A stretch of 64,000 bases of DNA from Tubiluchus corallicola (lineage: Eukaryota; Animalia; Priapulida), in NCBI GenBank assembly GCA_030141605.1, contig JAQGDQ010000872.1:1-64000 (forward strand). Direction: 5' to 3'. Shown here piece by piece: positions 1 through 64,000 of this stretch. The notes beneath the pieces are model-generated. The model saw nothing but the letters and a program-made list of their open reading frames with translations. It was not told where the DNA came from and ran no database searches. The stretch's first letter is position 1. Each line of letters begins with the position of its first letter. The translations under genes and the position numbers were made by a program.

Positions 1-1
1 C

Positions 2-241
2 ACCTACGTCAAGGGAGCAGAGATGTACGATTTCGTCAAAAAACATCTCCCCAAAAATCGCGTGGTCATACGCGTAGAGCATCTGGAAAGCGAGCACCCG
101 CCGCCCGCCATACGTTGGCAGAGCAACGGACGAGGCAGAGCGATTCGGGCGTCCGAAACGATTGCCAACTACGTTCTAACGTGTCAGTCCAAACGGTCAA
201 CATCGTCGCCACGGCTTCGTTCTCGCAGCGCTTCGATCTGA
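2..241 (+). CDS. 3' end of an ORF starting upstream of the window; resembles a small accessory protein of invertebrate Polintons
   Basis: Frame +2 is open from base 2: TYVKGAEMYDFVKKHLPKNRVVIRVEHLESEHPPP...; it resembles, from memory, the IYVKGxEKxxFL..V.NLE pattern of Polinton accessory ORFs. Confidence 0.45.
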   Translation, partial: TYVKGAEMYDFVKKHLPKNRVVIRVEHLESEHPPPAIRWQSNGRGRAIRASETIANYVLTCQSKRSTSSPRLRSRSASI

Positions 242-765
242 ACGAACTCCGGCGGAGAACGGGCGGAAGACGCTACGAAAGGAAACCGCAAATGCTTCTG
301 CTAAAGCGACTGGGCGGGACGCTGATGATTTTTGCCTCCGGCTCCGTGGTGGCCAACGGTTTTTCGGACGAAAAAGTACTACGCAATGCGATCGAAGAAC
401 TCTCGGAAGGTCTCGGACTGACGCCCGCCGACGGGATCGCAATTCGCACCATCACCGCCAGAGCCAAAATTCGCTGCAGATTGAAACTGGGTGCACTGTA
501 CGAAGAACTCGTTCGTCCTTCGACGCATTCTTTTAGAGAAGTGTTTTACGAAGTGGAACTATTTCCCAAACTAACTTGCAAATGCGAGCAAATTACTCTG
601 AACATTTTTCACACCGGAAGCATAATAATGATGGGCGGGACAAAGGTCGAGGATTTCTCTCGCGTTTTCCGCAAATTTAAGGAATTCGTTTTTAACAACA
701 ATAACGTTTGTCTGTATCGCATCGACGACGACAATCCATGTACTCGCTCGTTGTCATTAGTGTAG
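115..765 (+). CDS. Divergent TATA-box-binding protein (TBP)-fold protein, intronless; true start uncertain
   Basis: Two TBP saddle repeats: NIVATASF..FDL...LMIFASGSVVANG and ...FYEVELFPKL...LNIFHTGSIIMMG. Frame +1 is open from base 1 with no ATG until 292. AATAAA at 914-919. Confidence 0.85.
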   Translation: MAEQRTRQSDSGVRNDCQLRSNVSVQTVNIVATASFSQRFDLNELRRRTGGRRYERKPQMLLLKRLGGTLMIFASGSVVANGFSDEKVLRNAIEELSEGLGLTPADGIAIRTITARAKIRCRLKLGALYEELVRPSTHSFREVFYEVELFPKLTCKCEQITLNIFHTGSIIMMGGTKVEDFSRVFRKFKEFVFNNNNVCLYRIDDDNPCTRSLSLV

Positions 766-1457
766 TTTTACTGTAATTTTGCGTAATTTGTGTAATTTGC
801 GAAAAAAACGTAAAATGTAGAACTATCATGTCACCATAATAATAATAATAATCTAGTTTTAGCACGTATGTATTTTGTATAAAAAATGTAAAAAAAATTT
901 TTTGTAATCCATCAATAAAAAAAGATTTGTGAAAATGCATTTATCGAACTTTGGCGTTTGAAATAAATCTCCACACGCACACACACGTGCACACACACAC
1001 ACACACACACATCTAAACCCGCGAGAGAAGTGGTCGCGGAAAAGGGAGGGCACCCGAGAGAGAGAAGTGGTCGCGGAAAAGGGCCGGCACTGCGCGAGTG
1101 GCGGGAAAAAGATTTCCCTCATTGCCTGCAGTGGACGATTCCACGCGACGGAGGGGTGGGTTGCAGGGGGGGGGTGTCCCCGACCCCCGGGACGGACGTT
1201 TGCACGCGGCGGAGGGGTGGCAGGGGCTCCCCAATTAGCGCCAATTAGCGCCAATTAGCACTAATTAGTCCTCGGCGGGAACTCCACTTCTCCCTTTTTC
1301 TTCGTTTGAGGCGCTTTTTACCTCGTTTCACACACTTTCACACGCTTTCGCGCGCTTTCACACGCTTTCACACGCTTTCGCACACTTTCGCGCGCTTTCG
1401 AGCGGTTTCGCGCGGTTTAAAATGGGGCGTCAAAAAAAGAAGCCATCCAGGGGCCAG

Positions 1458-1499
1458 GGGTCAATGAACTTTGGTCACGTGACCTAGAGTTCAAGGTCA
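1458..1499 (+). promoter_or_regulatory. Cluster of nuclear-receptor half-sites and an E-box in the candidate TIR
   Basis: GGGTCAaTGAACT (IR1, 1458-1470); TGGTCAcgTGACCT (palindrome containing GTCACGTGAC, 1472-1485); AGTTCAAGGTCA (DR0 containing TCAAGGTCA, 1488-1499). Confidence 0.45.
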
Positions 1500-2130
1500 T
1501 TCGATCCAAATGAAGCCATGCGGGAGGGAAAAAATGGAAAATTTTTACCTCGTTTCACACGCCTTTTCTTCGTTTTTCTTTGTTTTTCGCGCTTTTTCGT
1601 CGATTTCGGTCACGTGCGCACTTTCACACGGGTTTTCACACTTTTTTAGGGGTTTTCCCGGATTTTCGCACTTTTTTAGGGGTGTTTTTCCCCACCCCCC
1701 CGGGGAAATCCCCACCCCCCCGGGAAATCGGCCAGAGGTGTAACATCTATCCTACTGGCCTAAAATCTTAAACATTTCACTAGTTCAAATTCCGCGGAGC
1801 CATAATCAGATGTTGGTAAACATTCTAATATATCAGGTGTTGCAAAAAACGTGCCCAAATTTTTATTATGATTTTATAAAAATTAAATAAAGGAATTTCA
1901 TGAAAATTAACACACTGATGCTGCATACCAAACTAATTAATACGTGACTAATGCTACCTGCCTCCCTTTGTTTTAACATCATTTTGTATACCATACATAT
2001 TTAAACTATAATTAGTTCAGTTAGATGCTTCAGTTAAATGACTCACACTTTCTGTTTTTTGTTTGCTCAAGCACAAGCCTAGTAAAATATTCTACGCTTA
2101 TTTAATGAGTGCGTTTTCTTAATTCCCTGA

Positions 2131-2443
<313 letters not shown>

Positions 2444-2513
2444 TATGCACTTATTGTGAAGTCCTCTGCTCTAATTTTCATAACATGAAATTCATAAAAA
2501 GAAACGACAATTT

Positions 2514-3629
2514 TCAAGAGGAATTGTTCCAGAGCATGCTTGAAAACCAGCGTTCCTCAAATCCAGTTGGGCAATGTTGAGCGTCTTCATCTTCATTATC
2601 CTGGTGTCTTTCGTTTGCTATTGCGTGCTGTACACTTTCAATAAATGCCTCACCGACTTTCGCTTTCAAATCTACGAGTTTCTCGTCTATCTCGTCTAAA
2701 CTGGACTTGTGCTTGTGCACCGCAAACGAGCCGCAAGGGGGCGCATAAATACGTAGTAGCAACTTTGCGCGAAGAAGACATATGCATCTGATCTTATTTG
2801 CTACAGTTTCTGAATTCATAGCAGCTTCAGTGCAAGTCTCGGTATTTGAAAGAATTGGCCGTTTCTTGAGCTTCTCGTGATTAGAGAGACTTTTGCAGTT
2901 TAATTTGCAGCGCAAACTTTCATCGACTTGGCTTCTGCTTGAACTAAACGCTTGGCATTCTGGGAGATCACACAGCACAGTATTGGCAGAGTTGGTAATA
3001 CTTTCATTGCTGCTGTCTGCAGAGATGTCAGCAGTAGCGATTTTGTCACAAACAGCTGCAAAGTCGCCTGCTAAATATCCAGCTTGGCAGATCTTTTTTT
3101 CTGAACAATTCTTACTATGCATTTCATACATTGAAGCAAGCTTTGACCAGTACGCATGATTCGTTGTACATAAAGAAATACACTGTTGCACCAGTAAAAT
3201 GCACTCAATGTAGTTATTGGTGGCTAGATGCACTTCATATAATAACCATTTAGCACTGAGTACCTGTTGCGTAGTCTTTGCTTCATCAAGCAACTTTATT
3301 GCAATCTGCAAAGCCGCTTCCATGTCATTACGCAAGGCAATTTTGCATCTGACAAGGCCATCAAGCATAATTCTGGTCTGAGGAGCAGTAGCATCATCTG
3401 AGCCAAGAAGGACCAGGCCAGCCTGATAATTTTCAATGGCTTCTCCATATTTTTGCTGTTTGTAAAAGAAATCACCTCGATGTTTGCAAGTGGTGAAAGA
3501 GTTACCACTCTCAGGGCGAAGAAACCAGGTTGGCTCAGACAGTTTAGCGTTATATGAAGTTACTTTTGTCGTAGATTTCTTCTTGACTCCGCTGAATATA
3601 GAGTCATCGAAAACTCCAAAATCCATCAT
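2514..3629 (-). CDS. C8orf76: C8orf76-like TPR-containing protein, uninterrupted 371-aa ORF
   Basis: Motifs FDDSIF, SYNAKLSEPTWF, KHRGDFFYKQQKYGEAIENY, WSKLASMY and C-terminal FEERWF parallel vertebrate C8orf76 (FEDSVF, SYCAKLCEPQWF, KFKGDLAYRRQEY, FEDKWF). Confidence 0.8.
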   Translation of the reverse strand: MMDFGVFDDSIFSGVKKKSTTKVTSYNAKLSEPTWFLRPESGNSFTTCKHRGDFFYKQQKYGEAIENYQAGLVLLGSDDATAPQTRIMLDGLVRCKIALRNDMEAALQIAIKLLDEAKTTQQVLSAKWLLYEVHLATNNYIECILLVQQCISLCTTNHAYWSKLASMYEMHSKNCSEKKICQAGYLAGDFAAVCDKIATADISADSSNESITNSANTVLCDLPECQAFSSSRSQVDESLRCKLNCKSLSNHEKLKKRPILSNTETCTEAAMNSETVANKIRCICLLRAKLLLRIYAPPCGSFAVHKHKSSLDEIDEKLVDLKAKVGEAFIESVQHAIANERHQDNEDEDAQHCPTGFEERWFSSMLWNNSS

Positions 3630-4017
3630 TTTTCTTTTTCATAAATGTAACAGCGGTTGACTCAGCATCTGCGTGTCTCTTGGCAGCAATAGAAAAATGT
3701 CTAGCACTAGCAGCCAATGACAGGAAGCATTACAAACCACTTCTGCAGAACAATAAGTCTTTTAGAAAACTTTATTATGCTAATTAGTCTTACTTTAGTT
3801 GAGTCAAAACACAGTTAGTGTAATTTATTAGAACTAGTAGTAATAAAATTTAATTTTCTGATGGGTTAGTAACATAACATAAAACATTATTTAGTTAAAA
3901 TAGCAATTTTCCGACGATAACTAACAAAAATGCTTATTGGAACATCGTCTATTATGCATATTATCACGTTTTACTCCATTATAATGTGCTTAATTATGAC
4001 CTTTTGGGACACCCAGA

Positions 4018-4544
<527 letters not shown>

Positions 4545-5207
4545 CCCCAGACTATTAAAAAGTGTGGGCTCACCTCAGACGTATACGTAGTCACCCTTTA
4601 ACTCACACACCTCATGTCTCCAATATTTTTTATTCACGAAAGGTTTCTGACAAGGCAACAATACCAAATATAGGCCAAGCAAGAAAATGGGGCTGAAATT
4701 TACAATTTCCACACACAAGAAATTAGTTCGTAAAACGGATTAGGATTTGGGTTGGGGTGAGGGCTAGGGTTTTTGAATGATGGGGGGGGGATTGTATACT
4801 CCTTCCGAAAATGGAATATTGAAAAAACAAAATATTGAAAAGATTGTTGCTGCTGCTGTTTAGTGCATAAAACTTCAAATCATAAACAGTCGAACTTTGA
4901 AGTCTGTTTCTTTTTAATATTTATTTAAATTTTACAAAATATTGAGCACATAACGTAAACAACACAAGAAAGCTCACACATACAAGTGTAAATTCCATTG
5001 AGCAGAAAAATACAGTCAAACCTCATTATAATGCCCTCCTAAAAATGCCAACCTCACTTAATGCTCATATTTTTGGTGAAACAAAATGTTCTCTATATAT
5101 ATGTGTGTATAGACATATCTACATGTATGTATTAATGCATCTCATTATAAAACGAAACTCGTTTAATGCCAACTCTTTTTTCACAGTCCCAATGTAGGTG
5201 ACATAAA

Positions 5208-5580
5208 CCGGGGCGTATGAACCAATACGCTAACTAGGATATAGCCTAGGGTGCCAACATTTGAGGGGCGTCACATTATAGAAAAAATTCTTATTCTCCT
5301 CGGAAAATATGTAAACTTTCATATTCATGTAGAGGATTCATTTTATAACACACCACAGGCAGTTACTGAGAGCAGGTTTTATATAAGTGCCGCATAACGA
5401 ACAAGGGAAAGCAAGCAGTTGAGCAGCCTGCTTGAATATATGCATTATGCAAATACAAGTAATTAACAATGACCACGTACAAACTAGGTTAATAGTGTTT
5501 CGAATACACCACAAGTAATTGTTTAATCTAATCGATACATGAGCAATCATAAATTCACAACAGAGGTGGGCGGGACAGAA
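5208..5580. mobile_element. Dispersed repeat (hAT-like MITE fragment); inverted homolog at ~56985-57368
   Basis: Long reverse-complement similarity, e.g. CACCACAAGTAATTGTTTAATCT vs AGATTAAACAATTACTTGTGGTG. Confidence 0.65.
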
Positions 5581-5861
5581 CGTAGCGTCTTGATACGCTC
5601 AAGAGGAGGTCTGAGTGTGTTAATAAAAACACAACAATTGCATTAAAGATAAAAAATGTAAATACTCTGAAATTTCTGTTAAAATTATCACATGAAATAA
5701 ATGCAACAAAATTGGAAATAAAAATAAACGAATATATATAAATCACTTGCTCTAAATCACACTAACACACTAGTTATGACTTATTTGTTAAACAACAGTG
5801 ATTCCTGAAAAGCAGGAAGTCACTTTTTTGCTTACTTGTACCAAAGCTAATGTGTCTCAAG

Positions 5862-8017
5862 CAATGGCAGCTCATGTATAGGCACTGTGGAACTGCAGCA
5901 CCACCTATTTTCATTTGATATTATCGATAACATTCAATATAATGAGTATTTTCTCTTTATACTTGGAACATTATATAATCCTTAAGCTTAATGTCAGTAG
6001 CCATTCTCTAGTTCATGAAACAATTAGAAAAATCATTTTATTCTCAGTTCCAATGATGCGGTGATTGGCTGTTGTGCGCATGCGGCCATGACCACATGTC
6101 TGACGTAAGAAAAATCATTTTATTCTCAGTTCCAATGATGCGGTGATTGGCTGTTGTGCGCATGCGGCCATGACCACATGTCTGACGTAAGAAGCTGCAC
6201 GATAAATATATATAGAGAGAGTGCTTTGTCGCTCACATAGTTAAAGTTGTGCAAGTGTAAGGTAAAGAGTTGTGCAAGTGTAAGGTAAAGTGTTGTGCAA
6301 GTGTAAGGTAGAATTGTGCAAGTGTAAGGTAAAGAGTTGTGCAAGTGTAAGGTAGAGTTGTGCAAGTGTAAGGTAAAGAGTTGTGCAAGTGTAAGGTAAA
6401 GTTGTGCAAGTGTAAGGTAGAGTTGCGCAAGTGTAAGGTAAAGAGTTGTGCAAGTGTAAGGTAGAGTTGTGCAAGTGCAAGGTAAAGAGTTGTGCAAGTG
6501 TAAGGTAAAGAGTTGTGCAAGTGTAAGGTAGAATTGTGCAAGTGTAAGGTAAAGAGTTGTGCAAGTGTAAGGTAGAGTTGTGCAAGTGTAAGGTAAAGAG
6601 TTGTGCAAGTGTAAGGTAAAGTTGTGCAAGTGTAAGGTAGAGTTGCGCAAGTGTAAGGTAAAGAGTTGTGCAAGTGTAAGGTAGAGTTGTGCAAGTGCAA
6701 GGTAAAGAGTTGTGCAAGTGTAAGGTAAAGAGTTGTGCAAGTGTAAGGTAGAATTGTGCAAGTGTAAGGTAAAGAGTTGTGCAAGTGTAAGGTAGAGTTG
6801 TGCAAGTGTAAGGTAAAGAGTTGTGCAAGTGTAAGGTAAAGTTGTGCAAGTGTAAGGTAGAGTTGCGCAAGTGTAAGGTAAAGAGTTGTGCAAGTGTAAG
6901 GTAGAGTTGTGCAAGTGCAAGGTAAAGAGTTGTGCAAGTGTAAGGTAAAGAGTTGTGCAAGTGTAAGGTAGAATTGTGCAAGTGTAAGGTAAAGAGTTGT
7001 GCAAGTGTAAGGTAGAGTTGTGCAAGTGTAAGGTAAAGAGTTGTGCAAGTGTAAGGTAAAGTTGTGCAAGTGTAAGGTAGAGTTGCGCAAGTGTAAGGTA
7101 AAGAGTTGTGCAAGTGTAAGGTAGAGTTGTGCAAGTGCAAGGTAAAGAGTTGTGCAAGTGTAAGGTAAAGAGTTGTGCAAGTGTAAGGTAGAATTGTGCA
7201 AGTGTAAGGTAAAGAGTTGTGCAAGTGTAAGGTAGAGTTGTGCAAGTGTAAGGTAAAGAGTTGTCCAAGTGTAAGGTAAAGAGTTGTGCAAGTGTAAGGT
7301 AAAAAGTTGTGCAAGTGTAAGGTAGAGTTGCGCAAGTGTAAGGTAAAGAGTTGTGCAAGTGTAAGGTAAGGAGTTGTGCAAGTGTAAGGTAAAGAGTTGT
7401 GCAAGTGTAAGGTAGAGTTGTGCAAGTGTAAGGTAAAGAGTTGTGCAAGTGTAAGGCAAAGAGTTGTGCAAGTGTAAGGTAAAGAGTTGTGCAAGTGTAA
7501 GGTAAAGAGTTGTGCATGTGTAAGCTAAAGAGTTGTGCAAGTGTAAGGTAAAGAGTTGCGCAAGTGTAAGGTAAAGAGTTGTGCAAGTGTAAGGTAGAGT
7601 TGTGCAAGTGTAAGGTAGAGTTGTGCAAGTGTAAGGTAAAGAGTTGTGCAAGTGTAAGGTAGAGTTGTGCAAGTGTAAGGTAAAGAGTTGCGCAAGTGTA
7701 AGGTAACAGTCATCCAGAGGTCAAGGAGAAAATTATTAATCTTTTTTGCACAAAGTAAGAAAAGAGGAATGGATTTCGTTTTAAAACGAGTGGATCAAGC
7801 ACGAACTGTAACAATTTAGCCTGTCAGTAAGTGAAAATCATTTTCTGCCTACAATTTTATCAAGTTTGTGTATAAATTTTCGTATGTTTGTTTGCTTAAA
7901 ATTACAATTACAACATTAAAATCACGTATGTTTGTTTCGTTTTCAACAATATTAAAACAATGGCAAAAAAATATCTGAAGCAGCACCCCCGGTAATTTTA
8001 ACTATGAGCTGCCACAG
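5862..8017 (+). mobile_element. hAT MITE copy (family of 21108-21609) expanded by a minisatellite
   Basis: Ends CAATGGCAGCTC / GAGCTGCCACAG; subterminal sequences match the intact copy at 21108-21609; internal 82-bp duplication at ~6027-6192. Confidence 0.75.
6244..7705. repeat. 21/23-bp minisatellite with a 220-bp higher-order period
   Basis: Unit GTTGTGCAAGTGTAAGGTA(AA)GA; the variant GAATTGTG recurs at 6311, 6531, 6751, 6971 and 7191. Confidence 0.95.
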
Positions 8018-8267
8018 GACTATCAAGTAAACAGCTGATGGTCTCACACACAATCTGTTGTACTGAACTTACTGACTGTAAACAATCATTAATATCATTA
8101 ATATACAGGAATATTTGACACAGTAAATAAATAAATGCATTAACGGAATGTAACACCTGAATCCATTATTCGGGTGGCCGAATTTATGTTAATTATACAC
8201 ATATTTCTAAACCTAATAACACTGCAAGTAAAACTGCAAACTAGATCATATCTAACATCAGTAATAC

Positions 8268-8892
8268 AGTAAACTATTTATAACTCGACCTGTTATAACT
8301 TGAATTATGTTGAACAGATCTCCTGGAAGGGATTTTTCCTTTCATTTTTCTCTTTAACAAACATCGCGTAACTCAAAATCTGTATCTCGAATTATCACGT
8401 AACTCAAACCGAATTTCCGGAAAATTTTTTTAGAATCTAACTGAAATTACATCGCCTGTTTCGAATAACTTCCCAAGCAAGAAATTCTATGCGAAAGTGT
8501 GCATGACATTACGACTTTAACTGCTAATTTCAACAAAGTTGCTAAGATTTCTTGTATTGCCTTAGCTGAACTACGCACGACATGGCTTAACAAACATTGT
8601 TTAATGTAGAATTGTAGATCACAATCTTATTATTGCCGAATTCTATTAACCATGCTGCTCAGACTAGAGGTGGACCAGTCATTTTACCGTTCGATTATTC
8701 ATAAAAATTGTTGATTGGTATTTGATTAAAAGCTCAGTTTTTTACGTTCACAGGATGTAGGGTTACTAGTGTATTGTCCAACACTGATGAGTGACTCAAT
8801 CTTGTTTTCTAACGAACACTGTCGAACTCGTAACGTCACACAACTTGAACAAATTTTCCGGCAGACGTGTTCTAGGTATATGCAGTTTACTG
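8268..8892. mobile_element. Tc1/mariner (pogo/Tigger-like) MITE
   Basis: TA|CAGTAAACT...AGTTTACTG|TA; body is an inverted homolog of 15422-16562. Confidence 0.75.
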
Positions 8893-8949
8893 TACTTCTA
8901 CTATCAACTAACAACAACAAAAATACAACAGTTTGAAATTGCCAGAATG

Positions 8950-11900
8950 CTATTTAGTTGCATCACATTCCTCAGCAAAACCACCCCACTTCAAGCGAAA
9001 CTTGGATCCACTTCTCCACTTTACTGTTCGATCACAGACGGCTCTTATGAAGAAAATGTACGTAGCAAATTCTCGGTACAACCAAGCGAGCAAAAAATCC
9101 AGTTTACTAAACGGCAGTGGCTCATCCTAATTGTAGAAATTTGCAATCATTTTATTGTAAAATGTACAATATTCACAGACCATAAAATTGAACAAACAGT
9201 CATACAGTTAGCAATATGATATTTTACAGTAGAAATTTTACATCCTTTCTCAATGCTGTCTCTAGATCAACTGAAACTTGCATGCCTGAGAGAATAAAGC
9301 TGTAATCACATGACCAGACATACAAGTTCCCATTGGAAGGTACATTACATTCATGCATACAGACCATAAATGGAAAGGTCACCTATACTCTGACTACTAG
9401 TTAAACCAAAATCAAAGTGTACTTGGCTTCTTTGATAGCAGAATAAAGATTATTGGTTTAGAGAAGCTGTGTTATAATGTTATAATTTTTCTCTATTTAA
9501 ACTTGAATAAGAGAGTTAGAACCAGAATTAAAGCATGAAATTAACAATCTAATTACTCTGATTAATGACTATCTATAAAAGCAAAAGGAAACAATATTTA
9601 GAAACAAAAATCAATCTCTGACAAACTTTGTACAATTAGAGTAAAACAACGACTGTAGATGGCAGCATAAACTAAATCAGTACTTTAGTGTACTACACTG
9701 ACAATTAAATGGATTACATAATACCACAATGGCGTACTCGGTACAATAAGCGACACTAATATATAATGCAAAAGCAAGCAAGGCTAAACCAATATAAAGA
9801 ATATTAAACCAATATAAAGAAATATAAAACATTGTAGATCTAGCTCTTTGACTTTTACATAAGATTGAACATGTGATTATGTCAAACCTTGGACGGCAGA
9901 AATGGGGTACAAAAATACCCCATTTAGTTATATGATTTTGTCATAAAGACACCAATACCTGTCCTCTTCTATTTCTTCATGTGGTTATTAAGAATTTGAA
10001 TGAAACTTCAATTCACTCTTGCAAAGTCCATAGCAACCAACAGTTTGTACGGTTGCTAAGTGTTTTTTAGAAATGTGACAAAAAACAATGGCTGCTCTAA
10101 CAGTGATTTGCTCAAGATTATGTTTTTCAGTGTTCAGCCTGCACCTCAACATCAACATGGATTATCTCAGCTTAGGAATAACATAGAGCGATGAACTTGG
10201 TATCACAATGATCCTCATAAAATAGAGATTCAAGATATGTGAATAACTAGAGAAGCTAAATTGCTGACTTATGAACAATTTTGTTTATATGCTGACTTCC
10301 TGGCATTTTTGCTGTGCATATATCATTGAACATGATGACTAGAGTTTCAATTTATTTTTTACTGTGACTTCATTTTAGTCTGACACTATTGAATGTATGA
10401 ATTTTTCCAAACTGGCTGAATTCCTATTTGAATATACACTCATATATCAGTTTGCCGGACCTCGATTTTATGGATATCGGGAAATTCGGACAAAACCTGG
10501 TCTGTTACAAGTTCTGCGTAATACAGACACAGTCCGACACTTACTGCATTATCTTATTATCGGAAAATACGGACAATCGGCAAATTCGGACCGACATCTC
10601 CCCGGTTTTGTCTGGCAAACCGAGATATGAGTGTAAATACATCTAAGATAAGATAAGATTTATTTTCATCGGTATGATATAAACAGTACATATTTGTAAA
10701 ACATGAGCTTAAAGCTCGTAAACCGATATCAAACATAATGTATATGAGCAATACTGTAACATGGTAATAATATGTACTTCTTAAAATCTTTTGGATGCCA
10801 CCAGAGGTATTGGTACAAGAAAAATTTATAACTACACGAAGACAGTAAAAAATTGAGACAGTAAAAATTTTAGGCAGTAACATTTTCTAAAATTTACCAA
10901 TTTATGTTTATACTGGGGCTAATATAATACTTTAGCAACACTTTACCTATACGATGTTTTCAACAATAAAAAACGTGCATAATAAATGAAGACAATTACC
11001 TGTAGTGTACGCAGCAGCAGATAATCACAGACTAACCAGACTAGTACGTGTAGCAAGTACAGGAAGAGAGGGTTACATCCCGAGAGACGTGCACATGACA
11101 AGCTGCACACCAAACCTTGTAGCAAACATTCTGACATTGGCTCCAATATCAGTATAGGAGGATACATTGTAGCTCTTAACTTTATCCATCTAGATAAACA
11201 TAGATAACAGTGACAATGAAAGTGAACTTATCGGCATGAGAATTATAGAATTCGAATCATACACAGGAAAAATTTAGACACAGACATAAATGTAAACATC
11301 TTTTAGAGGTCATATGTACTATAGATCCACAGCAAGTTGTCGCTTAACGACTCCCCGCTTAGCGACGTTTCGTTTTAACAACGATTTTTTTACACTGTTC
11401 ACATGGGGAACACCCGCTCCCCTCCCTCCCGAGTACATTTTCAAAGAGCTGGCGCCTTTTCAACAATTTAACTTTTTAGTTCACTTGTCCGATGGTCTTC
11501 AAATAATTTTGTAGAGTTGTTATTTTATTTACGTGCAGTAAATCCTCTCTTAGCGACGTTTCGGTTTTGATGACACTAATCACTTGAGACCTATTTTCGC
11601 TTAACCTCGCATGTTTCATTTTAACGACGATTTTTTCAGCCTTACTTTAAACACCAAAACCTTATTTACTGCGCTTGTACTCTATGAAGAAGCCCGCCAT
11701 TTAACCCATATCAGTGTAGCAGAAATAAACCGACAGCAGACAATCAGTTACAGCTATAGGCAAGCCACGATGATTCATTGCTTTCCCATGTTTAGATAAA
11801 ATTTTCTCGATGAAACGCAAGAGTTTCAGCTGAGAAAACTCTCTCTTGTTACATAGTTAATTGCTGTGTTCACCTCATTTGCATTTTAGCTGCCACAAAC

Positions 11901-14900
11901 ACAACACTAGTAACATTAGTAATATTTTAATTAAAGAATGTAGAACTTATAAGCAATAAACCATATAAAGTGTTTAATTTAAGAGCCAAATGTTATTGAT
12001 TTTTCTCCTGCAAGATTACAGAACCTTTTAGCATAGCCACCCTCAGTGGTTTTTGCCCCACTGCAAGCAACTGAACGTTTTTACATAGCCAAGCACTATA
12101 GATTTTTGCTCCCAGAATGCAAATGAATACTTTTACATTGTTTCTTACGGAAAACATTGTTTCGTTTAGCAACGTTTCACTTAACGACGCATTTTGCTCT
12201 AATTCTCTTTAATGCTTTGCACAAACTAGTTAAGAAAAAATTAACACAACGTTGCAACTCAACTGAACATACAAATCTAAGTGTTACAATACAAATAAAG
12301 CTTAAGAAATGAAAGTGTTTAGTGTTTAGTTACTACTTAATGCTTTGAATGAAGTGCAAACAAATGAAAATTTAAAGTGATTTGTTCTTGAGAAGGGCAA
12401 ATTTCATCTTACTTTGTGGAGGAGAAACGTACATTTTTCATGCAGAGGATGAAACTTGTCTGCGGTAATTTTCTTTAACATCTTGAATAGCATATCATCA
12501 CACAGAACAGTATGGTCAAGAATCATTATTCTTACAAAAAGATTTATACATTTTCTTCTTGATCTTTCTACATCTATTTTACGATAGTTAGCAAGCATAT
12601 GAAAAAGTCCTCATTACTGCAGTTCAGAACACAAGAGATGGCTGTTTTATAAAACATAATTATTAGTGAATTATCAACATTAAGACTTTTGCATTTTTCG
12701 AATAAAGTGTAGTTTTTTTTTTGCAAGCCTTGCTGACTACATGAGAGACATGTGAAGAGAATGTTAATTTCTCATCTATAAAACATCCAATATACTTGTA
12801 ACAATCAACTATTTCTACCTCAGTATCTACGACGCCAACAAGCAAAATCGCAGATTTATTGCTGCTGCACAATTCAATAGCATTAATAATAATAATAGTC
12901 ATAGACGTTTGGACATAATTCAAGGATAACACCTGAAGTAATTCAATGCTTATTTCCAAAGTGTTCCCGATTATTATTACCCGCACGTTACTTAGATAAA
13001 CCCGCGTGCTTAGTCGAAGAACCAGCAGTACCATTTTTCAAGTCTTTGCTACGACTCGGTCGAGAATTGAACCCGCGATCTCCCGGGTGGTAAGCGAGCC
13101 CGTTACCACTGAGCTACACCACCCGGTACTCATTGCTGAGCACGTACTTATAGTCAGATTCGTCGTTGTTTGAAACAAGACCTAATGTCACAGTGTCACT
13201 AGCAAATGAACACTCACCGTGTCATCCTTTTCTGGAAATATTTTAACGACTTAACGGGAGAATTTTGCCATGCAGGCTCCGCACATATACTTGCTTTCCA
13301 TCCCCTAAGAAAAAAAAACAAGCAAACTAAGAAGTCAGAAAAGTACGTGTATCAAAAATATTGCCTACCAATTTCATCCGTAGCTATTACTATAATAACT
13401 ATGTACAGTACACCCCGCATAACTTAAATCCACCCGGACCAAAAAAACTTCGAGTTAGGTGATATTGGACCAATTTCCAGCATAGTAACTCTAAAACCCT
13501 CCTCCAGATGGGGAGCTAAATAGAAGGCAGAAAGTCAACCCTTCTATTACATAAACGACGACATTTGACGACAATTACGTAAAGAAAAACAAATTATGTA
13601 GAGAAACACAATTTTTTATGTTACAAAAGGACACGTACACAACATTGTTAAACGATATGACAGAGGGGGGACTTGTAAGATATCAGAATTTTCTGGGAAG
13701 ACGATACTGTTTTTGAATTGCAAGAAATCTTGTTTTTCTAGAGTATATATAGCATTTTTGAGTCGGGCGAAGTAAATTACATGCATCTTGATTAAATGCA
13801 CCAAAATTTTTTATTTGAGTTGGGCTAAATTTTGAGTTATATATTTCGAGTTAAGCGATATTTTTTTTTGAGGGAAAAAAGAAGGTTTCCATTCGTTCCG
13901 TTGAAATTCTTTAATTTAGGCAAAAATTTCAGTTATGCGATTTTGAGTTACGCCGAGTTTACTGTACCATCATATTGGCATGAAATCTGCTTTCTGATAC
14001 ATTAAAATTAATCCTAAAATATACTTATAATCAAGAAAACGACAACAAATCATCTTAAACTGTTACAATTTGTAATACTTGTAGCATTGTACAATAAATC
14101 AAGTACAGAAAGGTGTCTTCTACCTATCCAATATAGATTTTGCTATAAAGTAGTCTTCTGCAATGTACTGACTAAACGTTGCTAGTCCGCCCACTTCGTC
14201 AAGAACATTCTTACGCATCATACTAGACATGCCGTTACAGATGTTTGAGCCGATGAAATCAGCCACCAAGTATATCCTTGCGTGAGCAGTCCCAAAATAC
14301 ACCTAAAAACATGGAAAGAGTTATACACTTAATAAAGTAGGCCTACACTTTTATTGGCATCTAGTCAGCAAAACACAGCTAATTGAAACAGATACATGAT
14401 TTATGCATGAGCCTAAACTCTTAACCTTTTCAGTCCCAAATTATTTTTTTAATAAGAGAGAATTTTTTGGCTTGGTACTTTTGTTCAGTATGTCCATCTT
14501 GTTTACACATAATAATTATTTTTTTCTACCTGTACCCGCGTGCTAAATATAGCCTGTATCCCACGGGATACATTGGGATTCAATGGAAGCATAAAATGTG
14601 CTTCATTTTGCAACTGCTGATAATTTTTTAAAGTATTTTAGACATTTAGTATGTGTGCTATGCTGATCTGTACAAAGTTGTCTCTAGAGTACTGTACCTT
14701 GAGCAGTTTTTTATGCTACGTAGATTTTCTAGTTTGCCATTTTATCACCATTTTTAGCCTAATGTTATTAGCTTAAATCAAAATAACTATTATCAGATCA
14801 AATAACTGTCAGTTTTAAAATTTTATTAATTTTAAAGGCATAAAATATCCTCGTATCTTGCAAACATAGATATCTATTGATATATATATATAAATAGATA

Positions 14901-17900
14901 AATATTTTCTATGCATAGCGTAGTTACAAATACAAATCTATGGCCTAATCTATGGGCTGGAAGCAGCACCTCTAAAGAAGACCGAAGAGAAGAAAATGGA
15001 TGTGGCGGAGATGAGGATGTTGAGATGGATGGTGGGAGTAACAAGAAGGGATAAAATCAGGAATAGTAATATTAGAGGAACAGTGAAAGTAGTGGAAGCC
15101 TCGAAAAGGATACAAGAGGCAAGATTGCGATGGTATGGGCACCTGAGAAGAAGAGTCGGGGAAGATCACGTGGGAAGGGAGGTCATGGAAATGGAAGTGC
15201 TGGGAAATAGAAGAAGAGGATGACCCAAGCTGAGATGGTTTGAATGCATTAACGGAGACCTTAGAGAGAAGAACATAAATGAAGAGATGGTCAACAACAG
15301 GAATGCGTGGAGAAGACTCATTCACAACGGCGACCCCGTATAGGGAAAAACTGGGAAGAAGAAGAAGAAGAAGTGTAGTTACAAGAGCAAATGCTAGATA
15401 AGCTTGTCTGGGTAACTACTACAGTAAATTATGTATAACTCGAACACCTCGGGAGCGGAAAATATGTTTGAGTTATGCGAAAGTTTGAGTTAGACAATGT
15501 TCGTAAGAAAACAAGATTGAGTCACTCATCAATGTTGGACAGTACACTAGTAAAATTGTAGCCTGTGAAAATGACAAACTGAGACTTTAATCAAATATCA
15601 AACAACAACTTTAACGAATAATTAAAAATAAAATGACTGGTCCACCTCTATTTTCTCTGAGTATCACGGTTAATAGAATTCAGCAGTAATAATATTGTGA
15701 TATACACTAAACCGCATTCGTTAAGCCGTGTTGTGTGAGGCGTTCTATTAAGGCAATACAAGAAATCTTAGCATTGTTGCTAAAACTAGCAGTTAAAATT
15801 TGTAATGCGATGCACACTTTCGCATAGGATTTCTCGCTTGGAAGGTTGTGGAGATAGGACAGGTAATTAAATGAGATTCTTAAAAATTGTAAAGGGATTT
15901 CGGTTTAGTTTACGTGCTAATTCAAGTTACAGATTTTGAATTACGCAATGTTTGTTAAAGAGAAAAATGAAAGGAAAAATCCGTTCCAGGAGATTTGGCA
16001 AGATACGCAAGAATTCTAGTTATACCAAGGCTACATAAGATTATGGATATCCATAAAATAAGACCAAAAATCCATAAAATAAAATTTGAAAAATTCATAA
16101 AATAAGAAATGCATAAAATAAAAAATATTTTGTTTTTGTGATTTTTTGTACAAAGTAACGAGTTGTAAGCATTGGCAACACTGAAAACGAATGTTAGAAG
16201 GAGAGAAAGAGAAAGAAAACAAACCAACAAAAGCGCATTTCCGGATTTGCTATTTTACATTGTTTTTTTTCTCATTGTCTTTTTGTTATCAAGATGGCGA
16301 AGTTTCAACCAAAGGATGAGCTGGAGTTCGGTCTGAAACTAAGTCCTGCGTGTTTAAAAACACGTTTCAAGCCTCCTGTTTTTACTTTTTAATTGATTTC
16401 CCCCTGGGCATCTCGTTCCAGATAGAGTCTATTTCTTATTTTATTGATATCCATAAAATAAAATTTCAAAAATCCATAAAATAAGCTATTTTATTTAATT
16501 TATACATATCCATAATCTTATGCACCTTGGTTATACCAGATCGAGTTACACTTAGTTTACTGTACACAAATTACAAAATATTTTCATCATAGACCAACCA
16601 ATTCAAATTCAACTTCAAACTTGGTTTATTTGAGTTCAAACACAAAATAATACAGGATTTCATGACAGCTCTAAATGAAATGCAAACCTTCTCAACAACA
16701 GCAGGAAATCCGGCAGAATTGCAGACAAACGGAATCTGATGAACCAACGCCACTTCGTCTGTCATTGTATTGACCATGTCAGTAAGTGTGTCTTCCTTCA
16801 CTGTAAAAAAACCGCTTATAGTAACAATTATGAAGAATTTCTGAAGGTAAATTGCTAAGACATCAGCATAGGTAGAATACAGGTGAGCTTATTTATACAA
16901 ATCAGTAACAACACATGCTTATTCAAAGATCTCTGACAGCCAACTGACCAGGTAAGTTTTCCATGAAGCAAGGAAGCCAGCAATTCAATGAAAGGTAAAT
17001 GTTATGCAGACTAGTTCAAGGATGAAAATTTAGACTGTATATAAAGAAATCGACTTATTTTACAGCTGAAATTTCTTGTGTGGGATTTTTTAATGTTTTA
17101 ACCAGAGAATGTAATAATATGACATAATAAATAAAAAATAATGACATATGACATAATAATAAAAAATAAAATCAAGAAATCGTGAGCTTTACGACAACAA
17201 TAAACTTAATAAAAAACAACTAGAATGCCAGTAAACATAGTAAATACCACTGCAGGATGACAAGTTTACTATATGTCAACAACATTTGTGCTAGTAAGAC
17301 AGCCAACCAGCTAAGGCCTTACAAAATCATTACAGTACATGCTAGCCTACTTTAAACATTAATGAGTCATCACCACCACCATTAGATCATCAATATCATA
17401 GTCATCACCAACATCACTGTCAACAACATCATCAGAAAAACAAACAAACAAACCACAATAATAATAATAACAACAATGACACCAACAACAGCAGCAGCAA
17501 CAATAACACTGACAAAGTAATGTTACAAATGAACTTTACAATACCTTTACTTGCATTTGAGATCAAGAAACTTTAAGGTAGGCTTAAGTCGACCGATCTT
17601 GCAAAGCAATGCAACTGAAGACATGGCAATTAGCTGTGATGGTACGGTGTTAGTTAAGACTATCAGTCAATATGAGCAAGTATACGATGCAACGCAATGC
17701 TCGTATCCACCTATTTTAACTTGAGCAGTGTTCGACGATGACTGTGGTTTGGTCACATGGTCTGGTCAGGGATTTTTCCATGCGCGTGCGCCCAGTCGTC
17801 ATTGACATGAGCAGTGTTGCGACTCGCAGGAACTCGTGTCCTCTTAGTTGCTGAAAATCAGTCACAGTTGACCTGAGTGTGAGACTACAGCTGTTTCTGC

Positions 17901-20900
17901 CAGTTACATTGCCTCGCAGGTTGACCTAAGTTGCTGGAAATCAGTCACAGTTGACCTGAGTGTGAGACTACAACTGTTTCTGCCAGTTACATTGCCTCGC
18001 AGGTTGACCTAAGTTGCTGGAAATCAGTCACAGTTGACCTGAGTGTGAGACTACAACTGTTTCTGCCAGTTACATTGCCTCGCAGGTTGACCTAAGTTGC
18101 TGGAAATCAGTCACAGTTGACCTGAGTGTGAGACTACAACTGTTTCTGTCAGTTACATTGCCTCGCAGGTTGACCTAAGTTGCTGGAAATCAATCACAGT
18201 TGACCTGAGTGTGAGACTACAACTGTTTCTGCCAGTTACATTGCCTCGCAGGTTGACCTAAGTTGCCGGAAATCAGTCACAGTTGACCTGAGTGTGAGAC
18301 TACAACTGTTTCTGCCAGTTACAGTGCCTCGCAGGTTGACCTAAGTTGCCGGAAATCAGTCACAGTTGACCTGAGTGTGAGACTACAACTGTTTCTGCCA
18401 GTTACATTGCCTCGCAGGTTGACCTAGGCTTGCATTTTCACATATAAACAGAAATTTCCAAGTCATTTTTCACAGACTTTTGCGTTTAATGGCATCTTAA
18501 CAGGGACGATAATAAACACAATAAAACACAAGTAGACTCACTCTGCAAGGCAGCATCAGAAACCATGACTAAATCATATTCGGCTGCTTCATAGGCTGGG
18601 ATCATGTTGTTAATTTTTGGATTTATCCCAACAGTTTTACCACCTGCATAATTTAAATATACATTATGGGAATCAGTAAAAACAATAGACAATTAACGCA
18701 ATTTGTACATTCGTGCACTTGCCACGCCTCTCTTATTATGTAACTTTAGACGAATCAATGCTTTTCAATTCACTTACAATAACAGCAGCAACATGTTTGA
18801 TTCTAAAGGAAGGTCGATTTACTGGTTGACTGAAATTAAGGTCAGTTTTAGGGAGAACATTTGGTCAAGTTTTTACCGATAGCAGAAAAATGCTTATTAA
18901 ATGCATCTGTGACATCAGCAAAATTGATCCTTGCCGTCAAAATTTAACTTAATTGCTTTAGCATGGTATTTACCAAATGTAAAAACTTGAAGCTGTGCAG
19001 TTGACTGGAATGTAAAAAGGAACCATTGTACCATGGAAACTACGGCCAAATCGCGTTGAAAACACCGGTTCTCGTCTGATCACCGAAATTAAGCAACGTA
19101 GAGCCTGGTTAGTACTTGGATGGGTGACCACCTAGGAATACCAGGTGCTGTAGGCTTGCGGGATGCCCACACTGTATCTCGACACTAGGCGGAGGAGCTG
19201 CACAAGCAGCCAACGGCTAGAGGGCGGAGGAGGTCAAGTGACTCAATGGCCATGTGTAGAGGAGTAAACCTTCCAAATCAGGAGTGGAGCCCCGATGGCG
19301 GACCAGTGTAGCATGCTCCCTGACTCCGGCAGCTCCTGCAGCCAACCTGGTGCTAAACGTATCGTTCCGCTTTCCTTTGGACTAGACCAGGGAGGAATAG
19401 AGGGGTTCCTATTGTCTGGGCAACTCAGGATCTCCATACACCTTGCCCAGGCCTGTGCCATGGAGAGGCCACTCCAGTGGTTCAAGGATAGGATTGCTCA
19501 GCCACAGTCGACTCTGCAGCTCCATCAATGTGATCAATAACTGACTCTATTGGCACACACTCCATTGTCTTCCGAGACAGAAGGATGCCAACATAAACCA
19601 TTGTCAAGAAGAGAATATATCATTAAAAATAAGCTAAAAGATCTGATTCTCTTAAAGACTTACCAATGAAGACTCTAGCAGACACGTTAGGATATTTATC
19701 AATTAACATCTGAGTAAGCATCAATGCAGAGTCTGTTTCATCGGGCAGACAGAAAAGCAGCTCATACTGAAAAACAAATTTATTGAAATCTAAATTTAAT
19801 AAGATTTATTAAACTCATTTTAAAACAAATCAGTGCAGCGAGTCCTTAATGCATTCCAGCAAAATGCGACGTTAAGCGAAACGTCGTTAAACGAAACCAA
19901 CGCTATGAAAGATGAGAAATTAGAAATGACATTCTAAAAGAAATTCAAGCGGCAAAAATCAATGCTTACATTACATTAGCTTATTTCATTCATATAAACT
20001 AAACGTTTTACGAGTTTTATTTATACTTCAACAGATTAATTTCATTCTGTTTGTTTTAAACTACCTATCTTTCTTATCAATACTTAGCTAATGGTTTCGT
20101 TAACATTGACGCAGTTAGTGATCAAACACTGCACAGAAAAGGAAAAGGAATTGAAACAAATGCGTCTAGATACTGGTTGCTATAGCAACAGGTTGCATGC
20201 AAAATTCCTTTCTATAAAGTTTGCACCTAGACATTTGGAGGTGTATCGCAAATACATCTCGCTTTGTACAAATTGCTAGCATTTAGCAGTCAGTCGGCAA
20301 GCAAAAATATAAATAATAATTATACTAGTTTAAATCACTTACGCCATTCCAGAACCAAAAATGCAATATGTACTGCTTTAATGCTTCAAATTGGGTAAAA
20401 ATGTTGTTGAGAAAATAAAAATGGCTTTCAGCAAAGTAAAAACATCGACGTTAAAATTAAACATGGCCGTTAAGCGAGGCAAAGACGTCAAATGTTTACA
20501 GCGTCGCTAAAACGAAACGTCACTGAATTAGGAGTCACTAAGCAAGGACTCGCGGAATTTAATTACTCGAAACACTAAAAATAAAAATATCTAGTACCTT
20601 GGGATATTTAATATTAAAAAATGTCTCCAAGTTTATTGCAAGATTATCATCAGCACCAACAAGAGGTTTGATTATTGACACACCAGGAGAATCGGCTTTG
20701 CAATATAGAAGAGGTTTGCGTCGATATAGTCTCCATTTTCTGTACAAGACAACAATAATATACAGTATCTGCAAAAGTTGGGAAGAACACAGAGCATTGT
20801 AGAAAAACGTTACAGATTTGCAAACGATAGACAAACAGCCAGCAATTGAATTGTTTATTTCAACCACTAACACAAAAATTCATTAACTAATTTGAATGAC

Positions 20901-23900
20901 TGCACTGGTTTGCTTAACTTAACACTAAATAAGTAACAACAAATTCAAAGGCAGGTCCCAAGCAAGTTGCTATACCACAATGGTGCTATGTGATAAGAAT
21001 AAAATTTCTGTAAAATAAGCCTGCGTGTGTGTCAATACTTTTAAAATCACGGGACAGATATGCTTCCTATTCCCAAACGTATGTAGAACTACTGGATGTC
21101 TATGTTCCAGTGGCGGCTCGCGTGTAGGTACTGTGGAACTGGAGCACCCCCTACTTTCGCTCAATATTATCGATAATATTCAATATAATAAGTCTTTTTT
21201 ATTCAGATCTTCTTTATACTTATACGGTCCAGAGCACGTGAGGGTAGTACCGTTTGCTTCACAGCCCAGCAGAGTGGCGTGTTTGGCTGTTGTGTGCATG
21301 CGGCCATGCGCACATCTGAGGTAACACACTGTGCACTGTTGCTCACACAGTTTGTTGTCAGTTGTCACGTGCTTAAAAACAGAGTATCATTATATTCTTG
21401 AACCGCAGCAATTGAGGCTGTTAGTAAACAAAAATGTTTTGTTGAGGGTTTTATCAAGTTAATGTATAAATTTTTGTATGTTAAAATTACAATTACAAAT
21501 TTCAAAAATAAAATTACATATGTAAGTTTCATTTTACACAGTATTAAAACAATGGTTAAAAATTTTCTGAAGCAGCAGCCCCAGTAATTTTAACTACGAG
21601 CCGCCACTGCTATGTTCTATTCAGTATGTGAGTTGCAAGGGGAATACTTTCTGTTTCTCCTACACTACGCCACCTGTAATTTATGTTACCTACACAATTA
21701 ATTAATATCTTCAACCAGAACAGGTAAAACACAATGAAGGATGCATTAGACAGGTAAAACCAACTTGTGGTTCCGCATCTTCTAAGTTTGTGTCTTGAAT
21801 CTGTTTTAGTTATTATTTTTGTGTGCTGTCTTAATTGTTAATACGTTCAAAATTTCAGAAGTGGAATTCAAATGGCCAGATTTCATTTCTTAAAAGTAGA
21901 CAAAAATTCATTCTTATTTATTCAGTTTTATTACTGTAAATACTACGTATTATACTTACATTTTCTCAAGAAAAAACTTTGAGTTTTTCCAACTTCATTA
22001 GCGATCCAACTTATTATAATTACGTCTCAAACAAAATAACATAAAAATGCAGTATTTTTAAATACTATTGTTTATCTTTTTTAATTCTGTTCAAGAACTT
22101 CTGTTTATACATTAAAATTATTTTGAAATTTAACAAATTTGTAGTGATAAAAAAAACAAGTGTTCACCGCAGCAGCAAAATCATATAGGCTGAGTTATAA
22201 TGCTTCACAATGAAACAACTAAACTTTGTATGTTGAAACAATTAAACTTTATACATTGACTAAGGTTGAAACGGTTAGGATTTTTTACTAATTATTAATT
22301 GCGGTCGGTTAACCTTTTATCCATGCTGGATGATGTCGTACATATGACAAAATATCGAATACGTAACAAACTAATATGAAGAAATTGCCCAACTCTAATC
22401 CCCATTATATAATCATAGAAATTCACTCAACTTGGTATGTCTTTAGAACGTGAATAAATTATGTGCAATTTCCACTATTTGAAGAAGTTTTTGAACAACA
22501 AATTTTAAATTATAAAGCAGTAAAAGTGACACAATTACCCCCAAATTTCATTTTACAATTAACCCCAAATTTCAATCTATAGAGAAATACCTGCGCTGCA
22601 ATTACCCCTTCGAATCACGCCATGTTTACTCACACATTGTTGGTTGTACATAAACTCACATGTTTTCAGAGACTGCCACGCTAGAATCGCCACGTGCGCA
22701 AACTCCGAATATTAATGCATAACGAACAATAAAGCACCTTGGGTTAGTCTTGCTTTCACGACTCCATGTTTTCAGTACTGTAACAGTTATACCAGGGCAG
22801 AGTTACGATCATGCAAACTAAGAGAAAATATGGGAATTTCAACGATACAAGGTTTAAAAAGTCACAAGGAGATCATACGTGTTAGTTTTAACATGTTGTA
22901 GGATCTTTCTGCCTATGCAGCTGATGAGCAAATAGTGCTTATACTATAGGTTACGTTTGCACTCTGCCGATATGAAGGAAGTCTTGCGATGGTTTATCAA
23001 TGATTTTCTGTGTGCGTGATAGAACTTGTTTGTGAAAAAATTGTGTTATGTTAAAATGTAAAGGAAAATAATGGTTAAACGGTTAGTGATTTTCTAAACG
23101 GTTACACCAGATGGCAGTCGGTTAAACGTTTAAACAGCTAACCGTCTCAACCTTAACATTGACATAAGAAACCAGTTTAACAATTTGATCCATGCATCAA
23201 ATACTTATTTAAAAAATGTCAAAAAATATGCATCAAACTTCATTTTCCTCATTGACCTTGTTGGACATCTCAATCAATCTGAAAAAGAAATCAGATACTT
23301 TAATCTTTATCAATAAAATCTAAATACACCGAATAAATCAAAAACATGATGGAAATTAGCACTTCAAACAGGTTCAAGTTATTCTAATAATATCTTTTGT
23401 AATAAAAATATGATTTTTAACTAACAGCAGTTTGTTTGAAACATAGTTGGTTACGTAAAATAACTCAATTTTATCACATTTAAGTTACTAAACATTACAC
23501 TGGTTCTAATTATCGATAAACAACAGTACTTTGGAAGATAGACATTCCAGAATTCCGACTGCCGTGGAATATAACCGGCCTTGACAATCAAAGCATTCTC
23601 AACGGAAAGGTAGAGGCCATTTTTCTCTCCAAGCTGAGTCCAATTGATGTTGATCCTTTGGCCGTTAATTACAAGCCCACCATTGTTAGGTGTAGGGTGA
23701 CTATAATAGACAGATTGTGGAAGTTAATCAACTAATTTTATCATCATAATATCTGTTCATGCAAACAAAAACCGTCTGTAAGTCGGCATAGTTAAAACTA
23801 CGTTACAATGCTTCAAAGCAGAGTACATCGAAAATTTTGTCAAATGCCAATTTTTTTGTTTTTTATAAAAAGAAATGCTAAATATATTGGATTTTATATT

Positions 23901-26900
23901 CTAGCATCAAATTATCAAGAGTGTTCAAAAAATACTAGAATTCTAATTTTATAATCCTGTGCCCACTTTTCTGTCTACAAACTAGTACTGTAATTGTAAA
24001 AAACTTGTATTTTCAAATTCCGATAGTAGCTCGTGGAAGCTGTCATTTTGCTTGGGGTTTTTCTGTTGCCAAGACCAGATCTTTGTCATTAAGAGCCAGC
24101 TACTGGATTTAAACATAACTTCAATGTGTTCTTGTAAAGTTCATAGCAACCAACGTTTGTACGGTTGCTAAGTGTTTTATAGAAACGCGACAAAAATAAT
24201 GGTTAACTTTAACAGAGATTTTCTCAAGGTTATGTTTTTCACTGCGTAGCCTGCACCTCAACTTCAATGTTGATTATCTCAGCTTAGAAATAACATAGAG
24301 TGATGAACTTGGTATCAAAATGATCCTCATGAGATTCTAGGTAAGGTTCTAGCTAGCTGTTTAGACTGTTACTATTACAATAGCTTGGGCTGCGAGGCGT
24401 TGTCAAGTGTACACAAATGTGTTGTTTGGTGCACTTAACCTTTGACCTTTTCACGATCATCATCAATCGCTGAATCTGTGATAAGGCTAATTACTGCATA
24501 TTTACCCAAATTTGACAAAATTAGTCAGTAGAGCTGTCATAATGTTTGAAATAATTCTATCTCTATTGTCAAACAATGCAAATGAAGGTATGCAGACGTC
24601 TTCCCCATTCAGCTCAATGCAGTAGACATAACCGGGTCTGTGGGGGGTGCCAAAGTCATATAATACATTTAAGCCCTGCGGAACAACTGAAATAAAATGG
24701 AATATGGTTCAATTAAAACCAAGAATTTTAATTTCCCGATCAGAAAAGCACAGAGACAGTTTAACTCCTTCAGGACCACACCAGTCAAAATAAATCTTAT
24801 AAGACCTATGACTCAAATGCAACTGTATGAACACAGACGTAACTAAATGATTACAAACTATGTACTGTTCTATTGAGGAGAATCTCGGCAATCCAATCAT
24901 GCTATTTGTTTAAACATTTACAAGTGACTTAATTTGATAAAATTAAGAAAAACATGCACTTTTCAGCCAACTTAGCTTACCAAATAGCTTAGTTTGATGT
25001 ACACTTGCATGATCGTATAAACTATTTTATTGATCGCCTGATTGCTACAGCCCAAGACAGCAGTCTGTTGTACAGAGTTCTAGGAAAAGCCATGCGATCA
25101 GCCAAGAAAAAATTAAGGTCGTTTCATCTTTTAAAAGAAACTTCTTCTTAAAAATACAGTAGACTTAAGGCCAAAGTGTATCAGAGTGTTGTGCTTGGAT
25201 AGTTGAAATTTTCCGCATTAGCCAATTTCGCAGAAGCGATACTATACATTGTTACAGTGCAAACACTACAGTTTACTGGAAGCTTTTTTCAATTTTTTTT
25301 CATCAAAAATCTATTTCTAATCTATCTAAGATAAGCAAATGCATTTCATATATAATTTTGCACGAAAATCATTGTGTGAGAAACCTACAAAAATTAGCGA
25401 CTGTAATGTAATCATTGCTTAGTGAGGGCAGGTTTCATGAACATGCAAAATGCAATAAAACCCTTATGGTCCTGAAGGAGTTAAGAAACAGTAGTTGAAT
25501 AAAAAGAGCCAAAAGACCATCTTACAGACCTAAGTATCAACATATGAATTATAAGATGTTAAACTTTTGCTTTAAAATCAGTTCAAGAAACTCACGCTGC
25601 CCATATGGAGATCGGTTTGGGAAATAATTGAAAGCAAAAGCCCAAAACGGAACACTGTTGTTTACGTGAAACTGAGACTCTAGGTCCATTGGAGCTGCAA
25701 ATAATGCATCAGTCACAACCTGTAACAAAGAGAATGATAAGGAATTGATAACAACAAAATAGTGTGAAATGGTCAAATTTATAGTAATGGTCTTCAATGT
25801 ATAATTTCTTACAGTCCACTGAGTGTTAATTATCCAAATTGACTCAGTGGCTTTTTAACCAACTTATTTACTTGGGGGAGGGGGGGTCAGTTTATCTTCA
25901 ACAGATCTAATATGTCCACTGTCAAAAAATTAATTTCTGCAGATGTCTTAGTTGAAACTGTCGTTACCTTTAGTCTATATTTACCTTCTGAAATTATCTA
26001 CAATAATGTATTTACTGAAATATGGAAAGCTGACGCAAGTTTTAAACATTTTAGCTTGAAAAAGCTGCCATGATTTAAAATAATGATCATTAAACCCATG
26101 GAACCTAGCCACGGGGGGGGGGGGGGGGAGGCAAGCCAGCCCAACTCAGATCCGGTCCCAAGCCAAAACTGCGCCAAAACCTTCTATGAATGAGTCGGTG
26201 AGACTTAAAGGGAAAGTCCACAAAGAAGCGGTCAGACCCGCTCTAATCTATGGGCTGGAAGCAGCTTCTCTAAAGAAGACCGAAGAGAAGAAAATGGGTG
26301 TGGTGGAGATGAGGATGTTGAGATGGATGGTGGGAATAACAAGAAGAGATAAAATTAGAAATAATAATATCAGAGGAACAGTAAAAGTAGTGGAAGCCTC
26401 GCAAGATTGCGATGGTATGGACACCTGAAAAGAAGAGTTGGTGAAGATCATGTGGGAAGGGAAGACATAAATGAAGAGATGGTCAACAACAGGAATGCTT
26501 GGAGAAGACTCATTCACAACGGCGACCCCGAATAGGGAAAAGCTGGGAAGAAGAAGAAGATCATTAAACCCATGGAGAGACGTAGTCAGAACACATATTT
26601 CAATGTAACCGGCAAAATTGCTGCAGAAAAAACCATTACTGGCATTTTGTCAGCAAAAATTAAATTGCACGTAAGACAACGGAAACACGATTTTAAAACA
26701 GAATTCTAAAATGTTTCAATAAGTTGTTTACATTTATAATTGATTCAAGCGCATGAGCATTGTTCGCTTGTCCTTCCCACCGATGATACTCAAGAAATAT
26801 CGCATCACCCACGAGTCCACTAGGGTCCCTTAATCCGATTTTCTGCTTCAGAACAGTAATGAGAGAGTTCTGCCAACTTTCTTGTGTCACATCATTTAAC

Positions 26901-29900
26901 GTTGTGTCAACAAACTCTAAACAAGAATGAAAAATGACGAAGAATGAAAAAAATATACCAAATCATAAGTAGTGAGCATGCAGAAGGGAAGGAAAGGGCA
27001 ATTTAAAAGTATGCCCCAAAAAGCTTTCCAGGCAAGTTATATTACTTAGCATTACACTTATCTGCTTGAAAGATTTGTGCAACTAAAAAGATAATTCTTA
27101 GTAATTCAAAATATTTGCGCCAACTGGTAAACGTCACTGACTCACCTTCCCAGTGTGCATCACAGACTCACCAAAAAATGTACTATTAACTTTATTTACA
27201 AGATACAGTAATTTGTACTTTTGCTTACTTAATGAAGCATGTTCTAAGAATGCTCTGATTATTTTTTAACTTAATGCAATTTTACCTAAACTTGTTTCAA
27301 AAACTAACCATCAAAATAGCTGCAGCTAACAGCCACCAGGAGAGTTTAACTTTTCAAGTTTTCCGCAGCCTTGCTAATAAATACAAAGCCTGCGTGCAAT
27401 GGTAATTTATAGTTATTGAACTGTGAGCTATGAAAGATCTCATTTTTTTTCTTTAAACTTTATGCACTGTTATCAAAGCACTTTTTGCTACAAGTTAGTA
27501 CACAATTTATACAACAACAGTGCATTTAAAGGAAGAGATGAAGTTAAACAATGACCACTTGCTCACCTTCTCAGTGTGCACCACTGCTTAACAGAAAATG
27601 TGTTTTTAATCTTATTGACAACATATAGTAATTTATACATTTGCTTAGCTAGTGAGTGAGCTACAAATCTGATTTAAATTTTCAAACTTTATGCAACGTT
27701 ATCAAAGCATTTTTCTGTTAAATATTACTACACAATTTACAGAAGTACGATGAACTTAAACAGGATGTTGGTCCGGAATTTCACTTCTGCTTTAAATAAT
27801 ACTAAGACCATGATGGTAAAGCTTCAGCATTTACTGCACAGTGCACTGGTATATTAAGTCATACAGTAACTAAATTGAAAGACATAAGACTTTTCAGCAG
27901 AGCTCTTCAGTGTCTATTGTAATTATGTCAAAATATTAGGTAAAAGCACAAAACTAAAACTGTTGCTGAAAGTAACCATGTTTGTTACTGAATAAAACTA
28001 GTACTAGATTCAGTAACTAAAATAGAGACAAGTTAGTAACATGTTCTTTTTGTCTAAGTAGTAGTAGTACACACCACGGAAGCAGTACGATTGCACAAGA
28101 AGACACTGAAGAGTTCCACTGAAAAGTCTTATGTCTTTCAAATTAGTTACTGTATGACTGCATATATCAGGTCTTGTGCACTGTGCAATAAATTATTATT
28201 ATTATTATTATGAGTTTATTTCGTATAAAAACATACAGTTTACAAAGATAAAGATGTTAGTAAAACAGGTAATGCGATGTTAGTAAAGTAACATATCTAC
28301 AGACATTCAACTTTATAATAACCACACATTGTAGTTCCCTTGTAATTATATTACATTATACAGTGTTGTAAGGAGCTATAATAGATATCTTAAAACATAA
28401 TCTTTAAATGAGTTCTTAACCTTTAATTTTACATTTTCGTTTAGATCTACAGTACAACCATATTTGTATCTTAAATTTACTTGACTGTTATTTACATAGT
28501 AGCATAGCTTTGGAATTCTCAATGTGCAGGAGTTTACAATTTTTCTCACAAAGTTTAATTTTCGACTATCTATTAAATAATTCGCAGGCATTGTGCCACA
28601 AAAATACATTAACAATTTGACACTTTTATTTTGTCTAAAATCGAATATTTTTCTATAAGCAGTGTTCCATTTTACCCTAATGGCATTAACTTCATTGTTT
28701 GATAAATGTTGAAACTTTACCATCATTGTCTTAGCATTATTTAAAGCATTATAATGAATTCAACGGAAGATATGAAGTTAAACAATGTTGAACTTAACCT
28801 AACAAAGTTGTGGCTTCATCTTTCGTTACACCTGTAATGAACGGCACACGGTTGTAATCTCCTGTTTGCAGTAATTTTCTTGGTTCGTCAGGTAGAAATC
28901 CACCCGGCCCATCAACTACGGGAGCCCAGGGTAATATCCAATCAGTTTCCTGAAATAAATGTAACCTCAATAAATGCAAATGGCTCAGTACGTTGCTAGA
29001 ACATAGAACATATAGAACATAGAACATTTATTTTCTCCAATTAGTTGTGACATAAAAAGTTTTGTAAATATTACGTAATTATAATCGTGGAGCAGGGCAG
29101 AGAAGGACCATAGGGTCATCTAGTCTCCTGTCCTTTCTTATAAATAGATTAGTAATATTAACAATCAACTGTGATGCTGCAGATAACAAAAACAAAAACA
29201 AATAAGAACTGAAAACAACAAAAAAAATAATGATAATAAAGTTGGATATCAAAATCCAAACAAAACAATACAATTATTCAGTAAAGAGGATTATTATATG
29301 TAGCAGTTTCAAATGGGGTCTTATTAACAGGGGAAAATGACCAAGGTTAGTGAGTAAAGTTAAAAAACTGAGAGTATGGAAAGAAAAAATAAGCATCAAA
29401 AAAGTGCAATATAGAAAAATTTACGAGAAAAAGTAAGTATGAGAAAGAGCAACAATTACTTAGGAGGTGAGGAGAAAAAAGAAATACCAGAACTGTGATG
29501 TTGGACTTCACAGTGTAACTTTATGATAACATTAAGCAGTTAGTGTGGTTTGACTTATAAATAAAACAGTTTAAGACATCGTGAAATTTTTTCCCAATCA
29601 AGACATCTGGTCAAAGCATCATTAGAAACTTCAGGACCGTAAGTTTGCTGCATTTTGCATGGTTTCATGAAAAACTGCTCTCTCACTAAGTAGAGATTAC
29701 ATTATATTTGATAATCTATGTAGTTTCTACTCCTCAGACAATGGGCTTTTATGCAAAATTATGTATGAGAATGCATTTGCTTATATTAGACAAATTAAAA
29801 ATTGATTTTTGATAAAAAAATAAAAAAAGAAAAAAATTACTGCTGTTCAGTAACAGCAGTGTTCGCACCATAACAACTTACACCATTTTTTGTGTGAAAT

Positions 29901-32900
29901 TGGCTAATACAGAAAATTTTACAGTTATGGTGTCGCCCCCCAAACGCCCCACCCACCTAGCAATGCCACTGTGAGTTTAACAACTTTATAAAAAGGTACT
30001 GGGAGAAATAAGTGCAAACAATCACAGTTTTTAATGAAGAATACATAAAATGTAGTTACATCTACATCTGCTGTCACTAAAGTTTCACCATCTACTGCCT
30101 GCAAGCACTCAATCAACTTCTGCTCATCATCTCTTCTACCCAGCTGACAACCCACAGCATCCGCAAGTCTCTCCGCAAACCTTTCCGGTTCCGGATTGTA
30201 TGACAGCAACGATAACGAACTTCCACTAGCTGCCACACCTTGTCTAAACAAGCCTGCAGTTAGTGGAGACAACACGTGTAAGGACACTGCAATCGCTCCA
30301 CTGCCGTGTCCAAAAAGTGTTACACGTGACGAATCGCCGTTGAACAGTGCAACGTTGCTCTGTACCCACTTTAGCGCTTGAACTTGGTCTAACATGCCGT
30401 AATTTCCTGGAGCGGCCTCATTGCCTGTGCTTAGAAAACCTGAAAAAAATTGTAATATCACATAAAGGTCAAATTGAACGCAGAAACAAGTCTTCTTTGA
30501 TTAAAAGAGCTAACCGTACTTTAAATTTCAACACAAACTTTATTAAATCACACATCTTCCTTCCTACTGAAATCGGGACTTGAAGCTGCATTTTGTTCAA
30601 CGATATGATAGTCTTAGTGTTAACCATTGCGACTTTTAGATCAGCTACCATTCAAATTTTAATAATTTAGTGAATAATTATGATCCACGGGGGATTATTT
30701 GCACCTAGACTAGATTAGAATCCATGTAGATTTTTTTCTGTGATTAGTGCAGTTGAAAAATGACACACAAATGTAATAAAACTTAAATTTAAATAAACTA
30801 ACATTAAAACTACAAATCAAGTAAATGATTAACAGGTCACTAGTACTTACCAAGGCGCCCAAGACGAAAGTTTGGCACAACAACTACCACGTCCAACTTT
30901 GCCAACTCCATTGCATGGTACAGCGGGTTAGCTGCCCAGTCAGAGTGAAATAATCCAGAATGCAGGTATACGACGACGGCATACTTAATGGTCACCCCTC
31001 TCCTGGCAATGTCGGGCTGCAAAATGATTCACGATCCTCAGAAACAAATTTACGACATTTTGTTTAACTAAAAACTCATAATATTAAAAATTTAAATACA
31101 CAAGTAATAAGCAATCAAAGCAGAGAACACTGATATTAGACAACAAAGCAATCAAGTCAAAACAAATATTAATGAAAGGAACCCATAGATGACAAGTGTG
31201 GAAGTTGTAATTGTACATTTTTTAGGTGCTGCCATCTATGAACTAATGCATGTTCACTGGATCTCCCCCTATTTTTCAGTAATGGTTTTTGTGAAGCCAA
31301 GTTTGCATAATCACCTATACCTATATATACTGACTGGATTTACTTTCTGGTCACTGTCCAACTCTCAGTGATCAGTCATGCTACTCATGTTACTCACTGT
31401 CTAACTCTCAGTGTTCAGTGCAGCAGTCGTGCTACTCATGTTACTCACTGTCTAACTCTCAGTGTTCAGTGCAGCAGTCGTGCTACTCATGTTACTCACT
31501 GTCTAACTCTCAGTGTTCAGTGCAGCAGTCGTGCTACTCATGTTACTCACTGTCTAACTCTCAGTGTTCAGTGCAGCAGTCGTGCTACTCATGTTACTCA
31601 CTGTCTAACTCTCAGTGTTCAGTGCAGGACACTCTTGTTCTCAGTGTTCAGTACAGCAGTCATTCTACTTATGTGTATGTAGTCTAATAAACACTTTTCA
31701 GTTTTGTGCAAATATGTAGTATAGTTGTTTATTCTTGTTCTACAAAGTGAATGATTTACAACTTTAAACATGACTTTCACAACAAGTTTTATATAAAATA
31801 TAACAGCTTAGGAAGGGCTTTACAAACAGTTCCTAATGCACATTGAAGTGGCTGAGCCTAATAGCTGCAACCTCTCTAACTGGTGATCACTGCATATCAC
31901 AAAACAATGCAAAAATACCAAACAAAATATTTGTTGTACCTAAAGTTTTCATTTTATGTACAACTGTCAAAAATAAGTGCAAATTGAGTGCAAATAATTC
32001 ACCATTATTATGTCCCTGATAATTTGACTCTAACTTGTTGGCATTCTTCTGTCTCGGAAGACAATGGAGTGTGCGCCAAGAGAGACAGTTATTGATCACA
32101 TTGATGGAGCTGCAGCGTCGACTGTGGCTGAGCAGTCCGATCCTTGAACGTCTCCAGGGCGCACACCTGGGCAAGGTGTGTGGAGATCCTGAGTTGCCCA
32201 GACAACAGGAACCCCTCTTTTCCTCCCTGGTGTAGTCCAAAGGAAAGCGGAGTGATACGTTTGGCATCAGGTTGGCTGCAGGAGCTGCCGGAGTCAGTGA
32301 GCATGCTGCACTGGCTCCACTCGTGATTTGGAAGGTTTACTACTCTACACATCACCGTTGGGTAACTTGACCTCCTCCGCCCTCTAGCCATTGGCTGCTT
32401 GTGCAGCTCCTCTGCCTAGTGTCGAGATACAGTGTGGGCATCCCGCAAGCCTACAGCACCTGGTATTCCTAGGCGGTCACCCAACCAAATACTAACCAGG
32501 CTCTACGTTGCTTAACTTTGGTGATCAAACGAGAACCGGTGTTTTCAACGTGATATGGCCATAGATTAATGGCTCTAACTAAGTTGTGGAAAACAACATT
32601 AACAAAAAACAGTGTAGAGTCCATGACCATACATCACATATATCTCTGTCAAGTATATACATATGTATACATGTTATCATAGACTTACTATAGGAGTGTA
32701 AATATTTAAGTAGAGACAATCTTCACTTTGTTTCTGTATGTTTGTGAATCCCACATTTGTCTGCGCTTTCTTTTGCCAGCAGGCCGGGCCGAACAACGTT
32801 GCATCTCTAACACCAGTCCAGCCAGAATGAGCTTCTGGTGCCTACGCAAGTACAAAGGCTGGACATTAAGTGTGCGGAAATGCATATGTCCTTGGTTACA

Positions 32901-35900
32901 ATAGCTGTACAAAAGTTTAAATTAATTTAAAGCACTAGAAAACCTATTGCTTACATAAATCTTCAAAATGTTTGGCTTATAATTTTGCATCACTTACTGT
33001 CTTATTGCGCACAGAGCTTGCATTTAGAGTGATATTTTGGCAATTGGCATTGCAAATTTAGGCATAAGCAATTAGGCTACTACAGTAGTCTAATTAATGT
33101 CCCTAATTTGTCAATGCTTTTGCTTTTGTTGTTACCGTTGTTGTTGCTGCTGCAGCATGTTACTGTTTTTGTTGTTGTTATTGCTGTTGTAGCTGCTGCT
33201 GCATGTTGCTGTTGTTGCTGCTGCTGCTGCATGGTGCTGTTGTTGTTGTTGCTGATGTTGTAGCTGCTGCTGCATGTTGTTGTTGTTCTTGCATGTTGCT
33301 GTTGTTGTTGTTGCTGCTGCTGCTGCTGCATGTTGTGGTTGTTGCTGCAGCTGCATGTTGCTGTTGTTGTTACTGCTATTGCTGCTGCTGCTGCATGTTG
33401 CTATTTTTGTTGCTGCTGCTGCATGTTGCAATTGTTGTTACTGTTACTGATGCTGCGCACTGTTGCTGCTGCTTTTGCAGCTTGCTGTTGTTGTTGCCCT
33501 TGTTGTTAGCATTATTCTAGTGAAATTACCACAAGTTATAAAACAGTTAAGTTTTACAATTAAAAACAGAAGAGCATACCTTGAAACGTTTGTCTCCAAC
33601 AGGTGGTTCAGCATACGGAACATTGCGATAAACATGAACGACTCTTCCATTAGAAGCTGCCAGTGAAATACCTTGCAATGAACCGCCATGAGGAAAAACA
33701 ACTAAAGGAGGCGGCGGTGGAATGACGCGACGCTGGTTTTGCGCATTCATTAAACACATTAAACACATTAAAATAACAAAACTAAAAACCTGCATGTTGC
33801 ATACAATGTGAATAAAAAATCTTCGGGGAAAACTATGTAAGGATTATGAGTAAGCGTTAAGCACTAGGTCAGTATTGCCACAACTTCTTTACTTAAGAAC
33901 TACAAATATGTCAAACGATGGCATTTCTTTGAGCCGAAATTCACCTGCACGCTTGACCTATTATTCTATAAAAGAAACTTCACCTACAAACGTCCAAAGG
34001 TGAACAAATAGTGTCTGCAGAACAATGCAAGAAAACAGCAAGTTCAAATAAGTGGAAAGAGCAAACAAAGTTACAACTAGATCATTATGCGTATTAATTT
34101 GTGCTTTCAATTGAAGTGTGGAACAGAATCTTGGAAAAACGGACAAACTTACCCAAACATGAAACGTAAGATTAAAAAGAAAGCACCCAGTCAAAAGCTT
34201 CAGTGAAATTCGTAATGCACAAGTTGACACAGTTAAAAACATAATTAAGACCTTAGGTCTCTAAGCAATAATAATTATCAGAAAAACATTTCATCAAACA
34301 ACCAACAACAAAAAAGTTACTCGAGGCCCGTACATTCTGAAGAGAAATTCATCATGTGGTTCAAGTGCAGCTGCAATCTGATATACTAATTATGATAATT
34401 TATTGTTAATTCCTAGAACAAGCACGAACAAAGATTAATTCTTTCAAAAATGGATAATACAATTATGAAGTTGAGTTTCCACTGAATGACAGGCTACTTC
34501 CTAAACTGTAATCCAATACCGGTTATGTAACAATGTATTAAACATGACAATGCAACCAAATGGGCCCTCTAATTGAGCTTGATTGTAGTGCATGCATTAT
34601 GTACTTATACATTATTACGAGGTACACTTTATATTTTTTTGTCGTATTTTAATGTTGTAAAGTAATATACGTACAACTACACTGCTGAATTAACAATAGT
34701 TCAGAGCAGCATATAAAGCACTGCACCAAAAAAACAAAGAAATATCAGGTGACAAAAAGTGACAGGTATCATCCAGTGTAATCACGAATAAACAAGGTAA
34801 ACATTGCCATGAAAAGAAAGACATTATGTGCTGAAGGTTTAGTATGTGAAAGGAGAAATTCAGTGACAACGAAAGACCACAGTTTCCAACGACCCAAACG
34901 ACTGCGATGATGACCCATCAATCCTGATGAGTGAGTTGGAAGCAGCTATTGAGGAAATGAAGAAGGAAGAAGTGGCAGGACAGGGTGGAGTTGTTATTGA
35001 AATGATCAGCCGCATGAATCCACAGGTCTGGTAAAGCAAGGCTACTTGATCCGTTTAATGGAAAGAACAACTCATTCAGTATGTGAGGTTTATTCCGTTT
35101 AAAGTAAAGAACAGCTCATGCAGTATGTGAGGTTTATTCCGTTTAATGGAAAGAACAACTCACTCAGTATGTGAGGTCTATTTTACTGTTACCACTTAAA
35201 CTTAGAAAAATATGACAAAGAAATTAGCAAAGAATTGCCTATAAAGCATAAATTTAAAATATGCGACTTCTGAATAGAAATTTTCAGTCGCCATAGTTGC
35301 CCCCATTCACTTGAAAATCAAGGAAAAACTGGGAGGAAGAATCCGTATGCAAGCCCTATTGTTCGCCATTGTTGCAAAAACATGTAACACCTAATTAACA
35401 TGCTAGCCCCACTGTGCCAGGTGTTAAACAAATTAGCTTCATGCTACAAATTGATGAGTTCTCCTATGCAAATTGTACCGCTTAGAATGAGCAGACTCAA
35501 TTACTAACATGAAAACATTCTGTGTTATTGTTTAATGTATGCCGCTCTCATCCACGGTACATAATGCAACAACTCAGTGTTCAGTACTGTCAGCCGCTGC
35601 AAGAGCCACCTGGTGGTGGATGGATGAACCCTGCCTTTGTCATTAGTTAACTGATTAGTGGCCAGACTAAACTTGTGTTGCTTTTGTGAAAACTTCATAA
35701 CAGTGTTGCTGAGTGGTTAGTGGCCAGACTCAACTTGTGTTGCTTTTGTGAGAATTCCATAACATTGTTGCTCAGTGATTAGTGGCCAGACTCAACTTGT
35801 GTTGCTTTCGTGAAAACTTCATAACATTGTTGCTCAGTGGTTAGTGGCCAGACTCAACTTGTGTTGCTTTTGTGAAAACTTCATAACAGTGTTGCTCAGT

Positions 35901-38734
35901 GGTTAGTGGCCAGACTCAACTTGTGTTGCTTTTGTGAAAACTTCATAACAGTGTTGCTGAGTGGTTAGTGGCCAGACTCAACTTGTGTTGCTTTTGTGCA
36001 AACTCCATAACAGTGTTGCTCAGTGGTTAGTGGCCAGACTCAACTTGTGTTGCTTTTGTGAAAACTTCATAACAGTGTTGCTGAGTGGTTAGTGGCCAGA
36101 CTCAACTTGTGTTGCTTTTGTGAGAACTTCATAACAGTGTTGCTCAGTGGTTAGTGGCCAGACTCAACTTGTGTTGCTTTCGTGAAAACTTCATAACATT
36201 GTTGCTCAGTGGCTAGTGGCCAGACTCAACTTGTGTTGCTTTCGTGAAAACTTCATAACAGTGTTGCTCAGTGGTTAGTGGCCAGACTCAACTTGTGTTG
36301 CTTTTGTGAAAACTTCATAACAGTGTTGCTCAGTGGCTAGTGGCCAGACTCAACTAATGTTGCTTTTGTGAAAACTTCATAACAGTGTTGCTCAGTGGTT
36401 AGTGGCCAGACTCAACTTGTGTTGCTTTTGTGAAAACTCCATAACAGTGTTGCTGAGTGGTTAGTGGCCAGACTCAACTTGTGTTGCTTTTGTGAAAACT
36501 TCATAACAGTGTTGCTCAGTGGTTAGTGGCCAGACTCAACTTGTGTTGCTTTTGTGAAAACTTCATAACAGTGTTGCTCAGTGGTTAGTGGCCAGACTCA
36601 ACTTGTGTTGCTTTTGTGAAAACTTCATAACAGTGTTGCTCAGTGGTTAGTGGCCAGACTCAACTTGTGTTGCTTTTGTGAAAACTTCATAACAGTGTTG
36701 CTCAGTGGTTAGTGGCCAGACTCAACTTGTGTTGCTTTTGTGAAAACTTCATAACAGTGTTGCTCAGTGGTTAGTGGCCAGACTCAACTTGTGTTGCTTA
36801 TGTGAAAACTCCATAACATTGTTGCTCAGTGGTTAGTGGCCAGACTCAACTTGTGTTGCTTTTGTGAAAACTTCATAACATTGTTGCTCAGTGGCTAGTG
36901 GCCAGACTCAACTTGTGTTGCTTTTGTGAAAACTCCATAACAGTGTTGCTGAGTGGTTAGTGGCCAGACTCAACTTGTGTTGCTTTTGTGAAAACTTCAT
37001 AACAGTGTTGCTCAGTGGTTAGTGGTCAGACTCAACTTGCGTTGCTTTTGTGAAAACTTCATAACAGTGTTGCTCAGTGGTTAGTGGCCAGACTCAACTT
37101 GTGTTGCTTTTGTGAAAACTTCATAACATTGTTGCTCAGTGATTAGTGGCCAGACTCAACTTGTGTTGCTTTTGTGAAAACTTCATAACATTGTTGCTCA
37201 GTGGTTAGTGGCCAGACTCAACTTGTGTTGCTTTTGTGAAAACTTCATAACATTGTTGCTCAGTGATTAGTGGCCAGACTCAACTTGTGTTGCTTTTGTG
37301 AGAATTCCATAACATTGTTGCTCAGTGATTAGTGGCCAGACTCAACTTGTGTTGCTTTTGTGAGAATTCCATAACATTGTTGCTCAGTGATTAGTGGCCA
37401 GACTCAACTTGTGTTGCTTTTGTGAGAATTCCATAACAATGTTGCTCAGTGATTAGTGACCAGACTCAACTTGTGTTGCTTTTGTGAAAACTTCACAACA
37501 TTGTTGCTCGCAGAAAGCGAATGAGATATTACCGAGGCTAATGTTGGTTATGGCCTGAAGCTAAATGCTTCGGGACAGAAAAGACTGAAAACAGTGAAAT
37601 TAAACGTAAAGATGGCAAGATGACTGACCACATAGGAATTGTACTTCTGCTATATGGGAAGTGAGATCGCAAGATAAAGAAGGATGACAGGTGCAATAAG
37701 GAATAAAATGCAGAACTGGGAAAACAAGGACCCAGTTTATAATGCTAAAATTTCTTTCGAATCCAAAAATTTGCATAAATACCAGGAAAAGGATGGGACA
37801 CTATAAAAGAAATTTCTGGAAGGAACAAATCAAAGAAAGAATAGCTAGAGAAAGACAGTGAAGACATAGATGATATCAATGACTGGACAATGATCAAGAA
37901 AAAGAATGCTATCATCAGAAAGAGTGAACACAAAGAAAAATTGCATAAGAACTAGCCACCAAGCAAGATATAAAAATAAGATAATAAAAGACTAATAAAT
38001 AAAACTAAAAAACATGGATGCCTTGTCACTGTCGCTACTTTTGTTACAGTACCGGTGCCGTAACAAAATTACGGTACTTTGCCAAATAATAATCCTCAGC
38101 TTAATATCTGTAACAAAAGGCAGTTTCTACGGTGACAGAGTTCAAGTTGTTTTTATATTAAACAATGTACACAACTCACCTTTATCTCACCTTTGCAGCT
38201 ACCCCAATTATGTTGGTTATTTTTGAGACTTTAGTTTTGGTAGCCATTGTGTAAGGAACACGAAAAATTGGTGAGGTTCATAACCATTACTACTACTAGT
38301 ACTACACTTAATCGCTATCTTGACTTAATTACTTAACCTGTAATTTCTTTCGACGGTAACAGAGAAAACTTAACCGTAATCTAAGTACTTAGTCTTAATT
38401 AATCGTAACTTAGTACATTCATTCTAAACAATAAATTTAAAATCATAACAAGTAATACTGTTAACAACGCCGACGACGTAAAAAATGAGGCGTGTAATCG
38501 TAACGTACCCCGCACCGGTCTGCTTTAACCGCAACGCTAGGATACACCAAATTTCTAACGCAGGAACTGCACAAAAAGCAAATAATGTTGTTTCCGCATC
38601 AGAAATACTTTTACTTACCCGTAGATAATGGCAATAAGATGAATAGTAAAAGACAACAACCACACTATAGTGAAAAAAGTCGAAAACCAAAAAGTAAAAT
38701 TTGAATATACATCACGTAAAACGTAAGCAGCCAT
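8950..38734 (-). CDS. UGCG: Ceramide glucosyltransferase (glucosylceramide synthase), 9 coding exons, 402 aa
   Basis: Exons 38619-38734, 20598-20739, 19664-19766, 18542-18643, 16688-16800, 14124-14302, 13218-13304, 11000-11189, 8950-9126. All introns are GT-AG and phase-consistent (1209 nt). Motifs: N-terminal TM ending [45 protein letters not shown]. Confidence 0.95.
12400..12870 (-). mobile_element. Degenerate LINE (CR1/L2-like) ORF2 3' fragment
   Basis: [24 protein letters not shown] and ...DKFHPLH segments typical of the post-RT region; frameshifted. Confidence 0.6.
12960..13126 (-). mobile_element. tRNA-derived SINE with a V-domain (V-SINE-like)
   Basis: A box TAGCTCAGTGG and B box GGTTCAATTC, followed by GAGTCGTAGCAAAGACTTGAAAAATGGTACT, which resembles the V-SINE central domain. 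Confidence 0.7.
13406..13964. mobile_element. Tc1/mariner-like MITE
   Basis: TA|CAGTACACCCCGCATAACT...AGTTACGCCGAGTTTACTG|TA. Confidence 0.7.
14945..15372 (+). mobile_element. RTE-clade LINE 3' fragment
   Basis: [23 protein letters not shown]...ARLRWYGHL; (GAA)n tail; second copy at 26186-26559. Confidence 0.85.
15422..16562. mobile_element. Tc1/mariner-like MITE with a nested TIR element at ~16026-16529
   Basis: Outer TA|CAGTAAA...TTTACTG|TA. Inner TIR CAAGGCTACATAAGATTATGG / CCATAATCTTATGCACCTTG flanked by duplicated GTTATAC. Confidence 0.75.
17845..18426. repeat. 83-bp tandem repeat, ~7 copies, in UGCG intron 4
   Basis: GTTGACCTGAGTGTGAGACTAC recurs at 17867, 17950, 18033 and onward. 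Confidence 0.95.
19038..19593 (+). mobile_element. 5S rRNA-derived SINE (SINE3), copy 1
   Basis: 19038-19157 is a near full-length 5S rRNA (TACGGCC...GCCTGGTTAGTACTTGGATGGG...GGTGCTGTAGGCTT) with no T-run terminator, fused to a ~435-bp body shared with 32036-32565. Confidence 0.85.
21108..21609 (+). mobile_element. hAT MITE, intact
   Basis: Perfect TIR CAGTGGCGGCTCG / CGAGCCGCCACTG and perfect 8-bp TSD CTATGTTC. Confidence 0.92.
22261..23155. mobile_element. Non-autonomous hAT element
   Basis: TIR TAAGGTTGAAACGGTTAG / CTAACCGTCTCAACCTTA and perfect 8-bp TSD ACATTGAC. Confidence 0.92.
23233..33795 (-). CDS. Type-B carboxylesterase/cholinesterase-family protein, catalytically inactive, signal peptide, 10 exons, ~590 aa; nested in UGCG intron 1
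   Basis: Exons 33580-33795, 32689-32841, 30851-31016, 30060-30439, 28799-28949, 26732-26916, 25596-25719, 24506-24686, 23530-23700, 23233-23278 (1773 nt, phase-consistent; the last splice is the least certain). Motifs: [51 protein letters not shown]. Confidence 0.9.
23755..24330 (+). mobile_element. Dispersed MITE family (other copies ~10010-10290, 58290-58960, 62318-62781)
   Basis: Shared core CATAGCAACCAAC...GTTGCTAAGTGTTTT. Fuller copies have ~30-bp TIRs (TGCAAACCAAAA..CCATAAGTCGGCA / TGCCGACTTATGGA..TATGCAAG). Confidence 0.75.
24765..25480. mobile_element. piggyBac-like MITE
   Basis: TTAA|CTCCTTCAGGACCA...TGGTCCTGAAGGAG|TTAA; related pieces at ~29628-29925, ~53720-53876 and ~56127-56630. 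Confidence 0.88.
26186..26559 (+). mobile_element. RTE-clade LINE 3' fragment, internally deleted
   Basis: [19 protein letters not shown]...EMRMLRWM; (GAA)n tail; homologous to 14945-15372. Confidence 0.85.
27836..28188. mobile_element. Long-TIR MITE / hairpin element
   Basis: ~80-bp arms: TGCACAGTGCAC...GAAAGACATAAGACTTTTCAG and its reverse complement at ~28101-28188. Confidence 0.75.
28193..28727 (-). mobile_element. LINE 3' fragment with (TAA)n tail
   Basis: Peptide ...[13 protein letters not shown]...[10 protein letters not shown] typical of a LINE ORF2 C-terminus; AATAAA and (TAA)n on the minus strand. Confidence 0.6.
31350..31650. repeat. 51-bp tandem repeat, ~5.5 copies
   Basis: Unit CAGCAGTCGTGCTACTCATGTTACTCACTGTCTAACTCTCAGTGTTCAGTG. 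Confidence 0.95.
32036..32565 (-). mobile_element. 5S rRNA-derived SINE (SINE3), copy 2
   Basis: 5S head at ~32446-32565 plus the same body as copy 1; imperfect ~15-bp TSD ending CTCTAACT on both flanks. Confidence 0.85.
33120..33510. repeat. Compound (GCT/GTT)n trinucleotide microsatellite, intronic
   Basis: Mixed GTT/GCT/GCAT runs; gives low-complexity poly-Q/A/L ORFs. Confidence 0.9.
35050..35180. repeat. 44-bp tandem repeat, 3 copies
   Basis: CCGTTTAA recurs at 35051, 35095 and 35139. Confidence 0.85.
35652..37510. repeat. 62-bp tandem satellite, ~30 copies, in UGCG intron 1
   Basis: Unit GTGGTTAGTGGCCAGACTCAACTTGTGTTGCTTTTGTGAAAACTTCATAACAGTGTTGCTCA. Confidence 0.97.
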
Positions 38735-39059
38735 TTCCACAGAATAAACGATATAAATGAGATTTTTCCAAAGCCGTGCACCAAAGCATATGTTCTGTAC
38801 GAATGATTGTGCACAACTGCCGCCCACAACTTAGGCACTTGTCTTAAGTTGTCTGCAGCTTGACCCGAGTGGCCGCTGCCTCTGCTGTCAAAGAAAAAAC
38901 AATAATGATGGTCCTGCCCTAGGATTGCACGATCTCTTTCTTTTATAATTTAAAATTTACCGCAGTGAAGACATGACTTCTAGTTAGTTGTGTATTGAAT
39001 ATCATGTTCTGGTCACAGTTGACAGGGTTGTTCCGATCACGATGAGACTCCAATGACAG

Positions 39060-40393
39060 TTTAAATCACACACTACTATTAGATAATTTGAAAGAACTTG
39101 GATTTGAACTATCAGCATTAAAATTAATTAATGATTACCTTCAAAATAGAAAGCAGCGGGTTAAAATAAACTCTACAACATTCTCAGATTGGTCTAACCT
39201 TCAACGAGGTATCCCGCAGGGCACACTGTTGGGACCTCTACTGTGTAACCTTTACATCAACAATATTTCTAACGTTCTACAACATTAAAATATTATGCAA
39301 TATGCAGACGAGACTATTTATCTGGCTCACGAGAATATCAGCATTGCAAAACAGTACTTAGAAAAAGACATAAAGAATATCAGCATGGCATTTAATTATT
39401 ATAAGCTAAAAATGAATAGTGACAAAACAGAATTTATGGTATTATCTCCAACAATTAACAATACTGAAAATACAGCTGCTATATCCTTGCAAATAGTAAA
39501 TGATGTTATCATGCAGTCAAAAGTTGTTAATTTCTTAGGCACTAATTTGGACAACATGCTAACATTGGAAGAGCAGTTCATCAACATTTATAAAAAAATG
39601 GCATTAAGTACTTCGTACCTTCGACAAATCAGAGGACAGCTATCAAAACAAACAAAAATTCTAATTTTCAAAACTTTAATTCTGCCCCATTATTTATATG
39701 CCTGCATACTGTACCAAAAAGTGAAAAGACAGTCGTACATCAAATTAATTGTACTTTAAAACTGTGCTTTACGATTAGTTAATGGCCATTCTTTGAAATC
39801 ATCTCACAATGCATGTAAATATTCTGCCACCTCTTTAAGAAACTCCACGAAAATCCCGATATTAGAAGCCCACAGAGATTATCAAATTCTCCTGTTTCTC
39901 TATAAATATATCAACAATATTAATTCTCCTTTCAAAAACAATAAGTTCCCACTTCTTAAAAACCCCAGTATGAATAACAGAACACTAAAGTTAAGAAACA
40001 TTAGAACGAACAATCAATATAGAAAGAATTCCATTACTAAGCAAGCAATACAACTTTGGAATTCATTACCGACATCACTAAAACACAGTAGCTCTTTATC
40101 AATATTCAAGTCTAAATTGAAAAAACAAACATTTAATGACTCGTTTTGAATATCCGACATATGAAGACGATGATATTTACTCAAATCATAATTTCATTTT
40201 TCCTAGACCTTACTAAACTAGTTTATATTTTATTTTTGAATTTCTAGTTGCACTTATAGTTTAGCTTGCACTAGATGCACTTGCCCAGAACAGTGTATTT
40301 TTTTATTTGAACTAACACTGATTGTCTCTCTTTTATTATGATGGTCAATGTTTTTAAAATGGCAAATAAAGTTTTTACTAATACTACTACTAC
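39060..40393 (+). mobile_element. 5'-truncated CR1/L2-like LINE (RT domain to 3' end), disabled; apparently inserted in a hAT-like MITE (~39023-40553)
   Basis: RKQRVKIN...GIPQGTLLGPLL...QYADET; in-frame stops; (TAC)n tail. Outer ends CAGGGTTGTTCC / GGAACAACACTG with CCGAT subterminal repeats. Confidence 0.85.
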
Positions 40394-41957
40394 GAAAAAA
40401 CTGATCCGAACCGATACAGATTGCCGATTTCTGCTAAATCCGATCCGAACCGATACAGATTACCGATTCCTGCCAAAACCGATAACCGAAATGATACCGA
40501 TTTTTTTATTTTTTTGAAACTGATACCGAAACCGATCTATTGGAACAACACTGGCTGGCCGTTTAACTAAAACAGAATTGGATGAATTAATTAGAAAGCA
40601 AAAATTTTATGTGGTTCAATAATGTCAAAAACGAGAAATAATTATAATCATAATTAATGACGAGCGAACAGCAAAGATAAAGTGGTGTAAAAGATTTTGG
40701 TGTAATTTTGACAAGTTGATCGTGCCTCTGATCTCGCAAACAAACACTTTTTATTAATGTCTGTTTGATATCCACGGTATGGCGCGTAAAGTAGCTCCCA
40801 TAAAATGATAACTTTTCCTTTGGACTGTGGCAAAGAGTCTGCATATTGCATACATCCACCCCATCAGCCATCATGGTTGTAACTACAAGTGTGAGACGAA
40901 TTTTTGCTAATAATTGACATCGATGGCGTAGATTCTGTCGTATCATTAATTGTTTTAGTGACTTCTTTCATTCCACTAAATCTATTTGATTTTTTATGGT
41001 ATGTATTCTACGTTAATAATCACGTTGTTTATATAATCTACCACATCGCTTGAAGTGTAAGGTATAAATATAATCTATTCTAGAATTAAGAGTTACCACG
41101 ACTAATTTGTTGATGTTCGCAGATCTTTCCAATCTGTTTCAACAGTCGATTAGAATATACAAGATATATACTTATAGATAAAAATATTTTCACCCAAATT
41201 GCAATGCAATACAGCTGAGCCCATAAAAAGGCAATATTGCAACTTTTAATAGAGGAAAATGTACTACTATAATAATAATAAAACTCCTAAAATAACAAAC
41301 TCTGTCTTTGTTACTTGTATATGGTTCAGCTATAGAGCTAAAGGAAAGGTCAAGTCGCTTAGCACGTTGGGTTTATTCTACTGTTATCACTTCAACTTAG
41401 AAAAATGTAAGAAATTTGCAAAAAACTATATATAAAGTATAAAGTTAATTTATACAAACTATTTGCTGAAAAGAGATTTTTGTGTGTGGTGGTAGCTACC
41501 ATTCTCTTGGAAAATATGGTGGTCTTTGTGACTTTTTGTAAGGCCATTGTGACTTTCGTAAACATACACTGCTTAAACTAATTCAAACTTCTTAGGCTTA
41601 CCTAATGCTCGTGCAAAAACATCACATAATTAGCTATCTAATTTTTTGTAAAAACTTTTTGTACTTTTGGCAGCGATTCAAAGTGTGCTTCTTTTATTCT
41701 GCTGGTGCATGATGCGATTGGTGAATAGGCATTCAATATGGGAGTGCCAAAGCTTGAAATGATCACGATAGTAAAGTGTTTTTGTTAATTTTGAGAGGCA
41801 CTTATCACACTTTTATTACTAAACTCTTCTATCATTTTCTGCAAACATCGAAATAAGCCAAACTTCCCAGAAAGCTTGGCCTTTCCTTTAAAGACTAAAA
41901 TAACTCAACTAACATTAAAGGCTAAGTTAAACATCAAGTTGTTTTTTGATAATTCAG

Positions 41958-44900
41958 GAGCAGACACCGAGATTTTATATCGGTGTTGATGTGGGTACCG
42001 CTAGTGTACGAGCAGGCCTGTTTGATGGTAACGGTAACTTGGTGCACCTATCAACAAGAGAAGTAAAGGTGCATGAGCCAGCACCAGACAGGTTTGAACA
42101 GTCATCAGCAGACATATGGGAATGCACTTGTACAGTAGTAAAAGTGAGTAGTTTTCGTGCCTTTGAACTCACCTTTGTAGGTAATGAATTCCTATAGAAT
42201 AAGCATTCTTACCTACTAATATTACCTTTTAAAGCAGAACAGCGAGATTTTTCATATCCTATCGTATTTTGAAGTACGGTAAAACGTATACATTTTTACA
42301 CATATTATAATAATGCCAAGGCATGTATGATAATTAGATAATAAATTAAAAACTTAACTAACGACTGGCAAGCCCAGCTAGTGATAACATCACAAACGAA
42401 CAATTTTCAGCAGTAAAAACATTCCACGAGTGTGTTGCATGTGTTTGCGAAAGTGAAAATTGAAGTACAATGCTACTATACAATATTCAGTGCAATACAC
42501 GAAAACTCGGCAAATTTTAAGATAAAAATCGATTTTAAATTTACCACCATGCTCACGCATGAGCTCTGGAATGTGTGTATTATGTCACAAAAGAAACAAG
42601 TCTGAACTGAGAGGTACAGCACCTGTTTTTTATGCAACACATTTCTGGAATGCGGGCGCTAGTGCCCATCTAACTAATGAATAGCGAAATGCATGTAGCA
42701 GTGAAGAACTAGCTGCGGGAATGTGAAATTGTGTTTGTGTGGTAATAACTCTTTCAGTCTTTAAAAAATAGTATCCTCCCTTTCAATATTTTAAATAGTG
42801 GACTGTTTTGACCTATAGTTTAGGATTGGGTCTAGTTTTCCTGTAAATTGAATAATAAACTGGCTTTGTTTGGAATGATTTTTACCTAACAAAAAGCAGA
42901 CTTGTGCAGCACGAATACATGTACCTGCACACTTTTAAACATACTAAAATATTTTTATTTTGTTGTTTGTTTAGGAATTAACTGAAAATGTTAGCGACAA
43001 AAGCAGAGTGCGTGGCATTGGGTTTGATGCAACGTGTTCCATGGTGGTCCTGGATGAGAAATTTCATCCCGTGTCTGTTACTCCTTCAGGTTTGTGTAGA
43101 TGTTCATTGCTATGTGATGTGTAAATTTCAAATAGTCATTAGTAAAACTTCTGCACAAGTCATACTTAAATTAAATTAAAGGAAGACAGGATGATTTTCC
43201 ATATACTGCCCCCTTTTCAAGTCCCATAAAAAGTATACGTTTTAAAACGATTAATACGGCAAAAGCGTTCCTGATAATTAAATTACAGATTAAAAACTTA
43301 ACTAACAGTGGAAGAGATTCAGTGTATTGTACTAAATCTAGACAAGTTTTAAGATAAAAATTAAAATTCAAATTTACTGCTGTGCTCATGCATGAGCTGT
43401 CGAATGTGTGTTAGTAGAAACTAACACGTCTGAACTGAGAGGTACAGCACCTGTTTTTTGTGCACCGCATTGCCGCTAGAGTGTGGCAAAATTGTTATTT
43501 TTGTTTAGCAAAGTACTGTAGTTGTTAATTGAACATTTAGTCGTTTGTCATTGGCAGTATTGCCTGTTTATGTTTTTACTCTTGCTAAACTGTTTAACAC
43601 AAAATTGCTAAAGAGTCCTACTAGGCGGCAGCACTCCACATCCCATTTTGTTATCAAGAATAATCTTCTTTGACAAGACATGGCATCTTAGCCGTATTCA
43701 ACGTCTGTGCATCATTCTCAGTAAGGTAAATATCCACGAATGGTTGAAATCACCTAAAACGGGTTTTGAACTGGCACCTTTTGTCTCTAGGCACGCTTAG
43801 AAACCACTTGACTATTTTACTTTCCTCTGTCATGACTTGTAAATCTTTTTGTTCTTGTTTCATTACTAGTAAGAATGCAATTTCCTTTTTCGTGCTTTTA
43901 CTATATATGAATTGTGTTACAATTTTGTATTATAAAAATTTTAAAGGAAAATCATGTCTAATCTTTAGCACAATTCAATCTAATCTATAAAATATTGAAC
44001 GGGAATAGACTATTTTTTCAAGAATGAATTGCGTGAAAGAATTATTGCCAGAGAATAGTAATTTCATGGTCGCCTGGCTAGTGCTTCGGGCATCAGCGCC
44101 TGCATCTTGGAAATGCGTTGTACAAAAAGCTGGTCTTGTACCTCTCCTTTCAAAGGTGTTCAGTTGTGATATAGTAGTGCACACTTTCCAGAAATCTGTA
44201 AATTTAAAACTTTTAAATTTTAAATTTTTCGAGTTTTTGTATATCACACTAAATGTTATACAGTGGCACTGTACTTCAATTTGCACTTTCACAAGCACTT
44301 GCAACACTTTCGTGGAATATTTTTGCTTTTAAAAATTATGTTAGTTTGTGGTGTTATCAATCAAAGTTGGTTTCACCCGCGTTAATTAAGTTTTTAATTT
44401 CTAATTTAATTATCTTAAACTGTTTTGCAGCATTAATTGTGTTAAAATGTATACTTGTTACTGGACTTGAGAATGGGGTAGTATATGAAAAACCATCATG
44501 TCTTCCCTTAACTATGTCTCTTCCTTATTCTTCTCTTCTCTCATCATCTTCATTCTTCATTCTTTGTTTCACTTTTCATGGCGGCTTAACAAGGTCCCCT
44601 TTATAGCCACCATGCAGCAAATTTCTCCATGCAATTTCCCCAAATAACTACCATGCAGCGCGTTCGTGGAAAATTTGTGCTGTTGAAAATTATGTTCATA
44701 GGTGATGTCATCTCTAGTTGGGCTCGTCGACATTAATTAAGTTCTTAACTTATTGTTTAATTACCAGAAATATTTTGGCATATAAGTGTTAAAACTAGAT
44801 GTATACTTTTTACCGCGCATCAAAATTGGTTAGAAAATGAAAAATCATCCTGTTTTCCTTTAAAACTAGGAAGCGATGAATGGAACGTTATCATGTGGAT

Positions 44901-47900
44901 GGATCATCGAGCTAAAGAACAAGCTGATCAAATCAACAGCACTCATCACAAAGCTCTGAATTTCTATGGTGGAAAAATATTCCTTGAACACGAACCGCCA
45001 AAACTTTTGTGGTTGAAACAGAATTTAAACGAATCCACTTGGAATCGTGCCAAACATTTCTTTGATCTACCTGATTTCCTCACTTTCAAAGCAACTGGCT
45101 CATTATCCAGGTAGGACTTATAGTCTATATTACAATAGTGGGGCCAGTTTATTGATTTATTTGATTGTACAATCATATCTCGATTTGACTCGAAAGAATA
45201 CATACACTGATCGGTAGAATCGGACAAAAACTGGACCGTTAAAAGTCTCACATACTGAGGACACAGTCTGTTGTTTCTCGAGCTGACCGCTAGCTGGCAG
45301 GCTGTTACATCATTACATCAGTGTAACCACGTGTATATCTCTATGTATAAAAATATATAGAATCAATTGCGCGGAGTTATTTGAGTCAATGTCGACAGTT
45401 TTTATATACTTTTGCATAGGAGCGGCCAGTACTAGACATTTTTGAGGCAATTAGCCGATTGATTCTACATTACTTTGAGCCTAATACATGTCTCCTACCG
45501 TATTTGCTTAGTATTGGTAAATATGGGCAATCGGCAAATTTGGACCGACGTCTCCCCGCTTTTGTCCAGCAAACCGAGATGTGAGTGTAACCGAATTGTG
45601 TTTTTGTTTCTTATCATTGGTTAATTTGTTTCAACAGTCGATGCAAATTGATTGTTTTACCAATACCGTTTTCATTTATTTCTTCAAAAATCGACAAAAA
45701 TTGTGTGACAGATACAGCTATCATTGCTGTTGAACCAAGTGATATAGTGCTGTCTTTCATCAGTAACTTAGAGGTGCATGGTGTCTCAAGAGCAAGAATG
45801 TAGGTTTTCGTGTATGCCTGAACGCAGGGATGAGAATTTTCCGCGGATGCTCGGAATTCCAAGTTTTTGGACGACCAGTAGTGCCATTTTTGTAAATCGC
45901 GTAAATTCTTTGAGAAAATTTTTACGGACCCAGTACATTATTTCACAAGCTGACCGCTAGTTGGCAGGCCGGTAGTTTGTTTACATCACGTACATCAGTA
46001 TAACCACGTGTATATCTCTATGTATAAAAATATAGAATCAATTGTGCGGAGTTATTTGAGTCAATTGCAGACAGTTTTTATATACTTTTGCATAGGAGTA
46101 GCCAGTACTTAGGCATTTTTTAGACAATTAGGTACCATGTATCCTTGATAGTTGGGTATTTTAAATTATGCATGAAACAAGGTAACTGATATTTTAAGTC
46201 CACTTAGAGGTTCTCTATGGTCACAAAATTGCAATTTGTTGCTGGCTCCGAGGGGGCTTTGCCTCTCAACCCCATTGAGGGCCTAGGCGGCCCCAAAACC
46301 CCCAGCCTGTTTCAGAGTTTTTTGCAATTTGTCATTCTCATCCCTGCTGATCGCTATTATGATCATTTATTAAATTGGTCTGGTGTCCGTTTATTATGCA
46401 ACTCATGACGGACCCCTACTGTTTTGTACAACCTTTTTTGATATTTTTTTTAATTAATTTTTTATGTTTTAATTTATGCCTGAATTTTGCTAGGTCATTC
46501 TGCTCTCTATCAAGTAAATGGGCATATCAGCTTGATCCACAAGAGCACAGAGGTTATTGGGACGATACATTCTGGACCGAGATTGGTCTTGAAGAAATGG
46601 TACAATCTTATTCTAAGCTAGGTAAAAAAAGTCGCATTTAGCATCATGATGAAATTTTACAACTCTTGTCGCGTTTTCTTTATGCTGTTTTGTTTTTATT
46701 TATGATTATTGATTACATTAGAATTGGTAATTATGTTTATTATAATTGTACTCGCTGTTTTTCATTGTGTATATTGTGTGTAAATTTTTGTTACTAAGTA
46801 TTAAAATATGTTCGTTATATTTTATTATATATGTATGTAGTAAAGGATTATAATTTGTAACTATGTCTATTGTATATTGTTGTCGTTCAATGTGTCTCAT
46901 GCATTAGATTCTAAATTATATAGGTTTGACATGTCAAATGTAGACCTGTGTTAATTCAAATGTTTCTTGGTAACTCAAATGTAGACTTAGGTAGTTCAAA
47001 TGTGTCAACAATGGTTTTCAACAAATCTTGAGCGCTTTTGGTAAGTCAAATGTGGATAGGTAGTAAAGCTTAAGGATGTTGAATTTAATCTCAATTTAAT
47101 ATTAATGGCTCGTAAGTTAAATAGGCCTACTAATAGATGCACTGTCTTTGGTTTATCTTTTTCTAATTTGCACTTAAATAACTTAGTTACCGATTTATTC
47201 AAAGTACCGCATCTACATTTGACTTACCCAAGTCACATTTGAGTTATGAAAACACATTCGAAATTCCCATGTCTACATTTGACTTGCCTAAGTCACATTT
47301 GAACTTTCCTGTGTCTACAATTGACATGTAAAACCTATTTATATATATATGTGAATAGGATTAATACATTGCAAATGCTTTTAGAAATTTTAAACATATC
47401 CATTCAAATAGAGAGACTATTCTGTACATAGTTTTTAAAAATAAAGAATTATGATAATAATAATAATAATAATAATAATAACATCAGGTTGTCCAGCAGA
47501 CTAGAATTAGAAGTTTTAACATTTTAAAGCATTTGAAATGAGTAGAGGGAGTAGGATATTTCAACATTCTTAGATGTAACGTTGCCACTTATAAAAGTTC
47601 TGCACATTGTCAGACATCTCTACTAAAACAGTTTTATCTCATTCCTTACGGTTTTGCTGTCACTTGTTTTCTATGCGGCAAATTTTGATTTTACCAAATA
47701 AAACCGAGGAAAAATGCTGCCCCATGTCCAGACTTCCTCTTTAATAAGCTCGTTTTACATGGAAATTGACTGCGACCAGCAGTAAAATTTAACAAACATG
47801 TGATGTTATTCTGCTGTTTTCAACTAGCAAAGTTATTACAAAACTCTTTTATCATTTAACTATGTCACCTTAACTTTTTTTGAGAAAGAAATTCATTGCC

Positions 47901-50900
47901 ATAGTTGTCATAACGTAACGTAACGTTTAAAAAATAACTCAAATCCTACTTGTATAATAGACGTATTCGGACTTGCAACGATACTTACCCCGGAATCAAT
48001 AAACATAGATTCGTACTTTCAACCGCCATTACGAACGCAGTACTTAAGCGAATTTAGTCGCGTAATACACGGTTAGAAAGCTCGTGAAATTCTCTATCTA
48101 ACCGTATATAGTTTGTTAAAAAGTAACGTAACTTTTATAAATTAACTCAAACCCTAGTTGTACATTCAAAATAGTTGTCATGGTTTTGCATGTGTGATGT
48201 GAAATCTCCTTTTTTTAAATTTTCGAAAAATCTCCGGATTTCTGGAGGTGAGAGGTCGGCGTTGTTTTTTTTTGTTATACTTTCTTACATCAAGCATTTC
48301 AACTCATGAATACCAGCCTAAAGTGCTTAGCATCTATTGCTAGTTAAACTGGTTAAGAACTTTTTCTGTTAGACGGTACAGGAACAGCATCATCACTTCT
48401 CATTTATCATGTTGACAGTTTAGATACAATCAATTACAATGTATCAACTCGTAGAGGAATAGCATCATCACTTCTCATTTATCATGTTGACAGTTTAGAT
48501 ACAATCAATTACAATGTATCAACTGGTAGAGGAACAGCATCATCACTTCTCATTTATCATGTTGACAGTTTAGATACAATCAATTACAATGTATCAACTG
48601 GTAGAGGAACAGCATCATCACTTCTCATTTATCATGTTGACAGTTTAGATACAATCAATTACAATGTATCAACTGGTAGAGGAACAGCATCATCACTTCT
48701 CATTTATCATGTTGACAGTTTAGATACAATCAATTACAATGTATCAACTGGTAGAGGAACAGCATCATCACTTCTCATTTATCATGTTGACAGTTTAGAT
48801 ACAATCAATTACAATGTATCAACTGGTAGAGGAACAGCATCATCACTTCTCTTTATCATGTTGACAGTTTAGATACAATCAATTACAATGTATCAACTGG
48901 TAGAGGAACAGCATCATCACTTCTCATTTATCATGTTGACAGTTTAGATACAATCAATTACAATGTATCAACTGGTAGAGGAACAGCATCATCACTTCTC
49001 ATTTATCATGTTGACAGTTTAGATACAATCAATTACAATGTATCAACTGGTAGAGGAACAGCATCATCACTTCTCATTTATCATGTTGACAGTTTAGATA
49101 CAATCAATTACAATGTATCAACTGGTAGAGGAACAGCATCATCACTTCTCATTTATCATGTTGACAGTTTAGATACAATCAATAACAATGTATCAACTGG
49201 TAGAGGAACAGCATCATCACTTCTCATTTATCATGTTGACAGTTTAGATACAATCAATTACAATGTATCAACTGGTAGAGGAACAGCATCATCACTTCTC
49301 ATTTATCATGTTGACAGTTTAGATACAATCAATTACAATGTATCAACTGGTAGAGGAACAGCATCATCACTTCTCATTTATCATGTTGACAGTTTAGATA
49401 CAATCAATTACAATGTATCAACTGGTAGAGGAACAGCATCATCACTTCTCATTTATCATGTTGACAGTTTAGATACAATCAATTACAATGTATCAACTGG
49501 TAGAGGAACAGCATCATCACTTCTCATTTATCATGTTGACAGTTTAGATACAATCAATTACAATGTATCAACTGGTAGAGGAACAGCATCATCACTTCTC
49601 ATTTATCATGTTGACAGTTTAGATACAATCAATTACAATGTATCAACTGGTAGAGGAACAGCATCATCACTTCTCATTTATCATGTTGACAGTTTAGATA
49701 CAATCAATTACAATGTATCAACTGGTAGAGGAACAGCATCATCACTTCTCATTTATCATGTTGACAGTTTAGATACAATCAATTACAATGTATCAACTGG
49801 TAGAGGAACAGCATCATCACTTCTCATTTATCATGTTGACAGTTTAGATACAATCAATAACAATGTATCAACTGGTAGAGGAACAGCATCATCACTTCTC
49901 ATTTATCATGTTGACAGTTTAGATACAATCAATAACAATGTATCAACTGGTAGAGGAACAGCATCATCACTTCTCATGTTGACAGTTTAGATACAATCAA
50001 TTACAATGTATCAACTGGTAGAGGAACAGCATCATCACTTCTCATTTATCATGTTGACAGTTTAGATACAATCAATTACAATGTATCAACTGGTAGAGGA
50101 ACAGCATCATCACTTCTCATTTATCATGTTGACAGTTTAGATACAATCAATTACAATGTATCAACTGGTAGAGGAACAGCATCATCACTTCTCATTTATC
50201 ATGTTGACAGTTTAGATACAATCAATTACAATGTATCAACTGGTAGAGGAACAGCATCATCACTTCTCATGTTGATAGTTTAGATACAATCAATTACAAT
50301 GTATCAACTGGTAGAGGAACAGCATCATCACTTCTCATGTTGACAGTTTAGATACAATCAATTATAATGTATCAACTGGTAGAGGAACAGCATCATCACT
50401 TCTCATTTATCATGTTGATAGTTTAGATACAATCAATAACAATGTATCAACTGGTAGAGGAACAGCATCATCACTTCTCATGTTGATAGTTTAGATACAA
50501 TCAATTACAATGTATCAACTGGTAGAGGAACAGCATCATCACTTCTCATTTATCATGTTGACAGTTTAGATACAATCAATTACAATGTATCAACTGGTAG
50601 AGGAACAGCATCATCACTTCTCATTTATCATGTTGACAGTTTAGATACAATCAATTACAATGTATCAACTGGTAGAGGAACAGCATCATCACTTCTCATT
50701 TATCATGTTGACAGTTTAGATACAATCAATTACAATGTATCAACTGGTAGAGGAACAGCATCATCACTTCTCATTTATCATGTTGACAGTTTAGATACAA
50801 TCAATTACAATGTATCAACTGGTAGAGGAACAGCATCATCACTTCTCATTTATCATGTTGACAGTTTAGATACAATCAATTACAATGTATCAACTGGTAG

Positions 50901-53900
50901 AGGAACAGCATCATCACTTCTCATTTATCATGTTGACAGTTTAGATACAATCAATTATAATGTATCAACTGGTAGAGGAACAGCATCATCACTTCTCATT
51001 TATCGTGTTGACAGTTTAGATACAATCAGTTACAATGTATCAACTGGTAGAGGGACAGCATCATTACTTCTCATTTATCATGTTGATAGTTTAGATACAA
51101 TCAATAACAATGTATCAACTGGTAGAGGAACAGCATCATCACTTCTCATTTATCATGTTGACAGTTTAGATACAGTCAATTACAATGTATCAACTGACTT
51201 GTTTTCAGGATTGGAAGCAAAAACACCTGGTGAACCTGTAGGTACCGGTCTATCATTCACTGCTGCACAAGAACTAGGTTTATTGGAAGGTACGGCTGTG
51301 GCAACATCTATGGTTGATGCTCACGCTGGTGGTTTAGGTAACAGATAATTACTTGTATATATTTGCTGAAACTTGCTTAAAAAATAGCGCATTTCTAATT
51401 TGACATTACAGGTAGTCGTTGACTTATGACCTTTGCAACTTGAGTTCCACTTTTTGACCCAAGTACAACTTAATTATAATTAGTATAATTAAATATAAGT
51501 AATTAATTATACAAAAGCAAGTATGACTCATATTTTCTTCTATTTTTTAAACGAATTAACTTTAAATCGTTGTCTGTTTCTATAACTTCATCGTAGGCAC
51601 TAATCCTTGTACACACATGTAACGTTTTGCATGCAGGGGCACACTGTTTGAATATTGGTTGAATATACCGGTCCAACTTGCATTCAATTCGTCTTACGAT
51701 CAATCCACCTGCAGGGGCACACTGTTTGAATATTGGTTGAATATACCGGTCCAACTTGCATTCAATTCGTCTTACGATCAATCCACCTGCAGGGGCACAC
51801 TGTTTGAATATTGGTTGAATATACCGGTCCAACTTGCATTCAATTCGTCTTACGATCAATCCACCTGCAGGGGCACACTGTTTGAATATTGGTTAAATAT
51901 ACCGGTCCAACTTGCATTCAATTCGTTTTACGATCAATCCACCTGCAGGGGCACACTGTTTGAATATTGGTTGAATATACCGGTCCAACTTGCATTCAAT
52001 TCGTCTTATGATCAATCCACCTGCAGGGGCACACTGTTTGAATATTGGTTGAATATACCGGTCCAACTTGCATTCAATTCGTCTTACGATCAATCCACCT
52101 GCAGGGGCACACTGTTTGAATATTGGTTAAATATACCGGTCCAACTTGCATTCAATTCGTCTTACGATCAATCCACCTGCAGGGGCACACTGTTTGAATA
52201 TTGGTTGAATATACCGGTCCAACTTGCATTCAATTCGTCTTACGATCAATCCACCTGCAGGGGCACACTGTTTGAATATTGGTTGAATATACCGGTCCAA
52301 CTTGCATTCAATTCGTCTTACGATCAATCCACCTGCAGGGGCACACTGTTTGAATATTGGTTGAATATACCGGTCCAACTTGCATTCAATTCGTCTTACG
52401 ATCAATCCACCTGCAGGGGCACACTGTTTGAATATTGGTTGAATATACCGGTCCAACTTGCATTCAATTGGTCTTACGATCAATCCACCTGCAGGGGCAC
52501 ACTGTTTGAACATTGGTTGAATATACCGGTCCAACTTGTATTCAATTCGTCTTACGATCAATCCACCTGCAGGGGCACACTGTTTGAATATTGGTTGAAT
52601 ATACCGGTCCAACTTGCATTCAATTCGTCTTACGATCAATCCACCTGCAGGGGCACACTGTTTGAATATTGGTTGAATATACCGGTCCAACTTGCATTCA
52701 ATTCGTCTTACGATCAATCCACCTGCAGGGGCACACTGCTTGAATATAGGTTGAATATACCGGTCCAACTTGCATTCAATTTATCTTATGATCAATCCAC
52801 CTGCAGGGGCACACTGTTTGAATATTGGTTAAGTATACCGGTCCAAGTTGTATTCAGTTCGTCTTACAATCAATCCACCTGCAGGGGCACACTGCTTGAA
52901 TATAGGTTGAATATACGGGTCCAACTTGCATTCAATTTATCTTATGATCAATCCACCTGCAGGGGCACACTGTTTGAATATTGGTTAAGTATACCGGTCC
53001 AAGTTGTATTCAGTTCGTCTTACAATCAATCCACCTGCAGGGGCACACTGTTTGAATATTGGTTGAATATACCGGTCCAACTTGCATTCAATTTGTCTTA
53101 CGATCAATCCACCTGCAGGGGCACACTGTTTGAATATTGGTTGAATATACCGGTCCAACTTGTATTCAATTCGTCTTACGATCAATCCACCTGCAGGGGC
53201 ACACTGTTTGAATATTGGTTGAATATACCGGTCCAACTTGCATTCAATTCGTCTTACGATCAATCCACCTGCAGGGGCACACTGCTTGAATATAGGTTGA
53301 ATATACCGGTCCAACTTGCATTCAATTTATCTTATGATCAATCCACCTGCAGGGGTACACTGCTTGAATATTGGTTAAATATTCCGGTTCAACTTGCAGT
53401 GTAACTTCAATGTTTGCACTGTAACAAAGTGCAGTATCAGTTATTTGAATCCACTGATGCAGAAAATTTCAACTACCCAGACACAACACTCTGATACAGT
53501 TTTGGGGCGGGTCGTAGCTAAAATTAGTGCAGTGCTGCTTCAGAAAATTTATAACCATTGCTATAATACTGTGTAAAATGTAACAAACATACGTAACCTT
53601 AGTGTTGTAGTTTTATTTGAAGATCAGGTGTTGGATGGCCGCTTTCCTTAATTGCAACTTTCTCATGGAGAGACAACTGTGAAAAATTAAGCTGTTCTAG
53701 TTCACTTACAGTTATGTTTAAACAATTTAAACCAGCATGATTGGATAGCCGATTTTGCCCTGAATAGAACAGTACCTAATTTATAATTATTTAGTGCTGT
53801 CTGTGCTCGTACAGTAGCAGAAAAGTCATAGGTCTTATAAGACCCATTTTGAATGGTGTGGTTCTGAAGGAGTTACTATTTTACAGGATCAGTAGCTTGT

Positions 53901-54463
53901 CAGGTGCAAGGAGAAGATAAAATCAATGAAGTTCCATTTGAAAACCGTCTTTCAATGATTTGTGGAACATCCACTTGTCATATGGCTGTAAGTGTAGATT
54001 TATATGTGAGAGGTAACTTATTTATAGGGTTTTGGGTGGGTGCTGTGCACTAATTGTAGAGCTCGTTAGATTCGCTCACTATGGATTTGAGACAGCTGAT
54101 GCAAATCTATTGAATTATAAATGCCATTTGCATTTATCTTACAGAAAAATAAGCACAGTAACAATGATGATGACAATTGGGGACCATTTTACTCTGCCAT
54201 GCTGCCCGCCTACTGGCTCACTGAAGGTGGACAAAGTGTTGCCGGCAAACTGGTAAAACTTGCCTTTCCTTTCATGTTTTTGATTAAAATGTTTGACATA
54301 AATTGTTCTTGTTACATATGAGCTTGAAAAAAAACTAACGTGAAAAAATCTTAACTGCGTTGAACAATGATGTAAGCTATTAATAAAACTATAATTGTGT
54401 GTATTATGCAACAGTGGTGTAGCTAGTAGTTGGGGGGGAACAACTGCTCTTCCAAGGACACTT

Positions 54464-54506
<43 letters not shown>

Positions 54507-55380
54507 TTAAATATATCCACAACAATCATTATAGCATTGTACATAAAAGTATTTAATAACATATTTATTATTATGTACACAAGATGCCAAGCCGCAAATG
54601 GGAATGTGGACTGAGTGTAATAGAAAAGAGCAGTAAAGGAGTAGAAAGAAAGGTTAATAGAAAATAGAAAGAAGGAGAAAGATGTGATGGTATCTGTATG
54701 AAGTAACGTGAACTATAGAAATGTAAAAATTGACATAGCCAGCAACGCAATGGATTCCCACAGGGACAGCAGTGTAATTAATCAAATTGATTTATTCTGT
54801 ATAATTAGAAAAGATTTCACTTTTAAGATTTCTTTTGATGTTATTTATAGATAAAGAATTTTTTATATATGCGTTGTTTTTTCAAAATTGGAGTCTTTTC
54901 AACGCTTTTTTGAACTAATTGCTTTACCAGAGTGCCCCTATGTGTTTTTGAAATGAGTGCACATTTGCCCAACTCTGTCAACGTTGACTGATTGAACCAA
55001 GGATCAAATTGCCCCAAAATCTTATTATTATAATGCTCTTTTCATACAATTGTCTAACAGTAGGCTTTTTATTGCATTCCATTTTTAATACAAAATAGCA
55101 ATTATGCACTTCCTTTGAAACTATATCTTCCTCGTGTTTTGATTTTAAACACAAAATTAATATGTATAATCAATACCTTAACCCTTTCACTACATTGTTG
55201 CTTTTTAACTGGGTCACTTTGACCTTTGCACATTTGACAATAACTTCTTGTGGTGTGTTACTAAAAGTTAATCTTGTAAATGATCAAATTGTTGTTCGTT
55301 ATTGAGTACTAATGTTAAATATTAGTGCTATTTCTAGACACGCACACACATGCACTAACGCACACACATGCACACACACT

Positions 55381-55411
<31 letters not shown>

Positions 55412-58400
55412 ATACATGCACACAATCATAAATAAGCATGTACTTATATTTTAGAAACCAGTTTTCACAAAAAACACAAAACTTATCCATAATATGCATT
55501 CATTTTATAAGTATGCAGTTTAATCAGCTAAATATACATTTCACCAACGATCTACAAGTGATTTTGCATGAGAACAAACCATAGAATGCGCCTGGCTTTA
55601 AACACTTATTGGCTGGTTAGCATTACTTGTTGCCAAGCAACCCCAATCCCACAGCTGTTAAACTTTTCTACAATGTTTTTACGTGGCCGTAGCAGAGAAA
55701 TAAACAGACCTGGATGACTGAGCTTAGTGCTGAGCTTGGGCGGCAGTCTACCGTCTTCCGTCCCTTGCATGAAAACATAGGTGGCAGTGTGCTTATATGA
55801 ATTCCTGTAGATTTTATTAAAACTTTAATCTTTTGCAAGTTAATAACTCACTCAAAATCAATGATCTTAATTAAGAACTTTTTTCTTTGCTTAATAAATG
55901 ACATATGTACTCAACTATGTAATAGACAGTAGGCTACTGCTTCACTAAACATGTATGTGCAAAAAAAGGTTAAAAATTTCATCACTACAAATTTCATGCT
56001 ATGATTTGCTTGAATGTTACTTAAAAAACTAGCAAATTTTACAATTCATACTTGTCAGTTACCATTATGACTATGTCGCATTGACAATACATTATATAAT
56101 ATTATACATTATACAATACGTAATATTAACTCCTTCAGGACCGTAAGAGTTTGCTGCATTTTGCATTGGTTCAGAAAAACTTCTCTCTCACTAAGTAATG
56201 ATTGCTTAATATTTGATAATTGGGCTTTCACACGATGGGCTTTCATGGAAAATTATACATTTGCTTATTTTAGAGCTTAGACAAATTAAAAATCGTTTTG
56301 ATGAAAAAATTGAAAAAAAGCTTTCAGTAGCTACAGTATTTGCACCGTAACAATGTACAGTATCACTTGTGTGAAATCCGTTAATGCAGAAAATTTCAAC
56401 TATCCAGACATACACTTTTGCCTCAAGTCTACTCTATTTATAAGGAGAAATTTCTGTTAAAAGTTGGGACGACCTTAATTTGTCCTTGGCTGATTGGTTG
56501 TTTTTTCCTGGAATTGGCAACAGAATTTTGTATAGCAGACAGTTCTCTTGGGCTGTAGCATTTATAAATGCTTAAACAAATAGCATGATAGGACAGCCAA
56601 GATTCTCCTGAATAGAGATAGCAATTACCTAATTTGTATTCAGTTACATTGAAAACTTAATTACATGTGAAAACAGCAGAGCAGTTGCAAAACTGAGGCT
56701 GTTTCTCTGAGTGTCTAATTATTTAGTCTAATTGGCTTTTAATCATTTCATTAGATTGACCATGTCATTGAATCACATCCAGCATACAGAGAGCTGATGG
56801 CTTCTCTTCTGGAGGGGTGAGCATTACTAGTCTTTTTTCTGTTAGTCTCATTTTACTAGTTGTAGAGCTGGCAAAAGTTTGACACAAAGTTACAACTTAA
56901 AAATACACAATATGTTTACATTTGTGTCTGTTACAGGATGCTTTCCTGGGTGTATCAAAATTTTATGACTCCCTAGGCTAATATTTCTGTCCCGCCCATC
57001 TCTATTGTGAATTTATGGCTGTTTATGTAACGATCAGATTAAACAATTACTTGTGGTGTATTAGAAACACTATTAACGTAATTTCTATGTGGTCATTATT
57101 AATTACATGTATTTGCATGGTGCTTATATTCAAGCAGGCTGCGCAAATACTTGTTGTGTAATACCTTGCTCTTGTTCGTTATGTGACACTTATATAGGAG
57201 CTGCTTTCGATAACTGTCTGTGGTGTATCATAAAATGCACCCTTTACATGAATATGAAAGTATACACCTTTTCCGAGGAAAATAAGATTTTTTTCTAAAA
57301 TGTGACGCCCCTCAAAATGTGACGCCCTAGGCTATAGCCTCGTTAACCTGTTGATTAATACGGCCTTGGATGCTTTACTTTGTGCCTAACAGAAGTTAAT
57401 GTTTTTCGACATAACTAACACTTCATCAGATTTAACGAGTATAATATTCCATTTTGCAGGACCAATGTTGCGAGAAACTTTGTAAAATTTACCGCTCCAA
57501 ATCTATGAATAAAATATGAATTTATATCACAACACGTTGAACATTATATGGCTTTAAAATATATATGAAATCTCTTCTACTCGAATCTTACTTATAATGC
57601 ATTTTTTAGGAAGTTTGATGGACACAGTACATCCCGCGTCTGGTTACAAAAGGGTTGATATTTTCATACTTTACATCATATCTCTACTGAACTCCTGTAT
57701 TTCATTTCTCTTCTCTCTTTCTCTACCTTATTCTATTATTTTATCTTTACTATTCCCTGTTTTTCTATAATTCTTTCTCTTGTTAATTAAGCAGTTTTTT
57801 CTCCACTTTTCATGGTGGTTTCACAGGCGTTGCTTCTTGACCACCATGCAGCATATATTCCCTGTTGATAAACAACATTACAATTATTGTAACTACAATT
57901 GATTTATAATAGTTACAATGTGATGATGGAAATTGTAATTATGCTGAACTGGATAGTAAATTACAATTACAAATTACAACGGAATAACTCATTTCAGAAG
58001 TCACGTACAAGAACTGCTCAATGAAAGACTACGAAATCTTGCCAAAGTTAGCAGCTGCTGGGTCGCAAACCTTGCTGGCACTCTGCATGTTTATCCAGAT
58101 TTCCATGGAAACAGATCACCACTAGCTGATAGTGGCCTTTTGGGAATGGTAGGTATTATAAGTGTCTCAGGTCCTGAGTATTACGTTTCGTGTGAGATTT
58201 GCTATCTTGTTCATTGTTTCATGTTTTGACAAGTAAAGATAAATCTTAACTGAATCTTTATTACATATTATACGCTTGTGGTTAATATACGTGTGCCTGC
58301 AAACCAAAATCGTCCATAAGTCGGCATAGTTAAAACTACATTATGATGATTCAAAGTAAAATGTATCGAAAATTTGGTCAAATGTCAATTTTTCGTTTTT

Positions 58401-61400
58401 ATAAAAACAAATGCTAAATATATTGGACTTTTATATTCTATTTTCGAATGATCAAGAAAATGTTTAAAAAATAGTGAAAGTTAGTTTTATAACCCCGTGC
58501 TTTTTTTATCTAGAAACTAGTACTACAACATGTAAAAAACTTGTATTTTCAAACTCCGATAGTAGCTCGTGGTAGCAGTCATTTTGCTTTGGGTCTTTCT
58601 CTGTTTACAAGTCCAGGCTTTCTTCGGGAAGAGCCATTTGCTGGATTTAAACATAACTTCAATGTGCTCTTGCAAAGTCCATAGCAACCAACATTTCTGC
58701 AGTTGCTAAGTGTTTTATAGAAACGCAACAAAAAACAATGGCTGACTTTAACAGTGATTTTCTCAAGATTTGGTTTTTCATTGTGGAGCCTGCACCTCAA
58801 CTTCAATGTGGATTATCTGAGCTTAGAAATAACATAGAGCAATGAGCTTGAATTTGGTATCAATTCGATCTTCATGAAATGGAGATTTGGGGCATATGAA
58901 TAACTAGAAAAGCTTAACTGCCGACTTATGGAGCATTTTGTTATGCAAGCACACATATAACATCTCAAATTTTGTTTTAATTTTGTACAGTGAATAATTA
59001 CATTTGTGCAAATTGAAATCTGGTAGATCAAAGAATATATCATAAACCGTGAAACTGATATAAATATTTTTTTATTACTTTGTCAAATTCTGTTCTGCAC
59101 TTGATGTCTCTTTTGATGCTCCATTATCATACATGTATTATGATTTTAATGGACTCCAGTGTCTTTTCAATACTTTGCAGGTATCTGGTTTGTCATTGGA
59201 TAACTCCGTCTCCAACTTGGCTGTATTATACCTAGCAACAATCCAGGCGCTTGCCGTAAGCATCTTCAAATTTTATTTAAGTATAAAAGAATGACATATC
59301 GGCTAAAGTTCACAATTTCTCACACATAAGAAATTAGTTCATGAAGTGGATTAGGATTAGGGTTAGGATTTGCATTAGCGTTAGTGTTAGGATTAGGATT
59401 AGCATTAGGATTTGCATTAGTGTTAGTGTTAGGATTAGGATTAGTGTTAGGATTTGCATTAGTGTTAGGATTAGGATTAGTGTTAGGATTTGCATTAGTG
59501 TTAGGATTAGGATTAGTGTTAGGATTTGCATTAGTGTTAGGATTAGGATTAGTGTTAGGATTTGCATTAGTGTTAGTGTTAAGATTAGGATTAGGGTTTG
59601 TGTTAGGATTTGCATTAGTGTTAGTGTTAGGATTAGTGTTAGGGTTAGTGTTAGGATTAGTGTTAGGATTAGGGTTAGGGTCAGTGTTAGGATTAGTGTT
59701 AGGATTAGGGTTATGATTAGTGTTAGTGTTAGTGTTAGGATTAGGATTAGTGTTAGGATTTGCATTAGTGTTAGGATTAGGGTTAGGATTTGCATTAGTG
59801 TTAGGATTAGGGTTAGGATTTGCATTAGTGTTAAGATTGGGATTAGGGTTAGGATTTGCATTAGTGTTAAGATTAGGATTAGGGTTAGGATTTGAATTAA
59901 TGTTAAGATTAGGATTAGGGTTAGGATTTGAATTAGTGTTAAGAATAGGATTAGTGTTAAGAATAGGATTAGTGTTAGGATTAGGATCAGGGTTTGTGTT
60001 AGGTTATTTAAACTGTGGTTTAATTGTAAACTCCTTCCGACGTATTTTGGTAAAAAAATATAGTTTTTACTTTTTATTAATACCCTTAAATGTTGGTTAA
60101 AACATTTGTGTTGCTTAGTTCATTGTAAGCACCTTCTCTTTCAGTATTCCACCAAGCATATAATAGAAGCAATGACCACAAGTGGACACCAGTTTGAGCT
60201 TTTGGTTATGTGTGGCGGATTAAACAAAAATGAACTTTATTGTCAGACGCATGCAGATGTTACAGGTAATTCCAAAGTGCACGAATTTTGTAGAGCAGCA
60301 GACCCCCCTGCATGACTTATGGGCACGGCGGAGTCGTGACTCAACCACCTTCTTAGCTATTATTTTGATGATGCAATTTCAAAGCTTTGACGGCGCAAGC
60401 CAAAAATTTGCACAGCTAGTCATTCAGTACCTTAATTAACCTAATTAAGTTAAATCAGTGTGTAGGGATGTTACTGCAATGCAATTGTCATTTCGGTTTG
60501 CCAATAATTGCACTTTTGGTTAAGTTTCGGTTTCGGCAAAATTTATTAAGTTTCGCAGCCGAAATTTCAGATAATATTTGTACCATGTTTCCGGATTTTA
60601 ACAGTATTTATCCAATTTACCTTTTCTTTCCTCCTAGATGTCAAAACCGCTGAAAAGTCTTAGCTAAATTAGTTCAATTAAATTTCGTTTACATAACTGT
60701 TTGTAACTTGCTTTTACCGGCAATGCGGCATATCTTCAATGCTGACGACTGTGAAGTTTTAGGGTCTCCAGGCCCAGTCAACCGAAAAATCATACCACGT
60801 TTGAATTTATTGGAGGAAAATCACATTTAATTTTATAATTTATGAGATATAGGCAAAAAAATATCTACAAATAAAATTTGTTTATTTTTAATGAAGCATT
60901 ATGATCTTCAAACATTAACCATTAAGGATATTTAAATCCAAAAACATTAAAACACATTTTCTAAGGTAAGTCACTCCATCAAACTTGAGGTTCTTGACTA
61001 TAAAACTTCCTTCTCCCTTTTGTATTACAATTTTTTATCAATAATTTTACATCACAGGAAATAAAAAACAAAATATTTTACTTATTTTAGAATTTTTTTT
61101 CAATTTTAGTAGTATTTGGTCTGCAAAAATGCTTCAGTTCAGTTTTGTTTCCGTATCGGTTTCCGTTGTTTCATAAAGTTCAGTTTCGGTTTGTAAATTC
61201 AGTTTCCGTACCATCCCTGTCAGTGCCGCAGGCCTTGAAGTATTTCATTTTTCTCACGAGGAACAGTTGATGCAAGCGTCACGAATTGTGGAAGATTTTC
61301 ACTCGTTTTCGTGGTGTGTTTGTCGTTTTGTTTATTTACTCATACATGGTTTTCCATGAATGTGTAGTACATGCACACACAAACGTTTTGTGTAGAAATC

Positions 61401-62174
61401 TACACACTTGTGCTTTCTTCTTCTTCTCCTTCTAACTCTCATTCCATCTATTGTAGGCATTGAGGTATCAAAATTTATCAGAGTATTCCAACCACTTCTA
61501 TCTGCAGCTAACAGTGTAAGTTCTTCTGCTCCTAAAGATAGATTTGGTTGAAGTTGTTGAACATCTTTATTTATCTTAGCTATACACGGTGTTTTAGGTT
61601 TACCAGATGGTTTTTTGCAAGGTTTTAAGGCTTCCTTTAAGGCGATTCTTACTGGTTCGTCATTTGGTAATCTTAGAAGACGCCCTAGCCATCTTAATCT
61701 TTGGATCTTGACTTTTGAACTCCAATAAATTTCTTTCATTCTAATGTATAAATCTTCATTTTTGATTATGTATGGCCATCTTATCTTTAAAACTTCCCCT
61801 AGAAGACTTCTTATGAAATGTGTCAATCTGGTTTTTGCATAATCGTTAAACCCGAAGTTTATTGTACATAAATATGCTGGTAACGTAAGCATTAAATAAT
61901 CCAAGTCTAATGTTAAGACTTAATTTCTTGCTAGTTAATACATTCTTGTGCTTTGAGTGATTTATATTTTCGAAAAATTCCCAATTCTTCCCAAGTGTAT
62001 CGCCGGGTTTTTTCCAGGTTTGCGGGTAATAATTCCGGATGTGGATAAATCCGTAGTACTGGGTTCTGCAATGCTGGGTGCTACAGCTTCTGGCGACTTT
62101 TCCTCGATCACCGATGCAATGAGATCGATGTCTGGTTGCGGACGACTACTTCATCCTCGACACAAAGACGTGGA
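41958..62174 (+). CDS. FGGY: FGGY carbohydrate kinase domain protein (D-ribulokinase-like); 12 exons seen, terminal exon not found
   Basis: Exons 41958-42143, 42975-43089, 44870-45110, 46494-46621, 51209-51337, 53887-53987, 54145-54252, 56755-56816, 57998-58148, 59181-59255, 60145-60265, 62018-62174; phases consistent. Motifs: [52 protein letters not shown]. Candidate initiator ATG|GTATGT at 40996-40998. Confidence 0.93.
43176..44510. mobile_element. Non-autonomous TIR element with TTAA flanks (Kolobok-like)
   Basis: TTAA|AGGAAGACAGGATGA...TCATGTCTTCCC|TTAA with ~120-bp imperfect inverted arms; an extra arm at ~44700-44862. Confidence 0.6.
46921..47338. mobile_element. MITE with long TIRs and CAAATGT subterminal repeats
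   Basis: TAGGTTTGACATGTCAAATGTAGAC / GTCTACAATTGACATGTAAAACCTA. Confidence 0.75.
48378..51196. repeat. 75-bp tandem satellite, ~37 copies, in an FGGY intron
   Basis: Unit GGAACAGCATCATCACTTCTCATTTATCATGTTGACAGTTTAGATACAATCAATTACAATGTATCAACTGGTAGA; some units have a 7-bp deletion. Confidence 0.97.
51633..53398. repeat. 78-bp tandem satellite, ~22 copies, in an FGGY intron
   Basis: Unit contains CCTGCAGGGGCACACTG and ATACCGGTCC; unit length is divisible by 3, which gives long repetitive ORFs. Confidence 0.97.
59350..60005 (+). repeat. Degenerate telomere-like hexamer array (TTAGGA/TTAGTG/TTAGGG/TTTGCA)
   Basis: Nearly unbroken 6-bp period over ~650 bp in an FGGY intron. Confidence 0.9.
60463..61219. 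mobile_element. hAT-like MITE
   Basis: TAGGGATG(T)TAC / GTACCATCCCTG ends; TTTCGG subterminal repeats; flanks TCAGTGTG / TCAGTGCC. Confidence 0.7.
61410..61900 (-). mobile_element. RTE-like LINE 3' fragment
   Basis: [15 protein letters not shown]...[13 protein letters not shown]...GKPKT...LAADRSGW; (GAA)n tail. Confidence 0.8.
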
Positions 62175-64000
62175 GTAAGTCTTCTAGCTACAATTTTCAA
62201 TACAGTTTTTACCATTACCGTCAGTCTTTTTACTAAATTCATAATAAATTTTTTCCACAAGTTTGTTGCAGTTTTCGGGTCTTTGTGTAACAAGTACCTG
62301 ACTTCCTTTCAATTGTGTGTTTGCAAACCAAAACCATCCATAAGTCGGCGGAGTTAAAACTAAAATCAATTTTTCGTTTTTTGTGAAAACAAACACTAAA
62401 TATATTGGTGTTTTATATTCTTGCAACGTGGATGCAGTTCATTTTGCTTCGGGTTTTTTTCTTGCCAAGCCCAGATATTCGCCAGGAAGAGTCATCTACT
62501 GGATTTAAACATAACTTCAACGTGCTCTTGCAAAGTCCATAGCAACCAACATTTGTGCGGTTGCTAAGTGTTTTGTAGAGATGCGACAAAAATAATGGTT
62601 GACTTTGAAGCACTTCATAGGTGTAGTATGCACCTCAACTTCAACATGGATTATTTCATTTTAGCAATAACACAGAGCGATAAGCTTGGTATCAAAATGA
62701 TCTTGATGAAATCAAGAGTCAGGATATGTGAATAACTGGGAAAGCTTAATTGCCGACTTATGGACGTTTTTGCTATGCAAGTTTTAAATACACGAAGAAG
62801 CCATGCTCTAAAGAGTCAACATGAAGTTTATTAAGTGCAGGTGATCATTTCTACAGCAACGTCATTATTCATGCTAGAAGTCAAACAAATAATTAGAGCC
62901 CAGAGCCGCACCGTTTCAACTGAGCTCCAGCCGGTTTATTTCTACAGTTGACCTATGTTTGGGCTTTCAAAACCAAATTTGAAGCTAGATTACATTTTGC
63001 TCTTTCTTCCTTCTTTATTTACCAAAACATATCATTCCATCTAAACAAAACCATAAACAAATGACAAAAAATAAATAACATAATTCAGAGTTTCATACTG
63101 CACCGTCGCATTAATCAATAAATAGCTTTTATCTAATAGTAAATTTAAATTTTATAAAGTAATTTGAGTATATACGTACGTTTTTAGCCCCAAATCATGA
63201 GCAATTGCAACAGATAACGACAACATTTAATCAACCCACAATGACACGTCCTCACTTCACACGCCTCTGACACCGATCAAACTGATCACGTGTCCGGGCC
63301 AAAAAATCACCACAAGGTGGCCAAAGCCAACAACAAGTGAAGGCCGCAAAGCACGCCAATGCCAGATTTCCAGTACAAAGTAGCTGATAAGAAACCAGCT
63401 TTATTCGACAGGTCAGCTGGTCAGTGATGGGAGTCGAGCTAGCCGACAATTTTGCCGGCTGCGAATAATCACGTGACACTGCAAATCACTGGTTCAAATA
63501 TGGCAAACGCTTTGCGGATTCGCGGCCAGATTGTGCGTGTGCTGTCAGAGACACTAAACTTTAGAAATTTTTGAACGAGAAAGCTGGTCAATTCTAAATT
63601 AAATATACAAATGGCAACATAAGTCACATGCACGGGATCATTTAGGTGTTTTGGTATTGATTCGTTGGTAATCAAGATAAGCCTCGCCAAGAGTTGTATT
63701 TAAATTACATTTGCACTAAATCCATTGCTTTTTTAAAATAATAAAAAATGATCTCTAATGCATTATTTGAATTTGTACATCAGCTTTTTTCTGTGTTTAA
63801 GCAACAAGAATTATTTTAAAAAATCTGTCTTCATAATTTAACAGTTAACTAACAATTTATCATTTATTTAGTTAACAAAAATTCACGTTTTAGCTGACTA
63901 AGCTGATTTATTCTTTAAGTCAACTCAGCTGAAAAGTCAGTCAACTTCAACCGAGCTAGCTGATTTACTGTGTGAGTCAGCTGATGTAGTAGCAACTGTC

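Follow-up and report, generated by a model that had tools for sequence, protein, structure and literature searches.

The first 1,756 bases of the window (the whole 64,000-nt stretch of DNA that was analysed) make up the terminal part of a mobile element that is present in many copies and ends at a fixed point, and they carry an open frame for a divergent TBP homolog. The element is very probably a Polinton/Maverick, judging from sequence motifs and relatives, and its TBP, which is predicted to adopt the full saddle fold, on balance likely reads a private TATA-like word, to which it would likely bring host TFIIB and RNA polymerase II (Pol II). More tentatively, and perhaps a little less likely than not to hold in full, a widespread animal Polinton lineage could follow a two-step programme comprising an early mini-TBP with a remodelled DNA face, a YATAAACR-type box and TFIIB/Pol II borrowed from the host to express integrase, packaging and capsid genes. 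If true, no smaller viral late-transcription system would be known, and the switch behind the Polinton virion phase, long sought, would be in hand. Polinton particles are described as so far not observed in the accessible text of PMC8097293. The switching-on of Polinton structural genes was not addressed in the literature searched; a dedicated TBP with a matching word would make it testable. The homolog is also a natural candidate for an altered-specificity TBP with a TFIIB stirrup, and could help to show which residues determine how TATA is recognised. Two points lessen the value of these proposals: viral TBP mimics are already on record for herpesviruses and giant viruses, and a "TBP" label already stands in one adintovirus figure.

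Table 1. Features of the element end in the window, with examples of a neighbouring gene from related loci.
Feature	Position	Strand	Remarks
TBP homolog, open frame	1..765	+	5' open; TBP homology about 196 to 696; first ATG at 292
Upstream overlapping ORF, 3' end, frame +2	2..241	+	5' open; overlaps TBP 5' end; family match weak
Strand 1, VNIVA	196..210	+	First DNA-contacting Asn kept (alignment)
RKPQM	280..294	+	Pro instead of first intercalating Phe, as in 38/38 Polinton-locus TBPs (alignment)
IFASG	328..342	+	Second intercalating Phe kept (alignment)
Helix 2	367..414	+	Net charge -3; means: eukaryotic set +2.1, Polinton-locus set -2.5
IRTIT	442..456	+	Thr instead of second Asn; Ser/Thr in 37/38 Polinton-locus TBPs (alignment)
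YEVELFP, TFIIB-binding stirrup	547..567	+	Both Glu, third Phe and Pro (alignment)
IFHTG	604..618	+	Fourth intercalating Phe kept (alignment)
AATAAA, candidate polyadenylation signal	914..919	+	AT-rich 3' region; from sequence
Terminal region, candidate terminal inverted repeat	960..1756	.	GC-rich, non-coding; 10-, 20- and 37-bp tandem repeats; one end seen
Element end, AGTAGG (5' to 3')	1751..1756	-	Host junction 1756/1757; read-derived contigs
Maelstrom-like gene, examples	L023:2078-3034; L030:2245-3330; L039:9114-9833

The TBP saddle and its altered residues

Frame +1 runs without a stop from base 1 until the stop at 765. Pfam family PF00352 matched this ORF with 77 bits (cut-off, 22.9; E=1e-21) in two stretches, one for each saddle repeat, and a sequence search of the PDB returned 35 matches, all of them TBPs or TBP fusions (top E=7.9e-9). 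The AlphaFold model, calculated from a 38-row alignment, reached a pLDDT of 92.9 and a pTM of 0.86, and Foldseek placed the TBP 3oc3 first (TM 0.77/0.84, rmsd 2.3), with TBP structures at a TM of about 0.75. The first-pass annotation, which had named a TBP homolog with both saddle repeats, is borne out by these searches; the predicted protein is a bare saddle of ~170 residues without a known N-terminal tail. The ORF had also been described as CpG-rich, and the observed/expected CpG ratio is 1.62 over 115-765 vs 0.59 over the rest of the window (1757-64000).

Residues, named after the accessible parts of PMC12529657 and PMC10005294, were compared with those of 16 eukaryotic and 26 archaeal TBPs (42 rows) and of 38 full-length TBPs from Polinton loci. 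Relative to the 42 TBPs, the homolog keeps Asn1, Phe2, Phe3, Phe4, Glu1, Glu2 and the Pro of ELFP, while Phe1 is changed to Pro and Asn2 to Thr. Both hairpins are 2 residues shorter than in the eukaryotic and archaeal proteins, and four contacts to the backbone, basic or polar, are gone. The homolog therefore has three of the four intercalating Phe and one of the two central Asn of a canonical TBP, and it does not show the loss of three of four Phe that marks TRF2/TBPL1. What had been read by eye from the sequence (three of four Phe, the first Asn, both stirrup Glu, shortened hairpins) holds throughout in the alignment. The two substitutions recur in the TBPs of Polinton loci, Phe1 being replaced by Pro in 38/38 and Asn2 by Ser/Thr in 37/38, vs 0/42 eukaryotic and archaeal rows in each case, and an acidic helix 2 is likewise common to the homolog and these proteins.

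Among 1.84 billion representatives, 121 matches to the homolog were found, of which only P0001 is close (59-60% identity), on a 1.9 kb contig without gene context. A subset of 160-190 aa TBPs among the 121 matches shares the Pro at Phe1. Many other short (160-190 aa) divergent TBPs keep Phe1, their context being unseen (e.g., P0007, P0013, P0016, P0019, P0021, P0022, P0024), and some of these branch beside the Pro-type clade in the tree described below. Extension of the Pro-type set, by a scan with alignment A4 in whose patterns the Phe1 and Asn2 sites had no part, led to 51 metagenome loci; these include near-duplicates, and counts over them are not independent. Pfam assigned pPolB, rve integrase with chromodomain and PLA2 among 60 ORFs of 7 related loci, with weak matches for ATPase and capsid and none for an RNA polymerase family. 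After protease and minor capsid seeds had been assigned by eye, at least one Polinton core gene was counted in 46/51 loci, the remaining five being only 1.1-1.6 kb long; in both L003 and L023, pPolB and integrase occur together with ATPase and capsid. Genes for KilA-N, DUF3627 and C2H2 zinc-finger proteins, candidate regulators, were seen in the L009, L035 and L023 Polintons. In a collection of viral contigs, the homolog, alignment A2 and P0002 gave no match as queries, and alignment A3 retrieved two loci without Polinton genes, which were excluded from the counts; the homolog had no match among phage records.

A promoter word in related loci and its proposed reader

The word YATAAACR was spotted by eye in the same related loci in which it was then counted. 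The count covered the 100 nt upstream of dereplicated genes, with truncated 5' ends dropped, pPolB excluded and close relatives among the loci. YATAAACR was found upstream of 40/68 non-TBP, non-pPolB genes, with 0 antisense occurrences and shuffle means of 0.05-0.41 per class: PLA2X 8/9, major capsid 4/5, ATPase 9/15, exonuclease-fold gene 10/16, integrase 6/12, minor capsid 3/8 and protease 0/3. Most copies lie 30-70 bases ahead of the ATG, and in many the sequence overlaps a stop codon. The word precedes 0/33 TBP genes, and none occurs in the 260 bases before each TBP examined. The YATAAACR matches after PLA2X (8/18) lie at least 264 bases before TBP and often precede a small ORF; acidic ORFs of 101-168 aa lie between PLA2X and TBP in L015, L018, L019, L020 and L022, with YATAAACR 40-58 bases upstream. 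A role as polyadenylation signal is disfavoured, since the word is absent at 12/12 convergent gene ends in related loci.

The chief difference between YATAAACR and TATAAAAR is the C at position 7 (C 40, A 4, T 1, G 0). The 7-8 kink in DNA is made by the N-terminal Phe pair of TBP, the pair in which the Pro of Pro-type TBPs lies, and PDB 1qn3 is presumably the corresponding C(-25) variant box bound by wild-type TBP. The accessible text of PMC10005294 describes kinks at steps 1-2 and 7-8. In the proposed mechanism, a host-type promoter would drive the element TBP before the other genes are switched on, as YATAAACR does not precede TBP genes; the protein would then read the TATA-like word ahead of packaging, capsid and integrase genes. 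The changes Phe1>Pro and Asn2>Thr/Ser would alter the preferred box, with C at position 7 falling at the kink of the N-terminal Phe pair, and the kept acidic stirrup would dock host TFIIB, bringing Pol II. Helix 2 of TBP is the contact surface for TFIIA, Brf1, TAF1 and Mot1, and its acidic form may weaken these contacts. The word read by the window's own element may differ from YATAAACR, of which none was found in window 1-1756, terminal repeats included. Recruitment of TFIIB to non-TATA promoters, as suggested in the first-pass annotation, thus needs refining, in that the relatives have a TATA-like word that this part of the window does not contain. Several observations count against the mechanism, namely the lack of the word before all protease genes and half of the integrase genes, the lack of an ATG ahead of strand 1, the loss of several basic DNA-backbone residues, and the requirement of KSHV ORF24 for all four Phe (PMC12529657, accessible text).

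The same protein could instead be a decoy or dominant negative that sequesters TFIIB or TBP partners, or blocks promoters, and so damps host transcription or defence. The kept pair of stirrup Glu together with the loss of Phe1, Asn2 and the four backbone contacts would suit this role, which is nevertheless unlikely: three Phe, Asn1 and Pro are kept on the DNA face across proteins that are 75-80% diverged, and the relatives share a lineage-wide non-canonical promoter word whose absence is confined to TBP and protease genes.

The start of translation bears on whether the protein is made in full. The start originally placed at base 115 does not stand, as this codon is a TTG and the frame is open upstream of it to base 1. 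The first in-frame ATG, at 292, lies downstream of strand 1 and helix 1, and homology begins near 196. It is conceivable, if quite unlikely, that the lineage once used TBP and that here only a half-saddle from ATG 292, or nothing, is made. Consistent with this, there is no in-frame ATG ahead of 292, the closest relative, P0001, is called from the same Met, and the variable places in 1-174 fit frame +2 better than frame +1: of the 10 places (62-143, a small sample), frame +2 puts 5 at third and 1 at second positions, and frame +1 puts 1 at third and 4 at second positions. Against it, strand 1 and helix 1 keep their motifs in frame, a contig from a second study preserves the open frame, near-cognate codons occur in the TBP frame at positions 181 and 193, and the frame continues, still open, beyond the edge of the window (chance about 0.11). 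Inspection by eye for splicing or a frameshift at the start gave nothing convincing. In the related locus L003, TBP begins with a clear ATG.

The overlapping ORF in frame +2 had no match in Pfam, NCBIfam or Atlas. Over its first 17 residues there is a weak resemblance to a family with a DEDD/Maelstrom-like fold that adjoins TBP in Polintons. Scored against profiles of this TBP-neighbour family, it came 33rd among the 598 window ORFs (30/2000 shuffles as high), against a post hoc subfamily profile 1st (E=0.067; 0/2000 shuffles as high), and against a profile with 46 further members 2nd (7/2000 shuffles as high); hhalign gave a probability of 14%, and the frame of the overlap with TBP differs from that in 6 relatives. 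Membership of the family is a lead only. In the related loci, the Maelstrom-like gene (150-240 aa, often tandem, no Pfam match) adjoins TBP in 23/51 cases and is predicted to fold as a DEDD exonuclease, Maelstrom being one of the top matches (Foldseek 9nhc, E=6e-5); structure comparison gave Z 12.5 for VIA (rmsd 3.2, 151 aligned) and Z 13.6 for DinG. This exonuclease-fold gene is probably the "MAEL" gene of Starrett et al., whose S2 labels MAEL genes (PMC8502044, accessible text), and it may be a piRNA-pathway mimic.

The mobile element and its assignment

Words of window 1-1760 are contained at 61-71% in 4/6 of the sequencing runs listed, from 2 studies, one of which may be the source of the window. 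None of the runs listed as containing these words was of RNA, and one run presumed to be RNA yielded no match, results without bearing on expression. Summed depth in run X1 is 30,731-115,853 over 73-792 vs 1,724-4,019 beyond 1801. In run X4, a single 753-base contig of depth 536 covers 35-779 and has an intact TBP frame, and junction contigs have depths of 19-21. This roughly 25-fold depth step suggests tens of element copies, depth not being a copy number. Contig ends pile up at 1756-1759 and lead into at least five flanks besides the window's, one of them common to both studies, and three records (runs X1, X2) run into the flank at 1757 and contain no element there; they represent either an allele without the insertion or a related copy of a flank that is itself repetitive. 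The insertions are thus dispersed and multi-copy, with a precise end at 1756/1757. The depth step, the many flanks and the element-free contigs together exclude both a misjoin of bases 1-1756 and a single-copy host gene, two of the outcomes that the first-pass annotation had named as fatal to its reading. Most other junctions begin with the window's first flank base, a hint of target preference. Lower-depth contigs over window 1-635 (runs X1, X4, X5) diverge at 12-18% of TBP-region bases, run X5 containing only short distant pieces; diverged element subfamilies coexist. No second element copy was found within the 64,000-nt window, and a 20-base pattern of the element end had no match in the collection of viral contigs.

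In the flank, a host-type intronless ORF of 371 aa at 2514-3629 (-) matches DUF5588 and a TPR repeat (E=8e-21) and ends ~760 bases from the insertion; a neuroligin-like exon at 29925-30500 (-) marks the host as an animal, and long minisatellite arrays at 6126-7720, 48357-53404 and 59320-60119 produce spurious ORFs.

The element end AGTAGG matches the Maverick end (AGT)2 at 5/6 bases, with the 5'-AG...CT-3' form seen at one end only; (AGT)2 is the commonest Maverick end motif in the accessible text of PMC8097293. The last ~0.8 kb of the element is repeat-rich, and depth shows no clear doubling in this terminal region. The terminus proposed earlier is supported by reads at its junction, and its inverted repeat is a candidate, one end being visible. 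Likewise, of the earlier reading of a Polinton-borne TBP, the multi-copy mobile element with a fixed end stands, and the Polinton identity is what we infer from the end motif and the gene context of relatives, the core genes lying outside the window.

A tree of 54 rows, covering 9 canonical eukaryotic and 8 archaeal TBPs and leaving out animal TBP, TRF2, TBPL2 and nucleocytovirus TBP, placed the homolog and P0001 in a clade (98/86) with 12 Polinton-locus and 11 context-free Pro-type TBPs. Branches are long, the homolog is basal within this clade, and its nearest relatives in the tree (P0001, P0002, P0003, P0006) have unseen gene contexts. Joining the homolog to the 9 canonical eukaryotic TBPs was rejected by the AU test (p=0.0015), in agreement with the earlier reading of a non-host TBP, in a tree without animal TRFs. 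Residues and tree agree on membership of the Pro-type clade; profile scores and identity do not. The homolog scored 58.7 bits with the Polinton set, 72.7 with the eukaryotic, 90.2 with the archaeal, 123.4 with the context-free Pro-type and 130.4 with the other short TBPs, the non-Polinton scores being inflated because those sets were drawn from the homolog's own matches. Median identity is 21% to Polinton-locus TBPs (range, 17-25%) vs 24% to eukaryotic and 23% to archaeal TBPs (other sets, 23-26%).

It is rather improbable that the TBP-bearing element is not a Polinton but a different integrating DNA virus of large size, or a transposon, with an AG...CT end. Such an origin would fit a window in which the core genes lie outside and only one end is visible, an end motif one base off (AGT)2, profile scores that do not favour the Polinton TBP set, and the frequency of TBP folds in large DNA viruses (BFVD structure matches). 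Cellular TBPs are, however, structurally closer than these viral matches (viral TM up to 0.75, rmsd at least 3.6), the derived residues and the tree position are common to the homolog and the Polinton-locus TBPs, and the precise junctions are many. That a repeat has recently captured a paralog or retrocopy of a host TBP/TRF, or that the assembly is misjoined, is very improbable even with animal TRF2/TBPL2 not among the tree rows, given the identity of only 20-26% to eukaryotic TBPs, whose cores are ~80% alike (PMC10005294, accessible text), the lack in TRF2 of three of four Phe (PMC8461331), of which the homolog keeps three, the AU result, and junction and element-free contigs in two studies.

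Comparison with known systems

The Polinton reading accords with Polintons, Mavericks and adintoviruses (PMC8502044, PMC8097293) in the end near (AGT)2//(ACT)2, the repeat-rich terminus, the intronless gene and the many insertion sites, as well as in the pPolB, rve integrase, ATPase, PLA2X and capsid genes carried by relatives of the homolog. It differs in that the eight vertebrate core genes do not include TBP, on which the accessible text of PMC8502044/PMC8097293 offers no discussion. No paper on a Polinton TBP was found in the literature search, outside whose scope lay subscription papers and Repbase, and TATA or TBP is unmentioned in the accessible parts of PMC8097293, PMC11161782, PMC11131425, PMC10748475, 10.64898/2026.10.13.758929 and 10.64898/2026.06.19.733378. 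The first-pass annotation was aware of no earlier description; this holds for dedicated studies, but the Fig. 5 legend of Starrett et al. 2021 (PMC8502044, accessible text) already carries a "TBP" label for adintovirus-like MELD viruses, in a non-animal section. The text layer of the supplement to PMC8502044, as far as accessible, has no TBP label, and a fuller mention may exist in the supplementary figures.

With cellular TBP (PF00352; PDB 3oc3, 1ytb, 1vol), the homolog shares the two-repeat saddle, Asn1, three Phe, the Pro and both stirrup Glu, and it differs in its low identity (20-26%), Phe1>Pro, Asn2>Thr, short hairpins and acidic helix 2. Three Phe are lost in TRF2/TBPL1 and one in the homolog. 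The TBP-like factors of nucleocytoviruses (BFVD matches; poxvirus VITF-3, PMC12917281) are similar in being divergent viral TBP folds. They differ in that such factors usually serve a viral RNA polymerase, a family without a match among the 60 ORFs of the 7 related loci.

As a model, a parallel is offered by the beta- and gammaherpesvirus TBP mimics such as KSHV ORF24 and EBV BcRF1, in which a viral TBP fold reads non-canonical TATA-like late promoters (TATTWAA) for host Pol II, according to the accessible text of PMC12529657. From the same text, KSHV ORF24 differs in being a large multidomain protein with four Phe, without TFIIB-binding acidic residues and in need of five viral partners, whereas the TBP homolog described here is a bare saddle of ~170 residues in which the stirrup is kept.
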